Origin: an uncultured virus (IMG/VR IMGVR_UViG_3300038428_000489)
Taxonomy: Duplodnaviria > Heunggongvirae > Uroviricota > Caudoviricetes
IMG/VR virus record: IMGVR_UViG_3300038428_000489
DNA length: 64,000 bases
Reading direction: 5' to 3' (one strand)
In this document: in pieces, positions 1-64,000 of the stretch
Position numbering within the stretch: the stretch's first letter is position 1
Layout of the letters: the number at the start of each line of letters is the position of its first letter
Program-made: the position numbers and the translations under genes
Notes under the pieces: generated by a model
Database searches by the model: none
Told to the model about the DNA's origin: nothing
Seen by the model: the letters and a program-made list of their open reading frames with translations, nothing else

Positions 1-462
1 AATGGTAAGATGATACCAGACCCCAGTTGATATTGTGAGGAGGGGGTTTATTGTTGTAGCAGTACTGCCACCATTTCCCCAGGTTATTAGCAATGCTCCC
101 GAATTAATCTCGACATCAAGGCATTTTTTATTACCCACATAATCGTTTTTGGCCCAAACCCTGCGGTAGGACCCATTGCTGGCAGCATATAACCAGCAGC
201 AGACGGTTATTTTCTTAACGGAATCGGTGCTATTTAATGGGAAACCGGAGGTTACAAGCGCGGCATCGTGGATATAGCCATATTGATCGCTGGCGGCCAC
301 CAGAGCAAGCGAAGCCGCACCTTCTTTATACTTTGAAGTATCGGCAGCCGGGCTATTGATAAGATTGAGAGTGTTAACCCCAATCGTATCCGTAGCCAAG
401 GCCCCTGACTCAAACCGCCAGAGGGCCTTGCAGGAGGCATCGCCTGAGAAGTTGTTGGCCAT
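1..462 (-). CDS. LamG/concanavalin-like domain tail protein (runs off window start)
   Basis: Manual translation from ATG 462: MANNFSGDASCKALWRFESG...ITVCCWLY...STGVWYHLTI; open to position 1; absent from the ORF track. Confidence 0.75.
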   Translation of the reverse strand, partial: MANNFSGDASCKALWRFESGALATDTIGVNTLNLINSPAADTSKYKEGAASLALVAASDQYGYIHDAALVTSGFPLNSTDSVKKITVCCWLYAASNGSYRRVWAKNDYVGNKKCLDVEINSGALLITWGNGGSTATTINPLLTISTGVWYHLTI

Positions 463-470
463 TTAATCCC

Positions 471-1262
471 TTACTGCACGCTGACGCTAAACTGGCTGTC
501 CAGGTATTCCACCGTGTCGCCGTTATTAGGAGTCTGACTGATTATCGTCCCGTAGAAAGCCGGGAGGGTATCCAGATAGGCAATCCCGTAAGTACAAGCC
601 CCCCAGGACCCCGTGGGCGGCCCCAGGGTAATGGTGCCATTATTGGCTGCCGCCTCGGGGCTGCCGGAAGCCGCGTGCCAGGAATCTTGAGCCACCTGAG
701 CGTAGCCGTTGCCGGAAGGCTCAGTGATGTTGGTGCCGCTGCCATTGTCCGCCCCATCAACCGGCGTAGTGGTGGACAGGCCGATCTTCACATCGGTCGG
801 CACGGATAAGCTGCCCGCTGCGAACAGCCAGGCCAGGACCGAGTTGGCAAATTTTTGGAACATTCCCCCGGCGTTGATGGTCACTGTGACTTGGCCGCTC
901 GCCACCGAGGGCGTGTTCCCGGAGGCGATGACTTTAGAAGGCGACAGGGCGCCGTAGGCCAGCAGGTTCCCTCCGGTGATCGCATCAAAAATCCCCCAAT
1001 AAGTCACCGTGGAAGACCCGCCAGTGCAGGCAGGGAAGTTGGCTACGGCGTTCTGAGCGATGGCTTTGGCCGCAGCCGCTCCAAAGGCAATGGCTGGCCT
1101 GTTGCCATACCCCGTGTAAGCAGCTTCGGTCCAGCCGGTTCCGTCCGGGCTCGGAGTCGTAGTGCTCAGACCCAGGTAAACGGTGGCGGGCGGCGAGTAG
1201 GATGCCGTTTTGAGCACATGATCCAGGATTTTCTTTTCGGTGTAGTTGGTTAGCTGACCCAT
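471..1262 (-). CDS. Minor tail/fibre protein with two tandem copies of one domain
   Basis: ILDHVL..YSPPATVYLGLSTTTP..EAAYTGY is repeated as VLAWLF..VPTDVKIGLSTTTP..EPSGNGY. Confidence 0.7.
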   Translation of the reverse strand: MGQLTNYTEKKILDHVLKTASYSPPATVYLGLSTTTPSPDGTGWTEAAYTGYGNRPAIAFGAAAAKAIAQNAVANFPACTGGSSTVTYWGIFDAITGGNLLAYGALSPSKVIASGNTPSVASGQVTVTINAGGMFQKFANSVLAWLFAAGSLSVPTDVKIGLSTTTPVDGADNGSGTNITEPSGNGYAQVAQDSWHAASGSPEAAANNGTITLGPPTGSWGACTYGIAYLDTLPAFYGTIISQTPNNGDTVEYLDSQFSVSVQ

Positions 1263-1315
1263 GATGGTCTCCTTATTATCGTTTTGCCCTTATTTCGATA
1301 ATAAGAAATTTCTTA

Positions 1316-2653
1316 TTATCGTTTCGCCAGCACCACCGGCACAATCTCTAAATGGTCGAGTGTTTTGAATCCTGTAATTTCCAAGACCAGTTCCCGCCCC
1401 TGAACACTCCGGTCCACCTGTGCCACGCTGTCATGCACATCGGCATAATTGGCGCAGCCGTTTGAGGAGACCTTTACCTGGGCGCCCCTGGTCTCGCCGC
1501 CGCACCGCACGATCCTTAACCGCTTTTCCCTCTCGCTGCCCATGTTAAAAGGATTCAACCGCACCCCGGCATGAATCTTGGCCCCTGCGTCATCATCCCC
1601 TTCCAGCAGCGAGATTCCCGCCGGGCCAGCGCCGTAGTAACGGCCATGCAGTCGGGCGTAGCTATTGAAGTTGAAACCGCTGTAAATCGAAGGTTCATCG
1701 CGGCCCCCTGTGAGGGCGTAAGTGTCATAGACCCCAACCTCCGGAGGGCCGGCCCCGCCGCCCAGGGCGCCACCCTCTCCGATGATCTCCAAAATCTGCG
1801 GGTCGATGAAAACCCAAGCCCCCCGGCCCCCTGCTTTGGCTGTCGCTTCTTCGCCCGCTCCGGGACGGATAAAGGCAGAAGCTGGCGGTGTAGTGCTGCT
1901 CCAAACCCCTGCTCCACCGCCTTGGCCCCCGCCTGTACCGACAATGGGTCCAACCTGCGCTTGAGCGGGAATCACGGATTTCAAGGCAGGGAGAGAAATC
2001 AAGACACCGGCCTTGGCTCCCCCCACCCCGATAAGATTCAGAGTTGAGGGAATAATACCGCTAAAAACTCCGGTCCCGCCTCCTTTGGCGCCGCCTCCGC
2101 CAACAATAAGGGTGGGTCCAGGCGCAGCTAGCTGGGATGGGAGCACCGACTTCAGCGTGGGAAGTGCGGTTTGCAGTCCGACTTTTGCCCCGCCCAAGCC
2201 TATAATTCTTAGGATTGTTGGAATGACGCTGATGAAGATGCTGGCGCCGCCGGCCTTGGCCCCGCCCGTACCGATTCTCTGGGCCGCGGACGGTTTTGCC
2301 GGCAGAGTGGAAACGAAGACTCCGACGCCCCCGGCCTTGGCCCCGCCAGCGCCTACCAGAACACCCGGGCGTTTACTGACAAAAATTCCCTGTCCATCAG
2401 CCGTGGCCCCGCCGGCGCCGATAATATGAAGCACTGACGGCAAGGTGGAGATAAAAACGCTGCTTCCGCCAGCCTTGGCGCCGCCGGCACCTATAACCAC
2501 CGCTGGCATTTTGGTGGAGAAGATGCTTTTAGGCCCGCCTCCCTTACCACCACCCTTGCCGATAAGGGCGACACTCAGCCCCCAGCGGGCCCAAATACTG
2601 AACCCGTCCGCTACTGCTCCGCCGGTGCCGATGATGTTTAGAATTGGAGGCAT
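1316..2653 (-). CDS. Virion structural protein with Gly-rich repeats
   Basis: About 11-12 hhGxGGAKAGG repeats, then a globular C-terminal domain (FNFNSY..GRYYGAG..LLEGDDDAG). Confidence 0.7.
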   Translation of the reverse strand: MPPILNIIGTGGAVADGFSIWARWGLSVALIGKGGGKGGGPKSIFSTKMPAVVIGAGGAKAGGSSVFISTLPSVLHIIGAGGATADGQGIFVSKRPGVLVGAGGAKAGGVGVFVSTLPAKPSAAQRIGTGGAKAGGASIFISVIPTILRIIGLGGAKVGLQTALPTLKSVLPSQLAAPGPTLIVGGGGAKGGGTGVFSGIIPSTLNLIGVGGAKAGVLISLPALKSVIPAQAQVGPIVGTGGGQGGGAGVWSSTTPPASAFIRPGAGEEATAKAGGRGAWVFIDPQILEIIGEGGALGGGAGPPEVGVYDTYALTGGRDEPSIYSGFNFNSYARLHGRYYGAGPAGISLLEGDDDAGAKIHAGVRLNPFNMGSEREKRLRIVRCGGETRGAQVKVSSNGCANYADVHDSVAQVDRSVQGRELVLEITGFKTLDHLEIVPVVLAKR

Positions 2654-3829
2654 TTAAGCTGCCTTGGGCCACATACCTGCGGCTTGGAGTTCGACCTTGG
2701 TGTGGGGACGAACAAAAATCTTAAAACCCGGGTTAAATCCCCAGGAATTATCATAAGTTTGAGCAAACAATAGACTTAATATCTTTGATCTTAGAGCGTT
2801 TGCCCCCCAGGATTGAGGAGTAAATGAAGATAGAGAAGGGCTATTCTCTAATTCCGGCTGATAAACTGCGGCCTGCACGATGAGATTATCCTGATAGTAT
2901 TCTGTAACGGTATAATAATCGTCTGTTACGGTTGAAGAATAGAGAGACCATGATCCATACGGATAGGGAAATGGGTAATCCTGATCCCAGCCTGATGGTG
3001 GATACTTGGGGGGAGGGTCAGGAGCTGGTCCCCCAATCCGCCATTCTTTAAGTGTACTAACACCATGAACTACGATAAATGGGATCAAATATAAGATGGC
3101 CCCGATTGGTACTGTTATACCAAAAAGTTTATAATTTCCTATCCCTTTGGTTTCTTTATAAAATACTGCCCACGCATCAGGCGCTGGATCTTGGGTCGGC
3201 GGATTGTTGTCGATAATCCAGCCTATATTAAGCACGGAAGGTAAATCTTGAAGTTTATGGATAATACAGGGCCGCAGTAACTTCAAGTCAGCCCCGTCTG
3301 GACCTTTCATATTAAGGTTCCAGTTATTCAAATCGCCGTTATCAATATAATCTCCACCATAAATATCCCCAACCTGACCGCCATTAACGAGGGAGGCCAT
3401 TTGCACCTCACAAGTTTGGCCTTCCCAATCTACATGAAAAAGGGCCTCTCCCAGACGCGGCACCCCGTCGGCAAAGGCGATGACTCTGGCGGGGGTGCCT
3501 TCCTGGACCATGACTGCCACTTCATCGCCGCCGCGAAAACTCTGCCAAGCGTTTTCAAAGTACCCCCCATCTTGATTAAAGTCCTGGGCTTTGTGGGCAG
3601 GGGTGTCCCAATACTGCGCCTTGGGATGGTAAGAAAGAGGCAGGTAGTCCCCGCCGATGTCCACCTTCACCAGCGGGGCTACCTGGATTGGATCATCTTG
3701 AATCTTCTGAAAATCGGTTATGACTCCCTTAACGACCGTCCCCTTTTGGACAAAGGGGAAGTCCGGGAGGTCAAACCTCCAGCTATTCGGATATTTCTCG
3801 AAGGTGGTCAGGCCGATGGCCATGGTCAC
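2654..3829 (-). CDS. Putative tail/receptor-binding protein
   Basis: 391-aa ORF in the tail operon; C-terminal half is AT-rich and aromatic-rich. Confidence 0.5.
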   Translation of the reverse strand: MTMAIGLTTFEKYPNSWRFDLPDFPFVQKGTVVKGVITDFQKIQDDPIQVAPLVKVDIGGDYLPLSYHPKAQYWDTPAHKAQDFNQDGGYFENAWQSFRGGDEVAVMVQEGTPARVIAFADGVPRLGEALFHVDWEGQTCEVQMASLVNGGQVGDIYGGDYIDNGDLNNWNLNMKGPDGADLKLLRPCIIHKLQDLPSVLNIGWIIDNNPPTQDPAPDAWAVFYKETKGIGNYKLFGITVPIGAILYLIPFIVVHGVSTLKEWRIGGPAPDPPPKYPPSGWDQDYPFPYPYGSWSLYSSTVTDDYYTVTEYYQDNLIVQAAVYQPELENSPSLSSFTPQSWGANALRSKILSLLFAQTYDNSWGFNPGFKIFVRPHTKVELQAAGMWPKAA

Positions 3830-3834
3830 CTCGA

Positions 3835-4803
3835 TTACTGCGTCGCCAGCGAGGGTTCCGGCAAGTAGCTAATAATTTGCCCGGTGGCCGAGATCAGTGT
3901 TCCGGTGGCTTGGTTGTCGATACCGAACAGCTTGACCAAGGCGTCGCCGCCATAACTGGTCCCGGTGTTGGTCACCGCGTAGACCGGGTTGCTTGCCGGG
4001 GTGACTGTGATGGTGATGGTTAAGGTGTCATCCCCGGAGCCGGAGAGATGAGTCGTGGTCAAACCCGCGGCCGCGGCATACAAAAAGCCGCTATCTCCCG
4101 GCACTAGCGCGATGCTGGTAGGATAACCTCCGGGAGCGCTAACACCCAGGACCACAATCTTGGCCCCGAAGGCGCCGGTCTGATTGATGCCCACAATATC
4201 GCCCACATTGTAGCCGCTGGTGCCATGGGCATCTATGGCTACCGTGGTGATGATCCCCTTGAGGGTGATGTTCTCTCCGGTCTGAAAGGCGGTGGCCGAT
4301 TTAGACATGATCTTGATCTTGCCGGCTGCCGCAGCCCCCCAGCTTCCCGACTCGACATCCACCGCGGTCACGATGCCGGTGGCCCCGGAGGTGACGCCCT
4401 GAATGGTATCCCCCACCCTGATCTGCTTGGCGCCGCCGGTGAAAGGTATCTGATAGGAAATCAAGGCGCAGCCATAGACCGTCTCGACATCAGCGACATC
4501 CGTGGCATTGAAGGTCCAGCCCGGCGGCGCTGCGGCCAAACCATACTGCGCCACCGCCTGGCCCTGGGCGTTCAGGCTGACAAACCATTGGCCCGCGGTC
4601 GGGGCAGTTTCGTTGATGATGTTGGAAAGCGGAATCTCCGCATATGCCTCACCCCCGCCTTTGCTGAGTTCCGTTAGAGCAGCAAAAGAGGTGCTGCTGC
4701 CAGGAACCACGATGTTTTTGTAAAGTCTCAAAACGGGGGCCTCGCACCGGATGACATCCTTCATCCATTCAATCAGGGCTTCACCAGGTAGCATGATACT
4801 CAT
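3835..4803 (-). CDS. Tail structural protein
   Basis: Thr/Gly/Ala-rich, beta-type sequence (VGDTIQGVTSGATG); AGGAG RBS; tail operon. Confidence 0.6.
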   Translation of the reverse strand: MSIMLPGEALIEWMKDVIRCEAPVLRLYKNIVVPGSSTSFAALTELSKGGGEAYAEIPLSNIINETAPTAGQWFVSLNAQGQAVAQYGLAAAPPGWTFNATDVADVETVYGCALISYQIPFTGGAKQIRVGDTIQGVTSGATGIVTAVDVESGSWGAAAAGKIKIMSKSATAFQTGENITLKGIITTVAIDAHGTSGYNVGDIVGINQTGAFGAKIVVLGVSAPGGYPTSIALVPGDSGFLYAAAAGLTTTHLSGSGDDTLTITITVTPASNPVYAVTNTGTSYGGDALVKLFGIDNQATGTLISATGQIISYLPEPSLATQ

Positions 4804-4827
4804 GGTCGTTCTCCTTAAATTTTGATG

Positions 4828-6159
4828 TTAAAGGCCACCAGCGATGGCCCCACCACAGCCAATAATGTCTAGTGGAGCTGGAATATAAATCCGACCTCTG
4901 GCGAATATGGCGTCGAGGTCCGCCGATCCTTCTCCCTCTGGCGGGCCAAAAAGCGTGGTTAAAATCTGCGGAATGCCTTTGCGCATCCGATAAAGGCTGG
5001 CGCCCTGACCCCGGGTGTTAATCCTCAGGCGATGCTCCGTCTTGGTCACACAATGCCCGCTGTGGCTCCCCACCACGAAACCCGTGGGAGACATCCAGGT
5101 GGGGGTGGGAGGAAAGCTGTCGGGCCGAGAGATGGTGTAGTGGCCGGAATCCTGTTCTGTCATGGCCAGGGTTCCCGGGATTGCGCCCTGGCCCACCAGG
5201 TTCGCTTTCATGGTCTTGGGGTCCCGTCCTTCTAAGTACCAAGTGGAGAACCAAGAGTTCACGAAAAGCCCATCCATTCCCGGCCCGATGAGAGTGAGGT
5301 CTTCCAGGAAAGGAAGATAGTTTTTAGGCCGGAACCACTCGAAGAGTCCCGGGTCTGAGTAATACATTCTCTTCCCGCGCAGTCCCCAAATTCGGCCCAG
5401 GGCATATACTAGGTGGCTGAACCCCGGGGGCGGCTGTACCATGAAGGATGGGAACGGGTGGAAATCCGGTGCTATTGAGGAAATCAATCCACTCGTAACC
5501 CGTGCCCGGAATAGGTCTTTTCCATTCGCCTGTGTCATCCATGCCAATGCTCCTGCCGGCAGGTTGTTAAGCTGAATCCCGTAAGTCCCACCTTCCCAGC
5601 GGATTGCCGTCAAGGGACCGTTGCCCCCCAAGCGGTCACCGATCCGGTTTGTGTAACAGAGCTTGTATTCCCCTGGCGGCAGGTCGCCATCCACCAGGCT
5701 GATCCGCGGCACCGGCGGCAGCGGCACCCCCCAGGACTCCAATTCCCCGGTTATCAAATTGAGAACTCCGGTCCAGTAGGTATTTGCCATGTAAATCCGG
5801 TTGTTGATCTCCGCATAGGAAACTTGGGCCGGCGGGCCAGAAACAGGGCCCAGCTCCTGTGCACCATCTTCTTCAATTTGAAAAAGCGATTGAGGGAAAG
5901 CTACCCCTTGGGCCACACAGAGCATGACGCTCAGGCCTGATTCCTGCCCCGCCAGAGAATGGCAGCCAGTCAGAGATTTGGGAGTCCTAAAACCACCACG
6001 GCGCACCAGCACCCCGCCGTCGGTCACATCGGCGTTGAGCAGGATGTGGGGAGTCATCTGCCGGTTCTGGTCCAGTAAATTAGCCGGGGACCGGGGTAGG
6101 TTATCCATCCCTTTGGAACCCCATATCTCGATAGGTTTTCCTGGTCTAGAAGTAGCCAC
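4828..6159 (-). CDS. Putative tail nozzle/stabilisation protein
   Basis: GMDNL..LNADV..GVLVRRGG N-terminus and beta-propeller-like segments (GRIWG..MYYSDP); follows the adaptor gene. Confidence 0.6.
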   Translation of the reverse strand: MATSRPGKPIEIWGSKGMDNLPRSPANLLDQNRQMTPHILLNADVTDGGVLVRRGGFRTPKSLTGCHSLAGQESGLSVMLCVAQGVAFPQSLFQIEEDGAQELGPVSGPPAQVSYAEINNRIYMANTYWTGVLNLITGELESWGVPLPPVPRISLVDGDLPPGEYKLCYTNRIGDRLGGNGPLTAIRWEGGTYGIQLNNLPAGALAWMTQANGKDLFRARVTSGLISSIAPDFHPFPSFMVQPPPGFSHLVYALGRIWGLRGKRMYYSDPGLFEWFRPKNYLPFLEDLTLIGPGMDGLFVNSWFSTWYLEGRDPKTMKANLVGQGAIPGTLAMTEQDSGHYTISRPDSFPPTPTWMSPTGFVVGSHSGHCVTKTEHRLRINTRGQGASLYRMRKGIPQILTTLFGPPEGEGSADLDAIFARGRIYIPAPLDIIGCGGAIAGGL

Positions 6160-6874
6160 GGAAGTACCTTCTGCTCGGGCCTATAGGGTCCCGGCCACCA
6201 TGGCGCCGGGGCTTGTTGTAATTTAGCGCATAGAAATTCAACAGCCCGATTCCTTCGCCGGGAGCACCATTGAGTCCCTTTTTTAATTCGTTTACCCAAT
6301 ATTGCATAGGTTTAAAGTCAAAATCGGTGATCTGATCTACGATGAAGTTGTAATTTAGAATAATGACTTTAGGGTAAATCACCCGCCGCTCATAGCCCGG
6401 AGGGATGCAGTCGGACACATCGGCTGGTTTTATCAGGACAGCGGGCTTCTGGTAGTACCAGAGACTCAAGGTTTCAGTCGCCAGAGGATGAATCCCCAAG
6501 TAATAATTATCCCCTTGAGCACTCCCTCCCTGCATCGCCACTGCCACTTCCCGAACATGCTCACCAATCGTGGCATGATTCTTGCTATTTAATTCATTAA
6601 TATGGTTACAAACATGAACATGGTGCGATTCACCACTAGTTGGATTAATGTGCCTGCACTTAAACAGTCTCTTATGAAAACTATCCGGTAGTCCCCAGAG
6701 CCATTTAGAAGTATCTACGCCAAGGGAGACAGGATCAACCAAAGCCAGAGGAGGCAAATTGTAATCGGTCGCCACCTCCAGGATGGCGTTGTTGATCCAT
6801 CGGTTCATAAACTTTCGGTCGCTTCTACTCCTGATGATGGTAGCAAGCTCTTCTTCCATCTCTCCAAGGTTCAT
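6146..6874 (-). CDS. Putative head-tail adaptor
   Basis: MNLGEM..NRWINNAILEV..LSLWYYQKPAVL..SDCIP pattern typical of podovirus adaptors. Confidence 0.65.
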   Translation of the reverse strand: MNLGEMEEELATIIRSRSDRKFMNRWINNAILEVATDYNLPPLALVDPVSLGVDTSKWLWGLPDSFHKRLFKCRHINPTSGESHHVHVCNHINELNSKNHATIGEHVREVAVAMQGGSAQGDNYYLGIHPLATETLSLWYYQKPAVLIKPADVSDCIPPGYERRVIYPKVIILNYNFIVDQITDFDFKPMQYWVNELKKGLNGAPGEGIGLLNFYALNYNKPRRHGGRDPIGPSRRYFRGYF

Positions 6875-7050
6875 AGCTGCTCTCTTTGAGATAAGCGTGC
6901 ATCAAGGGAAACATCAAGACTCGGATTCCCTGATTGCGCTACATTATCTTCTGTTGGTATTGGGCACCCGCAGTCAGAAAAACGCCATAATCCAGGTCTT
7001 ACCCGAAAGTAGCCCGTGTTCTCTTTCCCGCATTTAGGACACTTGACCAT
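6871..7050 (-). CDS. Small Cys-rich protein (59 aa)
   Basis: Manual: MVKCPKCGKEN..FSDCGCP..; ATGA overlap with the next gene. Confidence 0.55.
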   Translation of the reverse strand: MVKCPKCGKENTGYFRVRPGLWRFSDCGCPIPTEDNVAQSGNPSLDVSLDARLSQREQL

Positions 7051-7064
7051 CAGGCTAGGCTTCC

Positions 7065-7244
7065 CTATTCTTCGCCATAATCTCCCAGCCTCATTACCGA
7101 GGGCGGGATTTGCGTATTGAAGTTAGCCCCGCATTTAGGGCAACGAGTGTCGCCCTCTATGTAAACCTCGGGATCAGGCCGGAATATGATCCCGCACCTC
7201 GGGTTGGGGCAATGAACAACCGTCTCATCGCAATCATCCGGCAT
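7065..7244 (-). CDS. Small zinc-ribbon protein (59 aa)
   Basis: Manual: MPDDCDETVVHCPNPRCG..TRCPKCGANF.. Confidence 0.6.
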   Translation of the reverse strand: MPDDCDETVVHCPNPRCGIIFRPDPEVYIEGDTRCPKCGANFNTQIPPSVMRLGDYGEE

Positions 7245-7247
7245 TGA

Positions 7248-7931
7248 TTACCCCGTAGTGGCCGGTGTCGGGTTCGGAGTTGCCATGGCTTTAGCTGCCT
7301 TATTGGCAGCCCTCGTGGCTCGCGCTTTTATCAGTGATTCCGTAGTAAAACCTTTCCCTCTCTTAGGAGAAACCTTTGGGGGAGTAGCCACCAAATCACC
7401 CGCTACCCTCGGTTTTCCCGGTGGCGGTGTGGGTCCTTGCCGGTAGATTTCCGGTTTAGCAGCCTTAGCCTCTGCTGCCTCAACTTCGCGCCGCTTATAC
7501 AAACCGACGATGGCTGCCGATAGAGCCGGACCCGGTTCAAAATAGGCGTAGATGTCCGACTCTTCCGCCGGGCTTCCATCTTCCAATTCCGGGTATCCCT
7601 TCCGGTTGAGAACGACCTTTTGAATAACCAGACCCTCGAAGTCAGCACGGTGGGCGAACCACTCCAACATGGCGTCCAGGAGCCACTGCATCTCCGGGAT
7701 AACCATGGAGCCGCCATCGTGAGCCCGGGTATTGAAAATTTCCCTGATTTCTTCCTCAGATTCAAAGGGAAGAAGATTGCCGTCGCCGTGGCAGTAGGCC
7801 CCATTGGGCATGAGAGCGACCTTGCCGCCCATTTGAATCCACTGGCCCTCGGCATCCTGCTTTGCTGAGACCACCCAGACGTTCTCCACTTCGACGCTGC
7901 TGCCATCTTGCGTGTACAGCATTTGACCCAT
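7248..7931 (-). CDS. Hypothetical protein
   Basis: 227-aa ORF with RBS in the morphogenesis operon. Confidence 0.7.
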   Translation of the reverse strand: MGQMLYTQDGSSVEVENVWVVSAKQDAEGQWIQMGGKVALMPNGAYCHGDGNLLPFESEEEIREIFNTRAHDGGSMVIPEMQWLLDAMLEWFAHRADFEGLVIQKVVLNRKGYPELEDGSPAEESDIYAYFEPGPALSAAIVGLYKRREVEAAEAKAAKPEIYRQGPTPPPGKPRVAGDLVATPPKVSPKRGKGFTTESLIKARATRAANKAAKAMATPNPTPATTG

Positions 7932-7961
7932 AAAATCCCCTTCCTTTTTAGTTGGAATATC

Positions 7962-8336
7962 CTACTGGCCGATAATCATGGCCAGCAAGGTTGTGGCTGA
8001 AACCGCTCCGCTAAATTCTGTCAGAGCACCGGCAGACCCAACTTTAAATATCCGGATCGTGCCATTTGGAGCTACCGGGGTTGCCGTCCGCGGTGTCGGG
8101 TCATAGACATACTTGTAGCCGTCCGGCGGGTCCTGGAAAAAAACTCGGATGATCGCATTAAGCATCCCGAAGTCACCAGGAGGCGGCATCGGGATACCAT
8201 AGGTGTCATACGTCAATGTCGCGTCGCCAAAAACAATGCTTGGGTAAGACTCGTTGAGCATCGACGATGGATTAAAGACCAGTTGCGGGATCAGGATGAC
8301 ACTCACATCCGCAAGAGCAATGGCAGCAGCAGGCAT
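7962..8336 (-). CDS. Putative capsid decoration protein, paralogue of 10462..11166
   Basis: Shares DV.V..IPQL.FNP, I.FGD, G.P.P, DGY.Y.YD, GTIRI and GAL.EF..IG motifs with 10462..11166. Confidence 0.6.
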   Translation of the reverse strand: MPAAAIALADVSVILIPQLVFNPSSMLNESYPSIVFGDATLTYDTYGIPMPPPGDFGMLNAIIRVFFQDPPDGYKYVYDPTPRTATPVAPNGTIRIFKVGSAGALTEFSGAVSATTLLAMIIGQ

Positions 8337-8351
8337 AATAGTTAATCTCCT

Positions 8352-9152
8352 TTATTGATAAATCTCCATAAATGGATAATAGTTTTCCCAGAAGTGTTCA
8401 GACAGGAACATTCTTTTATTATTCCAGGGTTTCTCTGGCCCACAGTAATGAATAATCGCTTTTCCATCTATTTCAGATCGCCTTGCGTTAGTGTTATAAA
8501 ACCATAGTTGAATATTATATTTGTCCGGTAATTCCTTAATAAGCCCATTCATAACAACATTGATGGTATCCTGGTCTGCCCAAGTTAGTTTTTCTTTATT
8601 ATGCTTGGCCCACTTAATAATTTTGTCTCCAATACTATGTTCCCGGCATTTTTTAAGATTTACAAGTATTAGACCTGCGTTAAAATATTTACTATCCGAG
8701 GGTAATTGTAGTTTTTTAATCAATTCATCAACACGCATTCCGTCTTTTCGTACAATATCTAAAACCATTCCAGCGTAATAGTTATCTATATCTATATCAA
8801 ACAGTTCCTTAATATTTTCAAGAACTACCGAATCGCTATCCAAATAAATTAATTTATCATAATTAGGAAACATAGAAAACAATTTAAGCCTATAATATGA
8901 ACTTAATGGAATATGGTAATAAACTGGTAAATCACTAAATTCCTCTTTATTAATAATATTATAATTAATATCGCAATCCTTTATGTATTTCAATCCACTA
9001 AACTTATCCTTAACTATTTGCGATAATCCTTCTGTTAGAATATGGAAACTGATCTCCGTATCATCCCCGGCGTTTCTCAAGACCGATGCCATAGCTGTTG
9101 CACAATACGGAGCAAAGACTTCATCGGTTATCAAAACTACGGGGATTTCCAT
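8352..9152 (-). CDS. Glycosyltransferase family 8
   Basis: YYRL, IYLDSD (DxD), YFNAG, DQD.IN and IIHYCGPEKPW motifs; strongly AT-rich. Confidence 0.92.
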   Translation of the reverse strand: MEIPVVLITDEVFAPYCATAMASVLRNAGDDTEISFHILTEGLSQIVKDKFSGLKYIKDCDINYNIINKEEFSDLPVYYHIPLSSYYRLKLFSMFPNYDKLIYLDSDSVVLENIKELFDIDIDNYYAGMVLDIVRKDGMRVDELIKKLQLPSDSKYFNAGLILVNLKKCREHSIGDKIIKWAKHNKEKLTWADQDTINVVMNGLIKELPDKYNIQLWFYNTNARRSEIDGKAIIHYCGPEKPWNNKRMFLSEHFWENYYPFMEIYQ

Positions 9153-9155
9153 TCC

Positions 9156-10472
9156 TTAATCCATCTTAACTGCCCAAAGAGTATCGGGTCCGGCAACAAC
9201 CCTGTCCATTCCGAAGAACTCGGTCAGAGCCTGGCGAACCCCAGGACACTCCGGGTGATCCAAGTCGTGGCCGCAGACCAGTTTACGGGTTCGGGGTACC
9301 CAAGTCTCCAGATCGGTCAAGACGCTCTGAGGATCATGGGGGCCGTCGATAAAAACCATGTCCACCACAGGCGGCACAATGTCGGTAGCCGCAGCCTCCA
9401 CGCTCGTCTTCTTGATGACCGTGAGGTGAGGGAAATGACCACAATTTTTAAGAAATTCCTTAAAGAAACTATCGCCTGTCTTGTAGCCGGTGAACTGGAG
9501 ATCTGCAGCAAACATCCATTCCCCTTGAAAGATAAAAGGATCAACAGCATAGACTTTCCCGTTGCCGCCGTTGCACCCCGAACACAAGGCAAAGGTGCTA
9601 CGACCCTGCAGACTACCGATTTCCACTACAGACTCCATTTTCTTGGCGGTTTCATGGAGCCAGTAAAGTTCCGCTCGGGTCATGCGGCCCGGGATTGCAA
9701 CGGCCTGAGCAACAGGATTTCGCGGATAAATAGCCCCATAAATTTCCTTCATAAGACCAGCTACTTTCCATTGGTCAATGACTTTGTGCATCTCGTCAAT
9801 CTTCTGGTCAACCGGGATAAGGTAGTGGTGCCAGAAGAATCCACCACCATCCGTGTAATTCTTCGCCAGCACATCCTTGATATTGACGAACTTCAGACCA
9901 TACTTGGCGATATTGCGGCTGAGGATATAATCGTCAATGAGGTGTTGAGGTTCAATGATACCACTCGTCCGTTCAATAACGCTCGGTTGGATGTTGTCGA
10001 TAGCCTCCGCCAGCGTAAGGTCGTCCACCGGTTTCCAGAGTTCGATGCACAGGTCGCTGGCGAGGGCCAGCCAATTCCCCGAACTGATATGCCGTCCATC
10101 CCGATGGAAGAACCTGTCAGTCTTCCATCGGGTGGGGGCAAAGTCAGAACCAAAATGGGCCACAGTATCCCGGGAAAGCAGTAAAGTCAGATCCGGGGTG
10201 TCCGGGTGGACCAGAACATCGGAGTCGATATAGATGTTCCAATCGTTCTCCATCTGCTGCGCCAGTTCGTAGACTTGCAGTTTCTCGTAGGTGATGGGCC
10301 AGTCGGGAAACCTCCGCTCCCGGATGATGTGAAAATCCGCCCCTATCTTCCGAGCGTAAGCCTGGATCAGGGGATAGGTGAGCGCTGTCATCTCTGGCGA
10401 GTAGTCGTTCACGTTGAGCGTGAAGATCGTCTTCTTGACCCGTTTCTGCCACATAAACCGATTACTCCCCAA
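9156..10472 (-). CDS. GT-A glycosyltransferase fused to a class I SAM methyltransferase (Methyltransf_24-like)
   Basis: N-terminal YARKIGADF..YEKLQ..IYIDSD; C-terminal VVEIGSLQGRST..YAVDPF..DMVFIDGPHD..GHD. Confidence 0.85.
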   Translation of the reverse strand: MGSNRFMWQKRVKKTIFTLNVNDYSPEMTALTYPLIQAYARKIGADFHIIRERRFPDWPITYEKLQVYELAQQMENDWNIYIDSDVLVHPDTPDLTLLLSRDTVAHFGSDFAPTRWKTDRFFHRDGRHISSGNWLALASDLCIELWKPVDDLTLAEAIDNIQPSVIERTSGIIEPQHLIDDYILSRNIAKYGLKFVNIKDVLAKNYTDGGGFFWHHYLIPVDQKIDEMHKVIDQWKVAGLMKEIYGAIYPRNPVAQAVAIPGRMTRAELYWLHETAKKMESVVEIGSLQGRSTFALCSGCNGGNGKVYAVDPFIFQGEWMFAADLQFTGYKTGDSFFKEFLKNCGHFPHLTVIKKTSVEAAATDIVPPVVDMVFIDGPHDPQSVLTDLETWVPRTRKLVCGHDLDHPECPGVRQALTEFFGMDRVVAGPDTLWAVKMD

Positions 10473-11166
10473 TTACCATAAGGTCCAGAGAAGCGGTAGG
10501 AGCTACTGCGCCGGTAGTAAATTCCACCAAAGCACCCACCGCAGCTTCACCGCTCAGAGAGTGGGTATGGGTCCCCATAGCACTGCCAGTAAAGGCGGGA
10601 GCTGCGATGGTCAGAACCGTGTTGGCCAAATTGCCGGTGGCGCTGGTGTTCTGGACACCGGAGTCGGCCCCAGCAGCAGCGATGGTAGCATCGCTGGCGT
10701 TGACTTTGACCAACGCTGTACCGTTGACGCCAACCGTATCGTTGGCGGCAATGCTGCCTGAACCCTGAATTTTGAGGGTGTGGGCATGGGCATCAATGGT
10801 TAAACCCGCTGCCGCCAAATTACCCGTAGGGACCGCCACATTGCCCGCGGGTGTCCCGGCAGAAACCGCAACTACCGCAAGGGACCCAGCCGTGGGCGCC
10901 TCATAGATGCGGATGGTGCCGTAGTTCTTGTCGTATTTGTAAACGTAGCCGTCCCCAGGGGGCGGAGTGATGATGATTCTCAGAATTTTTTTGAGAAAGT
11001 CGCCCAAGGCCCCCATAGCAGGCAGAGGGACGCCGTGGGCCGGGTAGTACGAAGCCCCATCGCCAAAAGCAATGGTGGGGAAACTTACCTTCGGCTGTCC
11101 AGGAGGATTGAAGCACAACTGAGGAATCACCGTAACAATAACATCGGTTGCGGCAAGATAGCCCAT
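10462..11166 (-). CDS. Putative head decoration/fibre protein
   Basis: Same domain as 7962..8336, interrupted by an Ala/Thr/Gly/Ser-rich insert carrying HAH and HTH motifs. Confidence 0.6.
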   Translation of the reverse strand: MGYLAATDVIVTVIPQLCFNPPGQPKVSFPTIAFGDGASYYPAHGVPLPAMGALGDFLKKILRIIITPPPGDGYVYKYDKNYGTIRIYEAPTAGSLAVVAVSAGTPAGNVAVPTGNLAAAGLTIDAHAHTLKIQGSGSIAANDTVGVNGTALVKVNASDATIAAAGADSGVQNTSATGNLANTVLTIAAPAFTGSAMGTHTHSLSGEAAVGALVEFTTGAVAPTASLDLMVIGE

Positions 11167-11188
11167 AAGTCAACTCCTTTAAAGACCG

Positions 11189-11214
11189 AGGCTCCGGGAT
11201 AACCCCCGGAGCCT
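11189..11214 (-). terminator. Hairpin after capsid/decoration genes (terminator or stabiliser)
   Basis: Perfect 10-bp inverted repeat aggctccggg/cccggagcct; weak U tail. Confidence 0.5.
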
Positions 11215-11221
11215 TGATCGA

Positions 11222-12178
11222 TTAATCGCCGCCAACAACCGCAAGGCGGTTGGTTCCGGTCACGGCGGTCTTCACCGGAGTCCGATTGACCACGAAGGGC
11301 ATGTCCGCTTCGGATTCCGCCCGGCAGTGCCAGCCAAAGAACGGTTGCAGGGTGCCGGTGCCAGTGGGTTTGGTTATCAATTCGATAGCCACTTGGTCAC
11401 CCGGCACCATGTCAGCCACACCCCGGATAGCCAACCCCTGGTAGGGGTACACGGCCTCGACTGGCAGGTTATCCACATCGGAAACGTAGTCGAAGCCTAC
11501 CGCATCGAGGGTTACCAGAGCAATGCTGGCCAGCAGAACTTTGTAGGACTGGTGGAGATGCCCGACATGATGGGCAACCACATCCATGTCGTGAAGGTTG
11601 TACCTGGTCAACATATCGTTCAGCATGGTGATGGAGGTTGCCAGGGTGGTGACCGGAGTGGTGCTGGTCAAGGCTTGAGCTGAAGCCCCGGCGCTATCGG
11701 TAACAAGGTGAAAAACCGGAGTTCCCTTGGCTTCATCGGTTGCTGCATGTGCCGTGAAGGCAGTGATAAGCAGGTTGATCTGGACCATCATGTCAGTCAG
11801 ACCGACGACCGGCGTTGATGGAGTTAAGGTTGCAGAAAAGTACGTGGTGTCAGGTAAAAGGTGAATCACAGCGTCAGCCGCGTGAGCGATCATGTTGGCT
11901 GACAAGTCGTTGCACAACTTGAGAGCGGTCGGCAGGTCCACGCAGGTCAAACCGTGCGGATAGCGATAGAGTCCCAGGGCGCCCGGGACGGTCAAAGCGA
12001 ACACGGTGACGGGCATAAATCCCAGCCGATCTACGGTCATCGGCTCTCGGGCAGTTTTGGTGGAGAGGGTAAAAACCCCCAGCGCCTGGCTGCTCAGGTT
12101 GATAGCCGCAGCCCCGCCCTGCCCGATGTCGGAGTTGGACCCGTCCACCACATGACGGTCGTAAGTTCCATATACCAT
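11222..12178 (-). CDS. Putative capsid-associated protein with three His-containing helical repeats
   Basis: Directly after the capsid gene; N.L....AH.AD..H motif three times. Confidence 0.6.
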   Translation of the reverse strand: MVYGTYDRHVVDGSNSDIGQGGAAAINLSSQALGVFTLSTKTAREPMTVDRLGFMPVTVFALTVPGALGLYRYPHGLTCVDLPTALKLCNDLSANMIAHAADAVIHLLPDTTYFSATLTPSTPVVGLTDMMVQINLLITAFTAHAATDEAKGTPVFHLVTDSAGASAQALTSTTPVTTLATSITMLNDMLTRYNLHDMDVVAHHVGHLHQSYKVLLASIALVTLDAVGFDYVSDVDNLPVEAVYPYQGLAIRGVADMVPGDQVAIELITKPTGTGTLQPFFGWHCRAESEADMPFVVNRTPVKTAVTGTNRLAVVGGD

Positions 12179-12207
12179 GTTAAATTACCTCCTATTACCT
12201 CGTCCCT

Positions 12208-13173
12208 TTACAGGGAGTTGATCTGGATGATTTTGGCCTTGCCCGCATCCGGGCTGTCCCAAACGCTCCCGAACCCGAGGATTCCATACCAGGCTACGGC
12301 TTTGGCACGGCCAAAATCGCTTTGGTAGTTGTTGTCCAGACGCAGATGAGGGGCTTCCGCTTCCAGGCGGGCCACTGCCTCATCGCCGAACACCACTCCC
12401 TCGCCCAAGTAGGCCGAGGTTCCAGCGGTATTGGAGAAGGCCAGAGGCCGGTTGCAGACCACCCAGCGAATCAATTCGGTGGCGCCCATTTCCCGCTTGA
12501 AAACGAAATCGCCTTTGGCCAGGTACTTGTGCCATTCCTGCCAGTAGCGGTCATTCTTCAGGGAGCGGTAGTTTTTGTTGGCGGTGATGCCGACAAACGA
12601 CTCACCCTCGAAAGGCGGGACGTAAAGGGTGTCCACCAGATAGTCCGAGATCTGGGTGCAATGATCGAAAGTCAGGCCCACGCCAGCTTTGGCCGCGGCG
12701 ACCCCGCTGGTGGCAAAGGTGCCAGTAGTCAGGCCCGAGGGGGTGAAGATAATCTTGACCGCGGTGCCGTCTTTGAAGGCGGTGGCGGTGGCGCTGTCCA
12801 GGGCTTCCTCCATCTGAAGCTTGAGCAACTGCTGAAGCTGGTCAGAAGGTTTGAAGACGGAAAGCTGCTCGGCCAGGTTGGTGAACTCCGTCCCTTCGCC
12901 GTATTCCACCACGGGAATCTGGCGATTGCCGTAGGCGGGTTTGCGGATCGGAATACGGTTGTTCTCCTGCAAAACCGAAGACGGGCTGTTGGGCAGCCGT
13001 TCGATGTGCATAATGTTGATATACTGGCCGGCATTGGCCTTAAATCCGATGCCATAGTCCCGGCCAAACGGGGCCACGATACAGGCGCCCGCGGCGACCT
13101 TGCGCAGCTTTTTGCTCAACTGCATATTTTTGTAGATGCCTACTGCGGCATCCCATTCCCAGTTAAAAGGCAT
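12208..13173 (-). CDS. Major capsid protein (HK97 fold, N4 gp56-like)
   Basis: Follows the scaffold; AAGGAGG RBS; VVEYG and DFGRAKAVAWYGILGFG motifs. Confidence 0.88.
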   Translation of the reverse strand: MPFNWEWDAAVGIYKNMQLSKKLRKVAAGACIVAPFGRDYGIGFKANAGQYINIMHIERLPNSPSSVLQENNRIPIRKPAYGNRQIPVVEYGEGTEFTNLAEQLSVFKPSDQLQQLLKLQMEEALDSATATAFKDGTAVKIIFTPSGLTTGTFATSGVAAAKAGVGLTFDHCTQISDYLVDTLYVPPFEGESFVGITANKNYRSLKNDRYWQEWHKYLAKGDFVFKREMGATELIRWVVCNRPLAFSNTAGTSAYLGEGVVFGDEAVARLEAEAPHLRLDNNYQSDFGRAKAVAWYGILGFGSVWDSPDAGKAKIIQINSL

Positions 13174-13207
13174 GATGCGCCTCCTTTATCATGCAAAGGC
13201 GGGCTTG

Positions 13208-14242
13208 CTAGAGGATTCGTCGCCCTCTGGCTTCTTCAAAATCATCCTTCAGCGAGCCCTCCGTCTCTTGTTGAGGTTGTTTCGGTTTCGGTTTAATCCC
13301 GCCTTTCCCCAAAGGCTGATTCTCCTGTTGGGTCTTGCGGGCTAAAGCATGTTTCTCTGCTTCCGAGAGGACTACTTTGCCGGTGCGGGTGCGAACGTAA
13401 TTGACCATCCACTCCACAGCTTCCGGAGTAGCACCCTTGCCCCTCATTTCTTGAGGCAACTTCTGGCCAGCCACGTCGAAAAGATCATAGTCGGCTGATT
13501 CCTGGTCTTCCAGTTTGAGGCCAGCTTTTTTGCCATAGTTCAGGGCATCTTCCCAAGCACGCTCGCCAGCGGTCTTTCTGTCCTCTTCTGCTCTGGCCAA
13601 CCTGTCGGCTTCTCTATCAGCCTTGATTTTGGCATCAATCCGGCTGTCAATGTCTTCAGGCGCTGCGGGTAGAGGAAACAGCCTTCTCTCGGCCCGGCGA
13701 ATCGCAAGATTGGCTTTTTCTGTAATTGCCGCCCATTGCTCAAGATAGTCCTCCGCCGTGCGGTCGAGTTCGTTAATATCCGCAGCAGCTTTAGCCCTGA
13801 TTGCCGTTGCCTGTTTCAGTAAATCCGCCTCTCGCTCTTCCACGCTGGGTTCGGGCGGCTTGACAATTTCCTCTTTTTTCTCCGGGGGCTTGATCTTGAG
13901 TTCATCCAGTTCCCGCTGAAGGGCTGCGGCCTCCATCTTGGCCTTGGTCATCTCCTTCTCGGCCTCGGCGTGAGATTTCTCCGCAGTCTCCTGATCTTTG
14001 AACCGAAAAGTCGGCTCCTTCTTCTCAGGAGGTTTTTCTTCCTCGCCCTCGCCCTTTTCGGGAGGCTTCTCTTCTTCCCCGGCAACCGGAGTTTCTTCTT
14101 TTTCAGGTTCCTCGTTCGGGTGTCCACCCATCAGCATATCGCCGGTGACCTCACGGCGATTATCCAACTCGTCCGCCAGAGTCTCTTCCCCAGGCTTCGG
14201 GCCGGTGATGATCTCTTCCTGTAGCGTTGCGCCTGTTGGCAT
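13208..14242 (-). CDS. Scaffolding protein
   Basis: Acidic, Pro/Glu/Lys-rich coiled coil between portal and capsid genes. Confidence 0.8.
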   Translation of the reverse strand: MPTGATLQEEIITGPKPGEETLADELDNRREVTGDMLMGGHPNEEPEKEETPVAGEEEKPPEKGEGEEEKPPEKKEPTFRFKDQETAEKSHAEAEKEMTKAKMEAAALQRELDELKIKPPEKKEEIVKPPEPSVEEREADLLKQATAIRAKAAADINELDRTAEDYLEQWAAITEKANLAIRRAERRLFPLPAAPEDIDSRIDAKIKADREADRLARAEEDRKTAGERAWEDALNYGKKAGLKLEDQESADYDLFDVAGQKLPQEMRGKGATPEAVEWMVNYVRTRTGKVVLSEAEKHALARKTQQENQPLGKGGIKPKPKQPQQETEGSLKDDFEEARGRRIL

Positions 14243-14261
14243 GGTTCTTGCTCCGCTCCAC

Positions 14262-14328
14262 GCCGGTTATCCTTGCGGGCCGGCAGGTTGTTTCTATGCC
14301 GAGGGTGTTATCCCGTATGGGGCACCCT
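14262..14328 (-). promoter_or_regulatory. Tandem bulged hairpins (GGAUAA) in the scaffold leader
   Basis: AGGGUG-CCCC-AUAC-GGG-AUAA-CACCCU and GCCGG-CCC-GCAA-GG-AUAA-CCGGC. Confidence 0.6.
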
Positions 14329-14677
14329 AAGTCTCCTTTTCAATAAGGCTGGCCAGTTGCGGTCCTAAGACCCTCATGGCCTGCCGTTCCCTCAAAAGGG
14401 GTAATACTTCCAAAATATTACGAATTTCGCCGATAGAAGCCTCCAGGGTCTGGCAAATCCCTTTCGGGTCGGTTGCAGCCAATTCCTCCAACCGAGCGGT
14501 ATATTGCTTTAAAAAAACTTTCAAGACAGCATTATTCTGGTGGAGAGCCACCGCCATGTCCGAGGCATCCAATAGACTCCGGGTAAACCGCTCCTGAACC
14601 TGACCCTTGCGCTGATCCGGCTTAAATTCTACGGGTCGCCCCGTCCTGATGTCAGTCTGCACGCCACCTCGCAACAT
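14327..14677 (-). CDS. Hypothetical head-module protein
   Basis: Abuts the portal stop codon; helical. Confidence 0.7.
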   Translation of the reverse strand: MLRGGVQTDIRTGRPVEFKPDQRKGQVQERFTRSLLDASDMAVALHQNNAVLKVFLKQYTARLEELAATDPKGICQTLEASIGEIRNILEVLPLLRERQAMRVLGPQLASLIEKET

Positions 14678-16675
14678 TTATTGCATCCCTCCCGGCATTT
14701 CCGTCGGTTGCGCGGGTGCTCCGCCACCTTCACCCGGTGGTTGCGCCGCTACCGCCCCGGCTTGAGCATCGAACATACCAGCTTGTGCCACATGCCGGTC
14801 GCCTTCTGCGCCGACCTCGTGGGCCTCAGCTCCAGCCTTGGCAGCTTCACCAGCTTCTTTCTGCTTCTGCGCCTCAATCTGAGCTTCCTGTTGGGCCTGC
14901 TGCTTGGCATCAATCTGTTTGGCCTCTTCTTCGGTTACTACAATGCCCTCATCCTCCAGGTTGGCCCGCTTTTCTATGGCTTTGATAATTCCATAGGGCT
15001 TCATATAGACTCCAAAGACCTTACCTAAACCGTTAGGATCACAGAGCGGCAAGACTAATTTACCGATAGTATTGATCACTTCCTGGTTTTGAAGAACCGT
15101 AGAGGCTCCACTGATCCTGAAACTCCCACTAGTCAAACTGGGAAGACGAAGGCCGGTAGCGGAGCTATCTCGATACTTGTCAGCCACCTCCGACCCCATC
15201 CATTTCGCTAATTCATCATAGGTGAGATTGATCCTGACCGTCTCGTACAGAGCTTCGATGGCACTCAAGGCCCCGTCATCCAAGTTGCCACCCACCAAGC
15301 TCATCACGGTATTGGATTGCTGTAGGTTCTGTGCCGACTCCCGAGCGGTTACTTCGGCCCGATAATCCGGGAGGCCCTGCTGGGCGTAGGTCACTGGTCC
15401 GCCGGTTTGAAAAGTCTGATCGCCGAATTTGAGATTCGCCAGGATATCACCTGTGATGCTCTTGCGGTCCACCACCCGAATCGCCATATTTCCCTGTTGA
15501 GTTCCCCGAACGAGGTAGAGCTTACCAGGGTAGTCGGTCAAGTCCTCGGGGTCCACCATACTGGAAGTGTCAATCTCTTTCTGAGGATTGACCGTCCAGT
15601 TGAGGTTGTCGATATACAGGGCAAACAGGTTGCACATGGCGTACCACAGGCTCTTGAGGCCGGTGAGCAGGGAACGGCCATCGTGACGGAGCAGGTGCGG
15701 CAGGGGGCTAAAGCTGGTTCCAGGCCAGCGCAGAGTTGGGTAAGGGCTAATCTTGGGGAGTTTAACCACCCGGTCAGCCACTACCCAATAAGTAGAATTG
15801 GGTAGAAGCTCTTCGCCCCGTCGGCTAAGGATGGTGCCGTAGAACTCGGAGGTCAGAACCTTGGTGCGAAAGGATGATTGCTGGTAGAGCATATCCCGGC
15901 GCCGTTTCAGTTCGCTGGGATCGATATTGGCATCGGCTGAGGGGTTGCCCCATTGCCCGCCAGGCCCACAATCCTGGAGGTTCTGAAGTATCCCGGCTCC
16001 CTCCATCTTCTTCAAATCGGAGTAGTCCAGCCATTCTTGGTGAATCCAATACATACCCGACTGGGGCTGACGGCTGAGAGAATCGGGGTCGCGGTGTATC
16101 TTCCAGGGTTCGATCAAGTCCCAATAAGGTCCTTGACCAGAGCGCCACATGGGAATCATCTCCATGCTCTGACCCACCGCCGCCCCCATCTGGGTGGCGT
16201 CCAGAAAATTAATCGGGAAGTTGGAGAAGGATTTGGACATCATCAGAGACATCAGTTTGCGAATAAATTCCGCATCGACTTTGTTTTGCTCGTTCTCGAT
16301 ACTTAAAAACTGCGGGTCAAAAGCCTTGCTGATAACCGCCAGGAAAGCCATGACGTAAATATTCGGCTTGGGTAGGATCGCCCGGCTCTGCCACTCCTCC
16401 TTGAAGTTGTAATTCAACGGCTCTTTCTCGTTAAAAACATCCCAGCACTCCGCCTGTTCATCCCGAATATCTTTCATGGAATCCCGGGACTCCTTCACAC
16501 AAGCATTTAGATAGGCGACAAAATGGGCCTCATCCTCCCCGGCGTAAGCCTGGGTGGCTTCCTCTCTTTCCGCCAATTCCTTGTCATCCATCTCTGGCTT
16601 GGCGCTCTCCATCTCCAGCTTGTTGCGAGAGCGTTGCACCTCGGCGGTTGGATCTTCAGGAACGGTAATTGCCAT
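14678..16675 (-). CDS. Portal protein
   Basis: 665 aa between terL and scaffold; WQSRAILPKP, YIDNLNWTVNP and TARE motifs; Gln-rich C-terminal barrel. Confidence 0.88.
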   Translation of the reverse strand: MAITVPEDPTAEVQRSRNKLEMESAKPEMDDKELAEREEATQAYAGEDEAHFVAYLNACVKESRDSMKDIRDEQAECWDVFNEKEPLNYNFKEEWQSRAILPKPNIYVMAFLAVISKAFDPQFLSIENEQNKVDAEFIRKLMSLMMSKSFSNFPINFLDATQMGAAVGQSMEMIPMWRSGQGPYWDLIEPWKIHRDPDSLSRQPQSGMYWIHQEWLDYSDLKKMEGAGILQNLQDCGPGGQWGNPSADANIDPSELKRRRDMLYQQSSFRTKVLTSEFYGTILSRRGEELLPNSTYWVVADRVVKLPKISPYPTLRWPGTSFSPLPHLLRHDGRSLLTGLKSLWYAMCNLFALYIDNLNWTVNPQKEIDTSSMVDPEDLTDYPGKLYLVRGTQQGNMAIRVVDRKSITGDILANLKFGDQTFQTGGPVTYAQQGLPDYRAEVTARESAQNLQQSNTVMSLVGGNLDDGALSAIEALYETVRINLTYDELAKWMGSEVADKYRDSSATGLRLPSLTSGSFRISGASTVLQNQEVINTIGKLVLPLCDPNGLGKVFGVYMKPYGIIKAIEKRANLEDEGIVVTEEEAKQIDAKQQAQQEAQIEAQKQKEAGEAAKAGAEAHEVGAEGDRHVAQAGMFDAQAGAVAAQPPGEGGGAPAQPTEMPGGMQ

Positions 16676-16683
16676 GGAGGTCC

Positions 16684-16893
16684 TTAAAATTTCTTTTTGG
16701 TCAGATGCCCCGTGTTGGTCTTCTTCACCGGCAGACCTTTTTCCTTGGTTGCCGCAAAGTCGTGGAGCTGCTCATGGGTCATGCTTTTGGCCATTTCTGC
16801 GGAAGCGGAACCCGGCTTTGCCTTGATCTTGCCTTCCTTCACCGCTTCAGCAATACCAGCCGCCTGCCTTTGCTTCTTGCTTTCTGCTGGCAT
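16684..16893 (-). CDS. DUF3008-like protein
   Basis: MPAESKKQRQAAGIA..SMTHEQLHDFAATKEKGLP. Confidence 0.8.
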   Translation of the reverse strand: MPAESKKQRQAAGIAEAVKEGKIKAKPGSASAEMAKSMTHEQLHDFAATKEKGLPVKKTNTGHLTKKKF

Positions 16894-16902
16894 ACCGCCT
16901 CC

Positions 16903-17136
16903 TTAATGCTGGGTCATTTGATTACAGACCACACATGGAACACACACAGCATCTATGATGGCTGCCTGGGTTAAGCAGTCCTCATAATGAGGACAATCCC
17001 GGCGTTCCGTCAGACGATGCCCTTGAAGAAAGTCTCGGGGAAGTATGCTCGGACTGCGATGTTCATGCCCACCGCAAATTACGCAGCGGCCATTGGGATA
17101 AAGTTGCCGGTCAGTAGCGAATAATTGTGCGCCCAT
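16903..17136 (-). CDS. Cys-rich hypothetical protein
   Basis: CxxC motifs; in operon. Confidence 0.55.
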   Translation of the reverse strand: MGAQLFATDRQLYPNGRCVICGGHEHRSPSILPRDFLQGHRLTERRDCPHYEDCLTQAAIIDAVCVPCVVCNQMTQH

Positions 17137-17416
17137 TTTCTTGTTTTATTACCTCTCCTAAAGGATTATTCTTGGCGGCAGCCATTGCCGTCCAGAACTC
17201 ATCGTCACCCACCAGCGAATGGGTCACGCAGGCTGTCTCGCCGTGGTCCAATTTAGCAAGGTCACCATCCCAGCCCTTCTCCGGAAACACCATCTGACCA
17301 GTGAGCGTGTTGCGAAACGCCTGGCGCCCAATCTTGTTGCCTTCCCGGTCCTTGCCTTCAAAAGACTGGACTTCAACCCAGCGTTTCCATCCGGGGGTCT
17401 CCACCTTGATCGCCAT
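17111..17416 (-). CDS. Hypothetical protein
   Basis: Directly downstream of terL, with RBS. Confidence 0.6.
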   Translation of the reverse strand: MAIKVETPGWKRWVEVQSFEGKDREGNKIGRQAFRNTLTGQMVFPEKGWDGDLAKLDHGETACVTHSLVGDDEFWTAMAAAKNNPLGEVIKQENGRTIIRY

Positions 17417-17420
17417 CGGC

Positions 17421-18884
17421 CTACACGCCTCCCCTGGCAGCCAGTCCAGTTGACCCGTAACTTTTAGCCCGGTTCCGCATCTTGGTGGTCACCTGCTTCA
17501 TTGCTCCCTTGCTCACCCGTACAATTTGGCTTCCCAGCAGCACACACACGGAATTAGCCCAAGCGTCCATGACATGGCTGATCTCGTCCTTCACGGGTTC
17601 TGTTCCCACAATATTGCCCGAGTTGTCGATCTTAAAATGCCAAGCTCCGTTTAAGCCTTTATCCAGCAGATGGTTGCTGGCCGACAAATAAATCATCGGG
17701 TCATTGTTCTGGTTGGAATGTACCAGCCAATAATTGAAGCTGCGCTCAATCTCCCGCCAGGTGACAGGTCCACCCTCAAAACGAGGTTTATAGACTCCAT
17801 GACCGAACTGAGAGAAGAACTTCTCCACATCCTCAGAGGATTTGTGGTTGATGTTTCCCTGGTCGGGGGTCGCCATGGTTCGGTCCCCGCCGATCCGCCA
17901 GGACCGCCACTTGTCTTTCCATTTGGGGTTCCCAAGAAGAGGACCAACTTGAGTTTCCAGGAGAGTAGAGATGTCCGAACCCTCCACCCGCACGGTGTCG
18001 ATATAGACCAAGCGGTTGGATTTGGTTATCTGTCCCAAGACGCAGGTGGGATTGTGCCAGCCATCGCAGAAAGCAAAACATTCTAAACCAGCGGCTGGCT
18101 CAATAACGCTGGGGCAAAGATGAATAGCCCGCCGGTAGCCCGGGGCCACGTTCTTGCCTGGCTTAAATTCGGCAAAGCGGCCCTCCACATACCTGGCCCT
18201 GGCCGTCTCATCATGGCTAAAGACTCTCCTGGCCATCTGCATGGCTTCTTCATTAAGAACTTGAATCTCAGCATAGGGCACATGAAATACCCGTTTGACG
18301 ATCAGGGGAGTCTCGGGGTCGATATCAGGTTCCAGGATTAGCCGGCGATAAGTCCAGTGGGTCTCCTCGGCATAATTCATGTCAATCTGGAGCCGACTTG
18401 GCCCGCCGCTCCTGCGAGTAGAACGATAAGCGGCATGGTCATAAACCACTTCCGGCACCCCGGCGTTTTGCCGCTCAGTCATGGGGGCTGGATCGTTAAT
18501 CCAGATCAAGGACCAGGAAGAAGCACCCTGAAGACGCTGAAGGTCGGCGGGGTCGTTGCACCCAAACAGGTCAGCCTCAATCTTCAGCCCCCCAGCGACA
18601 TCAATCCGCAATTCCTTGTTCTCATTCTTAAAATGGACCTGGCCGGGGGCGACTTCAAAATACTCGAAAAAAGAAGGCACTACAGAAATACGGATGTTCT
18701 CTAAGGTGTCCCGGATGATGGCAATGCGGATACTGGTACCGCATTGTTGCTGGTGAGCAAGGATTGCCTGGATAGAGGCAAAAGTCTTATGCGACCCCGG
18801 TGGTCCAAACAGGGCATTGATTTGGGCGGTGGAATGAATGTAGGCCAGAGAGGTTGGCCCAAATAACCACTGGACATCTATCAT
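17421..18884 (-). CDS. terL: Terminase large subunit
   Basis: Walker A GPPGSHKT, IIRDT, DMN..HW and RYVEGRF motifs; RNase H-like nuclease FCDG..GD..SHVMDA. Confidence 0.88.
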   Translation of the reverse strand: MIDVQWLFGPTSLAYIHSTAQINALFGPPGSHKTFASIQAILAHQQQCGTSIRIAIIRDTLENIRISVVPSFFEYFEVAPGQVHFKNENKELRIDVAGGLKIEADLFGCNDPADLQRLQGASSWSLIWINDPAPMTERQNAGVPEVVYDHAAYRSTRRSGGPSRLQIDMNYAEETHWTYRRLILEPDIDPETPLIVKRVFHVPYAEIQVLNEEAMQMARRVFSHDETARARYVEGRFAEFKPGKNVAPGYRRAIHLCPSVIEPAAGLECFAFCDGWHNPTCVLGQITKSNRLVYIDTVRVEGSDISTLLETQVGPLLGNPKWKDKWRSWRIGGDRTMATPDQGNINHKSSEDVEKFFSQFGHGVYKPRFEGGPVTWREIERSFNYWLVHSNQNNDPMIYLSASNHLLDKGLNGAWHFKIDNSGNIVGTEPVKDEISHVMDAWANSVCVLLGSQIVRVSKGAMKQVTTKMRNRAKSYGSTGLAARGGV

Positions 18885-18977
18885 ATCTCATTAGTAAGAT
18901 GATAACTGAATAAAAATCAAGAGGGCTTGACACTTAGCAAAATAGGGGTTAATAATGAGAAAAACAGGAGCCGCAAT

Positions 18978-19184
18978 ATGACTAAAGGGACTTGGAATAA
19001 AAATGTAAGAGGGTCTGGCAAATGTAGGCCGGTAATGTTCAGGCGGGTGCAAAAAAGAGGAGGGGGGTATTTTATCCGCTTACCTAAACCCTGGTGCGAA
19101 AAACGGGGATTTATACAAGGATTAAAGATGGCTTTGTATTTAGACCGGAATGAGATTTTTATCAGGCCGGTGGAGGAGGAATGA
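18978..19184 (+). CDS. AbrB/MazE/SpoVT-like DNA-binding protein
   Basis: RRVQKRGGGYFIRLPKPW..G..L..EIFIRP; AGGAG RBS; TTGACA upstream. Confidence 0.75.
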   Translation: MTKGTWNKNVRGSGKCRPVMFRRVQKRGGGYFIRLPKPWCEKRGFIQGLKMALYLDRNEIFIRPVEEE

Positions 19185-19185
19185 G

Positions 19186-19377
19186 ATGGATATCTTAATT
19201 AAGCGTGGTCCCGGCGGAGGATCGTGGCTGGATATGGGAACCGGAAAATCCTTGGGGCCAGATTACAGCAGGTTATTTATTTTTGTTTCGATTCCTGATT
19301 TAGATATAGCACATGGATTTGAGTTAAATTTTGAGAAGATCAGGAGCCTGCTACCCGAAGAAGAAATCAGGGGTTAG
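19186..19377 (+). CDS. Hypothetical protein
   Basis: MDILIKRG.. with GGAGG RBS after the AbrB-like gene. Confidence 0.5.
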   Translation: MDILIKRGPGGGSWLDMGTGKSLGPDYSRLFIFVSIPDLDIAHGFELNFEKIRSLLPEEEIRG

Positions 19378-19615
19378 GATTCCACCCCTCCTTCCTCGAC
19401 TGTTCCCTGAGCGTCAGGGATTTTGGTTCGACACGGCGGTAGGGAATAACCCGGTATTCACAAACAATGCCGCTCTCAGCAGTAAATGGCTGGTATATTT
19501 CCTCGACTCTGGCCATGCTTGGCTCAAAGAAAACCTGATCCAGAATAGCAACCCAATCGGTGGGTTCTTCCCCAGGCCGGCAAATGCGTTGCTCAATTAG
19601 CCAGACTTCGTTCAT
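19367..19615 (-). CDS. Hypothetical protein
   Basis: ATGA overlap with the 3D-domain gene. Confidence 0.55.
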   Translation of the reverse strand: MNEVWLIEQRICRPGEEPTDWVAILDQVFFEPSMARVEEIYQPFTAESGIVCEYRVIPYRRVEPKSLTLREQSRKEGWNPNP

Positions 19616-19995
19616 TTAACCACCGTCACCTGGCATCGCTTAACCCCGAAAACATGGCATTCGTGCAGAGTGGGGAAGTAAATATCCACCCGATAGTGCT
19701 TCCACTTCGGCGGCATTAAGTCGGCAAAGATGAAGGTGCCTACCGTTAGGACCTCTACACGAACCCCAAACCTGTAGTCGTATTTCCCTGAACCGCATTT
19801 CAGGCCCAGGTCCTGCGCCAGCTTCCGGCTCAGGGCTATGCAGCCGCCTTTCCTGTGAATCTCGGCTGTCGCTGGCCCCGATGTTGTGTGGCCCTTGAGG
19901 CAGTAGGCCGTGCATATTACTGTCGGTGCGGGTTGGCATTGTCCGGTCGCTGGGTAGAAGATTATTGTTAGAAGCACGATTATCCATAACTTCAT
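19612..19995 (-). CDS. Secreted 3D-domain (MltA-like) protein
   Basis: Signal peptide; TAYC..TTSG..CIALS..D...RVDIYF. Confidence 0.75.
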   Translation of the reverse strand: MKLWIIVLLTIIFYPATGQCQPAPTVICTAYCLKGHTTSGPATAEIHRKGGCIALSRKLAQDLGLKCGSGKYDYRFGVRVEVLTVGTFIFADLMPPKWKHYRVDIYFPTLHECHVFGVKRCQVTVVK

Positions 19996-20140
19996 TCAGG
20001 CATTTTAAGGGGTGCCAACCCATCAGGGGTTCTCATGCGATAATTCCTCCAAAGGAATCAGTTTGGCTTTCATAATCTTGTGCTTTACATCGAAAATGGA
20101 ATCAGTAGGAGTTACTTCAATTCCCTTATGACCCGCATCA

Positions 20141-20338
20141 TTACTTCTTCACCAACTCCTCCACCTTCACCCCCAACGCCACGGCTATCTTCTCCAAAGT
20201 CCCCACCCGAGGATCAGCCTGACCCAATTCAAGGTTCTGGATCGCCCGCTCCGATACCCCGGACATCTGCGCCAGCGCTGGTCGGGAGAAGCCCCGGGAT
20301 TCCCGAAGGGAACGGATGCGGGCGCCAAGGGTGGTCAT
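20141..20338 (-). CDS. XRE-family HTH regulator
   Basis: LGARIRSLRESRGFSRPALAQMSGVSERAIQNLELGQADP. Confidence 0.92.
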   Translation of the reverse strand: MTTLGARIRSLRESRGFSRPALAQMSGVSERAIQNLELGQADPRVGTLEKIAVALGVKVEELVKK

Positions 20339-20458
20339 GTCATATCCTCTATCCCGACTGAGCTATACGGGTGATGTCTTCCTTGCTCTTTATCCTCCAT
20401 GACTACTACATTATAACACCTTTTATTAAAGATCAAGCAGTTTTGTGCCGGGATGGAA

Positions 20459-20854
20459 TTATTCCCCCTCTTTAAATTTTATCAACTTTCTGGTGACCTC
20501 GGCTGCTTCATCGTTCCCAGGATTCCGGTCTGGATGTGAAGCAAAAATCAGAAACTTCAGGTGCCTTTCAATAAATTCCAAGAGGTCTGCTTCTGGTGGA
20601 ATCTTCCCTAAATATCCCGGATACCGCTGCGCCATGCTGAGTTGATGCTGTAATTGAATTAATTGCTTCTTTTGAGCAATAACCTGGTTCCGTAAATCAA
20701 AATTGTCTTTATGAAGGTCGCTGTTTAAATCCTCAAGATGGACAATTGTTCTTTTAAACTTCTCTTTCTCTATGTCTATAGAAGGCGCTTCTAAAATAGA
20801 AGAAGATTTATCATTACTTTGTTGCCTTTTAATTTTAAAACCCCAAGCTGTCAT
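20459..20854 (-). CDS. Coiled-coil protein with a C-terminal J-domain-like HPD segment
   Basis: FASHPDRNPGNDEAAEVTRKL. Confidence 0.55.
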   Translation of the reverse strand: MTAWGFKIKRQQSNDKSSSILEAPSIDIEKEKFKRTIVHLEDLNSDLHKDNFDLRNQVIAQKKQLIQLQHQLSMAQRYPGYLGKIPPEADLLEFIERHLKFLIFASHPDRNPGNDEAAEVTRKLIKFKEGE

Positions 20855-21223
20855 GATTTGGAATATATAGGATTTCAGAAAAGGTTGTCAAGCATAATAA
20901 TACCGGGATGGAAAATGTGAATATTTCTCGGGGGAAACATTGCTACCCAGGGGGGGGTACCTGCCGCTCCCGGGGTTCGCGTTTCCAGGAAGGAAATTTG
21001 AGGCGAGTAGAGGCAGCATCAGGGCCGCGATGCCAGGTCAGTAAGGCAGGCCGGGGTTGTATGTCCTTTTCACAAGTGTTAGTTTACATAATGAATGATA
21101 TTAGACGTTAGCAAATATGCTAAGTAGTTGATATGATTGAGATAGATATAATCAGAAATATTATCAAGTGCGGTGCTATCAAGATATGGTATAGCAAGAC
21201 TGCGGCTGGCCTGCATTACAACG

Positions 21224-21757
21224 TCACTTGACTATCTGGATCGGCTTGCCAGGCGATGAGGGCTGAGGGTGATTGTAAGAGGCTGGCTCCTGGAGTAGGG
21301 TCTGGCCCGGTGGGGTGATGTTGACTTGCTGGGAGCCCTCAAGGGCCTGAATGATGATCCTAACCCCCTCATTCTGCTGGGTATCCTCCCTGATCATGCG
21401 TAAAACCTTGCAGGCCAGCTCATAGGCTCGCAGGCGCACTACATCTGACTTAGACTTTTCGGCTAGAGTCTTAACACCCTTAAGAACGTCAATCTCTCCC
21501 AAGCCGACGGCACGACACACTTTCGCCGGATCTGGCCCACTTCCTTCATGCTTTTTATCTTTTATCGAGCTAGCCGCCCTTTGCAGTTTTTCTAACTGTT
21601 TTAGCTCTTTATCTTCTTCCTTCTCTGTCTCGTCCTTTGGTCCCCAACGAGCGGCGAGTGCTCTTTCCATCCTCTTTTTACGTTCCTCTGGGGTCAACTT
21701 GTTAATGGCACTAAGAACGGCTTGACGGCATTGGGCGCTTTTCTCTTCAGGGGTCAT
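21224..21757 (-). CDS. Putative terminase small subunit
   Basis: KSDVVRLRAYELACKVLRM oligomerisation-type motif; upstream of terL on the same strand. Confidence 0.6.
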   Translation of the reverse strand: MTPEEKSAQCRQAVLSAINKLTPEERKKRMERALAARWGPKDETEKEEDKELKQLEKLQRAASSIKDKKHEGSGPDPAKVCRAVGLGEIDVLKGVKTLAEKSKSDVVRLRAYELACKVLRMIREDTQQNEGVRIIIQALEGSQQVNITPPGQTLLQEPASYNHPQPSSPGKPIQIVK

Positions 21758-21883
21758 GGTTTGAGATTAACTCGAAAGGCTGGCAAAAGTCAACCTATCT
21801 GCAAATGGAGTTTTAGGAGTGCTACCAGGAAGGCAGCGAGCAGGAAGGTGTCTGCTATAATATCAATCATAGTTTTTAAAATA

Positions 21884-22275
21884 AGGGACTTGCTAGGCTT
21901 TTAAAAAACCCAGCAAATTATCAGTGAGGCATCTTGCCAGCACCAAGTCCCTCAGAAAAGCTGACAAGCGGAAACTCCCCGCCGATATACTCAGATGAAT
22001 CTCCCGATCACTTCCGGCTGCTATGAAAGCCAGATACTATCTGAATCAAGCCTTGAACTGCTTCGGCTACGATTCATCCGCCAATCAGCGTACCGGGGCC
22101 GCTCTAAGAGACTGTTTTAAAATACGGGAAGCTGCCCAGTACTTGAGGGCCTGAAATGTGGCCCGACAGCTTCCCGGGGCATCAAAAATCCCTACGCCAG
22201 ATGCGGCCGCATCGCGGGCAGCGCAGGTCTGGGCTCCGCCAAGGTATCGGGGGCCATAAGCCAACCGCCTTGACA
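21884..22275 (-). ncRNA. Multi-stem structured RNA, family unknown
   Basis: At least 7 helices, with G-U pairs that work on the minus strand. Confidence 0.55.
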
Positions 22276-22280
22276 TTCCC

Positions 22281-22817
22281 TTAGTCCCTCCCGCTGGGAC
22301 CCGATCGGCCATTGCAATATTCTTTCATGCAATCAGGATGTCGAGGACTTGCTTTTTCTGGTAAATATAATTTTCCCGGATCATCATACTCTTTACAAAT
22401 CCAGCACTTTAGCCAAGAAGCGTTTCCACAGGCTTTCAAAGCTCGCATACGTTGATGCAGTAGCATATGATACTTTCTATCCTGGCAAAGCACAAGCGGC
22501 CCACTATTTTTAGTTCCGTTATAATGATGAACTTCGGCTTTTAAGGGAAGAGGTTTGCCAAGGGCTTTCTCGGCAAGTATAATATGTTTCGCTATGTATC
22601 CGTCCTTATCCGCCCGTGCATGATCTGGAATAAATACAGATAAATATCCATTTTTTATAGCAATTCCACCGCGCCAGGTTGGGGCATTTTCTCCTTTCCC
22701 TACATTATGACCCCAAACATATTTATAATATTGTCCTTTTATTCTCCCTCTGCTATTGTCAGTTTTGGAGATTATATTTGTTTGCTCTCCACAACCGCAA
22801 GCGCATAAAGGTATCAT
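22281..22817 (-). CDS. HNH endonuclease
   Basis: CACGCG N-terminus; WRGG..GY..HILAEKALG..EVHH..H..LH. Confidence 0.85.
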   Translation of the reverse strand: MIPLCACGCGEQTNIISKTDNSRGRIKGQYYKYVWGHNVGKGENAPTWRGGIAIKNGYLSVFIPDHARADKDGYIAKHIILAEKALGKPLPLKAEVHHYNGTKNSGPLVLCQDRKYHMLLHQRMRALKACGNASWLKCWICKEYDDPGKLYLPEKASPRHPDCMKEYCNGRSGPSGRD

Positions 22818-22851
22818 TGTTTTTCATCCTCCGCGGACTCTTTAAAAAACG

Positions 22852-23031
22852 TCCCGAAGCAAACTGGAGCTGCAGCCACAGAATGCCTATCGACCTCGGG
22901 ATCACAGCCGGGCCTTACCCGGGCCAAGTACCGGTCATTGTTGTTTAACGTGCCAATGAGAACACGGGGGCGCGGTAGTTCACCGCTCCGTCCCACCACC
23001 CATTGCCCTCCATCTCGCCAATGGGAGCGAG
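22852..23031 (-). ncRNA. Structured RNA with two tandem H-type pseudoknots
   Basis: Two 6-bp stems with yyCAUU loops, each pairing with AAUG(G/A) 9 nt downstream. Confidence 0.55.
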
Positions 23032-23115
23032 TTGCAATTTTTGACACACATTTTGGCAAGCTAACTAAATGCATAAACTCAACTTTTTGTTAAATTGGCA
23101 ATAATTTTGGCAATA

Positions 23116-23191
23116 TGGTCGGGGCGGCAGGCTTCGCTCCTGCGACCTCCGGGTCCCAGGCCCGGCGCTCCGCTGACTGAGCTACACCCCG
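23116..23191 (-). tRNA. tRNA-Pro(UGG), atypical
   Basis: Cloverleaf CGGGGUG../CGCCCCG ACCA; anticodon loop CCUGGGA; T-loop AGCGAAG. Confidence 0.8.
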
Positions 23192-23193
23192 GT

Positions 23194-23433
23194 TTATAAT
23201 GCAAGCTCTGGTTCATCGGCCAATGTTAAAGTAACCGTAGGTACGAAATTAAATTGGCCTACACTCACAATTCTATACATTTTGGTTCCTATCCAAACCT
23301 CAATGTCAACATCGCCATTTTTATTAATTACTTTATTTGCTTGTTTAAAACACGACAATACTTCCTTAAAAGTCAATGATTTTTGAGCTACAGAGGCTCG
23401 TCTGGTTTCGCCTGTTGTCGTTCGATCATTCAT
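23194..23433 (-). CDS. Hypothetical protein between the tRNAs
   Basis: MNDRTT..; the longer ORF-track start overlaps the tRNA-Met gene. Confidence 0.5.
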   Translation of the reverse strand: MNDRTTTGETRRASVAQKSLTFKEVLSCFKQANKVINKNGDVDIEVWIGTKMYRIVSVGQFNFVPTVTLTLADEPELAL

Positions 23434-23481
23434 AGTCTTAAATCCATCCCCGCCCCTTTCGAGGCGGGGTAGCAAATAGTT

Positions 23482-23554
23482 TGGTAGCGGGAGAGGGAAT
23501 CGAACCCCCACAATCTGGCTTATGAGACCTGACGGCACACCTTGGCTTCCCGCA
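23482..23554 (-). tRNA. tRNA-Met(CAU)-like, initiator-type, reduced D-arm
   Basis: UGCGGGA/UCCCGCU acceptor with 1:72 mismatch, CUCAUAA loop, GGUUCGAUUCC, ACCA end. Confidence 0.75.
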
Positions 23555-23595
23555 TCGAATCCCATCCGTCAGATGACCCTTCCATCCATAGCCAT

Positions 23596-23625
23596 AGTTT
23601 AAATGTGGTTCTCAGAGAATGTCAA
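23596..23625 (-). promoter_or_regulatory. Sigma70-type promoter for the tRNA/terS transcript
   Basis: TTGACA-N18-TAAACT. Confidence 0.6.
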
Positions 23626-23732
23626 CCCCCTCTTGTCACTAAACACCCCCAAAAAGGACAAATGTAGTGGACAAATCATCGTTATCATTTTAAATTAAAT
23701 TTGTTTACATCGCATTTTAAAGGAGAGAATAT

Positions 23733-24302
23733 ATGGCTAAACAATTATGTTCTATCTTTGATTGTCAAAAACCAGCTCGTTGCAGATCGTTTTGCATCAA
23801 TCATTATTACAAATATATGCGCAGCTTAAAACCAAAACCCCACAAACCGAATTGTGAATGGCCAGAGTGCACCACAAAACCCAAGAATCCTCCTTTATGC
23901 GCTCAACACCGACTTGTCAAAAGACCCGCTGGCGAACCTCGGGGATGGTATTTAATGGGAGACAGGAATCCTCATTGGAAAGGTGGCATTTTTGAATATA
24001 AAAACTACTCCGAACTTAAAAGAAATCGTTTGAAAGTATTGAAGGACTTTAATTATAAATGTATTGAATGCGCTGAATTTACCAATGATGTTCACCATAA
24101 AGATGGCTCAAAAACTAATCATAAGCCAAGTAATTTAATCCCTTTATGCCGGAAATGTCATAGAAAGTATAATAAACCAATGATGTCTAAATATCGAAAA
24201 TTATATGGTTATACATCAACTGAATTAGCGAAACTTCTCAATGTTAATCGCAAAATTATTATAAAGTGGCATAGAGAACAAAAATTAGTTTGCCTCATTT
24301 AA
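23733..24302 (+). CDS. HNH endonuclease with zinc fingers
   Basis: CIEC..DVHHKDGSKTNHKPSNLIPLCRKCH; AT-rich. Confidence 0.9.
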   Translation: MAKQLCSIFDCQKPARCRSFCINHYYKYMRSLKPKPHKPNCEWPECTTKPKNPPLCAQHRLVKRPAGEPRGWYLMGDRNPHWKGGIFEYKNYSELKRNRLKVLKDFNYKCIECAEFTNDVHHKDGSKTNHKPSNLIPLCRKCHRKYNKPMMSKYRKLYGYTSTELAKLLNVNRKIIIKWHREQKLVCLI

Positions 24303-24435
24303 TCCTACCTGACATAAAATTTGTCCTGATTTGCACCCCCTCCTGAACTATTTTTATATTTCCGAACTATCAAATCCATCTCAGAAAAAAACATAAAGTT
24401 TCACAAAAATCAACCTTTGGACGATATTGACATAC

Positions 24436-24465
24436 TTGACAAGCATACCCTGTCGTGCATATACT
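24436..24465 (+). promoter_or_regulatory. Sigma70-type promoter
   Basis: TTGACA-N18-TATACT; a second TTGACA at 24427. Confidence 0.7.
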
Positions 24466-24490
24466 AATAATCAAGAAAAATAGATAAACC

Positions 24491-24698
24491 GAATTAAATT
24501 CTTTGTCATGGTTCTTGATGTCGGTGCAAGTCCGTAAACTGGTGCTGGTCCAGGCAAGACAAGCGACACACCCAGGGGTAAGGGGCGCAACATTGCAAGA
24601 TCCAAGGCCACCTTTGATACAAACTGGGCGGTTAAAAGGGTGCGAGTCCCAGTTGGAAGCTGGTCCACCACCAAGAGCCATGATAAACGACTTAATTC
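24491..24698 (+). ncRNA. About 210-nt structured leader or ncRNA, family unknown
   Basis: 16-bp closing stem 24502-24517/24672-24687; two GGUGCRAGUCC hairpins. Confidence 0.75.
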
Positions 24699-24715
24699 AA
24701 AAGGAGGATAAAGGG

Positions 24716-24847
24716 ATGGATGCGAAGATTAGGGAAAAAGTTTGGGAAGCGGCGGTCCGCATGGCGGCAACTCAACGCAAAGTGGTGAAGGCTACCAAAG
24801 AAGCTAATAAAAAACGCAAAAACGCTGCCAAGGAAAAAGAAACCTAA
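24716..24847 (+). CDS. Small basic protein (43 aa)
   Basis: AAGGAGG RBS; MDAKIREKVWEAAVRM.. Confidence 0.6.
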   Translation: MDAKIREKVWEAAVRMAATQRKVVKATKEANKKRKNAAKEKET

Positions 24848-24904
24848 CATATCCCACCTTGACCCTTCGGGGTTGGAATGGGCTTTTTTGCGAGGAAGAA
24901 GAAA

Positions 24905-25045
24905 ATGCCTTGGTTTAAAATCCGAGTCAAAGAGTGTTTTCGCTGCGGCCACTCCTGGCCCACAAAGCAGGACCACCCCAAGGTCTGTCCTAAGTGCAAA
25001 TCGCCTTATTGGGATACTTCACGGCAGGAAAAGAAGGGAAAATAA
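24905..25045 (+). CDS. Zinc-ribbon protein (46 aa)
   Basis: Manual: ECFRCGHSW..PKVCPKCKSPYW. Confidence 0.7.
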   Translation: MPWFKIRVKECFRCGHSWPTKQDHPKVCPKCKSPYWDTSRQEKKGK

Positions 25046-25077
25046 TTTAAGCAAGCAAAATCAAGGAGGGCAAGGCG

Positions 25078-25428
25078 ATGAGCGGATGGAGAAAGTTTGA
25101 AAACCACAAAGAGGAAACCAAGGCCGTCAAGAAAGCCCTAGTGAGGGATTATCCTAATATACGGGTTGGACACGGGACCGGGACTGCCTGGGGTTGGTTA
25201 GAAATTTATTGCAATATACCTAGACCCGGAACCTGCCGATGCCAGCAAGAAAATGAGGGACGAAAGTTTCCTGAAACCTGCGAAGAATGTCAGATTGAAT
25301 GGCGCCGCGTTTCTGTTGACCTCGACAAAAGACTCCGAGAAATCACTGGCAGAACCGGGGAATATGGTGGCCGCATCAGCTATAACATCAGCTTCCCGGA
25401 AAAGTATCTCAAGGCTGCCAGCAATTAA
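25078..25428 (+). CDS. Hypothetical protein
   Basis: AGGAGG RBS; VGHGTGTAWGWL. Confidence 0.7.
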   Translation: MSGWRKFENHKEETKAVKKALVRDYPNIRVGHGTGTAWGWLEIYCNIPRPGTCRCQQENEGRKFPETCEECQIEWRRVSVDLDKRLREITGRTGEYGGRISYNISFPEKYLKAASN

Positions 25429-25469
25429 CCCCCACCAGGAGGCCGGGTGGCCGGCCTCCAAGAAAGAGG

Positions 25470-25676
25470 ATGGAGACGATGATAAATTATAGAGTCGGGA
25501 ACCGGGAATCATGCGGTCACAGGCACCGGAGCATTGCAACTGCGAGGCGTTGCGCCGCCAGTTATTTAAACCGACGCGAAATAGCAAGGGAAGCGCGGGA
25601 GATCGGCATTCCCTTCCGCCAATATTACCGGGAAGCTATAGATGCCCAAATTACTGTGGATGACCATGAGAGCTAA
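25470..25676 (+). CDS. Hypothetical protein
   Basis: CGHRHRS...A..C motif. Confidence 0.6.
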   Translation: METMINYRVGNRESCGHRHRSIATARRCAASYLNRREIAREAREIGIPFRQYYREAIDAQITVDDHES

Positions 25677-25734
25677 CCCCCACCCCAATCGCCTCACCAC
25701 GGAGCTTAGGTGAAGCCACAGGAGGGTTTTAAAG

Positions 25735-25953
25735 ATGAGGAAACAATGGTTTTGGGCTAAGCATTTCCAACCCCAAGAAGGAGCGGGTACTTTGGAATTT
25801 ATCAATCGCTTCCGTACCCGAGAAGAACGAAATCATTGGGTGCGTTGTGACATGCACCGAGAGAGAGCACGAGGCACCCACCCCGAGGTCCGCCGGATCA
25901 AGAGACGGATTGCGGCGGGAGAGACGATAACCTTTCCGGTATCAATCGAGTAA
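25735..25953 (+). CDS. Hypothetical protein
   Basis: AGGAGG RBS. Confidence 0.6.
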   Translation: MRKQWFWAKHFQPQEGAGTLEFINRFRTREERNHWVRCDMHRERARGTHPEVRRIKRRIAAGETITFPVSIE

Positions 25954-25965
25954 GGAGGCAGGAAG

Positions 25966-26172
25966 ATGGATAAATATTTCGGAGTTTACAAAGGCACAGG
26001 TTCCCACCCTTGGTTTGGCGGAGAAGTTTACCGCTCTGGTGAACCTGCTTCAGACGGCCCCGGTTGTTGGGCGGGTGACTGGTTTCGCACTAAAAAAGCA
26101 GCGATGGCAGAAGCTCATGCGAGGAAAGCCGCAGACAGCCAATTTAAAGCATCTTTTAAAAATCTGGTTTAA
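25966..26172 (+). CDS. Hypothetical protein
   Basis: AAGGAGG RBS; followed by a terminator. Confidence 0.65.
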   Translation: MDKYFGVYKGTGSHPWFGGEVYRSGEPASDGPGCWAGDWFRTKKAAMAEAHARKAADSQFKASFKNLV

Positions 26173-26183
26173 CCCACTACCCC

Positions 26184-26220
26184 GGGAGCCGGGGACCGCA
26201 AGCCCTGGCTCTCTTTTTTT
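26184..26220 (+). terminator. Rho-independent terminator
   Basis: GC-rich hairpin followed by a T run where two operons converge. Confidence 0.8.
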
Positions 26221-26575
26221 ATCCCCGCTGCATCCCCCTCTCCCCAAACTCTTCTTGATAGAGCTTGCAGGCATAATTATAAACCTTGTGCCACCACGGA
26301 GCGGTCCGGAGATGGATGGTATTAATATAACTCAGCAGAAGTTCTCGCCGAGACATAGCAGCCCCGCTCCAATGGTTTGTGCCAAGGTGCAAAATATAAT
26401 CAGCTTCCCGCTCAAACCCCCAGTTACCGTCATGTATAGACGACTCGTAATGTTTCCCGTTTAATTTCTGGCGCTGCCGGTTAGCCAGGTTGGCACACCG
26501 TTTTTTGTTGTAAATTTGATGGGCATAAATTGTCTCAAATACTTCCTTGCAGACTGGACAGGTTTTCGTCAGCAT
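26219..26575 (-). CDS. Zinc-finger hypothetical protein
   Basis: KTCPVCKEVF..C. Confidence 0.55.
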   Translation of the reverse strand: MLTKTCPVCKEVFETIYAHQIYNKKRCANLANRQRQKLNGKHYESSIHDGNWGFEREADYILHLGTNHWSGAAMSRRELLLSYINTIHLRTAPWWHKVYNYACKLYQEEFGERGMQRG

Positions 26576-26932
26576 TCTTCCACCTCTCTAAAAATTCCGT
26601 TTCATTTTCATATTTGGAGCACTTGGGGTTATCCGTGTCCCCGTGCAAAAAACAGACGCCCATGCCTGCTACGCCCATTCCTGCAATACAGGTTAACCAC
26701 TTGCATTGAGGCTTTTTATCCAATGGAATACAGCTCATCATTTCTCCTTTTCCTTTTTAGGCAGATCATTTGCAAGAATCTGCAAAACTATGAAGTAATC
26801 CAGCTTGCCTTTACCAATAAAGTTTTTAAGTCGCATAAAAGTCTTATAGCGACAGTAATAAAACCCCCACATAAAGAATCCCGCTGCGCTAATTAGTAAA
26901 GCTATATAAAGCATCATATCTTCTTTTCCTTC

Positions 26933-27721
26933 TCATCCGAAGTTCATTACTCCTTGCCTCAACCTCTTAACCGAAAGGGCGCAATACTCCTCACTAATCT
27001 CCACTCCGATAAACTTGCGGCCTAATTCCTTGGCGGCTACTGCAGTTGTCCCTGAACCAAGATAAAAATCCAATATAACATCGGAGCTATGACCCACCAA
27101 TTTCATAAACCTTGCTGGTAATTCTTTGGGAAATTCCGCGGGATGATTAGTTTCTCGGCCTGAATAATTTATTTTCCAATAGCCGCGTGTCCATTCAACA
27201 AATTCCTCTTTCGTGATTTCAGTAACATCGCCCTCTTTCCGTTCTAAATCTTTATAAAAGATATATGCCATGTGGAAATTAGGAATTGTATAAACATTGT
27301 CTGCTTTTAGATAACTCCCCCACGCCGTTGGATTAGTTTTGCGATGAGGAATAGTTATCTCACTAAATAATCCCCATTGAGCTTTATATGCTGCATCCTG
27401 CCAAATCCAGGATAATGGCAGGTTTCTACCACTTCCACCAATTTCAATACAGAACCTACCCCCTGTTTTGGTTATTCTATTTAAATAAACCATTATAGAA
27501 TCTGCATGATTTTTATATTCACTAACATTCAATCTATCTTTTGCCCAGCCGTTTCCGTAATCTAAGCCAACATTATAGGGCGGGCTGGTTATGCTTAAAT
27601 CAATGCAGTTATCAGGGAACTTGGGCAGAATCTCTTGGCAATCACAGTTGAAGATTATGCCAGCATCCTCAATGTGAAATGGCGTGAAGCCGTTAGGGAT
27701 ATAATCATCAGGCCAACTCAT
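26933..27721 (-). CDS. DNA methyltransferase, N4-C/N6-A type (beta class)
   Basis: TSPPY, HPAEFP and ILDFYLGSGTT..GVEI motifs. Confidence 0.93.
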   Translation of the reverse strand: MSWPDDYIPNGFTPFHIEDAGIIFNCDCQEILPKFPDNCIDLSITSPPYNVGLDYGNGWAKDRLNVSEYKNHADSIMVYLNRITKTGGRFCIEIGGSGRNLPLSWIWQDAAYKAQWGLFSEITIPHRKTNPTAWGSYLKADNVYTIPNFHMAYIFYKDLERKEGDVTEITKEEFVEWTRGYWKINYSGRETNHPAEFPKELPARFMKLVGHSSDVILDFYLGSGTTAVAAKELGRKFIGVEISEEYCALSVKRLRQGVMNFG

Positions 27722-27918
27722 CTTAAATCCTCAATAAGCATTTCTAATGATTCTTTTCTAACAAGCATTAAATAATATTTCTCATTGCTGATAAGAATAT
27801 AGGGTTTGCCCGTTCCTATATCATAAATGCGCCGACTGAAAAAGTGACCATCAATGGTCCCTACCATTTTGTGATAACTGAAAGCCTTATCATAACTAAA
27901 GCGCAGATTATCAAACAT
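27718..27918 (-). CDS. Hypothetical protein
   Basis: ATGA overlap with the methyltransferase. Confidence 0.5.
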   Translation of the reverse strand: MFDNLRFSYDKAFSYHKMVGTIDGHFFSRRIYDIGTGKPYILISNEKYYLMLVRKESLEMLIEDLR

Positions 27919-27930
27919 TACTTTCCTCGC

Positions 27931-28122
27931 TTAATCCTTTTTAGGCACCCAGGGTCTCCCAGTTAGGACGTCAAATGGTCCGGTTTTATTGTGTTCACCG
28001 CACAAATCATCAGAAAGGGTACGCTTAGATTTGATAATGCACCAAGCGTCCCGCTGCTCCGGCATTAAATCCCAGGGTTCGGGCAACCAGTTATCACAAG
28101 TCCAGCAGGATTTAGCCATCAC
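27931..28122 (-). CDS. Cys-rich hypothetical protein
   Basis: CWTC..C..C. Confidence 0.55.
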   Translation of the reverse strand: MMAKSCWTCDNWLPEPWDLMPEQRDAWCIIKSKRTLSDDLCGEHNKTGPFDVLTGRPWVPKKD

Positions 28123-28343
28123 ATCTCCCCTTCCCGCTCCACCCGCATACCCTTGATAAGGCTCCCTATCTTATTCAAAAAGTCTTTAAATTCTTCGGCA
28201 TCAGCATCAGCCTTGAAATAAGCCATGGGGTGTAGTTCAGTGCCCTTTAGCCTGTAAAGAAATTTCTGCTTGCGAGTAGAAATTTCTGTAACTCCATATT
28301 CCACCACCAGCTTGCCCTCTTTGGTCTCAATGCGAATAGCCAT
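28119..28343 (-). CDS. Hypothetical protein
   Basis: AGGAG RBS; in operon. Confidence 0.6.
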   Translation of the reverse strand: MAIRIETKEGKLVVEYGVTEISTRKQKFLYRLKGTELHPMAYFKADADAEEFKDFLNKIGSLIKGMRVEREGEM

Positions 28344-28549
28344 AATTAAGCTCCCTTTGCTGTGTTCTCTAAACCCTGTTTAATCTCCCCCGCCAGGCCC
28401 TCGTCCGGTGCCGCGCCGGGACTAACTACCTTGAGTTGGCAGCCATTCCTGATGAGGCGCACAGATTCGCATTGAAGGTATGGCCGGCCTTGAAGCAGCG
28501 ATGAGAAATGGCCGCACTTGCCGTTAATCAGATGGGGACAGGGTTTCAT

Positions 28550-29899
28550 TTACCACCCTTCCTTTCCATTGCTAATACCTGTTTCTGCCAGTGAAAATCT
28601 TGCGCCTTGGATTAACTTATATTTTAAAACAAGGCCATTCGGGTTATACCCGGGCATGGCGAAGACCTTCACATCATCTATCTTGGCCTCATTGACTACT
28701 CCTTTAATCGGGTCCTTTTTCCTAGATAGCGCCAAATGCAGCCTACATTTTTCCCTAGTAAACATACCTCCTCGGCCTGATTCCGCTCCCGTATCTTTCT
28801 GGATAGCTATAAAACATATCCCTTTATTTAATTTATCGAATACCCCACAAATATCCGAAGCGATAGTCCAAAATTGATCGTATTTTTCCAAATAATCAAT
28901 TACGTTTATAGAATCAGGCTCTATCAGGTCAGCAAAATTATCTCTTCTTGCCCTAAAATTGACTACCGTCCATTCTTCTATCGGCAATTCAAATCTCTCT
29001 AAACGGTTACGTAATTCTTCTGGTCCCATTTCGCTTGATAAATAATTTACAGGGAATCTTGTTTTATTCATCCGTGTCATATCTAAACAAAATGAGGTTT
29101 TGCCTATCCCTTTCTCCCCTGCAATTATTACAATATTAGAGGGAAACAGTCTTACATATTTATCAATCTCCAACGGCAATTTGAGGTCCAGCCAGTTGGA
29201 AGGATCGGCATGAAGAAAATCTATTTTATTTACATTAGTTTCCTTAATCCGGTAATGACCACGTTTGCCAGGAATTTTGTCAATTAAATCTTCTTTTTCA
29301 GCGCGGCCAAGAGCCATAAGAACCGTCTTTTTATCCCCAGGCGCAATAATCGCCAAATCGTTATAAATCTGCCGCACTTCAAATTGTCCAGGCGATATTT
29401 TAATCCAGTCTCTAACCTTCGCGGTTAGATTGCCGCTTTTACAGCCTGCTCCGGCTGACAACTCCGCTAATTTTTCCTGAGCCTTTATAATTAATTCATC
29501 GGGTTTCCGCCCTTCATGGCAGGCGTGATATATTTTGCTGCTAATCTCGGCTAATCGCCTTAATGTAGATTTTTCATGTACTATATTGACAAAGTGGGAA
29601 AGATTAGCGGCATGACCAACCTCTTCTGAGAGCTTCACCAAAAAATCCATGCCTCCAGCTTCGACTAATTTCCCTGATTCGGTTAAGGCCACGCATACAG
29701 ATCGGTAATCAATGGGTGCCCCGGATTCTTCTAAATCGGTCATGGCTTTGAATATCAGTTGATGATTGGAATAATAAAAATCCTCTGCTCTGATTTTTTC
29801 TAGTACCTCTGCAATTTTTTGGGGGTCTATAAGCAGACTACCCAACACGGTTTGTTCAGCTTCTTTAGATTCTATGGGCTTTTGCTGGGTTTTTACCAT
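28550..29899 (-). CDS. Replication protein: DnaB N-terminal domain plus P-loop helicase/ATPase
   Basis: EAEQTVLGSLL..EDFY..HQLIF; GEKGIGKT; SSEMG; VIDYL. Confidence 0.85.
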   Translation of the reverse strand: MVKTQQKPIESKEAEQTVLGSLLIDPQKIAEVLEKIRAEDFYYSNHQLIFKAMTDLEESGAPIDYRSVCVALTESGKLVEAGGMDFLVKLSEEVGHAANLSHFVNIVHEKSTLRRLAEISSKIYHACHEGRKPDELIIKAQEKLAELSAGAGCKSGNLTAKVRDWIKISPGQFEVRQIYNDLAIIAPGDKKTVLMALGRAEKEDLIDKIPGKRGHYRIKETNVNKIDFLHADPSNWLDLKLPLEIDKYVRLFPSNIVIIAGEKGIGKTSFCLDMTRMNKTRFPVNYLSSEMGPEELRNRLERFELPIEEWTVVNFRARRDNFADLIEPDSINVIDYLEKYDQFWTIASDICGVFDKLNKGICFIAIQKDTGAESGRGGMFTREKCRLHLALSRKKDPIKGVVNEAKIDDVKVFAMPGYNPNGLVLKYKLIQGARFSLAETGISNGKEGW

Positions 29900-29939
29900 T
29901 ATAAAGTCCTTGGTTTTGCCTTTATCGCTTTTGCATTTA

Positions 29940-30154
29940 AAATATATTAACTGCGTGGATTAACCGTGCGGTTAACCGCGTGCGCGCGCCCGGTTATATA
30001 ATTGCACCGAGTATGCCAAACCTAGATGGTAACAAGTTATCCGCGACATGGTAACAAATGGTCAAAACCCGGTAATCTCGGTAACAAATTTGTCATTTAG
30101 TAAAAATGGGTAATCTTAACTAATTTTGATAACATTGGTAAATTATGGTAAATT
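29940..30154. repeat. Putative replication origin with GGTAA iterons
   Basis: ggtaacaa x3, ggtaatct x2, tggtaaatt x2; palindrome gcggttaaccgc at 29968-29979. Confidence 0.55.
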
Positions 30155-30394
30155 ATCATAGAACTCTTGAGCCAGCCGGGCTAGTTCGTTGAAGGTTTCC
30201 GGGTTAATGATGTTGACATGATATTCCCAGCAGCCTTGATATTTGACGCCGGGCATGGTGGGCCAGAGGCCAGTGTTTCTCTTGAATAGTTTCATACCCC
30301 GGATAACCAGCCAAGGCGGTTCGCCAAACTCCGCTGAAAAGTCGGCGCGCAGATCACCCGGGCCGTTAAGTTTTTTCATGCTCAGGATTTTCAT
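30143..30394 (-). CDS. SpoVG-like nucleic-acid-binding protein
   Basis: LRADFS..VIRGMKL..GLWPTMP pattern. Confidence 0.55.
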   Translation of the reverse strand: MKILSMKKLNGPGDLRADFSAEFGEPPWLVIRGMKLFKRNTGLWPTMPGVKYQGCWEYHVNIINPETFNELARLAQEFYDNLP

Positions 30395-30566
30395 TGAATT
30401 GGATTTTCTGGAATCCTTCAATCATTTCAGAAATGGGCAGGATAACCGAAGCCAGCATTTCATCGCCCTTAAAAATTGCCAGCATAGTTTGTTCATATCC
30501 AAGACAAGTACCGGCCTTGCAGAATTTAACCTTCCGCCCTGCCTCGCCAAGAATTTCAATGACCAT
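30366..30566 (-). CDS. Hypothetical protein
   Basis: AGGAG RBS; in operon. Confidence 0.5.
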   Translation of the reverse strand: MVIEILGEAGRKVKFCKAGTCLGYEQTMLAIFKGDEMLASVILPISEMIEGFQKIQFNENPEHEKT

Positions 30567-30759
30567 TGGTATCTCCTTTAAGCCTCACCAGCTTCTTCCC
30601 TTTGCATTCCAGACATTGGTAGTTGTTGAAATAAAGCGCCGCATTCGAGGCCACCGACCTTTTAAACCTAAGCGCCGCCAGCCGCGCCTTGCAGGGATGG
30701 CGCAGGGTGCGGACCTGGAGGATCGGGCAAAACCATTTATAGGCTAAATCTTGGGTCAT
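30556..30759 (-). CDS. Cys-containing hypothetical protein
   Basis: CP..C..CLEC. Confidence 0.5.
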   Translation of the reverse strand: MTQDLAYKWFCPILQVRTLRHPCKARLAALRFKRSVASNAALYFNNYQCLECKGKKLVRLKGDTNGH

Positions 30760-31045
30760 AGCTAAGAAATTTATTAGCTTTCAAAGAAAACCAGCGCCCA
30801 ACAATGGGGCCGAAAAGTCCAATCACCCAAGGGTTTGGATGGACTTTTGCTTTTGATAAATACATCATACCCCTGCCCATACCATGTGAATAACTATCGT
30901 TTTCCAAAATATTACAGACATCGCCTTTAAGCCATAACTCGTATTTCCCTTTTCTTAGTATTGTGAATTGTCCTCCCGTATTCACAGCCGTAAGTTTTTC
31001 CCATCTATAAGCAATGGCCAATTCAATTAACTCTTTTTGTGTCAT
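30737..31045 (-). CDS. Hypothetical protein
   Basis: GGAG RBS; in operon. Confidence 0.55.
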   Translation of the reverse strand: MTQKELIELAIAYRWEKLTAVNTGGQFTILRKGKYELWLKGDVCNILENDSYSHGMGRGMMYLSKAKVHPNPWVIGLFGPIVGRWFSLKANKFLSYDPRFSL

Positions 31046-31133
31046 CTCAGTTCTCCCTCATCATCGCGCCGTAATGGGCCAGAACCTTCCCGAATTGCTT
31101 CTCGCTCATGGCCACATAGGCCGGCGAGAGACA

Positions 31134-31793
31134 CTAAATTTGAACTAGAGACCCTTGACCTCTTTCAGGATGCGGGGCAAATATGGTCAAGTCAAAGTGC
31201 TGTTGCGAAATAGCCTGAATAAAACTAAAAAGCCTATTCTTAGTCCACAACGGAAAAGCAGAATCAAGAGAATCCGCCTTTACCATGATAGCATGAGCCA
31301 ACTTGTTCAGAGTGCCAGCTCGGCCATAGTGAAACTTCTTCCCGCAGTGATGGGCCAGTTGACACCAATACCCAGCATATCTCTTGTATTCGTCGGTCCC
31401 GCCCAAAAAGATACCTGCAAACTGGTCAATCACCTCCATAACCGCCACGACTTCCATTCCGTCCTGCACTGCTAGATACCAAGGCCATTCCGGGAGTTGA
31501 TAAAACCATTTCATCGAGAACTCAAGCGACTTCATGCCCCCCGCCACAATGTCAGGGCAAACAGCAAGATAAGGCCGCTTATATTTTCCAACTGCCTTTT
31601 GTAAACGGTTGACAAAGGTTTTCTCGTCAAAACCCCCTGGCAGGTCTTTGAAACCCCAAGCCCCGTTGTCAAAACCCCACGGTTCCCCCTCATAAAGGTC
31701 AGGCCAGTTCTGCGCCACCATACGACCCATGCCTGTTTCTTGGCAGATGCGTTTAATTCTTTTTTCAGAGGTATCCCCAATTAAAATCTGCAT
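31134..31793 (-). CDS. Queuine tRNA-ribosyltransferase (TGT/DpdA)-like TIM-barrel protein
   Basis: GFDNGAW, CPDIV, LAVQDG, IFLGG, FHYGR and SLDS motifs. Confidence 0.65.
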   Translation of the reverse strand: MQILIGDTSEKRIKRICQETGMGRMVAQNWPDLYEGEPWGFDNGAWGFKDLPGGFDEKTFVNRLQKAVGKYKRPYLAVCPDIVAGGMKSLEFSMKWFYQLPEWPWYLAVQDGMEVVAVMEVIDQFAGIFLGGTDEYKRYAGYWCQLAHHCGKKFHYGRAGTLNKLAHAIMVKADSLDSAFPLWTKNRLFSFIQAISQQHFDLTIFAPHPERGQGSLVQI

Positions 31794-32023
31794 CAGGTCA
31801 ACCCCTTTTTTCCATGGGAACCGTTGTGGGAGCCTAAACCGAAAACCGCGCCACTTTCTGTCGTTTGCAGACAGCAAGGGCACGTCAACCATGCGTCGTT
31901 AAAGGGGTTTAGGGATGGAGGGACTGCCTTGGGAGACGGACCTCTTGCACTATTCATCGACTTTTCCTGACTTCAAGGGAATTTTCATGGGAGCCTGCTC
32001 CGTTTTTTGGTAAATTTAAATGT

Positions 32024-32100
32024 CGGGGCGTAGCGCAGTCTGGAAGCGCGCCTGGCCTGGGACCAGGAAGTCGGCGGTCCGAATCCGCCCGCCCCGACCA
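32024..32100 (+). tRNA. tRNA-Pro(UGG), atypical; candidate attP
   Basis: CGGGGCG UA GCGC AGUCUGGAA GCGC G CCUGG CCUGGGA CCAGG AAGUC GGCGG UCCGAAU CCGCC CGCCCCG ACCA. Confidence 0.88.
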
Positions 32101-32101
32101 T

Positions 32102-32656
32102 CTATATATGCGTCCAATATTTGCGATGAATAATCCCGCTAATATGTTCTGGATAAACAGAAAACATTTCCGCAAGTCTTTTGTTGGCAATTCCATTAGC
32201 CGCCATTTCTCTGATTTGGATAACTTGAGATTCGTTAAGTTTGGCCCGAGGGTTTTTACTTCCGGCCAAAACAGTTCCATGAATTATCGTATCTTGGGCA
32301 TTATTACGCCTTGTATCCCATCGTAGGTTTGTTAAATTATTGTTGGCAGGATTGCCGTCATTGTGACAGGTTTCCATGCCCAAAGGACAAGGACTAACAA
32401 AGGCGATCAGTACTAACCTATGAATAAAAATTCGATAGGTTTTTCCATCTTTTCGTAAATACAAAGCTAATCGGTTAAAACGATCAGGATGAGGTTTTAA
32501 GATTTTCTGCGCGGTCGTGCTAATATAGGTTCCTAAGTTTCTTCCCCTGGATTTTAAGTAAGACCTAACCCGTCCCTGGTCCGAAACCTCATATCCAGGA
32601 AATCCAGAAATTGCTTTCCAATTTTCGCCAAGTCTGCTAAATTGAGAATCACTCAT
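32102..32656 (-). CDS. NUMOD4-HNH endonuclease
   Basis: WKAISGFPGYEVSDQGRVRS; HRLVL..CHNDGNPANNNLTNLRW; start at MSDS after AAGGAGG. Confidence 0.92.
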   Translation of the reverse strand: MSDSQFSRLGENWKAISGFPGYEVSDQGRVRSYLKSRGRNLGTYISTTAQKILKPHPDRFNRLALYLRKDGKTYRIFIHRLVLIAFVSPCPLGMETCHNDGNPANNNLTNLRWDTRRNNAQDTIIHGTVLAGSKNPRAKLNESQVIQIREMAANGIANKRLAEMFSVYPEHISGIIHRKYWTHI

Positions 32657-32723
32657 GGCCGAACCTCCTTGCAGGTTGGTTGTGGGGAGAGCCGGGGGCG
32701 GTGTTAGCGCACCCCCTCGGCTC
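32657..32723 (-). promoter_or_regulatory. Leader hairpins, one sequestering the HNH RBS
   Basis: GAGCCGAGGGG..CCCCCGGCUC stem, then AACCU-gcaagg-AGGUU overlapping the Shine-Dalgarno. Confidence 0.6.
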
Positions 32724-32730
32724 GTCAATC

Positions 32731-33732
32731 TTAATACTGAATTTTCTCTAGTAATTCTATCGCATCTTGCATCCCTTTGTCCATACTTTTTATATATATT
32801 TCGGTGGTTTGAAGACTCTTGTGACGCAATAATTTGGATATTACTATTGTGCTTACCTTCTTTGAATCGTGGAGTAAAGAAGCTACATATGCGCGAATGG
32901 AATGAAAATTGAAATATCTTATCCCCGCCCTCCGGCAAAGGGTGCGCATCAACTTGGGGCGTCTCATATACCGAGTCCGTGTCTTCTCGTTGTAGAATAC
33001 CCACTCCGCTTGCTCTCGTGCCCGCCACAGGCCCCAGAGGGTGTCGTATAGCACCTGATTCATGGGTAGCGTATCGGCAGCCCAGGCCCCATCCCTGCGC
33101 TTCCTGGTCCATAGTCGCACCGTGCGCTCCTGGAAATTCACATCCTCCCAGCGGAGCCTCAGCGCCTCGTCTATTCGGGCCAGGGTGTGATAGAGGACGA
33201 GGATTAATGGCCGGTCCTCCCCTGCCGCCAGCAGGAGGCGGCGCATCTCATCAGGCGTGGGTATTTGCCGGATGAACTGAGGCTCCGGCATCTTCTCCAG
33301 GAAGAAACACGGATTTTGCTCAATCTTTTGCCTTTTCCATGCCCAAACCAGCAGCGCACAGAGATCTTTTCTATGCCGGTTATAATTGACATTAGTTCGC
33401 CGAGATCGTAGATAAATCTCCAGCACAGACACCGAGATCCGGGAGAGGGGTAAATCTCCCATGACCCTAATGAATTCTTTAAAGACATAGGATTTATACT
33501 TGTAAGTCTTTGGAGCAAATCTTCTAATTCCGTAGTCGAGGTATTCATTTGCGAGGTCCTCGAAGCCCATGCCGGTTCGGGTCTTGGCCGTCACCGCTTT
33601 TTTTAACTCGGCCTTGTGCACCGCTTCGGCAGCTCTAGCCTGGGCCTTGGTACGAAACCAGGCTTTGTTGAATTTTTTGCCCTGGTACTGGAATCGATAC
33701 CGCCAGCCCTTCTTCTCGCGCCAGCATGGCAT
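32731..33732 (-). CDS. int: Tyrosine integrase
   Basis: TLARIDEAL (R), FHSIR (HxxR), LRHKSLQTTEIY (H, Y). Confidence 0.95.
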   Translation of the reverse strand: MPCWREKKGWRYRFQYQGKKFNKAWFRTKAQARAAEAVHKAELKKAVTAKTRTGMGFEDLANEYLDYGIRRFAPKTYKYKSYVFKEFIRVMGDLPLSRISVSVLEIYLRSRRTNVNYNRHRKDLCALLVWAWKRQKIEQNPCFFLEKMPEPQFIRQIPTPDEMRRLLLAAGEDRPLILVLYHTLARIDEALRLRWEDVNFQERTVRLWTRKRRDGAWAADTLPMNQVLYDTLWGLWRAREQAEWVFYNEKTRTRYMRRPKLMRTLCRRAGIRYFNFHSIRAYVASLLHDSKKVSTIVISKLLRHKSLQTTEIYIKSMDKGMQDAIELLEKIQY

Positions 33733-33889
33733 TGAAAATTACCTCCGCCCGAAATCGTAAACAGCGCAGGCCAAGAGGGTAGAAGCCCCCGAGTACCCGC
33801 GCCTTTCGGTATATAGAACGTGGAGATAATTTCAAGAGCAAAGCCGCCTCCTTGACGGTTAGCAGCGGTGGGGTGGGGTTATCCCCCAT
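33635..33889 (-). CDS. xis: Excisionase-like HTH protein
   Basis: LLTVKEAALLLKLSPRSIYR..LRF; overlaps the int start. Confidence 0.75.
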   Translation of the reverse strand: MGDNPTPPLLTVKEAALLLKLSPRSIYRKARVLGGFYPLGLRCLRFRAEVIFNAMLAREEGLAVSIPVPGQKIQQSLVSYQGPG

Positions 33890-34181
33890 TATTTCTCTCA
33901 ACTTCTTTCCGTAGAATATCCAGAGACTCAGCCGTCATCCCAAACCGAGCGCAAATCCGTTTTAGGGCCTGGCGCACATTCTCGGGTCGCTGCTTCATCG
34001 CTTCATCCAGGTAAATCCCCAACTATTTCGAGTTGGGTATCTGGGGCTTGGTGCGAAGGATGTGACAGCCGATAGTGTTGGCGGATAGCTTGGTGCGCTC
34101 AAGAATGCGGGTGAGATCCACGCCATGCAGGAGGTCCCGGCATAAATCGGAGATAAAATCATCCCAATCAAATTCAGCCAT
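33879..34181 (-). pseudogene. Early regulator-like gene (cII position) with an in-frame TAG at codon 53
   Basis: MAEFDWDD..IPNSK*LGIYLDEAM..LKRICARFG..; the terminal TAA overlaps the xis start. Confidence 0.6.
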
Positions 34182-34316
34182 CAGCCTTTTTCTCCGTGGC
34201 AAGGGGAAGGGGGTTTTGCCAAAATAGGCCGGGAAACCCTTGATATTGCTGCTTCTGCATTTTTGGCAACCGCTGAAATATTTTGGCAGACGGATGAAAA
34301 ATAGTTTGTGAAAATG

Positions 34317-34532
34317 TTAGGCACAGTCAGGCGAACTTTCTTCCAGGTCAGGGCATAAGTTGACCAAAGGAACCAAGCAGCCAGTAGCTTTATGAATTAT
34401 CCGGGCGGTTGCCGGCTTAAAATAGCCCTTCCCCCTAAGGTGGCGATGGATACAGGAGGCCGGGACACCATTCATTTTCGCCCACGGGGTGTAGTGGATG
34501 CCTTGCTCGGTGAAAAATTCTCTGAGGGTCAT
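34317..34532 (-). CDS. Cro-like regulator
   Basis: MTLREFF..WAKMNGVP..IHRHLRG..ARIIHKATG..LCPDL; divergent from the repressor. Confidence 0.85.
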   Translation of the reverse strand: MTLREFFTEQGIHYTPWAKMNGVPASCIHRHLRGKGYFKPATARIIHKATGCLVPLVNLCPDLEESSPDCA

Positions 34533-34541
34533 AAAACGATG

Positions 34542-34590
34542 ATTAGCACAAGCGAATCGGATTTGCAAGACATATTTTCGCCCATGCGAA
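34542..34590 (-). promoter_or_regulatory. Leftward promoter with two operators
   Basis: TTGCAA..GCTAAT; TTAGCacaaGCGAA at 34543-34556 and TTCGCccatGCGAA at 34577-34590. Confidence 0.75.
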
Positions 34591-34613
34591 TAAATCCCAT
34601 GATAGGAGATAGC

Positions 34614-35033
34614 ATGAACACTCCAAGGGAAATTGAGGCGGCCGCTTGGAAATTTTTTAAGGAAGTGATTTCCGGAATGGAGAAGCGGCCCGCCAAATTC
34701 AAGAGCGACAAAGATATGGCTGCGGCGGCAGGGGTTCTTGAGACAACCTTCAACGAATATAAATCAGGGGCAAAAGGCCATAAGCAGCCGAGTTTCATCA
34801 CCATCTATAAACTCGCCCATGTCATCAGGGGCGAGAAGCCTTGCAGCCTGGATACCGAAAATTTAGGCTTCTCTCGCTGGCAGGAAGCTATCAAGAAAGA
34901 TCGCCACAACCTCATAGATAAATTAATTTCCCTCATTCTGGCCGATAGCGATATCGAACCTCTCGCCGCAAGCCTCCAGGTTTATCACCAAAGGCTCTTT
35001 TCCCCCCTCGAAGCTACTAGCGAAAATCCTTAA
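34614..35033 (+). CDS. CI-like repressor (HTH, no S24 peptidase domain)
   Basis: SDKDMAAAAGVLETTFNEYKSG..PSFITIYKLA; AGGAG RBS. Confidence 0.8.
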   Translation: MNTPREIEAAAWKFFKEVISGMEKRPAKFKSDKDMAAAAGVLETTFNEYKSGAKGHKQPSFITIYKLAHVIRGEKPCSLDTENLGFSRWQEAIKKDRHNLIDKLISLILADSDIEPLAASLQVYHQRLFSPLEATSENP

Positions 35034-35086
35034 ATTCAGACCTAAACTGCACTAATCCCCGCTCCCGAGTTTCTCCCTAAAAAAAA

Positions 35087-35135
35087 TTCGTTCATGCGAA
35101 AAAAAACCTTGCAAATGAAATTCGCCTGTGCTAAT
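35087..35135 (+). promoter_or_regulatory. Rightward promoter with two operators
   Basis: TTCGTtcatGCGAA at 35087-35100; TTGCAA..TTCGCctgtGCTAAT at 35109-35135. Confidence 0.75.
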
Positions 35136-35143
35136 AGATAATC

Positions 35144-35662
35144 ATGGAAGCGATTGAGGGTTCTCGGGTGTTTTTCCAGGAAGCCGACCAAATTTATCGT
35201 CGGTGTTCCCGGTGAAAAGGGATCAAGCCGACAACTGAGTTTTATGACAATCCGTTAATGGCCGGTGGTAAAGGAGCATATTGTAAATCTTGTGGCCGTC
35301 GATATCAAGTAGAACATAAATCTAAAAACCCCGATCTACAGAAAAAGCAAAGAACCTATTTTAATAATTATTATCAAACCCGCAATACAGAGATTCAGAT
35401 TGAAAGACGGAAGAAACGGGAAGCTAATCACTTATTAAAGAAATTACAAGATAAAGCATGGCTTGAATTTAAAAACGCTCTTAGGACCGGTCTGGTTAAA
35501 GGTCCGCCTCTTTTATGTAACGGATGCTGGGATGTTTTCAAAATAGGACAGCAATATGAATCACACCATCCCAATTATAACGAACCTTTAATAGTAATTT
35601 GGCTTTGTAAGTCCTGTCATCGGCGGCTTCATCGGTATGGCCTTGACGGGAGATTTAAATAA
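35144..35662 (+). pseudogene. Zinc-finger/HNH-like gene with an in-frame TGA at codon 24
   Basis: RRCSR*KGIKPTTEFY..YCKSC..CNGC..HHPNYNEPLIVIWLCKSCH. Confidence 0.7.
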
Positions 35663-35674
35663 GCCCATAGGCGC

Positions 35675-35958
35675 TGCCCCCACGAGCAAGCACCATCAGG
35701 CGACGAGGGCGGGCTGAAGAACCGCAGGGATAGGGACGTGTATCCAATCGTGATTGTCTGCGGAGGCGGGGCAAGTTTCGGCAAATTGAACAGCTACGGC
35801 GAGGCGATGGGGCGGCCCGGCGCAACCGGGATGCTGAATCGAGAGGAACATGTCTCAGGTAGGCATAAATGATTCTGTGGTGAATGGCCGATGGCGAGCG
35901 GTCAATGCCAAGGATAATAGCCGGTATCGAATCCGGCCCCCAAAATCTTGCCGTGGCT
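35675..35958 (+). ncRNA. Multi-domain structured RNA with a T-arm-like 3' hairpin
   Basis: Closing stems ugcccc/ggggca and agcuacggc/gccguggcu; GCCGG UAUCGAAU CCGGC. Confidence 0.65.
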
Positions 35959-35995
35959 TGTTGAGCCTGCGGGAACTAACAAGGAGGATGGTGAT

Positions 35996-36499
35996 TTGAC
36001 AAAGTGTTTCAAGACGTTGCCGAGTAAAAAAGGTTTCAAAATTTGCTGTCATTGCCAACAAGAGAAACCCTTATCGGAATTTGATATTGAAAAAGCAAAA
36101 AGTGATGGCCATAAAGGCCGCTGTAAACTCTGTGCTTCCATATATAGAAAAGCCCATTATATCAGTGCACTTTCAGTTGCTAAAACAAAGAAATGGCGAC
36201 AAGCTCATTACAGTAAATCTCTTGATTATATGCTTCAATATCGGACTAAATTAAAGACTCAAATTGTTGCTGGTTATGGGGGCAAATGCACTTGTTGTGG
36301 TGAATCTGAAATAACCTTTTTAACATTAGAACATTTAAACAATGATGGCGATGAACATCGGAAACAATATGGCGGTGGTTCAGGGGTATATAGAAATGTA
36401 ATCCGCAGAAGTTTCCCAAAAGAATACACTATTTTGTGTTATAATTGTAACTTGGCAAAGAGAGGAGGTAAACAATGTCCGCATCAAATGAACAAGTAA
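35996..36499 (+). CDS. Zinc-finger HNH endonuclease
   Basis: TTG start after AAGGAGG; CCHC..CKLC; YGGKCTCCGE..LTLEHLNNDG..LCYNCN. Confidence 0.85.
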   Translation: MTKCFKTLPSKKGFKICCHCQQEKPLSEFDIEKAKSDGHKGRCKLCASIYRKAHYISALSVAKTKKWRQAHYSKSLDYMLQYRTKLKTQIVAGYGGKCTCCGESEITFLTLEHLNNDGDEHRKQYGGGSGVYRNVIRRSFPKEYTILCYNCNLAKRGGKQCPHQMNK

Positions 36500-37149
36500 T
36501 TATTCGCCAACAAGCCATAATCACGAAGCTCGTGGAGGCGCTTGTCCGCCTCATTGGGGATGCCGAGGATTTCACCGATGGCCTGACCTGTATGGGCTGC
36601 GTTGGCACAATGGGCGAGGATGAAGACGGCAATCACACCGAGATTGAGCATGAAGCCGATTGCTCACTAATCCAAGCCAGGGTCGCCTTGGCGCGGCCCG
36701 AGGGGAGGAGTAATTATGGGCAAAGAAATCCTCTGGAAAGGCGAAAAGGATCACAATATCGTTTTATCTCGTCCTTGCCCCTGCGGGTGCGACCGGCGGT
36801 ATGGAAATCACGGAGTCGGATATTTAACCGGCTCCCTGAACGATGGGGAAGGATTCACTATCTGGATCAGAAAAGAGGCAATGTACGAGCGGCTGAGGTT
36901 TTTCTACTGCGAGTTGAATCACATAAACTGCATAGAAGGGAAATAGCCATGGGCAAACTCATCTACCTCCCCAAGCCCCCCTACCGGGAAATCACGTCAG
37001 AGGACATTATACGGCTTTGCCAACGCCTGGCGGTCCGTGAGCCGATGGCACCGGAACCCTACTGGCGAGCTAAGGAAGTCGTAAGGGGCGTGGTGGCGGG
37101 GTTGGTGGTCGTTGGGGTGGGGTTTGTGATTTGGATGCTGACGAATTAG
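36475..37149 (+). CDS. Hypothetical ORF, probably two genes in one frame (second start 36949)
   Basis: GGAGG RBS; N-terminal CxxC..H..C; C-terminal transmembrane helix. Confidence 0.45.
   Translation: MSASNEQVIIRQQAIITKLVEALVRLIGDAEDFTDGLTCMGCVGTMGEDEDGNHTEIEHEADCSLIQARVALARPEGRSNYGQRNPLERRKGSQYRFISSLPLRVRPAVWKSRSRIFNRLPERWGRIHYLDQKRGNVRAAEVFLLRVESHKLHRREIAMGKLIYLPKPPYREITSEDIIRLCQRLAVREPMAPEPYWRAKEVVRGVVAGLVVVGVGFVIWMLTN
36716..36946 (+). CDS. Hypothetical protein nested in 36475..37149
   Basis: GGAGGAG RBS; RPCPCGCD..GVGYL. Confidence 0.6.
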   Translation: MGKEILWKGEKDHNIVLSRPCPCGCDRRYGNHGVGYLTGSLNDGEGFTIWIRKEAMYERLRFFYCELNHINCIEGK

Positions 37150-37171
37150 GGACGAGGCTTCAAGAAAGCGC

Positions 37172-37348
37172 ACCCCCTAATAGGGGTCGCCCGGCACCTC
37201 AGTGAAGCCGGGCATGATTTCAAGTTTGTGCTGAGGGGCGACGGCTTTTAGAGGCCGGGGTGGGAAGGGAAGCAACATTGGCTCGCCCAAGGCGCATTAT
37301 AAAGAAGGACCGCTAACCACATGACCGGGGCTGGCGAGAGCTGGCCCC
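37172..37348 (+). ncRNA. Structured intergenic RNA with a pseudoknot
   Basis: gcccggc/gccgggc stem whose loop ccucagu pairs with gcugagg. Confidence 0.45.
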
Positions 37349-37361
37349 AAAGGAGGATGAA

Positions 37362-37565
37362 ATGTTCTGCCCTTTAAAATTTTCTCAATATCCCCCTAGC
37401 AGAAGCCCGGCATTAACTGATAGCCCCCAGTGCGAAAAAGAAAAATGTGCCTGGTGGGAAAAGTGGGGTGAGAAACCGGAGCATGAATCTTGCGCCATTC
37501 TATCCATCGCCAAAACCTTGAGCGATTTTCAAAATGATGGGGTAGTAATGAAAAATCAGTATTAA
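37362..37565 (+). CDS. Cys-rich hypothetical protein
   Basis: AGGAGG RBS; FCPL..C...CAWW..CAI. Confidence 0.7.
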   Translation: MFCPLKFSQYPPSRSPALTDSPQCEKEKCAWWEKWGEKPEHESCAILSIAKTLSDFQNDGVVMKNQY

Positions 37566-37575
37566 GGAGACTAAG

Positions 37576-37755
37576 ATGCCCGTAACTATCAAAGACCTTG
37601 AAGATTGCATAGCCGAAGCTGTGAGGTTCATCGGTGCGGCACATAAAGCCCTGAGTGCTCAAAAAAAGGAAGAAGAAGCCGGCAAATACAACGCCGCTGC
37701 CATCAGGGCCTCGATGGATTTGACTCGTTGCTTGGCGCGACTCCGTAAGTATTAA
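37576..37755 (+). CDS. Hypothetical protein (59 aa)
   Basis: Manual: AAGGAG RBS; AAAIRASMDLTRCLA. Confidence 0.65.
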   Translation: MPVTIKDLEDCIAEAVRFIGAAHKALSAQKKEEEAGKYNAAAIRASMDLTRCLARLRKY

Positions 37756-37766
37756 GGGAGAATAGG

Positions 37767-38015
37767 ATGAAAGAACTTGAAGAAAATGTGGTAAGTCGCT
37801 TTAGCACAGACCCCGATATTTTTACAAAAGCAGATTTTCAGATGGAGCAATCCGGACGCCAGGAAGAATTCGTAAAGCTTCATGGAGACGGTTTTGCGCA
37901 CCTGCGGGTGGAGTATCCGACACTCTGGCTGGATAAACTTCACGAGGCATTGGTGAAAGACAAGTCTCCCATTATCCCTGTGCGGCGAATCGTGCCCAAG
38001 AGAAGGATACCATGA
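37767..38015 (+). CDS. Hypothetical protein
   Basis: RBS; ATGA overlap. Confidence 0.55.
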   Translation: MKELEENVVSRFSTDPDIFTKADFQMEQSGRQEEFVKLHGDGFAHLRVEYPTLWLDKLHEALVKDKSPIIPVRRIVPKRRIP

Positions 38016-38242
38016 TGAACTACACAAATTGGGTTATTGACTGGATCATGCGTATGGGCCGAAAACATGGGGGAACCGTTCACGGCAAGGATGGCAAATC
38101 GTATGACTGGGGCCAAGCTCTTGCCCGTGAATGCTACGGTCCAGAATGGATCAAATTAGTACCTGATGATCCTACTTCTTCTGATGTTGACAGAGCTAAA
38201 GCATGGGAAGAAGGAAAATGGCCTGAATGGGTTGAACAATAA
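38012..38242 (+). CDS. Hypothetical protein
   Basis: In operon. Confidence 0.55.
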   Translation: MMNYTNWVIDWIMRMGRKHGGTVHGKDGKSYDWGQALARECYGPEWIKLVPDDPTSSDVDRAKAWEEGKWPEWVEQ

Positions 38243-38255
38243 GGGAGAGAAGCAA

Positions 38256-38654
38256 ATGGATCATCATCTATTTTACGAATACCCTGAATTAAGCCAAGGA
38301 GGAGAAGATGAACATATTATCCGATTATCCGATCAACAAGCGGCCCGTATTCAAAATGAACTTTACGCTTATGCCTGTGAATTACGTCGTCCTTGCCACC
38401 TGCTTAAACCCCGCATCTTCATTGATGGTGATATGTGGTGTGCTTTGTATGGCGAAAATCTCCAAGACGGCGTAGCGGGGTTTGGGAAGTCCCCGGAGTT
38501 AGCCTATTGGGACTTTGATAAAAAATGGTGCGAAAAACTATCAGAATCACCAGGTTACATAACGACCAAAATCTGTCCTGCATGTGGCTGGAACTTGCCG
38601 AGTGATACTATTAGTCATAAGTGCATCAGCAAGAACGGGGGTGCTTTAGGATGA
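38256..38654 (+). CDS. Conserved-looking phage hypothetical protein
   Basis: DGDMWCALYGENLQDGVAGFGKSP. Confidence 0.7.
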   Translation: MDHHLFYEYPELSQGGEDEHIIRLSDQQAARIQNELYAYACELRRPCHLLKPRIFIDGDMWCALYGENLQDGVAGFGKSPELAYWDFDKKWCEKLSESPGYITTKICPACGWNLPSDTISHKCISKNGGALG

Positions 38655-38708
38655 ACCCCCACTTATTCTATGAATACCCTGAATTAAGCCAAGGAGGAGA
38701 AGATGAAC
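38277..38708 (+). repeat. 37-bp exact direct repeat (38277-38313 and 38672-38708)
   Basis: gaataccctgaattaagccaaggaggagaagatgaac occurs twice. Confidence 0.95.
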
Positions 38709-39668
38709 GAACCCCGAGAGTTAGAAATTGTGGAGAAGAGCTTGAGCCTCCCGGAAATGGACATTGCGACCGCCGTGGAGAGGTTCAAAATGCTGGGGCA
38801 ATTCGTGAAGGAGATCATGCGGCCTGGGACTGATTACGGAGTAATACCAGGAACCGGAAAGCGCAAAATCATGTTACCGGGTGGCGAAGTAGAAGTACCC
38901 ATGTGGACCCTTTTGAAGCCAGGAGCCGAGAAACTTTGCACCTTTTTTGGTTTGACCAAAGAGGAACAAATTCTCGCCAGGGAAATGGACTGGACTGGCA
39001 AAGACCATGGAGGGGAAGCCTTCTTCTACTTCCATTACTTAATTCGCCTATCCCGCAATGGCCGGTTAGTGGCCGAAGCCGATGGTAGTGCAAACTCCTG
39101 GGAAACCAAACACCGTTATCGCCAGGGTGAGTATAAATGCCCCAAGTGCCACCAAGAAGCTATTCGCCGGAACAAAGAGGAAAAAGGTGGAGGGTGGTAT
39201 TGCTGGTCTAAACTCGGCGGATGCGGCACACAATTCCTAAAAGGCTCTGCTGAGATTGAAAAACAGGATGTCGGGAAAAAGAAGAACCCGGACCCCGCCG
39301 ATTTGGTGAACACGATTCAGAAGATGGCCTACAAGCGGGCGCTAGTGGCGACGACTCTTGTGGCTGTCAACGCCTCCGAATATTTTAACCAGGACATCGA
39401 AGACCTGCCCGATATGAACCACGCCCCACCTACTTCTCCCGCCTCGGCTTCACCTGATGCCCCAGGAGGCACGAAAAAAGAAAAGACAGAGGATGATAAG
39501 GGGGGTACTGCGAGTCCAGAAGATCAGAGACCGGACATCAAAGAACTTTTGGATACTCTTAAGAACAAGGGATGGCCTGTGGCAAAATTGGTGGTGAAGT
39601 TCGGCAAGAACCGGGATAAGTGGGGATCGGAGGAACTGAAAAAGCTGGCTGATCTCGCAACAGAATAG
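38703..39668 (+). CDS. Putative ssDNA-annealing recombinase with a zinc-ribbon insert
   Basis: GTDYGVIPG..LLKPGAEKL..CPKC..C...GGCG..NTIQKMAYKRALV. Confidence 0.7.
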   Translation: MNEPRELEIVEKSLSLPEMDIATAVERFKMLGQFVKEIMRPGTDYGVIPGTGKRKIMLPGGEVEVPMWTLLKPGAEKLCTFFGLTKEEQILAREMDWTGKDHGGEAFFYFHYLIRLSRNGRLVAEADGSANSWETKHRYRQGEYKCPKCHQEAIRRNKEEKGGGWYCWSKLGGCGTQFLKGSAEIEKQDVGKKKNPDPADLVNTIQKMAYKRALVATTLVAVNASEYFNQDIEDLPDMNHAPPTSPASASPDAPGGTKKEKTEDDKGGTASPEDQRPDIKELLDTLKNKGWPVAKLVVKFGKNRDKWGSEELKKLADLATE

Positions 39669-39741
39669 GGACACAAGTTATGCCAAGTCATGCATGACCT
39701 TATTCACCAGAAAGATAAACAGCAAGGAAGGAGGATTTGAT

Positions 39742-39978
39742 ATGAGCAAGCAATCTGACGCGAAGGCGAAGCAAGGTTACAATCCTAAACCCCTGGCCCG
39801 ATGCTGCCGGACCTGCGGGAATTTGGTGAGGAAGATGCACCCTATATATAAGAGTTACGAAATGAGCCGACCCTGCGGTATCGGAGGCTTCGCGGTGAAG
39901 GCGCAAGGGGTATGTGACCTCTGGGAGATAAAAATTGAGCCTCGTGCTGACTCAGACGACGACGGCGAACCCGATTAA
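39742..39978 (+). CDS. Cys-rich hypothetical protein
   Basis: GGAGG RBS; KQGY..CRTC..CGIGGFAVK..C. Confidence 0.65.
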   Translation: MSKQSDAKAKQGYNPKPLARCCRTCGNLVRKMHPIYKSYEMSRPCGIGGFAVKAQGVCDLWEIKIEPRADSDDDGEPD

Positions 39979-39984
39979 ACAGTT

Positions 39985-40167
39985 AGGCCAGCGCAGTACT
40001 CCTCCTTCGAGGGCGCCTGACCTCGTTAACGCCAGGCTGGTCTTCGGTGTTCCCCACCACCCGGAGATCGTAGGGGCCGGTTGCGCTGGCCTTGTGCCTT
40101 TCTGCCGGTCCTAAGCCTCTGGCACCCAGGCCCTAAGTGCCCCCGGGAGAGTTGGGGCACAAACTCT
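39985..40167 (+). ncRNA. Cloverleaf RNA (C4/CI antisense-like architecture) plus a downstream pseudoknot
   Basis: 12-bp closing stem 39985-39996/40081-40092 enclosing three hairpins. Confidence 0.6.
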
Positions 40168-40191
40168 TAATTAAGAAGCTGGTGATGTCTA

Positions 40192-40425
40192 ATGTTATTA
40201 TGTAATCATTATCCTCATAAGGTATCTATTGAGGAAGTTGAAAAAGCTCAAGCCATGGCAGGGATAGATGGACAACAGTCTTTCCAGGTAGCTCCGGTAT
40301 GGTCAAGCATAAATCCTAAATTAGAAGCTCTTATAAGAGGCTGGAAGTGGTACTGTTTTATCCCAACGGACGGGCCAGCCTGTTATTGGAGTCCAAACTT
40401 GGCACCAAGACGGGTAAACCGATGA
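40192..40425 (+). CDS. Hypothetical protein
   Basis: In operon. Confidence 0.45.
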   Translation: MLLCNHYPHKVSIEEVEKAQAMAGIDGQQSFQVAPVWSSINPKLEALIRGWKWYCFIPTDGPACYWSPNLAPRRVNR

Positions 40426-40457
40426 ACTGCATCATCTGTGAAGGGCAAGGAGACGCA

Positions 40458-40715
40458 ATGGAAAAGTGGCATGATATTACTACTGCACCTTTCGACAAAC
40501 CAATTCTTCTATATTTCCAGGATTTAACGGTGATAACGCCGCAGTATCGTATAGGCGTTGGGACAAAGATTAGAAACTATTGGTTTGGTTGGCCGGTAAT
40601 CAGAAGAATTACACCCACAGAGCCTACCCATTGGCAACCTCTTCCGAAGCCGCCACAAACAGAAGTTCCTAAGGGGCACGAGCCGGACCCGCGGATGTGC
40701 AGGAATAAGTTTTAA
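40458..40715 (+). CDS. DUF551-like protein
   Basis: WHDITTAP..ILL..PTHWQPLPKPP. Confidence 0.7.
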   Translation: MEKWHDITTAPFDKPILLYFQDLTVITPQYRIGVGTKIRNYWFGWPVIRRITPTEPTHWQPLPKPPQTEVPKGHEPDPRMCRNKF

Positions 40716-40719
40716 AGAA

Positions 40720-41124
40720 TTGAAATTGAAACCTTCATTCTATTGTCGGCGCTGCGGTGCTGAATCGTACGGAAAATCAGGACTCAAATACAGAAAGATA
40801 TTCCCAATGGAATCGTGGATGTTGGAAGGCCCTGATGCTCTCGATGATGGAATCATTGGAGTTGTTAAAGTGCTTCGAGAGGCCGGAATTGATACATTTG
40901 ATTCCTGCCAGGGTGGCCCTAGCCATGCTAGTGAACGACCGGTAGTCTGGTTCAAAGGCAATGAAAGTGAAGGCTTTCGGGCAGAGGAAATTGCTACTGC
41001 TGCTGGTTATCAGGTTTTTCACATAAGCCGCTTCTGGTACACCCGGCAGGGCGAGAGGTTCGGTCCTTATTGGGAGATTGCTTTCGTACGAGGCGCTGCC
41101 CATAGAGGGGTCCGGGAGGAATAA
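40720..41124 (+). CDS. Hypothetical phage protein
   Basis: LDDGI..VKVLREAGIDTFDSCQG motif. Confidence 0.6.
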   Translation: MKLKPSFYCRRCGAESYGKSGLKYRKIFPMESWMLEGPDALDDGIIGVVKVLREAGIDTFDSCQGGPSHASERPVVWFKGNESEGFRAEEIATAAGYQVFHISRFWYTRQGERFGPYWEIAFVRGAAHRGVREE

Positions 41125-41141
41125 ATTTTTAAAGGAGTAAA

Positions 41142-41471
41142 ATGCGAAAAGTAACCGCTAAGGGCCACCTTAAAACTAGTACCATGAATAAAACTGAAGC
41201 TGCCTATGCCAACCGTCTTGAGCTTCTGTTGCGGACCGGCGAAGTGCTGTGGTATAAGTTTGAGGGGGTCCGATTGCGGTTGGCAGATGATTCGTATTTT
41301 AAACCGGATTTCGCGGTAATGGTCAAAGACGGCACTTTGGAGATTCACGAAGTCAAAGGATTCTGGCGGGAAGCGGCTAAAGTGAGAATCCGGGTAGCAG
41401 CCGACATCTATCCTTTTCGCTTCTTAGCGGTGAAGGCCGAAAAGGGCGGCTGGGAAGTAGAAATATTTTAA
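41142..41471 (+). CDS. PD-(D/E)xK nuclease (DUF1064-like)
   Basis: MNKTEAAY..FEG..PDF..HEVKGFW. Confidence 0.8.
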   Translation: MRKVTAKGHLKTSTMNKTEAAYANRLELLLRTGEVLWYKFEGVRLRLADDSYFKPDFAVMVKDGTLEIHEVKGFWREAAKVRIRVAADIYPFRFLAVKAEKGGWEVEIF

Positions 41472-41480
41472 GGAGGCAAC

Positions 41481-41765
41481 ATGAGCAAAGAAATTAGTGA
41501 AACCGAGCGGGCGGCTATGGCTGCTTTGGGGGTATCTTTAGACCAGACCGATGCGGTATTAGCTGAACTTGTCGAAGCTATTGCAAGAGCTACTGCTGCC
41601 GAATCCCAACTTGCCGCCCGAGCTGAGGTGCTACTGGAGGCGATAGCCATCTTTAAAGAAATGGCAGGGGATGATTTAGAGCATATCGGGGTTTGGTATA
41701 AAAAGGAAGTCCAAGCCTTCATGGACCGGGACGAGATTAACAAGTTGCGCAAGGAGAGGGAGTGA
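41481..41765 (+). CDS. Hypothetical protein
   Basis: AAGGAGG RBS. Confidence 0.6.
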   Translation: MSKEISETERAAMAALGVSLDQTDAVLAELVEAIARATAAESQLAARAEVLLEAIAIFKEMAGDDLEHIGVWYKKEVQAFMDRDEINKLRKERE

Positions 41766-41947
41766 TGCCATCTATATTGTATAGAATTACTGGTATTTTG
41801 TTTATATTGTTGGGACTATCTCATTGGTTTGTGTTAGCCCCACAACAGGATAGAAATAATAAGCTCACGAAAGAATTATATGATTTACAGAAAAAGATAG
41901 ATGTCTATAAATCTACACCATAACTCCCAGGATAGGAGGTGTGAGGA

Positions 41948-42493
41948 ATGAGGCACGACAAAGACTGCCCCTGCGAACCCTGCAAGGCAGAGAGGAAGTC
42001 GCCGCTTTACTCCGGGATGGCATTGGAGATTAAGGGCCTCCAAAGCCAACTTGCCACCCAGGGGGAATGGCAAAAAGCGGCAAGAGGACTGTTATGGATG
42101 TGTAAAATAAGATTACGTAATACCGATCCAGGCCATATGGTCACTCAGACACAAAATCTGATCTCTGCTCTTGAAGCCTTCCTCGCCCCGACTACTCCCG
42201 CCGATGCTGAGGCTGGGCAAGTGCTTACTAATCCTATGACTGAAGCCGATTTGGTAATTGAAGCAATGCAGCAAGAGAAGGCTGAGGCCGGGAAGTGTCC
42301 AGTCTGTAGCAAGGAACCTTTTGTCTGTGGAATAGACCATACAGAGATGGTACTAGTGCGGCGCATAGCCTTGGCCGCTGTTATGGAATGGGTTGAAGAA
42401 AATTCTTATTTCGGGGATGGAGGGATTCCAGAAAGAAGTGTGGATGATCTCAAAGCCGCCCTGGGAAAGGAGAAGCCGGGGGAGGAAAGATAG
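41948..42493 (+). CDS. Hypothetical protein
   Basis: RBS; Cys motifs. Confidence 0.55.
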   Translation: MRHDKDCPCEPCKAERKSPLYSGMALEIKGLQSQLATQGEWQKAARGLLWMCKIRLRNTDPGHMVTQTQNLISALEAFLAPTTPADAEAGQVLTNPMTEADLVIEAMQQEKAEAGKCPVCSKEPFVCGIDHTEMVLVRRIALAAVMEWVEENSYFGDGGIPERSVDDLKAALGKEKPGEER

Positions 42494-42709
42494 CTATGGA
42501 AGAACTTCGTTGTCTTTGTGGCCGTCTCTTGAACAGATTGGATTTAGGTGAGATGATACTGGTGAGACGTCAAAGTGCGGAATTAGCACTTATCGCCTTG
42601 GAAGCTGAATATCCAGAAGAAGAACTAGCGACGCTTGAATTTCGCCGTGTGTTGGGACTTAAAGATGGTGAGCGGTTATAATCATTAAAACCGTCAAGGA
42701 GACAGGCTA

Positions 42710-42994
42710 ATGGGATACGCCGTCTATGAAATAAACAGGTTTGATAGCCAAGTTCCGATGCAGCGGGGATATGGGGTTCGATGCAAATGTCACCACTGCG
42801 GATGTCGGGCAATGATAGACCGAGGAATTTCCTACTTATGTTATTCCTGCGGCTGGTATTTCTGCGAGAAGCATCGGACTTTTGCTCGAAACGAAACCAC
42901 AGACGAAGCGATTGAACTTGACTGCTTCGCTGGAACCAGCAGCCAGGTATGTGAGCGGTGTGCGGAGAAACTTAAAACGGGGGAATGGAAATGA
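42710..42994 (+). CDS. Cys-rich hypothetical protein
   Basis: RGYGV..C.H.GC..IDRGISYLC..CGWYFCEKH. Confidence 0.7.
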   Translation: MGYAVYEINRFDSQVPMQRGYGVRCKCHHCGCRAMIDRGISYLCYSCGWYFCEKHRTFARNETTDEAIELDCFAGTSSQVCERCAEKLKTGEWK

Positions 42995-43125
42995 CCGAAA
43001 TCCTAACCGTGGCTGCTTGGAAAAGGAGAAGCCATGACAGACGCCGACGCCTTTTGTATTATAATTGCTGCCGTTATTTTAGCAATTATTTATTTTACCA
43101 CTAACTCGATAGGAGGAGAAGGGAA

Positions 43126-43503
43126 ATGACTCCCGAAGAACTGACCGAACTCCGCCGCTGGTCTGCCTGTGATTTGATGGGGTGGGCTAAAGGAGAATAT
43201 AATTACCCAACTGGCCCTGCTTACCACGTCAATTCAAACTCTTCTCTTTCTTATGTAATCAGAGTTGCCGACTGGCGCCCCGACGAACCCAACGGCCAGA
43301 TTGAGATGGTGATTGACAAGATGAGGGAGTTAGAGTGGGGCCTAAACTTGCACTACCGTGGTGAAAAAACTCATTGCAGCTTTTCAAAAGATTTTAGTTC
43401 ATTTAGAAATTTAAGAGAATATACTGAACCCCGCCGCAATGCTATCCTCTTGGCAGCCCATGCTGCTTGGCTAGCGGCGAGGGCGGAGAAGGAGGGGAAA
43501 TGA
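43126..43503 (+). CDS. Phage ABA-sandwich-like protein
   Basis: LMGW..WRPD..VIDKM..AILLAA. Confidence 0.55.
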   Translation: MTPEELTELRRWSACDLMGWAKGEYNYPTGPAYHVNSNSSLSYVIRVADWRPDEPNGQIEMVIDKMRELEWGLNLHYRGEKTHCSFSKDFSSFRNLREYTEPRRNAILLAAHAAWLAARAEKEGK

Positions 43504-43730
43504 TGTTCAGAAAAGTAATAGTATCTATTCTTGTTGGATTATATTTATTCTGTTTCTTTTTTTATTTAGTGGGACTGGCAGCCTCTATAGATTACCCAAT
43601 TTTAAAGATCCCAGCCATTGTCTGTGGGTTAATTTGGGGATTAGTTACTATTACTGGGGTGGGGATTGGTGTTATTAAAGTATGGTTAGCCAGCCACTTT
43701 AATCACCCCGGAGATAAGCAGGGTCAATAA
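43500..43730 (+). CDS. Small membrane protein
   Basis: Two hydrophobic helices. Confidence 0.55.
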   Translation: MMFRKVIVSILVGLYLFCFFFYLVGLAASIDYPILKIPAIVCGLIWGLVTITGVGIGVIKVWLASHFNHPGDKQGQ

Positions 43731-43818
43731 GCAGGCCCCGTAGCCGGCGATAAAGGCAATAGCCAGAGCCATCATGCGGACCAAAAAGTTTTTCCATTGG
43801 GGCGAAAGAGACATTATT

Positions 43819-44046
43819 TCATCCTATCTTTGCGCGCAGACAAGGCTTACAAATATATAAATTAAGTTTCTGGGTAAATGCCTGATATGTCCAATCAGCC
43901 ATGACAGAATAACAATCAGCTTCCTTGCCGCAAAACTGGCACATAAACCCAGGATACACAGTCAGTTTTATTTCTACCTGTCCCTGGCATATCGGACAGC
44001 CACAGTTGGTTAGTTCTTTTTCTCCAACATGGCGAGCGCACTTCAT
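43819..44046 (-). CDS. Zinc-finger hypothetical protein
   Basis: Several CxxC motifs. Confidence 0.5.
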   Translation of the reverse strand: MKCARHVGEKELTNCGCPICQGQVEIKLTVYPGFMCQFCGKEADCYSVMADWTYQAFTQKLNLYICKPCLRAKIG

Positions 44047-44047
44047 T

Positions 44048-44290
44048 TCAATGCACCGTCTCCATCAGGTCCAGAGCCTTCTTTGCCACATCCTCGTTCA
44101 GTAGAGTCTCGCTCAATTCCTTCCCGATCTTCTCCAGGAACTCCGCTACTGCATAATGAATCTCTGTAGAGACGCCTGCCCTGGAAGATAGAATAAAAAT
44201 CGCAATACCCTCAGCCAATGGTAGCCGGGTCAGCCGGGAAGGCGTATGGCCCGCTTTAGTACATTCAAGGCATTTATTGTCATCGTCCAT
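44048..44290 (-). CDS. Hypothetical protein
   Basis: TAATG overlap with the peptidase gene. Confidence 0.55.
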   Translation of the reverse strand: MDDDNKCLECTKAGHTPSRLTRLPLAEGIAIFILSSRAGVSTEIHYAVAEFLEKIGKELSETLLNEDVAKKALDLMETVH

Positions 44291-45096
44291 TATGGGCCTC
44301 CTGGTTGCTCCTTCACCGTCTGCAAATCCTGATTCAGCAGGTCAATGTTAATCCCCAGCGGGTTCTCTTGCTTCCCGTCAAGGAAATCCTGGGAGATAAT
44401 GGCCCAGACCTCATCGAAGTAATCCTGGATGAAGGTATGTGTAGCGACTATTAATTTCCCCCAGCTAATGAAAGTAAAGCTGAGAGGGACAAATCTACTT
44501 CCCGACACACAATGGCCTCCCCAGGAACCATAAGCTGCGTTACCTTGCAGACTCTGGTCAGCCACGACCCACTGATCCTGGTCTTGAGCACTCAAAGGGA
44601 GCATCACCCCGCAATAAAGGCCACCGAAAAGATAGCAAGCCAAGGCCATATGCGATAGATTTTTCACCTGCACATAGGCCCCAATCTTATGGCCGTCAAT
44701 CCCGTTTTGCTGCCACTCTTTGAGAACCTGGTAGAGTTCAAGACCATTGTCAGTTGACTCATTGCCAGGGATATAGCCGCTCAATTTCGAGTAAACTGCA
44801 AGAATGTCCTGATCCGGCAGGATAACCTCTTTGCCTTCATTGGCGGTCCATACCTGGATCATGTGCCCCGCCCCAGCTACCGTGCAATCCCCCACGTCCA
44901 GGTTCCCCATCGGCCCGAACTTGCTCACCTTACTTAACCAGTCGTAGGAAGATGGGCAGGAGGGAGGCCCGAGCTGCGCCATAGACCGCAAGCTCTGAGG
45001 CAGATACTTTGCGAATTGCAGGTTTCGAGTGTCATGCCTGTAAGGTAATTTACCGAGTTTTACAGAGCGATAATCTATCATTTTATATCCTTCCAA
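44290..45096 (-). CDS. Papain-like cysteine peptidase
   Basis: YDW..MGNLDVGDCTVAG..GGHCV..SWG. Confidence 0.75.
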   Translation of the reverse strand: MEGYKMIDYRSVKLGKLPYRHDTRNLQFAKYLPQSLRSMAQLGPPSCPSSYDWLSKVSKFGPMGNLDVGDCTVAGAGHMIQVWTANEGKEVILPDQDILAVYSKLSGYIPGNESTDNGLELYQVLKEWQQNGIDGHKIGAYVQVKNLSHMALACYLFGGLYCGVMLPLSAQDQDQWVVADQSLQGNAAYGSWGGHCVSGSRFVPLSFTFISWGKLIVATHTFIQDYFDEVWAIISQDFLDGKQENPLGINIDLLNQDLQTVKEQPGGP

Positions 45097-45252
45097 TGCG
45101 TGACTTCTGACTGCACAATAAACGGCCCATCTCCTGCAATCCAGACTTCCCTACTAAAATATGGATTCCAGCTCCCCTCAAATTCACCTAATTGTGTTTT
45201 TACAATTACCCTCTTATATGGTTCTGGTTTTTGTAACAAGGCATTCACCCAG

Positions 45253-45426
45253 TCATTCATGGCTGTCTCCCGTTGGCTTATCTGGCCTATTCCTGCAACA
45301 TTTACAGTTTGGGTCAGGGCATGGGTCATCGACCCACCTGTTACAATCTAAGCAGGCGAATGAATCCCACTTACCCGAATATTCAACGGTGTGCTTAATA
45401 CAGATTTCACAGACAGGAGTAATCAT
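45253..45426 (-). CDS. Cys-rich small protein (57 aa)
   Basis: Manual: CEIC..DSFACLDCNRW..CPDPNCKCC.NRP.KP. Confidence 0.6.
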   Translation of the reverse strand: MITPVCEICIKHTVEYSGKWDSFACLDCNRWVDDPCPDPNCKCCRNRPDKPTGDSHE

Positions 45427-45595
45427 GCTACCACCTCCACAAAGGTATCACAAAACTCCAATCACAGTCCATCCACGGGTCTTCCCAGGCATCCTGCCCG
45501 CTCCTGGTAGGCGGCGCAAGGGGCCAGTCCCAGGCCGGCCCCTCTGCCTTATCTGGGTCCACTTGTGCTTGGCTTGGTGTGGTCCATGATTCCCT

Positions 45596-46036
45596 TCACT
45601 TCACCCAATTATGCAGGTTCGGCAGCGGCGGAATTACCGGCCATGCTACCTGCACTTTAGCTGAAGCCATGGCAATAGAGGCAGCATTGGCAGGAGCCGA
45701 CTGTTCCGCCGTATCCAGGGCAGCCATTGCCGCAGCCAACTCCGTCATCAGTACACAACCGCCGGTTTGGACGGTCTTGAACACCGTAGCCGCTCCCCCA
45801 ATGGATACGATCAGCGAGGCTACCCCCTGCGTCGGGTTAGGAATTGCCATAAGAATTGCCAGGATAGCATTAGCGCAGGTGATCCCGGCGTTAGCCTCGT
45901 TCTGCTGATCTACCGTGGGATTGCACAAAAGCTGCTGCGCCCCGGTGACGGCGTTACTGACGGTGGTGCAAGCGGGCATTACCGCTAGTGAGAAAATCAG
46001 TACTGCAAAGATTGTTGAAACAAGCATCTTCTTCAT
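45596..46036 (-). CDS. Lipoprotein, possible spanin
   Basis: Signal peptide ending MPA-C; lies in the lysis module. Confidence 0.55.
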   Translation of the reverse strand: MKKMLVSTIFAVLIFSLAVMPACTTVSNAVTGAQQLLCNPTVDQQNEANAGITCANAILAILMAIPNPTQGVASLIVSIGGAATVFKTVQTGGCVLMTELAAAMAALDTAEQSAPANAASIAMASAKVQVAWPVIPPLPNLHNWVK

Positions 46037-46068
46037 TGAATTATCCTTTCTCCTATATTTGTGATGAT

Positions 46069-46305
46069 TTATTTCGCCAGTGACTGAACCCCTTGAGCCT
46101 CACTACTTGCTTGCACAGCAGGGGGAGTCGCCTGGGCTACTGTGCCGCCGTGAACGTTGTAATCCTTGGCTGTTAAGCCGACAAGGAGTGCCCCAACACC
46201 AGACAAGATGACCCCGATAGCGTGGATGATAGGATCATTGATTTGGGTTAGGGCTACTCCCAGTGCCGCCACGATACCTGATACGGTTGTTTTCCAATTT
46301 ATCAT
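46069..46305 (-). CDS. Holin
   Basis: NWKTTVSG..two TM helices..AKD; AGGAGG RBS. Confidence 0.7.
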   Translation of the reverse strand: MINWKTTVSGIVAALGVALTQINDPIIHAIGVILSGVGALLVGLTAKDYNVHGGTVAQATPPAVQASSEAQGVQSLAK

Positions 46306-46315
46306 AGACCCTCCT

Positions 46316-46534
46316 TTACGAAGTTGGCGCAGCGGCATGAGCTGAGTCAGCCGCCGGTACGCAACTCATCTGTGCCTGCCAGCCGGCGATGTCGGATATT
46401 TCCAGAGCCACCGCCATTGGGGTTTTGCTGGCAACAGAAGCCATCACATCCGCCATATCCGCCACAAAGGTTACGCTCAACTGCGCTCCACCCGTGGCAC
46501 CAATCAGTACTACCGCTGTTCCTGTAATTGCCAT
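46316..46534 (-). CDS. Hypothetical protein
   Basis: AGGAG RBS. Confidence 0.55.
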   Translation of the reverse strand: MAITGTAVVLIGATGGAQLSVTFVADMADVMASVASKTPMAVALEISDIAGWQAQMSCVPAADSAHAAAPTS

Positions 46535-46894
46535 GTTGGTTTCTCCTTTTCATAACAAATAATGGTTCTTTTTCTTACACCGCTTAATGGGTAATCATCA
46601 AAATTCCATATCTTGTCCCAAGGCATTTCTCCTGTGTGTGGAGGATAACGCCTTTGGTTAATATATTCTACGAAGATGTCGCCCATTAATTTATCCTTCC
46701 CTACTTTTGCGAATCTGTCAACTCCATTTGTCCTTGCTCGAAGGGCAACTCGGGTCTATTCCACAGGGAAGCCCAACAGCAAATATGCTTCGGCAACCTA
46801 CAAAATCCGTCTATCTTCCAGTGGATGCAGGCTTTAATGGGATATGGATAAAGAGTCAAAACTATTCCCATAACCATGTCCGGGCATTTTTCAC

Positions 46895-47275
46895 TCAAGT
46901 CGTCTCCGGCATCCGCCAGGCGATAGCATCTTCCATAGGAATATGCTCGATACACACCTCATGGTCGCCCTTCTGGTTCCCGCCTATAAAATTCTCCCCA
47001 TGATGTTTGAACGCTACATGGCTGAAACTGAAAACCACGATGGCACCAAAGGGTTTCGTATCAGAAACATCCTTACCCCAATGCTTCCAAGAGAAGGCCG
47101 CCGCCGATCCGGTGCCTTTGATTCCCACCTGCTTCAAGCACCAATTCTCGAAAGCAGAGCAATAAGGCGTATGGCCGTCAGGATTGGGATAATTTGTTGC
47201 TGAAAAATATTTTAAATCATCGGGTTCTTTAACACCGATTTCCTTTTCAGCTATATCCATCCAGGGTGTTTTCAT
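46895..47275 (-). CDS. Endolysin, NlpC/P60-CHAP type (TIGR02594-like)
   Basis: PWMDIA..EIGVKE..TPYCSAFENWCL..GAIVVF..HVAF..GGNQ. Confidence 0.85.
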   Translation of the reverse strand: MKTPWMDIAEKEIGVKEPDDLKYFSATNYPNPDGHTPYCSAFENWCLKQVGIKGTGSAAAFSWKHWGKDVSDTKPFGAIVVFSFSHVAFKHHGENFIGGNQKGDHEVCIEHIPMEDAIAWRMPETT

Positions 47276-47278
47276 TTA

Positions 47279-47740
47279 TTAGCTCCTGTCTCTTGTCACA
47301 ACCGCCGCCGCAGCCGCCGCCGCAGCCGTTGCCGCCGATGACGCAGCCGCCGTCGTTGCTCTTATGGCCTCCAGAAGAGTTGACTGGCTATCCTTTACTT
47401 GCTCAAACCACGCCTGCATGTCTTTTCTCAGTTCCCCAAAGGTTTTCCAAATATCCTTGATTTCAGCTTCGTTTCTATCGCCCTGTTGAACCAAAGCAAG
47501 GTGGGCCGGGCAATGTGTAGGGTCAATGAGGCCCCCTGGGTTGCCAAATTTAGGCATTGCGTCTCCTGTTTCACCGATATTGACATTCACCTCTGCTCTC
47601 TCTCCCGAAAGGCGTCTCAAGGCGGCCTTAATCAGCGGCTTCAACCCCATCCCCGCAGCCTGAAGAATGACGATGGCTACCAGGATGGCGATGATTATCC
47701 AGGCATAGGGGTCACAGATATTTTTAAGGGTTTGGGGCAT
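47279..47740 (-). CDS. Membrane protein with coiled coil (holin/antiholin-like)
   Basis: N-terminal TM helix; directly upstream of the endolysin. Confidence 0.5.
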   Translation of the reverse strand: MPQTLKNICDPYAWIIIAILVAIVILQAAGMGLKPLIKAALRRLSGERAEVNVNIGETGDAMPKFGNPGGLIDPTHCPAHLALVQQGDRNEAEIKDIWKTFGELRKDMQAWFEQVKDSQSTLLEAIRATTAAASSAATAAAAAAAAVVTRDRS

Positions 47741-47772
47741 TTAATAATTCCCCGTTATTAGGACGGTTTTGA

Positions 47773-49143
47773 TCATATCGCTCCCCATTTTTCCAAGTCT
47801 TTGTACCGGTTCAGATGCGAGTCCAGATGCTCCTGCAGGGGCCAGAACTGCTTGTTGCCGGTGATCTCAATGCCGTCCACCTTCTTGAAGGCTTTCCCGA
47901 TTGCCGCCTCCATATCTTCATCGTGCCCCACGCCCACCCCGATCAGCCCATCGTTGCCAGCCACCCGGAAGACACCCAAGGAATCCTCCAAGACATCAAG
48001 CCAGGAAAAGTCGGATTCCTCCAATTTGCTGCTGATGAGGTTCCCGACGATCATCTCCTCAAAGTCCTTCCGATTGTTTTCCGTGGGCGGGAAGGGGGCC
48101 AGGGAGAGCACCTGGCTGGCTACGAAGCCGGGTTTCCAAACGGTTTGGAAAGGATTAAGGAAAAAATTGCCAACTTTTCCTTTCATAATGAACTTCAGCA
48201 GCAAGTAGAAGGCGCTCCACCCCAGTCTCAGGGTCCACTCAAGGATCCAGGCTTGAAGATCCGGAGTAATGATGCAGTTGGCCGAGATCGGGCCGCAGTA
48301 GCCTCTCAGGAGGCCGGCAGCGACCGTAATCTGCTTATAGATGATACCCCCAGGGTCATCGTCCAGCCACACCGTGTTGACCGCCGAGCCCACCCTGGGA
48401 CCTGATTTTCGGGAGTGGAGCTTCTTATCCTCCAGGGTGCTACTGAAAGGCCCCAGCTTGCCGTCCGGCCCCTTCCAGACCTCCCGGTCCAGTTCCGCCA
48501 CCTCACCCTCAACAGCCTGCTGCAGGACGCAATTCACCTTGTCGGTGCCGAGCCGCTTTGGGACTTTGTTTGTGAGGTAGTCGATGAGCTGAGCCGGCGT
48601 GCCATCGAAGGTGAGGTCCAGGGCCAGATTGTCGTCCGCTTTGAAGTACCATTTCTCCCTTTTCTGGCCCTCGGAGCTTTGTAGGAACCGAACAGCTTCC
48701 TTAATGGTTTTGAAGTCCTGGTAAGGCGGGATGCTAAAACCGCATTTTCGGGCGAACTCGATGCCTTTGGATCGATCAAGCTCATATTGAGCAACCTCTT
48801 CACCGCCTCCAATGACCAGCTTGTCCCAGGGCGGGCGTTTAAGGATGTCCCCCAGGCGCCCGTAGAGATCGGGGACATTGTGGCTGATGTTGAACTTGTC
48901 CAGGAGGGCCAGATCACGATAGGTTCTCCTATTCTTTACGATGGTGTCGATGCAGATGACCTCGGCCTTCTTGACCGCGGCCACCAAGTCGTCCAACCCG
49001 ACTCGGGGGAGGATGTTCTTGTAGCTGTTTTGGTAGTGGAGGTCGTGAAGATAGATTTGGCAGGGGATGCCTTCACGCAGAAGGTCCCGCATGACTGGCA
49101 GAGTCTCTCCTTTGCAGGAGAGGATGCAGAGGCTATTTTTCAC
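47773..49143 (-). CDS. ATP-grasp ligase, PurD-like
   Basis: ELDRSKG..IPPYQDF..A..F..YFKAD..LQQAVEG.E..LEDKK..GP..G..GPISAN..LEWTLRLG. Confidence 0.8.
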   Translation of the reverse strand: MKNSLCILSCKGETLPVMRDLLREGIPCQIYLHDLHYQNSYKNILPRVGLDDLVAAVKKAEVICIDTIVKNRRTYRDLALLDKFNISHNVPDLYGRLGDILKRPPWDKLVIGGGEEVAQYELDRSKGIEFARKCGFSIPPYQDFKTIKEAVRFLQSSEGQKREKWYFKADDNLALDLTFDGTPAQLIDYLTNKVPKRLGTDKVNCVLQQAVEGEVAELDREVWKGPDGKLGPFSSTLEDKKLHSRKSGPRVGSAVNTVWLDDDPGGIIYKQITVAAGLLRGYCGPISANCIITPDLQAWILEWTLRLGWSAFYLLLKFIMKGKVGNFFLNPFQTVWKPGFVASQVLSLAPFPPTENNRKDFEEMIVGNLISSKLEESDFSWLDVLEDSLGVFRVAGNDGLIGVGVGHDEDMEAAIGKAFKKVDGIEITGNKQFWPLQEHLDSHLNRYKDLEKWGAI

Positions 49144-49631
49144 GGATTTTTAGCCTTAATTGTTACAGTTACCTCTCCATCTTTATCAACCGGAATCCTC
49201 CCCCGGGTATCCTCAATTCCCCGGCAATGCTCCTGCCAGTTACCGCCGGCAGCTTCCAGGAAGGCCCGCTCCACCAGCAGCGCGAGAACATGGGCCTCAT
49301 CGTAGAGATTGCGGAGTTCGGGAGGGATGGCTTCGTAAGCCTGGGCTGAGTTTGACATTTTTACAAATGCGTGGGCCTTTGATATACCTTCCGGGGCCCT
49401 GGCGTAGGCGATAGCTGCCTCTTTGAAATTGTCCATGATGTCGATCTGTTCTTCGGTGATCCCGGCAGCCCGCAGGATAGCCGACTCGTTGAACTCGTGG
49501 AGCAGGACGGCTTGCTGGCTCAGAGGGGGCATCCCGTCCCAGGCCTCGATGACATCGCCGTGCCAATCCCCGGACGTGTCGTAACGCATGGCCGGGCTGG
49601 TGCGCCAGATGACTTTCGTGAAATCCCACAT
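49140..49631 (-). CDS. Putative zincin-like metalloprotein
   Basis: RYDTSGDW..VLLHEFNE..GITEEQID..AHVLALLVER; GTGA overlap with the ATP-grasp gene. Confidence 0.6.
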   Translation of the reverse strand: MWDFTKVIWRTSPAMRYDTSGDWHGDVIEAWDGMPPLSQQAVLLHEFNESAILRAAGITEEQIDIMDNFKEAAIAYARAPEGISKAHAFVKMSNSAQAYEAIPPELRNLYDEAHVLALLVERAFLEAAGGNWQEHCRGIEDTRGRIPVDKDGEVTVTIKAKNP

Positions 49632-49746
49632 TTTCTTTCCTCTTTAGCTTTCCTCATGGCTTCCCAATCAGCTCTGGGAGGTCTTGGTAAAATGCTTCGG
49701 AAGCGACAAGTTAGGAATTCAATCATTGGGATATTCCCAAGATTAC

Positions 49747-50079
49747 CTAGTTGACAATGAGATAGTTAAAAGTTTCACTCCCCGTTGCCCCTATATGGGT
49801 AATGGTGAACGAGACTCCAGCCGATTTCCCGCTGATGTACGGAACCAGGGTAGCGACAGTAGCCGCCAAGTTGGTGGGGAATAAGAATATCAGTGAATTA
49901 GCCGTCACCGCAGCATTGTTTACCGTAGTGGTTGCCCCAGCCGTCAGGGTTACAGGTCCGCCATGAAGGGAAGCCTGCTTGGCGTTCAAGAGCGCCATAA
50001 GGTCGGATTGGGTCGATATGACCCCAATAATGTCACCCCATTCAAAACCACTAATTTCGCTTGGAGGAAAGGTATCCAT
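49747..50079 (-). CDS. Small fibre-like structural protein
   Basis: WGDIIG..QSDL; VTL..V..AVTANSLIFL..SFTI. Confidence 0.55.
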   Translation of the reverse strand: MDTFPPSEISGFEWGDIIGVISTQSDLMALLNAKQASLHGGPVTLTAGATTTVNNAAVTANSLIFLFPTNLAATVATLVPYISGKSAGVSFTITHIGATGSETFNYLIVN

Positions 50080-50090
50080 TGACTCTCTCC

Positions 50091-50471
50091 TTAAACCCCG
50101 ATGAATGGAGACAGTACATTGCCGGTGTTGGCCGTGACCTTGACTTTAAGCCAGCGCAGAGGAGTTTTGATCGCCAAAATTTCCTCAGTTGGCGCCGCGT
50201 AAGTTTTGGTTACAAAAAGCTGGTATCCATCGTAACTGTTAAGTGGCTGAGCGACCAGCATAGAACCGCAGACCTCGAAAGTGGCCGCGGTATCGCACCA
50301 GAGGCTCAGACACATCTTGTCGTAAGATTTAGTCTGAATCCATTGACCATTGGTGGTGCCTGATAAAGGAATGACATTAATTAATTTATTCTGGGCATCC
50401 AATACCAGATCACCCAGAAGGTCCCCTTCGACATTTGCTTTCGGATCGGTAAACCGTACAACTCCAGGCAT
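50091..50471 (-). CDS. Small beta-sandwich protein, probably structural
   Basis: AGGAG RBS; PLRWLKVKVT. Confidence 0.55.
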   Translation of the reverse strand: MPGVVRFTDPKANVEGDLLGDLVLDAQNKLINVIPLSGTTNGQWIQTKSYDKMCLSLWCDTAATFEVCGSMLVAQPLNSYDGYQLFVTKTYAAPTEEILAIKTPLRWLKVKVTANTGNVLSPFIGV

Positions 50472-50530
50472 GATCTGTCTCCTTATTTCCCCATAAAGGA
50501 ATTTTGGTTAAATATCAAGTGCATTTGTCC

Positions 50531-53500
50531 TTATAAACCCAAGAACTGATACCTATCCGTTTTCTTTCGAGTCTTTCCCGGCTGTCCAACCTTCTCCAAG
50601 TTCTTCTCAATGTCGGCGCTGATCGCCTCGTTGACCTCATCCATTCCGGGCGTTTCCGTGGCCGGTCTTAGAATCCCCAGGCCGGTAAGGTCCTGGCCCG
50701 CCAGCGGCTCCTCCGGCATCTGCATATCCTGAATGGTGTCGGCCACCTTATCCATATCCAACTCTCTCAAGAGGGGAACCAGGGCGTCCCGGTTACGGAT
50801 AAGCATTTCCGGCTTGGCATTGGCGATCTTCCTCTGCATCAGGGGTGTCCATTGCTGGCGCTCATAGTCTGATGCCTGTTCCATAGTCCGCGCCATCCAT
50901 TCAAGCGGAAGCCTATAAAATCGAGCTTGCCCCGCGGGGACTTGGCTCTCTTCCACGATCTCCTTGACCTGCTGGCGCGTCAATTTCCCCTCACTCACCG
51001 CCTGTGTGGCTGCTTCTTCAAATCCCTCGCTATCTTCATCCCGTGCCATCTTTGTCAAATCGCCCCGGAGCTTTTTGGTCTCTGCCGATTCCTTAGTAGT
51101 AGTGGAGGCCCGCATTAACTGTTTATATTCGTCGATGACATTCTGCGCCGGGGTATTGGCGATTTCACGGGGGACTGGTCTTACTCCAAATAGACTCAAA
51201 GCCGCTCTCTCCGGTCCTTGCTTTGCTCCTTTCTGATAGCTTTGCAGAATAAAGGGCGATGCCTGCTTGGTCATATATTTCAGGACACCCCAAGCTTGCT
51301 GGCTGTAAGGATCGTAATGGTCGGCGATCTGGTTGCCCCAATAATCCTTATTCTCAATAAGATCGCTGATGATATGGATAAAAGTCGCTTCCTTGGCCGT
51401 CACGGTGCGGAAGGGATGTTTCCATAACCCCATGGCGTCCTTTAGGTAAGAAGGAAGCTGCAACCGTTCCTCGGCACCGTTGGGCATAGTCTCGCCAGTA
51501 GCCGGGTAGAAATAATCCTTGAGCTGTTCCGGTTTCTTTCCGGTGAAGGCCCAGTGCATAAGCCCACCCATCATTCCCACAGAAAAGAGTAAGCCTGTAG
51601 CATATTGCAACGCAAGACGATCCTGCATCTTTAAATCTCTGACGGGTTCTCCCCGGGCGAAATCCACCGCTTTCATCAAAACATCCTTGGCTCCGGCAAA
51701 GCTGCGGGAAGCCAGTTTGGCACTCCCGATGTTGAACCGGGGGAACTGAATGATGGCTCCGAAAAGGCTTTTGACCGTGGCGTTCATAGCCACATTGTCC
51801 TTGGCTACCTCCCCCCAGACATTATCGGCGTGCTCGCGGACCTCATAGGCTATCCGGGCTTCTTCCTCGGGGGTGGCGGGGCGCCCCTGCGTTCTCTGAA
51901 ACCGTTCCACTTCCTTGTTAAATTCCAGATAGATTTGCCCGTTTTTGCCCTGGGGCACCACATAATCCATCAGACCAGCAGAGGCGGTTTTCAGTAAATG
52001 GCCCGTAGCCTGTAAGGGATGAAGAGGCCCTGCTTCCCAGACATCTTGAAGATGCCCGGCTAGAATCTTTTTCAAATTGGTTTCTGCTGCTGGCCGAGTT
52101 CCGCCACCTACCAGAATCTTGGCTATTTCCAAGACATGAGCGTCAGCCTTCTCAGGATTCATCAGGGCGCGGTCGAACTTCAAACCTTGTCTCATGTAGA
52201 TAGGTAGTGCTGCGGGCGCAGTAACCAACTGGCCAAGTCCGCCAGCCACCCTCGGCAAATCTCCGTGGAACAGCCCTCCGACGGTATCCGATAGACCAGC
52301 CCATGACTGGCTGGCCATAGAATTGATGCCTTCAAAGAAGAAATGCCAGCCGGATAGGGCCATCTGCATATGCCTGATACCATAGAGGCTCCTAGTATAA
52401 AGCTGGTAGGCATCGCTGCCTTCCAACCCCCGGCCCACGAAATTTTCCACTTGGCGCACCACTTCATCGGGGCCGACTCGGTATCCGACTCGCATCCAGC
52501 CTTTGAGTGCCGGGATTTCCTCATAACCCATGCGTTCTCCGCCAGGAATAATACCGCCTTTTTTTGCCCCAGGGATTGTTATTTGTCGGTCTGACCCCCC
52601 CAAAGGTAAAGTTTCTTCATCTGCACGTTCTGGGATCGCTTGCACAGCCCGACGCTCCACCTTTTTCCAAACCTCCCCATAGGAACCGGGAAACTGGCGA
52701 TAGCCTTCCGGCATTCTGTCCAGGCTCTTTACTACCTCTACTTTTCCCGCATTTTTCAAATCAGCGATGATTCTCTGGCTGCCGATAAAGGCTTCATGGG
52801 CGGCCCGGCCTGCCATAACCGATTGCGCCAAGGTCGGGAACCTCGGCTCTAATCCGGCTTCAATCCCTGCCGGGATGCTGACCACGGTTCTCAGGTTACG
52901 GAAATATTGAGGCCCTTCCAAGGAGCGGGTCCGCCCCTCAAAGATAGCTTTTTTAAGTGCCTCCAATTTCTCACTCGGTTTCCATAGATGATCCATATAA
53001 TTGGAGAGATCGTTCATGCTGATGCCGAGTTCATGGATGGCAGCCACTTGACGGCGCTCTTCCGGTTTGTAGCTATCGGCAAAGGCTTTCAAAGTGGGGT
53101 CTTTGACTTGATCCGCCTTGCCGCTTTCATAAAGGCGGAGAAAATCAAGCACCCGGGGGTCATCGAAGCGGGTATCTTTATCGAAATCCGCAAAACTCCG
53201 GTTCATACGGGTAACTTCGGCTTGGACCTCGGCAGTCCGCCCCGCAATAATCTGGTGGGTCCACCTGCCCTCTTCGGTGCGGCGGGCCGGGTAGAAAAGA
53301 CGGCTCAGGGTATCTTTAACTCCCGTGTAGTGAGCGTGAGCCGCTTCTACATTTCCTTTCACGGCACCGGTGATACCGCCCACTATCTGCCAGGGGCGTT
53401 CTCCTTCCACGCCTTCATCTTCCCGCACCCGGTATCTGGTCGGCGCCAAGGCCTCGGGTAACTCCTTCCCCCGGGGTTCACGGCCAAACATCTCTCCGCT

Positions 53501-56500
53501 CCGAGCCTTGGTGAAAATATCGTCCACATTCTCGTACCCGGTAATGGCCCTAATGATGCGGGTAAAGAAGTCTTTGATTTTCTGGAAGATAGTGTCGGGA
53601 GCAACCTTGGGGTCCCATTCCTGGTAGGCTTTGGCACGAAGCTCTTCATTGTCGCCGTATTTCTCGGTGACTTTCGCCAGTTCAGCGGGGGTCAGAAAAT
53701 ACTGTTCAACGTGGTGCCAGAGCTCGTGGTCCAGGGTTCGAGGCCCTTCACCCCGTGCGATTTCAATGAAACCCCCGAGGTTAAAAGACAACGACGTGTA
53801 CGCCCCGCGAATAGTTCTTCCTTCAGGATCAATGCCTAAGGCGGCATAATCCGGGCCTATGGTCTCACCTAATCCGAGTTTAAGAGAACCATCTTTAGCT
53901 TCCCGGATGAGAACCATCTGGCCGCTTTTCTCTCGGATGACCCAGCCGCGGTTATCATCTGGCCCAATCTCCCCAGGAGCCATTTCTGTCACAGTGCCGT
54001 TCTTGCCAAAGCGTTTTTGGATGATATCAGTGGTCAGACCGCGGGAAAGAGAGGCTTCCTGTTCAGGGGCAAGGCTGAACTTTGTGGGTTCGGCGGGGGT
54101 TATCTCAGAGGGCGAAAGTTTTGCAGGTTGGGGGCGTTGGCCTCTATCAACTGCGCCAGCTTGGGGTTCTTTTTCCACAATGCCGACATAGCCGCTTTGA
54201 CCAGGGAAGAATCTGGCTCGATCTTGCGAAAGGGCGTTTTTAATGGCTCGGTAGGCTTCATTTTTGACGGCTCCTTTGTTTGCCGACCCCGCCAATGCCT
54301 CAGCATATTGATTGAGGGTTTTGCTTGTCTCGCTATCTGCAAGATAAGCGAATTTGTCCACTAATGCAAGGGCATTGGCTGATTCTTTGGAAATTAATTT
54401 ATTGGTTTCAGGGTCTAAAACATTCCCAGCTTCCCTCAGTCTCGTGGTTTTCTTGGAAACTAAGGTAAATAAACCCCGATCCTGTAAAAGTGATTTGCGG
54501 GCATGGCTAAGAATTTCTGCCTTTTCTAAAATTAAGGTATTTACTAGTTCCTGTTCTCCGAATAAATCTTTTTGCATACCGGGGACTCTCGGAGCATTAA
54601 CCGAAAGGCGAATAATCTCCCTAAGTTTATCATTGCCTATTACTTTGCCTTTGCCCTCCCAATCCGATAAAAGTTTATAAATACCTTCTTGCGCCGAAGG
54701 ATCACCACCAAGTTCCCGGCCAATAGTCACGGCCTTATCCACGGGGAAACGACCGATGCTGACCTGATGGAAAATCGGGTCAATCACCTGAGATAAGGCA
54801 ACCGCTCTGTCTGTTTTAGCTTCACTCAGAGAAAGTCCCTCATTGGCTAAATCTTCGGGGGTCAACTTCGTATCCCGCATGAATTTAGCCATGTCCATTT
54901 CAGTGCCTCGGCCCTCGGCAATATTGATTTTGGCTCCATAGGCCCTGGCTTCCTGGGCAGACCATTGGGCTGAATCAAGAATCTGCGCCCGAACATCTTT
55001 AACACCAAGCCTTTTAGCCAAGGCCAAGCGCTGATGACCGTTCACCACGAATTGTTCACCATCGGGGGATTTCCATAGAGTGACGACACCGCCAAGTCCC
55101 TCATCCCATTTCTTCACATCTTTAAGGGCTAAGCCTGCGCCCGTTTCAGACTCGTAGCCTTGCTTGAATTGAAAAGTCTCAGGAGCAACCTTAATTTCTT
55201 GAACAGGAACACGCTCAATAGCTATCCCCTCCCCCCCAGCTTCCGGGGCGGGTTTCGGGGCGAGACCGAAGGCGGCGCCTACCCCACCTTCCGGGACTTT
55301 CGGGGCGAGGTCGGGAAATCTCTTTAAAAGGGAATCAGATACTTTCTCTCCTCGTGCAAGTTTAGCCTCTGTCAGTCTTCTTAATTTTGCATCTGGCTCT
55401 TTCTCTGGACCTTGCTGTTCCTCTTTAAAAAATCCTGCTTCCTTCCTCAATGCTTCTTCTTTTGAAGTTTTAGGCGTTGCCCTTTGTTCATCGTAATTTC
55501 CTGTTAAAGTATAATTTAATTGTTTCCGTCTGTTGGTAATTTCTTTTAATGCTTCTTCCTTTGTGTTAAAAGTTTCATCGCTTCTTTTTAATCCATCTTC
55601 ATTGAATACTCTTAAACTCCATAGATTTTTGTTTTTATATTTATTAAATTCATTCTTTAATTCATAAGTATATTTTGGTAAAGAGCCACTTTCATAGGCA
55701 TTTATCCAATCAACAGCATCTGAGCGGTCTCCGTACATTGACTTTTTGATACCAAGGCTTTCATTGGCAACCAAAATACCATCTGTTACTTTGTCAATTT
55801 CCCATCCCGGAGGAGCCTTTTCCCCCTCCCCCTTCCCAGCTTCCGGGGCTTTCGGGGCGAGGTCAGTCTTGGCTTCCGGGGGCGGATTTTTGGGAAATAT
55901 TATTTTACGCGCTTGGTCAACACCACTAAGTTGTCTCGCAATGCTGTCGGCTTCAACAAATTGGTTTGTTCCAACAACAGGTCTATCCCCGAAAAATTCT
56001 ACATTAATTCCATACTTAGGAATTTCAGTAGATTTGTCATGGACAATAAGGGTCAATATGGGCTTGTGGTTTTGGTCTGCAAGCTTCTGCGCTTGCTTTA
56101 ATTGCTCCTGACTTATTTCTCCGCTACGTTGCAACTTAAAGGGTTTATCTTCTTTGGTTCCATGAACACGACGCGGCATTGGTTCTCCTTTTTCTGCCCA
56201 TGCCGTTACTGTTTTTTCAAGTTCTTTTTCAAAGGTGGTTTCTAACTCATCAGGGAAAACTTGATAGAATCTATTTCTATCTCGCTTTAATTCTCCCCAC
56301 GGCTCTTTCGCCGGGGCTGCGGCCTCACCAGACGGCGCAGGAGGCACGGTAGAGGACGGAGCAATGGTAGGGGCAGGGGTAGTCCCTGCCTTAGGCATCG
56401 GCTGATCCGGTAGTCCCGGTTCGGGAGCGGGTGGCATCTTCTCTGTCGGTTCACCTCCCGCCGGGGTCGGTGAAATTCCCACGTTGCCGGGACCTCCCGC

Positions 56501-58240
56501 CTGGGCCGGGGCGAAAGAAGGAGGTTCCTCGGCAGCAGGCGCGGCAAATCGAGGACCTGTCGGGGGTTCTTCTTTGGGAAGGCTCTCGGGAATCTCGTTT
56601 TGACGGCCAGCGGGATTTACTGGGGGCAGACCCTTGGAAACTAACCCCGGCTCCGGGGCAGGTACAGCAGGGGAAGGGGACACCTCGCTTGGAAAAGCAG
56701 CCGCCCCGGAGGTCGGCCTGATTCCTTCTCTCCCCATGGGTTGAGCAATGCCCGCGGTTATTTTTTCCCCAGCCTCTTTCAATGCCTGATCCGCCAAGAA
56801 CTTTTCATGGGCATTACGCTGAGTCGGATCTACTGCAATAGCTGCCTGGACTTCATCGGGACGGGCCGGTTTGCCATCCGGGCCAAGAATTTGTCCCGGT
56901 CCATGTGCAGCCTCTCCAATGACCGCACCCTTCCCGCCCCGGTAGTAGCTCGCAACATTGACTTGGGCTTCTTGGTGGGCGGCTTGAAGATCCAGGGTAA
57001 GGCTCTTTTGCCACTCATCCAGAGCTTTGGCTCTATTTGCCTCAGCGGTACTTTTAGCTATACGATCTCGGGCCAAGCCAATCTCGCTGTGGATACCGGA
57101 AATAGCCGTCCCCAGAATAAGGCTCTCAAGGACTCCCTGAGTCACCTGGCGGTCGGGATTGTAGCCGAACTTCTCGAAGGCGTTCTCAATGATATTGAAT
57201 CCCGCCATGGCCCCGCCGCCCATGGTAGCATTAACCGCTCTCTGGGCAATGGCTTGGCCTGCCTTCCCTTCAAAAATCTTGGCAATGGCCGTAGAAGCCT
57301 TAATACCTTCCGGGCCTACTAGTTTGCCCAGCACCTTACCGGGAAGAACAGCGCCAGCGGTCCCGGCTCCCAGACCGATCATAATTTTTTCTACTGTCGG
57401 AATTTCCTTATTATGCTCCTTCTCCCAGGCCATCATGCGCTGGCCGGCATCACTGATACCGATGAGGGCACCGCCGATCTCACCTCCAATCGCCCCGGCA
57501 GCGGCGGCAGTAACCCCCAGAGCCGGGGCAACCACCTCGCCTCCGAGGGCCAGGATAGCAATGGGTAGAAGCTGGACGGCCAGGCTGGGCATGGATGAGG
57601 CCCACCACTTGGGATTGACCAGCAGAGAAGGATGCTCAGTTATCCCACCGGACACCGAAGGAGAAGGAGCATATTCACGCTCTAATTTCTCCCCGGTCTC
57701 GGCCAGACCTTCACCGGCCTTCATCCCGAAAGCCCCCATGATGGACCGGGGCATCGTCAAGACCCCGCCTAATCCCCGGGCAAGGCTGGCTCCGATTTCA
57801 TCGAGGAAACCCCCAACTCCGGTACGCTCCCCTGGCGGCCCTGCCGGTGCAACAGCACGGGTCGGAGCAAGGGCCTCGGGTAACTGACCTGGAGGTGGAC
57901 TCGCTGGTGCGGCAAGAGGCGGTTCAGGTACGGCAGTAGGTCTCGGAGCCAAAGTAGGAGGCAATTCAGTCGGTGCCCCGCCTGTGCCTCCCGGCGGTTT
58001 GGCTACTTCTGATACAGGAGTCTTTGGTGCCAGTTCGGGAGTAGCCGGTTTCAGCCCAATCTTCCCCATAAAATCGGGGAAGGTGTCAGGCGGTTTTGCA
58101 AGTTCCGCCGGAGGTTGCCCTGCATATCCTCCTGGCCATTTGGGGGTGGGCAGACCTGTGGGTTCAGGGGCTTGAGGTGTCGGCGCAGCGCTGACCTTCA
58201 ATCCGATACTACCCATGAAGTTGTCAAAATCATCGGCCAT
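50531..58240 (-). CDS. Giant polyvalent/internal virion protein (2569 aa)
   Basis: Hydrophobic Gly/Ala region, Pro-rich linkers, ParB-like domain (VVNGHQRLALAK), zincin HELWH, helical C-terminus. Confidence 0.8.
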   Translation of the reverse strand: MADDFDNFMGSIGLKVSAAPTPQAPEPTGLPTPKWPGGYAGQPPAELAKPPDTFPDFMGKIGLKPATPELAPKTPVSEVAKPPGGTGGAPTELPPTLAPRPTAVPEPPLAAPASPPPGQLPEALAPTRAVAPAGPPGERTGVGGFLDEIGASLARGLGGVLTMPRSIMGAFGMKAGEGLAETGEKLEREYAPSPSVSGGITEHPSLLVNPKWWASSMPSLAVQLLPIAILALGGEVVAPALGVTAAAAGAIGGEIGGALIGISDAGQRMMAWEKEHNKEIPTVEKIMIGLGAGTAGAVLPGKVLGKLVGPEGIKASTAIAKIFEGKAGQAIAQRAVNATMGGGAMAGFNIIENAFEKFGYNPDRQVTQGVLESLILGTAISGIHSEIGLARDRIAKSTAEANRAKALDEWQKSLTLDLQAAHQEAQVNVASYYRGGKGAVIGEAAHGPGQILGPDGKPARPDEVQAAIAVDPTQRNAHEKFLADQALKEAGEKITAGIAQPMGREGIRPTSGAAAFPSEVSPSPAVPAPEPGLVSKGLPPVNPAGRQNEIPESLPKEEPPTGPRFAAPAAEEPPSFAPAQAGGPGNVGISPTPAGGEPTEKMPPAPEPGLPDQPMPKAGTTPAPTIAPSSTVPPAPSGEAAAPAKEPWGELKRDRNRFYQVFPDELETTFEKELEKTVTAWAEKGEPMPRRVHGTKEDKPFKLQRSGEISQEQLKQAQKLADQNHKPILTLIVHDKSTEIPKYGINVEFFGDRPVVGTNQFVEADSIARQLSGVDQARKIIFPKNPPPEAKTDLAPKAPEAGKGEGEKAPPGWEIDKVTDGILVANESLGIKKSMYGDRSDAVDWINAYESGSLPKYTYELKNEFNKYKNKNLWSLRVFNEDGLKRSDETFNTKEEALKEITNRRKQLNYTLTGNYDEQRATPKTSKEEALRKEAGFFKEEQQGPEKEPDAKLRRLTEAKLARGEKVSDSLLKRFPDLAPKVPEGGVGAAFGLAPKPAPEAGGEGIAIERVPVQEIKVAPETFQFKQGYESETGAGLALKDVKKWDEGLGGVVTLWKSPDGEQFVVNGHQRLALAKRLGVKDVRAQILDSAQWSAQEARAYGAKINIAEGRGTEMDMAKFMRDTKLTPEDLANEGLSLSEAKTDRAVALSQVIDPIFHQVSIGRFPVDKAVTIGRELGGDPSAQEGIYKLLSDWEGKGKVIGNDKLREIIRLSVNAPRVPGMQKDLFGEQELVNTLILEKAEILSHARKSLLQDRGLFTLVSKKTTRLREAGNVLDPETNKLISKESANALALVDKFAYLADSETSKTLNQYAEALAGSANKGAVKNEAYRAIKNALSQDRARFFPGQSGYVGIVEKEPQAGAVDRGQRPQPAKLSPSEITPAEPTKFSLAPEQEASLSRGLTTDIIQKRFGKNGTVTEMAPGEIGPDDNRGWVIREKSGQMVLIREAKDGSLKLGLGETIGPDYAALGIDPEGRTIRGAYTSLSFNLGGFIEIARGEGPRTLDHELWHHVEQYFLTPAELAKVTEKYGDNEELRAKAYQEWDPKVAPDTIFQKIKDFFTRIIRAITGYENVDDIFTKARSGEMFGREPRGKELPEALAPTRYRVREDEGVEGERPWQIVGGITGAVKGNVEAAHAHYTGVKDTLSRLFYPARRTEEGRWTHQIIAGRTAEVQAEVTRMNRSFADFDKDTRFDDPRVLDFLRLYESGKADQVKDPTLKAFADSYKPEERRQVAAIHELGISMNDLSNYMDHLWKPSEKLEALKKAIFEGRTRSLEGPQYFRNLRTVVSIPAGIEAGLEPRFPTLAQSVMAGRAAHEAFIGSQRIIADLKNAGKVEVVKSLDRMPEGYRQFPGSYGEVWKKVERRAVQAIPERADEETLPLGGSDRQITIPGAKKGGIIPGGERMGYEEIPALKGWMRVGYRVGPDEVVRQVENFVGRGLEGSDAYQLYTRSLYGIRHMQMALSGWHFFFEGINSMASQSWAGLSDTVGGLFHGDLPRVAGGLGQLVTAPAALPIYMRQGLKFDRALMNPEKADAHVLEIAKILVGGGTRPAAETNLKKILAGHLQDVWEAGPLHPLQATGHLLKTASAGLMDYVVPQGKNGQIYLEFNKEVERFQRTQGRPATPEEEARIAYEVREHADNVWGEVAKDNVAMNATVKSLFGAIIQFPRFNIGSAKLASRSFAGAKDVLMKAVDFARGEPVRDLKMQDRLALQYATGLLFSVGMMGGLMHWAFTGKKPEQLKDYFYPATGETMPNGAEERLQLPSYLKDAMGLWKHPFRTVTAKEATFIHIISDLIENKDYWGNQIADHYDPYSQQAWGVLKYMTKQASPFILQSYQKGAKQGPERAALSLFGVRPVPREIANTPAQNVIDEYKQLMRASTTTKESAETKKLRGDLTKMARDEDSEGFEEAATQAVSEGKLTRQQVKEIVEESQVPAGQARFYRLPLEWMARTMEQASDYERQQWTPLMQRKIANAKPEMLIRNRDALVPLLRELDMDKVADTIQDMQMPEEPLAGQDLTGLGILRPATETPGMDEVNEAISADIEKNLEKVGQPGKTRKKTDRYQFLGL

Positions 58241-58249
58241 GATATTCCC

Positions 58250-59320
58250 TTACGGGCCAAAGACGCCATATTTCGGCTGAGGTTGTTGAAAAAGCGGTGT
58301 TTCTGATTTAACTTCTGAACCACCGCCAAATCCAGGAACTCCCGTAGGCACTGAAGCTGGAACGAAAGGCGCAAACGCGCCGCCCATTGGGCCAGCCTCA
58401 GTAGGCGCCGCTTCCCACCAGTGCGATTTAGGCGGCGGAGGCGGTGCCGACCTGACCTGCGCAAGCAACCGCGCCCAATGTTCCGGGTTTGCCTGGCCTG
58501 TATTCAGCCAAGTTTCAATGTCGGCATCCGGGCGTAACGGCTGGGTTAGAAGCCATTTGCGAACTTCTTGCCGCTCTGCGAATAGCTTTTTAGCAGCTTC
58601 AAACCCCTGAGTTCCGGCGACACTTCTCGCCGCCATCTGATCACGAGCCATTCCTTCATCTTTGGGCATAAAGCCCAACTTTCCACTCTTTGGGTCAAAA
58701 GTAGTGTAAGGACTTTCGTTATGAAGCCAGGTATCGAAAGCCTTGCCTTGCTCTTCTGCCTGCTGTTTCGGCAATGCGGCCCTTGCCTGCTCCGTGGCAA
58801 ATTCTTTTGCAGGATCTCGGTTATAAGCCGCCATAGCTTCCACATGAGCTTTAGCCTCAATTTGTGCCTTCTCAAGTTCGGTTGAACGGAGCATCCCTGC
58901 CCTTGTGGTCTCACCCGCTTCCCGCGCCATCCCCTCATGCCATCTTTGAACTGCTTCTGGATAATCCTCACCACGGCCCTCACTTGTGAATACCTGGGAA
59001 GATGGATGGCCTGTGCCCCTGATTTCCTCAATCCCGAGATTGTCTTTACCCAAAACCATGCTTCCACCTGGGGATGTTCTAAAAGGGGTAAATTCAGGTT
59101 TGCCTCCGGGCGTAGCCTCGGCCAGATTTGCTCCTGGTGCTGTTATAACACCCGCAGACGGTGGACCGGCACCTCCGACGCGGAATGGCCCGGCACCCCT
59201 AGCTTCGGTCCTTGGTTCCACAAATGGACTACCACGACCTGCCTCGCGAGCCGCAGCCGCATCTTCTGCGGCAAATGTTTTTTTGTCCCAAGGCATAACA
59301 GCAATTTGGAATTCAGCCAT
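58250..59320 (-). CDS. Putative internal virion protein
   Basis: Ala/Gly/Pro-rich; upstream of the giant protein. Confidence 0.55.
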   Translation of the reverse strand: MAEFQIAVMPWDKKTFAAEDAAAAREAGRGSPFVEPRTEARGAGPFRVGGAGPPSAGVITAPGANLAEATPGGKPEFTPFRTSPGGSMVLGKDNLGIEEIRGTGHPSSQVFTSEGRGEDYPEAVQRWHEGMAREAGETTRAGMLRSTELEKAQIEAKAHVEAMAAYNRDPAKEFATEQARAALPKQQAEEQGKAFDTWLHNESPYTTFDPKSGKLGFMPKDEGMARDQMAARSVAGTQGFEAAKKLFAERQEVRKWLLTQPLRPDADIETWLNTGQANPEHWARLLAQVRSAPPPPPKSHWWEAAPTEAGPMGGAFAPFVPASVPTGVPGFGGGSEVKSETPLFQQPQPKYGVFGP

Positions 59321-59323
59321 GAT

Positions 59324-60361
59324 TTATCCTCCTGCTGGATTATCCAGCTCGTAAAAACTAATCGGGACTATTTGCCATGTATCCCCAAAAGCCTTCATGT
59401 CATCATCGCTCCAAAGCTGGCTGGTTTTGGTCGTGGTCACATCCTTCAGAATGGTCACCCGATCCCCAACTTGATAAGTGGCAAAATCGCTGGGAGTCGC
59501 GGTCACTATACCATCAGAGTTCGCATCGGTTACCCGCCATTTGACCTTGTAAGTCGGATAAGGCGTATCCACAGTCGGATCGATAACCTCGGTGACCACC
59601 CCGCTGGTGTAAAACACGGTGTCCATCCAATGGCCAGCATACATGAAAGGTGAAGATAGCTGCGATTGCGTCCCCCAACAGACATCCGGCATCATTCTGA
59701 CCCCCAGGGCCAGGAGTTCCCCGGGCACCGGCCATTTAGGCGGATTCCCCGACGCATCGCTCGCGGGCATATTGATCCTGAACCACCAATGGGGTTTGGT
59801 GGGTGCGGGCTGCCCATTTAGATTCTTTGCCAAAATTTGTGCAGGCACTCCGGTCACATTCTGTTGCGTAACTTGATCAAAATTGGCCGCGACCAACGAG
59901 GTAAGATTCAATAAAATCTTGTCCTTGTCCGGCCACTGGAAGAAGGTCTCCGGCACTGGCGCCACCACCTTGTCGTCCCCAGGAACGGCCGTCACCTTAT
60001 CCGGCGTGGTTGAGTATTGTCCAATAGCCATCAACATCTCTACAGCCGGGACTCCCTTATCTTCAATCGGGAACCCTGCCAAAAAATCTATGAAGCCGCT
60101 TACCGGCTGCTGATTAACAAACACCGCCTCCTGATAGTGAAAGTCCGCACCATAGATAGGAAACTCGAACCGGGCCAAAAAGAGTCGGTCAGTCCCCGCC
60201 AGGGTCTGAAACGGATTGATCTGTAAATTCTTTACCATGTCCTGCAACGAATCCCCGGCTTGGTCGGCAATATCGTCCATCCCCTCATCCGAGTCCATGA
60301 TCCACCAAGTAGGACCAAGATCCTCTCTATAAGGTAAAAAATCTTCGGGGTCCCAGGGCAT
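59324..60361 (-). CDS. Tail-region protein with a possible C-terminal OB fold
   Basis: GVVTEV..YKVKW..SDFATYQVGDRVTILK. Confidence 0.5.
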   Translation of the reverse strand: MPWDPEDFLPYREDLGPTWWIMDSDEGMDDIADQAGDSLQDMVKNLQINPFQTLAGTDRLFLARFEFPIYGADFHYQEAVFVNQQPVSGFIDFLAGFPIEDKGVPAVEMLMAIGQYSTTPDKVTAVPGDDKVVAPVPETFFQWPDKDKILLNLTSLVAANFDQVTQQNVTGVPAQILAKNLNGQPAPTKPHWWFRINMPASDASGNPPKWPVPGELLALGVRMMPDVCWGTQSQLSSPFMYAGHWMDTVFYTSGVVTEVIDPTVDTPYPTYKVKWRVTDANSDGIVTATPSDFATYQVGDRVTILKDVTTTKTSQLWSDDDMKAFGDTWQIVPISFYELDNPAGG

Positions 60362-60362
60362 C

Positions 60363-61901
60363 TTAGCTGATAAACTCCGTTTCGTTCAAAGTAGTGTAAT
60401 CCCATCTCGTCATTCCTGCATAAGTAGCTATTCTTGCAGCCTCAAGCAATTCCTTCGCCCAAGTTTCCTTGTCCTGCTCACCCTGAAAGTAATATAGGTT
60501 TTCATCCATCATCCGCTCTTTGGCGGCCACCAGGGTTCCCTGTAAAGTCGCCTCTTCCCCAAGTTCGATCTGAGTCTGAGTGTCCTTGTAGGTGAAGGCG
60601 GTCTGCTCATTATCCATCGCGGTATTTCGTAGATCCTCCGCCGTCTCTCCATCGGTCAAAAGCTGAGGAAGTATCTTAGCTATTGCCTGCTCCGCTGCCA
60701 GCTTGAGATTTTCTATTAGGGTGTCGGTATCGTATTGCTGAATCATGTCGTCCAGCTTGGATTGGAGAAACCCGAACCCGGCCTGGATCTCCTGGGTGCC
60801 AATGTCCAGCTTTATAGCTTCCAGTTGAATCATCAGCACCTTGACAAAAAGCTCGGCTACCTGGGCCTGCAATTCTGCTTTCTGAGCGGTGGTCATTGCT
60901 ATTTCCACCTGGGCTTCTTCGGCCTTTACCTCAGTCTCGCCTGCCTCCACCCCGGCCATGGCGGCCCGCACCGCCGCCTTTAAAGCCTCCAAATTAATCT
61001 TGACAATCTCGGTAACTATAAACTGCTGATTGATGGACTCTTTGACAATATTGGCCTGAACCTCTTGCAGGTGCACCGCCTCCTGGTTAATGGCCAGGGT
61101 GGTTTTCTCCACCTCCACCTCAGCCTCACCTGCAGCTACCTCCGCTTCAGCGGCCCGGAACATCGCCTTCTGCGCTTTCAGCACAATCTTAGCAATGTCG
61201 GTTTGCAAAAACGCCTGATTGATGCTCTCTTTGATAATGTCGTCTTGCACCGCCTCAAGACGCAACTCCTCTTTGGCGATGGCCAGGTCTGCTTCTTCAA
61301 CCTTGACCTCGGCCTCCCCCGCGCCTACCTGGGCCTCGGCGGCTTTTACGATGGCCTCTTGCGCCACTATCTGGTTTTTGGCGATATCTGTCGCCACAAA
61401 CTGCTGGGCGATTCCTTCTTCGATAATCTTATCTTCGACATCTTGCAGGTGCAGGGCCTCTTTAGCGATAAATAGGGTTACTTCCGATGCCTCCACCGCC
61501 AACATCTTGAGTTCCACCGCCGCCGCGAACTCCTGGGTCCCCATAAGCAGCGAGCGCACTTTGGCGCTGTAAAAATCCGCGGTCAGCACATAATCGTTAG
61601 TCGCTTGCTCGATGGCCAGCTTCACTAGCCCGGTTTCCACTTTCATATCGGCAATCAAGCGTTCTTGATTCACCACCGCCTGATCTACCTCGTTGCTCCG
61701 CTTGACCTGGTACTCCTTAACCCGCCAGTTCTCATCAGCAATAGCCATGGGATTGGCCACCCCCGCCCGTCCCAGGTCATTGAGCACCTTCTGTTCAGCC
61801 GCCAGAGGGCACAGAAGTCCACCCCACTCGAAGGAAACCCACAGGGTCCTATTGCGCTCCCAGGTACGCTCTCTCAATTCTCTTTTAGCGATAGTTTCCA
61901 T
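60363..61901 (-). CDS. Coiled-coil protein with 3 x 63-aa repeats
   Basis: Repeats at 60909-61475. Confidence 0.75.
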   Translation of the reverse strand: METIAKRELRERTWERNRTLWVSFEWGGLLCPLAAEQKVLNDLGRAGVANPMAIADENWRVKEYQVKRSNEVDQAVVNQERLIADMKVETGLVKLAIEQATNDYVLTADFYSAKVRSLLMGTQEFAAAVELKMLAVEASEVTLFIAKEALHLQDVEDKIIEEGIAQQFVATDIAKNQIVAQEAIVKAAEAQVGAGEAEVKVEEADLAIAKEELRLEAVQDDIIKESINQAFLQTDIAKIVLKAQKAMFRAAEAEVAAGEAEVEVEKTTLAINQEAVHLQEVQANIVKESINQQFIVTEIVKINLEALKAAVRAAMAGVEAGETEVKAEEAQVEIAMTTAQKAELQAQVAELFVKVLMIQLEAIKLDIGTQEIQAGFGFLQSKLDDMIQQYDTDTLIENLKLAAEQAIAKILPQLLTDGETAEDLRNTAMDNEQTAFTYKDTQTQIELGEEATLQGTLVAAKERMMDENLYYFQGEQDKETWAKELLEAARIATYAGMTRWDYTTLNETEFIS

Positions 61902-61909
61902 AACCGCCT

Positions 61910-63517
61910 TTATGCCACGACAAAAGACCCGGCTTGAATTGTCTTTTCCACCAGAGATGTTGTCTCACGGTTAAAGCGCTGGACGACACTGGCCGCTATT
62001 TGAGCAGCCTCACTTTGAGCCCGAGCCTGCAAATTGGTTAGCAAAGAAGTCAGTTTCTCGGTGAGCAGGGTCCGGTCATAGTTCTCTAGACCCACTTCAT
62101 TGTTCACCCTGATGGTTTCCCGGGCCAGAGGCGTCTGAAGTCCATATAGAACTTCTTCTTCATCCAGGGTCAGCTTTTTCGCAAGGAGTTCCGCCTGGAT
62201 CTGGTTTCGGTACGCCGCCAGAGTTTCTTCGTTTTGAGTTCGGATCAGCCGGTTCGCTTCCTCCGCTGTGACAAGATTTGCGTCAACCAGCTTCTTATTT
62301 TCCTCCGCCACCCGCAGCAGGTGATCTACATATTCTTTGACGACTTCCACTTCCAGCCGACCGTATCCCAGGTTCACCAGGGCTGTCTGAATAGGCAGGT
62401 TAGCGGTCTCCGCCGCCGCCAACTGCAATTCCGCATCGGCCTTCTGGATATAGTAAGGCACCATGGCCAACTTGATCGCCACCAGGGCCTGGTCCGCGGT
62501 CAAGAGGTTTTGCAGAGCCATAACCTTTGCCTGGTCCGCAGCTACCTCAACCTTCTCGGCGGCGATTTCCGCATCAATCGCCGGAATCTCCTGCAGCTTC
62601 ATTTCCGCGGTTTGCAGCCCCGCCGCCACCAGGACGCTTTCGTAAGGCACAGTCGCTTCCTGGTCTGTGACCAAAACCCGCTGCGCCGCCAGTTTGGCTT
62701 GATCTGCCGCCAGCTTATCGTAATCCGCGGCAATCTCCACCTTCTCAGCGGCGATCTCCTGGTTGATGGGCGGGATTTCCTGGAGCCGCATTACCGCGGT
62801 GGCCAACTGCGCCAGGAGCAAAGCCTGTTCATAGGGCAAGACGCCTTGCTGCACCGCCACCAGATTGCGCTCCGCCACCAGCAGGTCTTGCAAAGCCGCC
62901 ACCTTAGCCTGATCGGCAACCAGCTCTACCTTCTGGGCCGCGATGATCTGCCAGATGGAGGCGATGATCTGCAACTTCATCTCGGCGGTCTGAAGCTGGG
63001 CCGCCAGCAGGGCCGCCTCATAAGGCAGGTCGTTGGTCTGGGCCTGCACCAACTGCGCTTTGAGGGCGGCGATCTGGGCCTGTGCTGTGGCCTTGTCCCG
63101 GATGATGGCCACCATGCGCAGCTCGGTATCGGAGTCGAGCCGTTTGACATCCGCCTGCCCCTTGCGAAAAGCCGCCTGTACCTGGGTCTGCTCAATTTCC
63201 AGGGCATCGAAAATCTCAACACGATAGAGTTCCATGGCCAGGGTCATTACCCGGACCAGAATCTTTAAGGCAAAATCGTACTCGGAGAAGATGATGGCTC
63301 GGCGGTCATCGTAAATCTTGCCGTTCACCAGGACCAGTTTATCCTTGGCTTCCTGGCCGGCTTGCAGGATGGCGTCCAGGTTCTCCCCGGGGGGTTCACA
63401 GAAGCCCCTGGCAGCGCCATCGGCCAAGGCCTTGTCCACTGTGACCAGGAGCCGGGCGTTCTCTTGCTCGACACCCTGGGTCCATTCCGCCGATTCTCGT
63501 TCATTGAAGGAGGTCAT
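61910..63517 (-). CDS. Coiled-coil protein with 3 x 63-aa repeats
   Basis: Repeats at 62462-63028. Confidence 0.75.
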   Translation of the reverse strand: MTSFNERESAEWTQGVEQENARLLVTVDKALADGAARGFCEPPGENLDAILQAGQEAKDKLVLVNGKIYDDRRAIIFSEYDFALKILVRVMTLAMELYRVEIFDALEIEQTQVQAAFRKGQADVKRLDSDTELRMVAIIRDKATAQAQIAALKAQLVQAQTNDLPYEAALLAAQLQTAEMKLQIIASIWQIIAAQKVELVADQAKVAALQDLLVAERNLVAVQQGVLPYEQALLLAQLATAVMRLQEIPPINQEIAAEKVEIAADYDKLAADQAKLAAQRVLVTDQEATVPYESVLVAAGLQTAEMKLQEIPAIDAEIAAEKVEVAADQAKVMALQNLLTADQALVAIKLAMVPYYIQKADAELQLAAAETANLPIQTALVNLGYGRLEVEVVKEYVDHLLRVAEENKKLVDANLVTAEEANRLIRTQNEETLAAYRNQIQAELLAKKLTLDEEEVLYGLQTPLARETIRVNNEVGLENYDRTLLTEKLTSLLTNLQARAQSEAAQIAASVVQRFNRETTSLVEKTIQAGSFVVA

Positions 63518-63999
63518 TTACAAATCCGCCTTAAATATCGGAATTTCGATAACACATCAGCCGGTTTGGGTAAATTTTTGCTATAATATTTTAACATTGA
63601 TAATATTTTTTCCGCACAGACGAGTTCTATCGCAATCCCTTCCGGGCTATCAATCGCTATCGGAGGTGGCTTTACTGGAAATCCGTAAATTTTGGCAAGG
63701 ATGGCGGCAAGAATTGGCGAAACCGTCCCGGTAACCTGGGGAAACCCCTCAAAATCGGCGCTTTCCTGGGCAAGAGCAGCGGCCATGGTGCCGGACAAAT
63801 AAGGGAAGGACCAAGGATTTAAAGCACTCTCATATTCCTCGCCGGTCCCGCTAGCATATGTTACGAAGTTATCGAAGGTGTTGCTGGTTATGGTGTCCGT
63901 ATAAAGCCCGCAAGCCGTCCCCGATCTGACCCCGGCATCGCTGATGGTGCCGCTTCCGACATAGGCGTTGTTGTAAAACAGATAATAGGATGTGCCGAT
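63514..63999 (-). CDS. C-terminal part of a tail-region protein (starts beyond the window)
   Basis: Frame is open to the window end: ..IGTSYYLFYNNAYVG..GLY..TFDNF..; ATGA overlap with the next gene. Confidence 0.7.
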   Translation of the reverse strand: MGTSYYLFYNNAYVGSGTISDAGVRSGTACGLYTDTITSNTFDNFVTYASGTGEEYESALNPWSFPYLSGTMAAALAQESADFEGFPQVTGTVSPILAAILAKIYGFPVKPPPIAIDSPEGIAIELVCAEKILSMLKYYSKNLPKPADVLSKFRYLRRICK

Positions 64000-64000
64000 G

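Follow-up and report, generated by a model that had tools for sequence, protein, structure and literature searches.

An uncatalogued candidate RNA of unusual symmetric T-loop design in the genome of one phage

The DNA analysed here (64,000 nucleotides, referred to as the window) holds most of a temperate tailed phage, with genes for a portal, head proteins, a DnaB-like helicase and an integrase, and several HNH genes (at least four HNH-type genes in the phage). The integrase gene (32734–33732) adjoins a tRNA-Pro gene at 32024–32100, which is the likely attachment site. Because the integrase has a relative of 56% identity in a Desulfobaccales MAG (among the 120 matches listed), we infer that the host is probably a member of the Desulfobacterota. 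Two tRNA-Pro(UGG) genes (23116–23191 on the minus strand and 32024–32100 on the plus strand) have unusual T-loops. A gene resembling tRNA-Met(CAU), its D arm reduced, lies at 23482–23554 (minus strand); default ARAGORN and Rfam missed it, and ARAGORN reported it once the threshold had been lowered. A promoter-like TTGACA site stands at 23625 (minus strand). An HNH endonuclease gene (23733–24302, plus strand) is the only plus-strand gene between this tRNA cluster and the promoter described below. Elsewhere in the window, residues 995–1287 of a 2569-amino-acid protein (50534–58240, minus strand) match a PHROGs family labelled portal, with a separate portal gene also present; a Pfam scan gave no match for this protein.

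The genes surrounding the RNA element lie mostly on the minus strand, and 24436–26213 forms a plus-strand island with a strong promoter at one end and a strong terminator at the other. The promoter is of the sigma-70 type, TTGACA-N18-TATACT (24436–24465, with TTGACA at 24436–24441 and TATACT at 24460–24465), and matches the consensus at 11 of 12 positions, the best of nine sites between 23000 and 27000; it thus bears out the TTGACA/TATACT promoter of an earlier note on this DNA and places the predicted transcription start near 24472. The element itself spans 208 nt (24491–24698), and its 3′ end lies 2 nt upstream of a Shine-Dalgarno sequence, AAGGAGG (24701–24707), which is outside the structure and has a predicted unpaired probability of 0.75–1.0. 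The earlier note's RNA of 210 nt ending just before AAGGAGG was therefore placed correctly but is slightly shorter. An ORF of 43 amino acids follows (24716–24847, starting at ATG 24716), the basic product of which (14 K+R, 6 D+E) is a candidate RNA partner and a singleton for which protein searches found no relatives. Next comes a terminator-like hairpin with a UUCG loop and a U6 tract (24853–24889; –13 kcal/mol, z only –1.3), which is imperfect and was picked up by a script scan, being absent from the listing that gave the promoter sites. Element, ORF and hairpin make up one short unit. Beyond it lie five small plus-strand ORFs (a 46-aa zinc ribbon, then 116, 68, 72 and 68 aa; 24905–26172) and a strong terminator (26184–26213), in agreement with the claim that the element heads an operon of small proteins. 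No strong promoter was found for these five ORFs themselves, the one site being a 9/12 match at 25018. PHROGs and Pfam scans indicated that the genes downstream of the element are not metabolic. The 116-aa protein gave a lead to LPD29 that falls under the tool's bar and that Pfam does not confirm; its gene (at 25078) has relatives of 36–40% identity in four other phage contigs.

The element is closed by a 27-bp imperfect stem, P1, formed by a 5′ arm (24491–24520) and a 3′ arm (24669–24698) that pair in runs of 7, 2, 16 and 2 bp separated by three 1×1 mismatches. The outermost run is the GAAUUAA/UUAAUUC pairing that had been proposed (24491–24497 with 24692–24698). The 16-bp stem described with it is also present (24502–24517 with 24672–24687), but it contains two G-U pairs instead of three, the third (24500–24689) lying outside. 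Both of these runs have predicted pairing probabilities of 0.87–1.0. P1 is the top long-range stem of the window, its score being reached in none of 30 shuffles, although a lone 16-bp stem is not rare (four on the plus strand and one to four per shuffled strand). Immediately 5′ of the stem, at 24483–24490, stands ATAAACCG, a sequence that type I-E crRNAs carry as their 5′ handle. Here it is not followed by a repeat hairpin, and the likeness is probably due to chance.

P1 encloses two repeats (24523–24552 and 24639–24667). The pattern read there earlier, two copies of GGUGCRAGUCC each followed by 11 nt, holds for the two copies but not for the spacers, which measure 10 and 9 nt. It has two matches in the window, a count reached in none of 100 shuffles, and in a motif-free test no other bipartite repeat of this kind turned up in the window, and none at all in 20 shuffles. 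Each half consists of a 3-bp hairpin with a 7-nt loop, a short linker and then UGG-loop-CCA. The first half comprises T-loop hairpin 1 (CGG-UGCAAGU-CCG, 24522–24534), linker 1 (24535–24540) and small hairpin 1 with loop UGCUGGU (24539–24553); the second comprises T-loop hairpin 2 (GGG-UGCGAGU-CCC, 24638–24650) and small hairpin 2 with loop AAGCUGGU (24654–24667). Between them lies a central domain of 84 nt (24554–24637), equivalent to P4, so that the helices come in the order P1, T-loop, small hairpin, P4, T-loop, small hairpin, P1. The two T-loop hairpins have different bases at the R position and a compensatory change of the outer pair (C-G versus G-C), and hairpins of this 3-bp type number four on both strands of the window, two of them inside the element. 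The linkers do not repeat one another; instead, they contain complementary tetramers, AACU in linker 1 and AGUU at 24651–24654, a possible cross-helix with a chance of about 0.011 in a test chosen post hoc. Such pairing would yield two back-to-back four-way junctions, both of which would include a T arm and a D-like arm.

Both T-loop hairpins fit (YGNRA)NY, the T-loop consensus of FMN and cobalamin riboswitches according to the accessible part of a preprint (bioRxiv 10.1101/2022.12.26.521914). The twin T-loop-like hairpins claimed earlier are thus recognisable in the sequence of both repeats, but their predicted pairing is weak (P 0.07–0.08 for hairpin 1 and 0.01 for hairpin 2), whereas four of five T-loops in real FMN aptamers, folded for comparison, scored 0.94–1.0. 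The small hairpins reached P 0.15 and about 0, and the best helices of the central domain (24571–24575 with 24624–24628 and 24581–24586 with 24607–24613) about 0.9. Overall, the folding z-score is modest (–1.9 and –2.3 in two calculations) and the minus strand folds equally well (z –3.2); the core alone folds worse than its shuffles (z +2.0), and the central domain alone gives z –0.6. A six-way model (–61.8 kcal/mol) lies 6.4 kcal/mol above the minimum, an irregular rod of –68.2 kcal/mol, and models with the cross-helix reach –54.5 and –55.3 kcal/mol.

The candidate receptor loops hold UGG where an A is expected, and in the accessible part of the same preprint the inserting adenosine of FMN receptors is A in 99.96% of cases. 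Intramolecular docking of the T-loops into an elbow is not supported, because the small loops have UGG in place of the expected adenosine; together with the weak predicted pairing, this suggests that the T-loops would need tertiary or protein support. The small loops look D-like (GCUGGU), but tRNAs raise the same expectation of an A: of the 111 distinct tRNAs in the fetched loci, 15 have G at T-loop position 2 (tRNA position 55), and 14 of these combine it with a YAG D-loop. This is also a clean co-variation among phage tRNAs in its own right.

Sequence searches returned near-identical copies only, in three viral contigs (L001–L003) and two metagenome contigs (L017 and L031) that all represent the same phage. 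One base change separates the copies, C24602T in L017, and it falls in an unpaired stretch of the central domain. Pattern scans, which are exact and hence insensitive to divergent relatives, gave four loci in a first viral scan (the one that is not a copy of this phage being a chance match), 34 loci in a second (tRNAs, collagen-like repeats and other T-loop elements), mostly one coding motif and runs of tRNAs among the at least 120 matches listed in a third, and 13 loci with no similar element in a fourth. Other sequences made up 25 of the 27 metagenome loci, and none of 81 loci in the genome scan had the second half. A covariance model, R1, built from two near-identical sequences (in effect one) and hence of low sensitivity, found only the identical copy and one 10-bit match in 47 virus records. 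Against 151 + 151 + 5 + 80 + 80 genomes (467 slots, from which the host order is possibly missing), it produced four matches of 16–18 bits, judged to be chance after alignment. BLAST matches in phages and plasmids extended over no more than 20% of the query. Thus no divergent homologue was found by the pattern scans of three collections or the R1 searches, and covariation is confined to the two halves of the element. The RNA was not found described in the literature; four supplementary files of PMC10690425 contained no match to the motif, the searched tables may lack sequences, and other files there may hold such a candidate.

One locus was considered as a homologue and rejected: L018 has a T-loop and two copies of GCUGGUCCA, but there the motif can pair inside a hairpin, and R1 scores it at 4.6 bits. 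This intergenic stretch (L018:1445–1560, plus strand) belongs to an Rhs-like locus and contains a direct repeat of 17 nt as well as a 6-bp T-loop hairpin. The scans also met phage non-tRNA elements, tandem or single, that end in GGUGCAAGUCC T-loop hairpins (L048:1500–1613, minus strand; L068:1501–1610, L040:338–474, L057:1501–1616 and L210:601–631, plus strand) and are possibly other uncatalogued RNA motifs. Two actinobacterial MAGs (L086:1501–1529 and L121:1501–1529, both minus strand) have a near-identical stretch in common, in which a T-loop-like hairpin is followed by GCUGGUCC.

In three of the four relatives of the 116-aa gene (L072–L074), a TTGACA promoter (identified by eye in L072) leads to the first of several small genes within about 45 nt, and a script scan found neither the element nor an internal terminator there. 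In the fourth (L075), no TTGACA promoter was seen within the 1.5 kb read. The motif is also absent from the phage with the closest non-identical match (49%) to the protein encoded at 13211–14242 (G002). Since operons with the same promoter type lack the element, as does this latter phage, the element looks like a clean insert, apparently part of a cassette that also comprises the 43-aa basic ORF and the terminator-like hairpin and that sits in an A-rich leader.

As far as sequence can tell, the locus thus holds a real, uncatalogued candidate RNA of unusual symmetric T-loop design in one phage, and we consider it likely that the element functions as a structured RNA in one way or another. The possible readings rank, tentatively, as a trans-acting T-loop RNA, a cis-acting leader, a DNA-level or non-functional fold, a riboswitch, a ribozyme and a coding sequence. 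The first is the one that we favour, with considerable reserve because the searches found no divergent homologue: a non-coding RNA, abundant and clamped by its stem, whose two exposed T-loops would act as a decoy of tRNA or as a scaffold for protein. The strong promoter would drive the RNA in quantity, and the long stem would clamp its ends, with an RNase III-like double-strand nuclease probably releasing or protecting a core of about 150–190 nt. This core may then fold into a pseudo-two-fold scaffold of six helices, which follow one another as in the FMN aptamer but leave out its ligand pocket. The two T-loops could serve as surfaces resembling the tRNA elbow, binding a tRNA-reading host factor or acting as a decoy for it, and the 43-aa basic protein, encoded on the same short transcript, might be a stabilising partner. 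As for an antisense role, the complement TGGACCAG occurs once on the plus strand of the window, at 10207, and no repeated target was seen on that strand.

A less probable but still credible reading is that the element acts in cis, as a leader that stabilises or processes the early mRNA or that, by analogy with the put RNA of phage HK022, promotes read-through of the terminator at 24853–24889. HK022 put RNA lets RNA polymerase pass terminators. The position of the element between the start site and the first Shine-Dalgarno sequence suits such a role, as do the five downstream ORFs without a strong promoter of their own and the co-occurrence of element and internal terminator here, neither being found in L072–L074. 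However, the element would pair with the terminator arm at an ordinary strength (–21.2 kcal/mol, the 24th percentile of 637 control windows), and antiterminator pairing was accordingly rejected. Moreover, the imperfect terminator may simply leak, and the related operons function without the element.

That the fold is non-functional, the locus being a DNA-level element with inverted repeats at its ends and direct repeats inside, or a duplication of tRNA-derived pieces that has since decayed, appears rather improbable. Both strands fold alike with a weak core, the three G-U pairs of P1 stand against two A-C mismatches and one C-C mismatch (little RNA-specific bias), odd tRNA genes lie nearby in the phage, and the element is known from one phage only. 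Against this, the 11-mer fits the uncommon T-loop hairpin type counted above and carries the compensatory pair, the element occurs as a single copy, and no target-site duplication was seen by eye. Neither the tRNA and tmRNA models nor ARAGORN, also at its lowered threshold, called the element.

Comparison with known families bears on the next two readings. The earlier note had named cmscan as a check and seen no match by eye to FMN or cobalamin riboswitches or RNase P; at gathering level Rfam found tRNA alone in the window, the only other matches being two partial ones on the flanks of the element (E 3.4 and 7.6), and the cobalamin models gave no match to the element. A riboswitch of FMN-like fold that senses a new ligand, close to the riboswitch-like leader that had been suggested, is in our view unlikely. 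The likeness is one of layout. The accessible text of PMC7573352 describes the FMN aptamer (RF00050) as a pseudo-two-fold P1–P6 arrangement, and the element has this helix order and spacing, two (YGNRA)NY T-loop hairpins at the places of P2 and P5, and a variable P4. The distance from the T-loop to the GUCC that closes the small hairpin is 14 and 13 nt in the element and 14, 15, 15 and 15 nt in four fetched FMN half-aptamers (a fifth half lacked the GUCC motif). An AC/GU auxiliary pair is possible at one of the two contacts, and variant FMN classes exist according to the part of PMC6298564 at hand.

The pocket, however, is missing. The same part of PMC6298564 places G10, G11, G32, G62, G84, A48, A85 and A99 in purine-rich junctions, whereas J1/2 and J6/1 of the element have one base each and leave these nucleotides no place. 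GGAUG and AGAAG, present in two FMN loci (L296 and L297), are absent from the element, and its loops UGCUGGU and AAGCUGGU lack both the UNANA+GU (or 4-nt) receptor pattern and the intercalating A. RF00050 gave no match to the identical copy at E up to 10, in a search whose positive control exceeded the cut-off in 7 of 14 genomes. A riboswitch requires a switchable P1 or a masked Shine-Dalgarno sequence; here the 27-bp P1 is almost fully formed and too stable for switching, the Shine-Dalgarno sequence is mostly free, antiterminator pairing is not significant, and no expression platform overlapping P1 is seen. The 84-nt P4 is a further difference from the FMN aptamer. With the pocket and the receptor adenosine missing and the downstream genes not metabolic, we rank this reading low. 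As to the AACU/AGUU cross-helix, the accessible part of PMC3201879 did not confirm a cross-junction pair in FMN aptamers, and the parallel rests on two fetched FMN sequences.

A self-cleaving ribozyme related to twister-sister, processing the leader, seems slightly less likely still. In the accessible part of PMC7373991, the loop-4 hairpin of a solved twister-sister ribozyme is identical to GGUGCAAGUCC, the T-loop hairpin with UGCAAGU found in the element (a likeness drawn also from the excerpted text of PMC6101554); in addition, GCAAG occurs at 24554 and 24595, and GCUGGU resembles the GCUCAU strand of the ribozyme. Nevertheless, the element has no GCUNA cleavage strand, the A of which is required (A63U abolishes cleavage in the portion of PMC5660989 available), and no L1 internal loop; it has two T-loops, and the P1-L1-P2 arrangement could not be drawn. 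RF02681 matched the 13-nt hairpin alone, with 9.3 bits against a cut-off of 34. Finally, a 114-aa coding sequence from TTG 24503 is very improbable, for although this frame is open across the entire element and in frame with the 43-aa ORF, its start has no preceding Shine-Dalgarno sequence and is buried in P1, four of the six frames are open there, phmmer against 1.84 billion representatives returned the 43-aa protein only (from ATG 24716), and the sole variant (C24602T) is non-synonymous in it.

For the favoured stand-alone RNA, a more specific form can be sketched as a speculation: a ligand-free, two-fold symmetric scaffold of two tRNA-like four-way junctions, joined by the AACU/AGUU cross-helix and with FMN topology. 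Made in large amounts and ahead of other products, it would present two tRNA elbows to mislead a host defence or processing factor that reads tRNA, possibly in a particle with the 43-aa protein. Operons of small early phage genes are known to serve host takeover. Because it heads an early operon and is absent from the sister operons, the RNA is a candidate RNA-based factor for host takeover or counter-defence. If true, the double-elbow scaffold would found a new class of phage RNAs and connect the architecture of tRNA with the butterfly fold of FMN aptamers in a natural way. An RNA that keeps the FMN helix order without the pocket would show the scaffold reused for another purpose, and UGCRA-type T-loops would be shown able to accept a receptor other than the near-invariant A. 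A symmetric double T-loop fold is described as rare and is known from the FMN aptamer (PMC7573352).

Other known RNAs resemble the element in part. Bacterial and phage Y RNAs have tRNA-like domains built from T and D arms, according to the accessible part of PMC4201824. Like the element, YrlA and Yrn1 have a long stem that joins the 5′ and 3′ ends and a T arm placed 5′ of a D-like arm, in permuted tRNA order; the element differs by its doubled core and by the absence of an acceptor-like hairpin. The GNCGAA Ro60-binding motif of Y RNAs was not found in the element, nor was a TROVE (Ro60) protein among 82 proteins compared with PHROGs and 41 window proteins compared with Pfam, about 3 kb of the contig lying outside the window. 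Phage early leaders with RNase III processing stems, and the put RNA of HK022, likewise follow a strong early promoter, form a long imperfect stem and have a terminator downstream. Where they have a short loop, the stem of the element encloses a repeated T-loop core of 150 nt. The orphan phage RNAs ROOL and GOLLD, as far as the accessible descriptions of them extend, are like the element in being structured, in having their own promoter and in lacking an assigned function, whereas the element is much smaller, has no Rfam match and stands without a family so far found.
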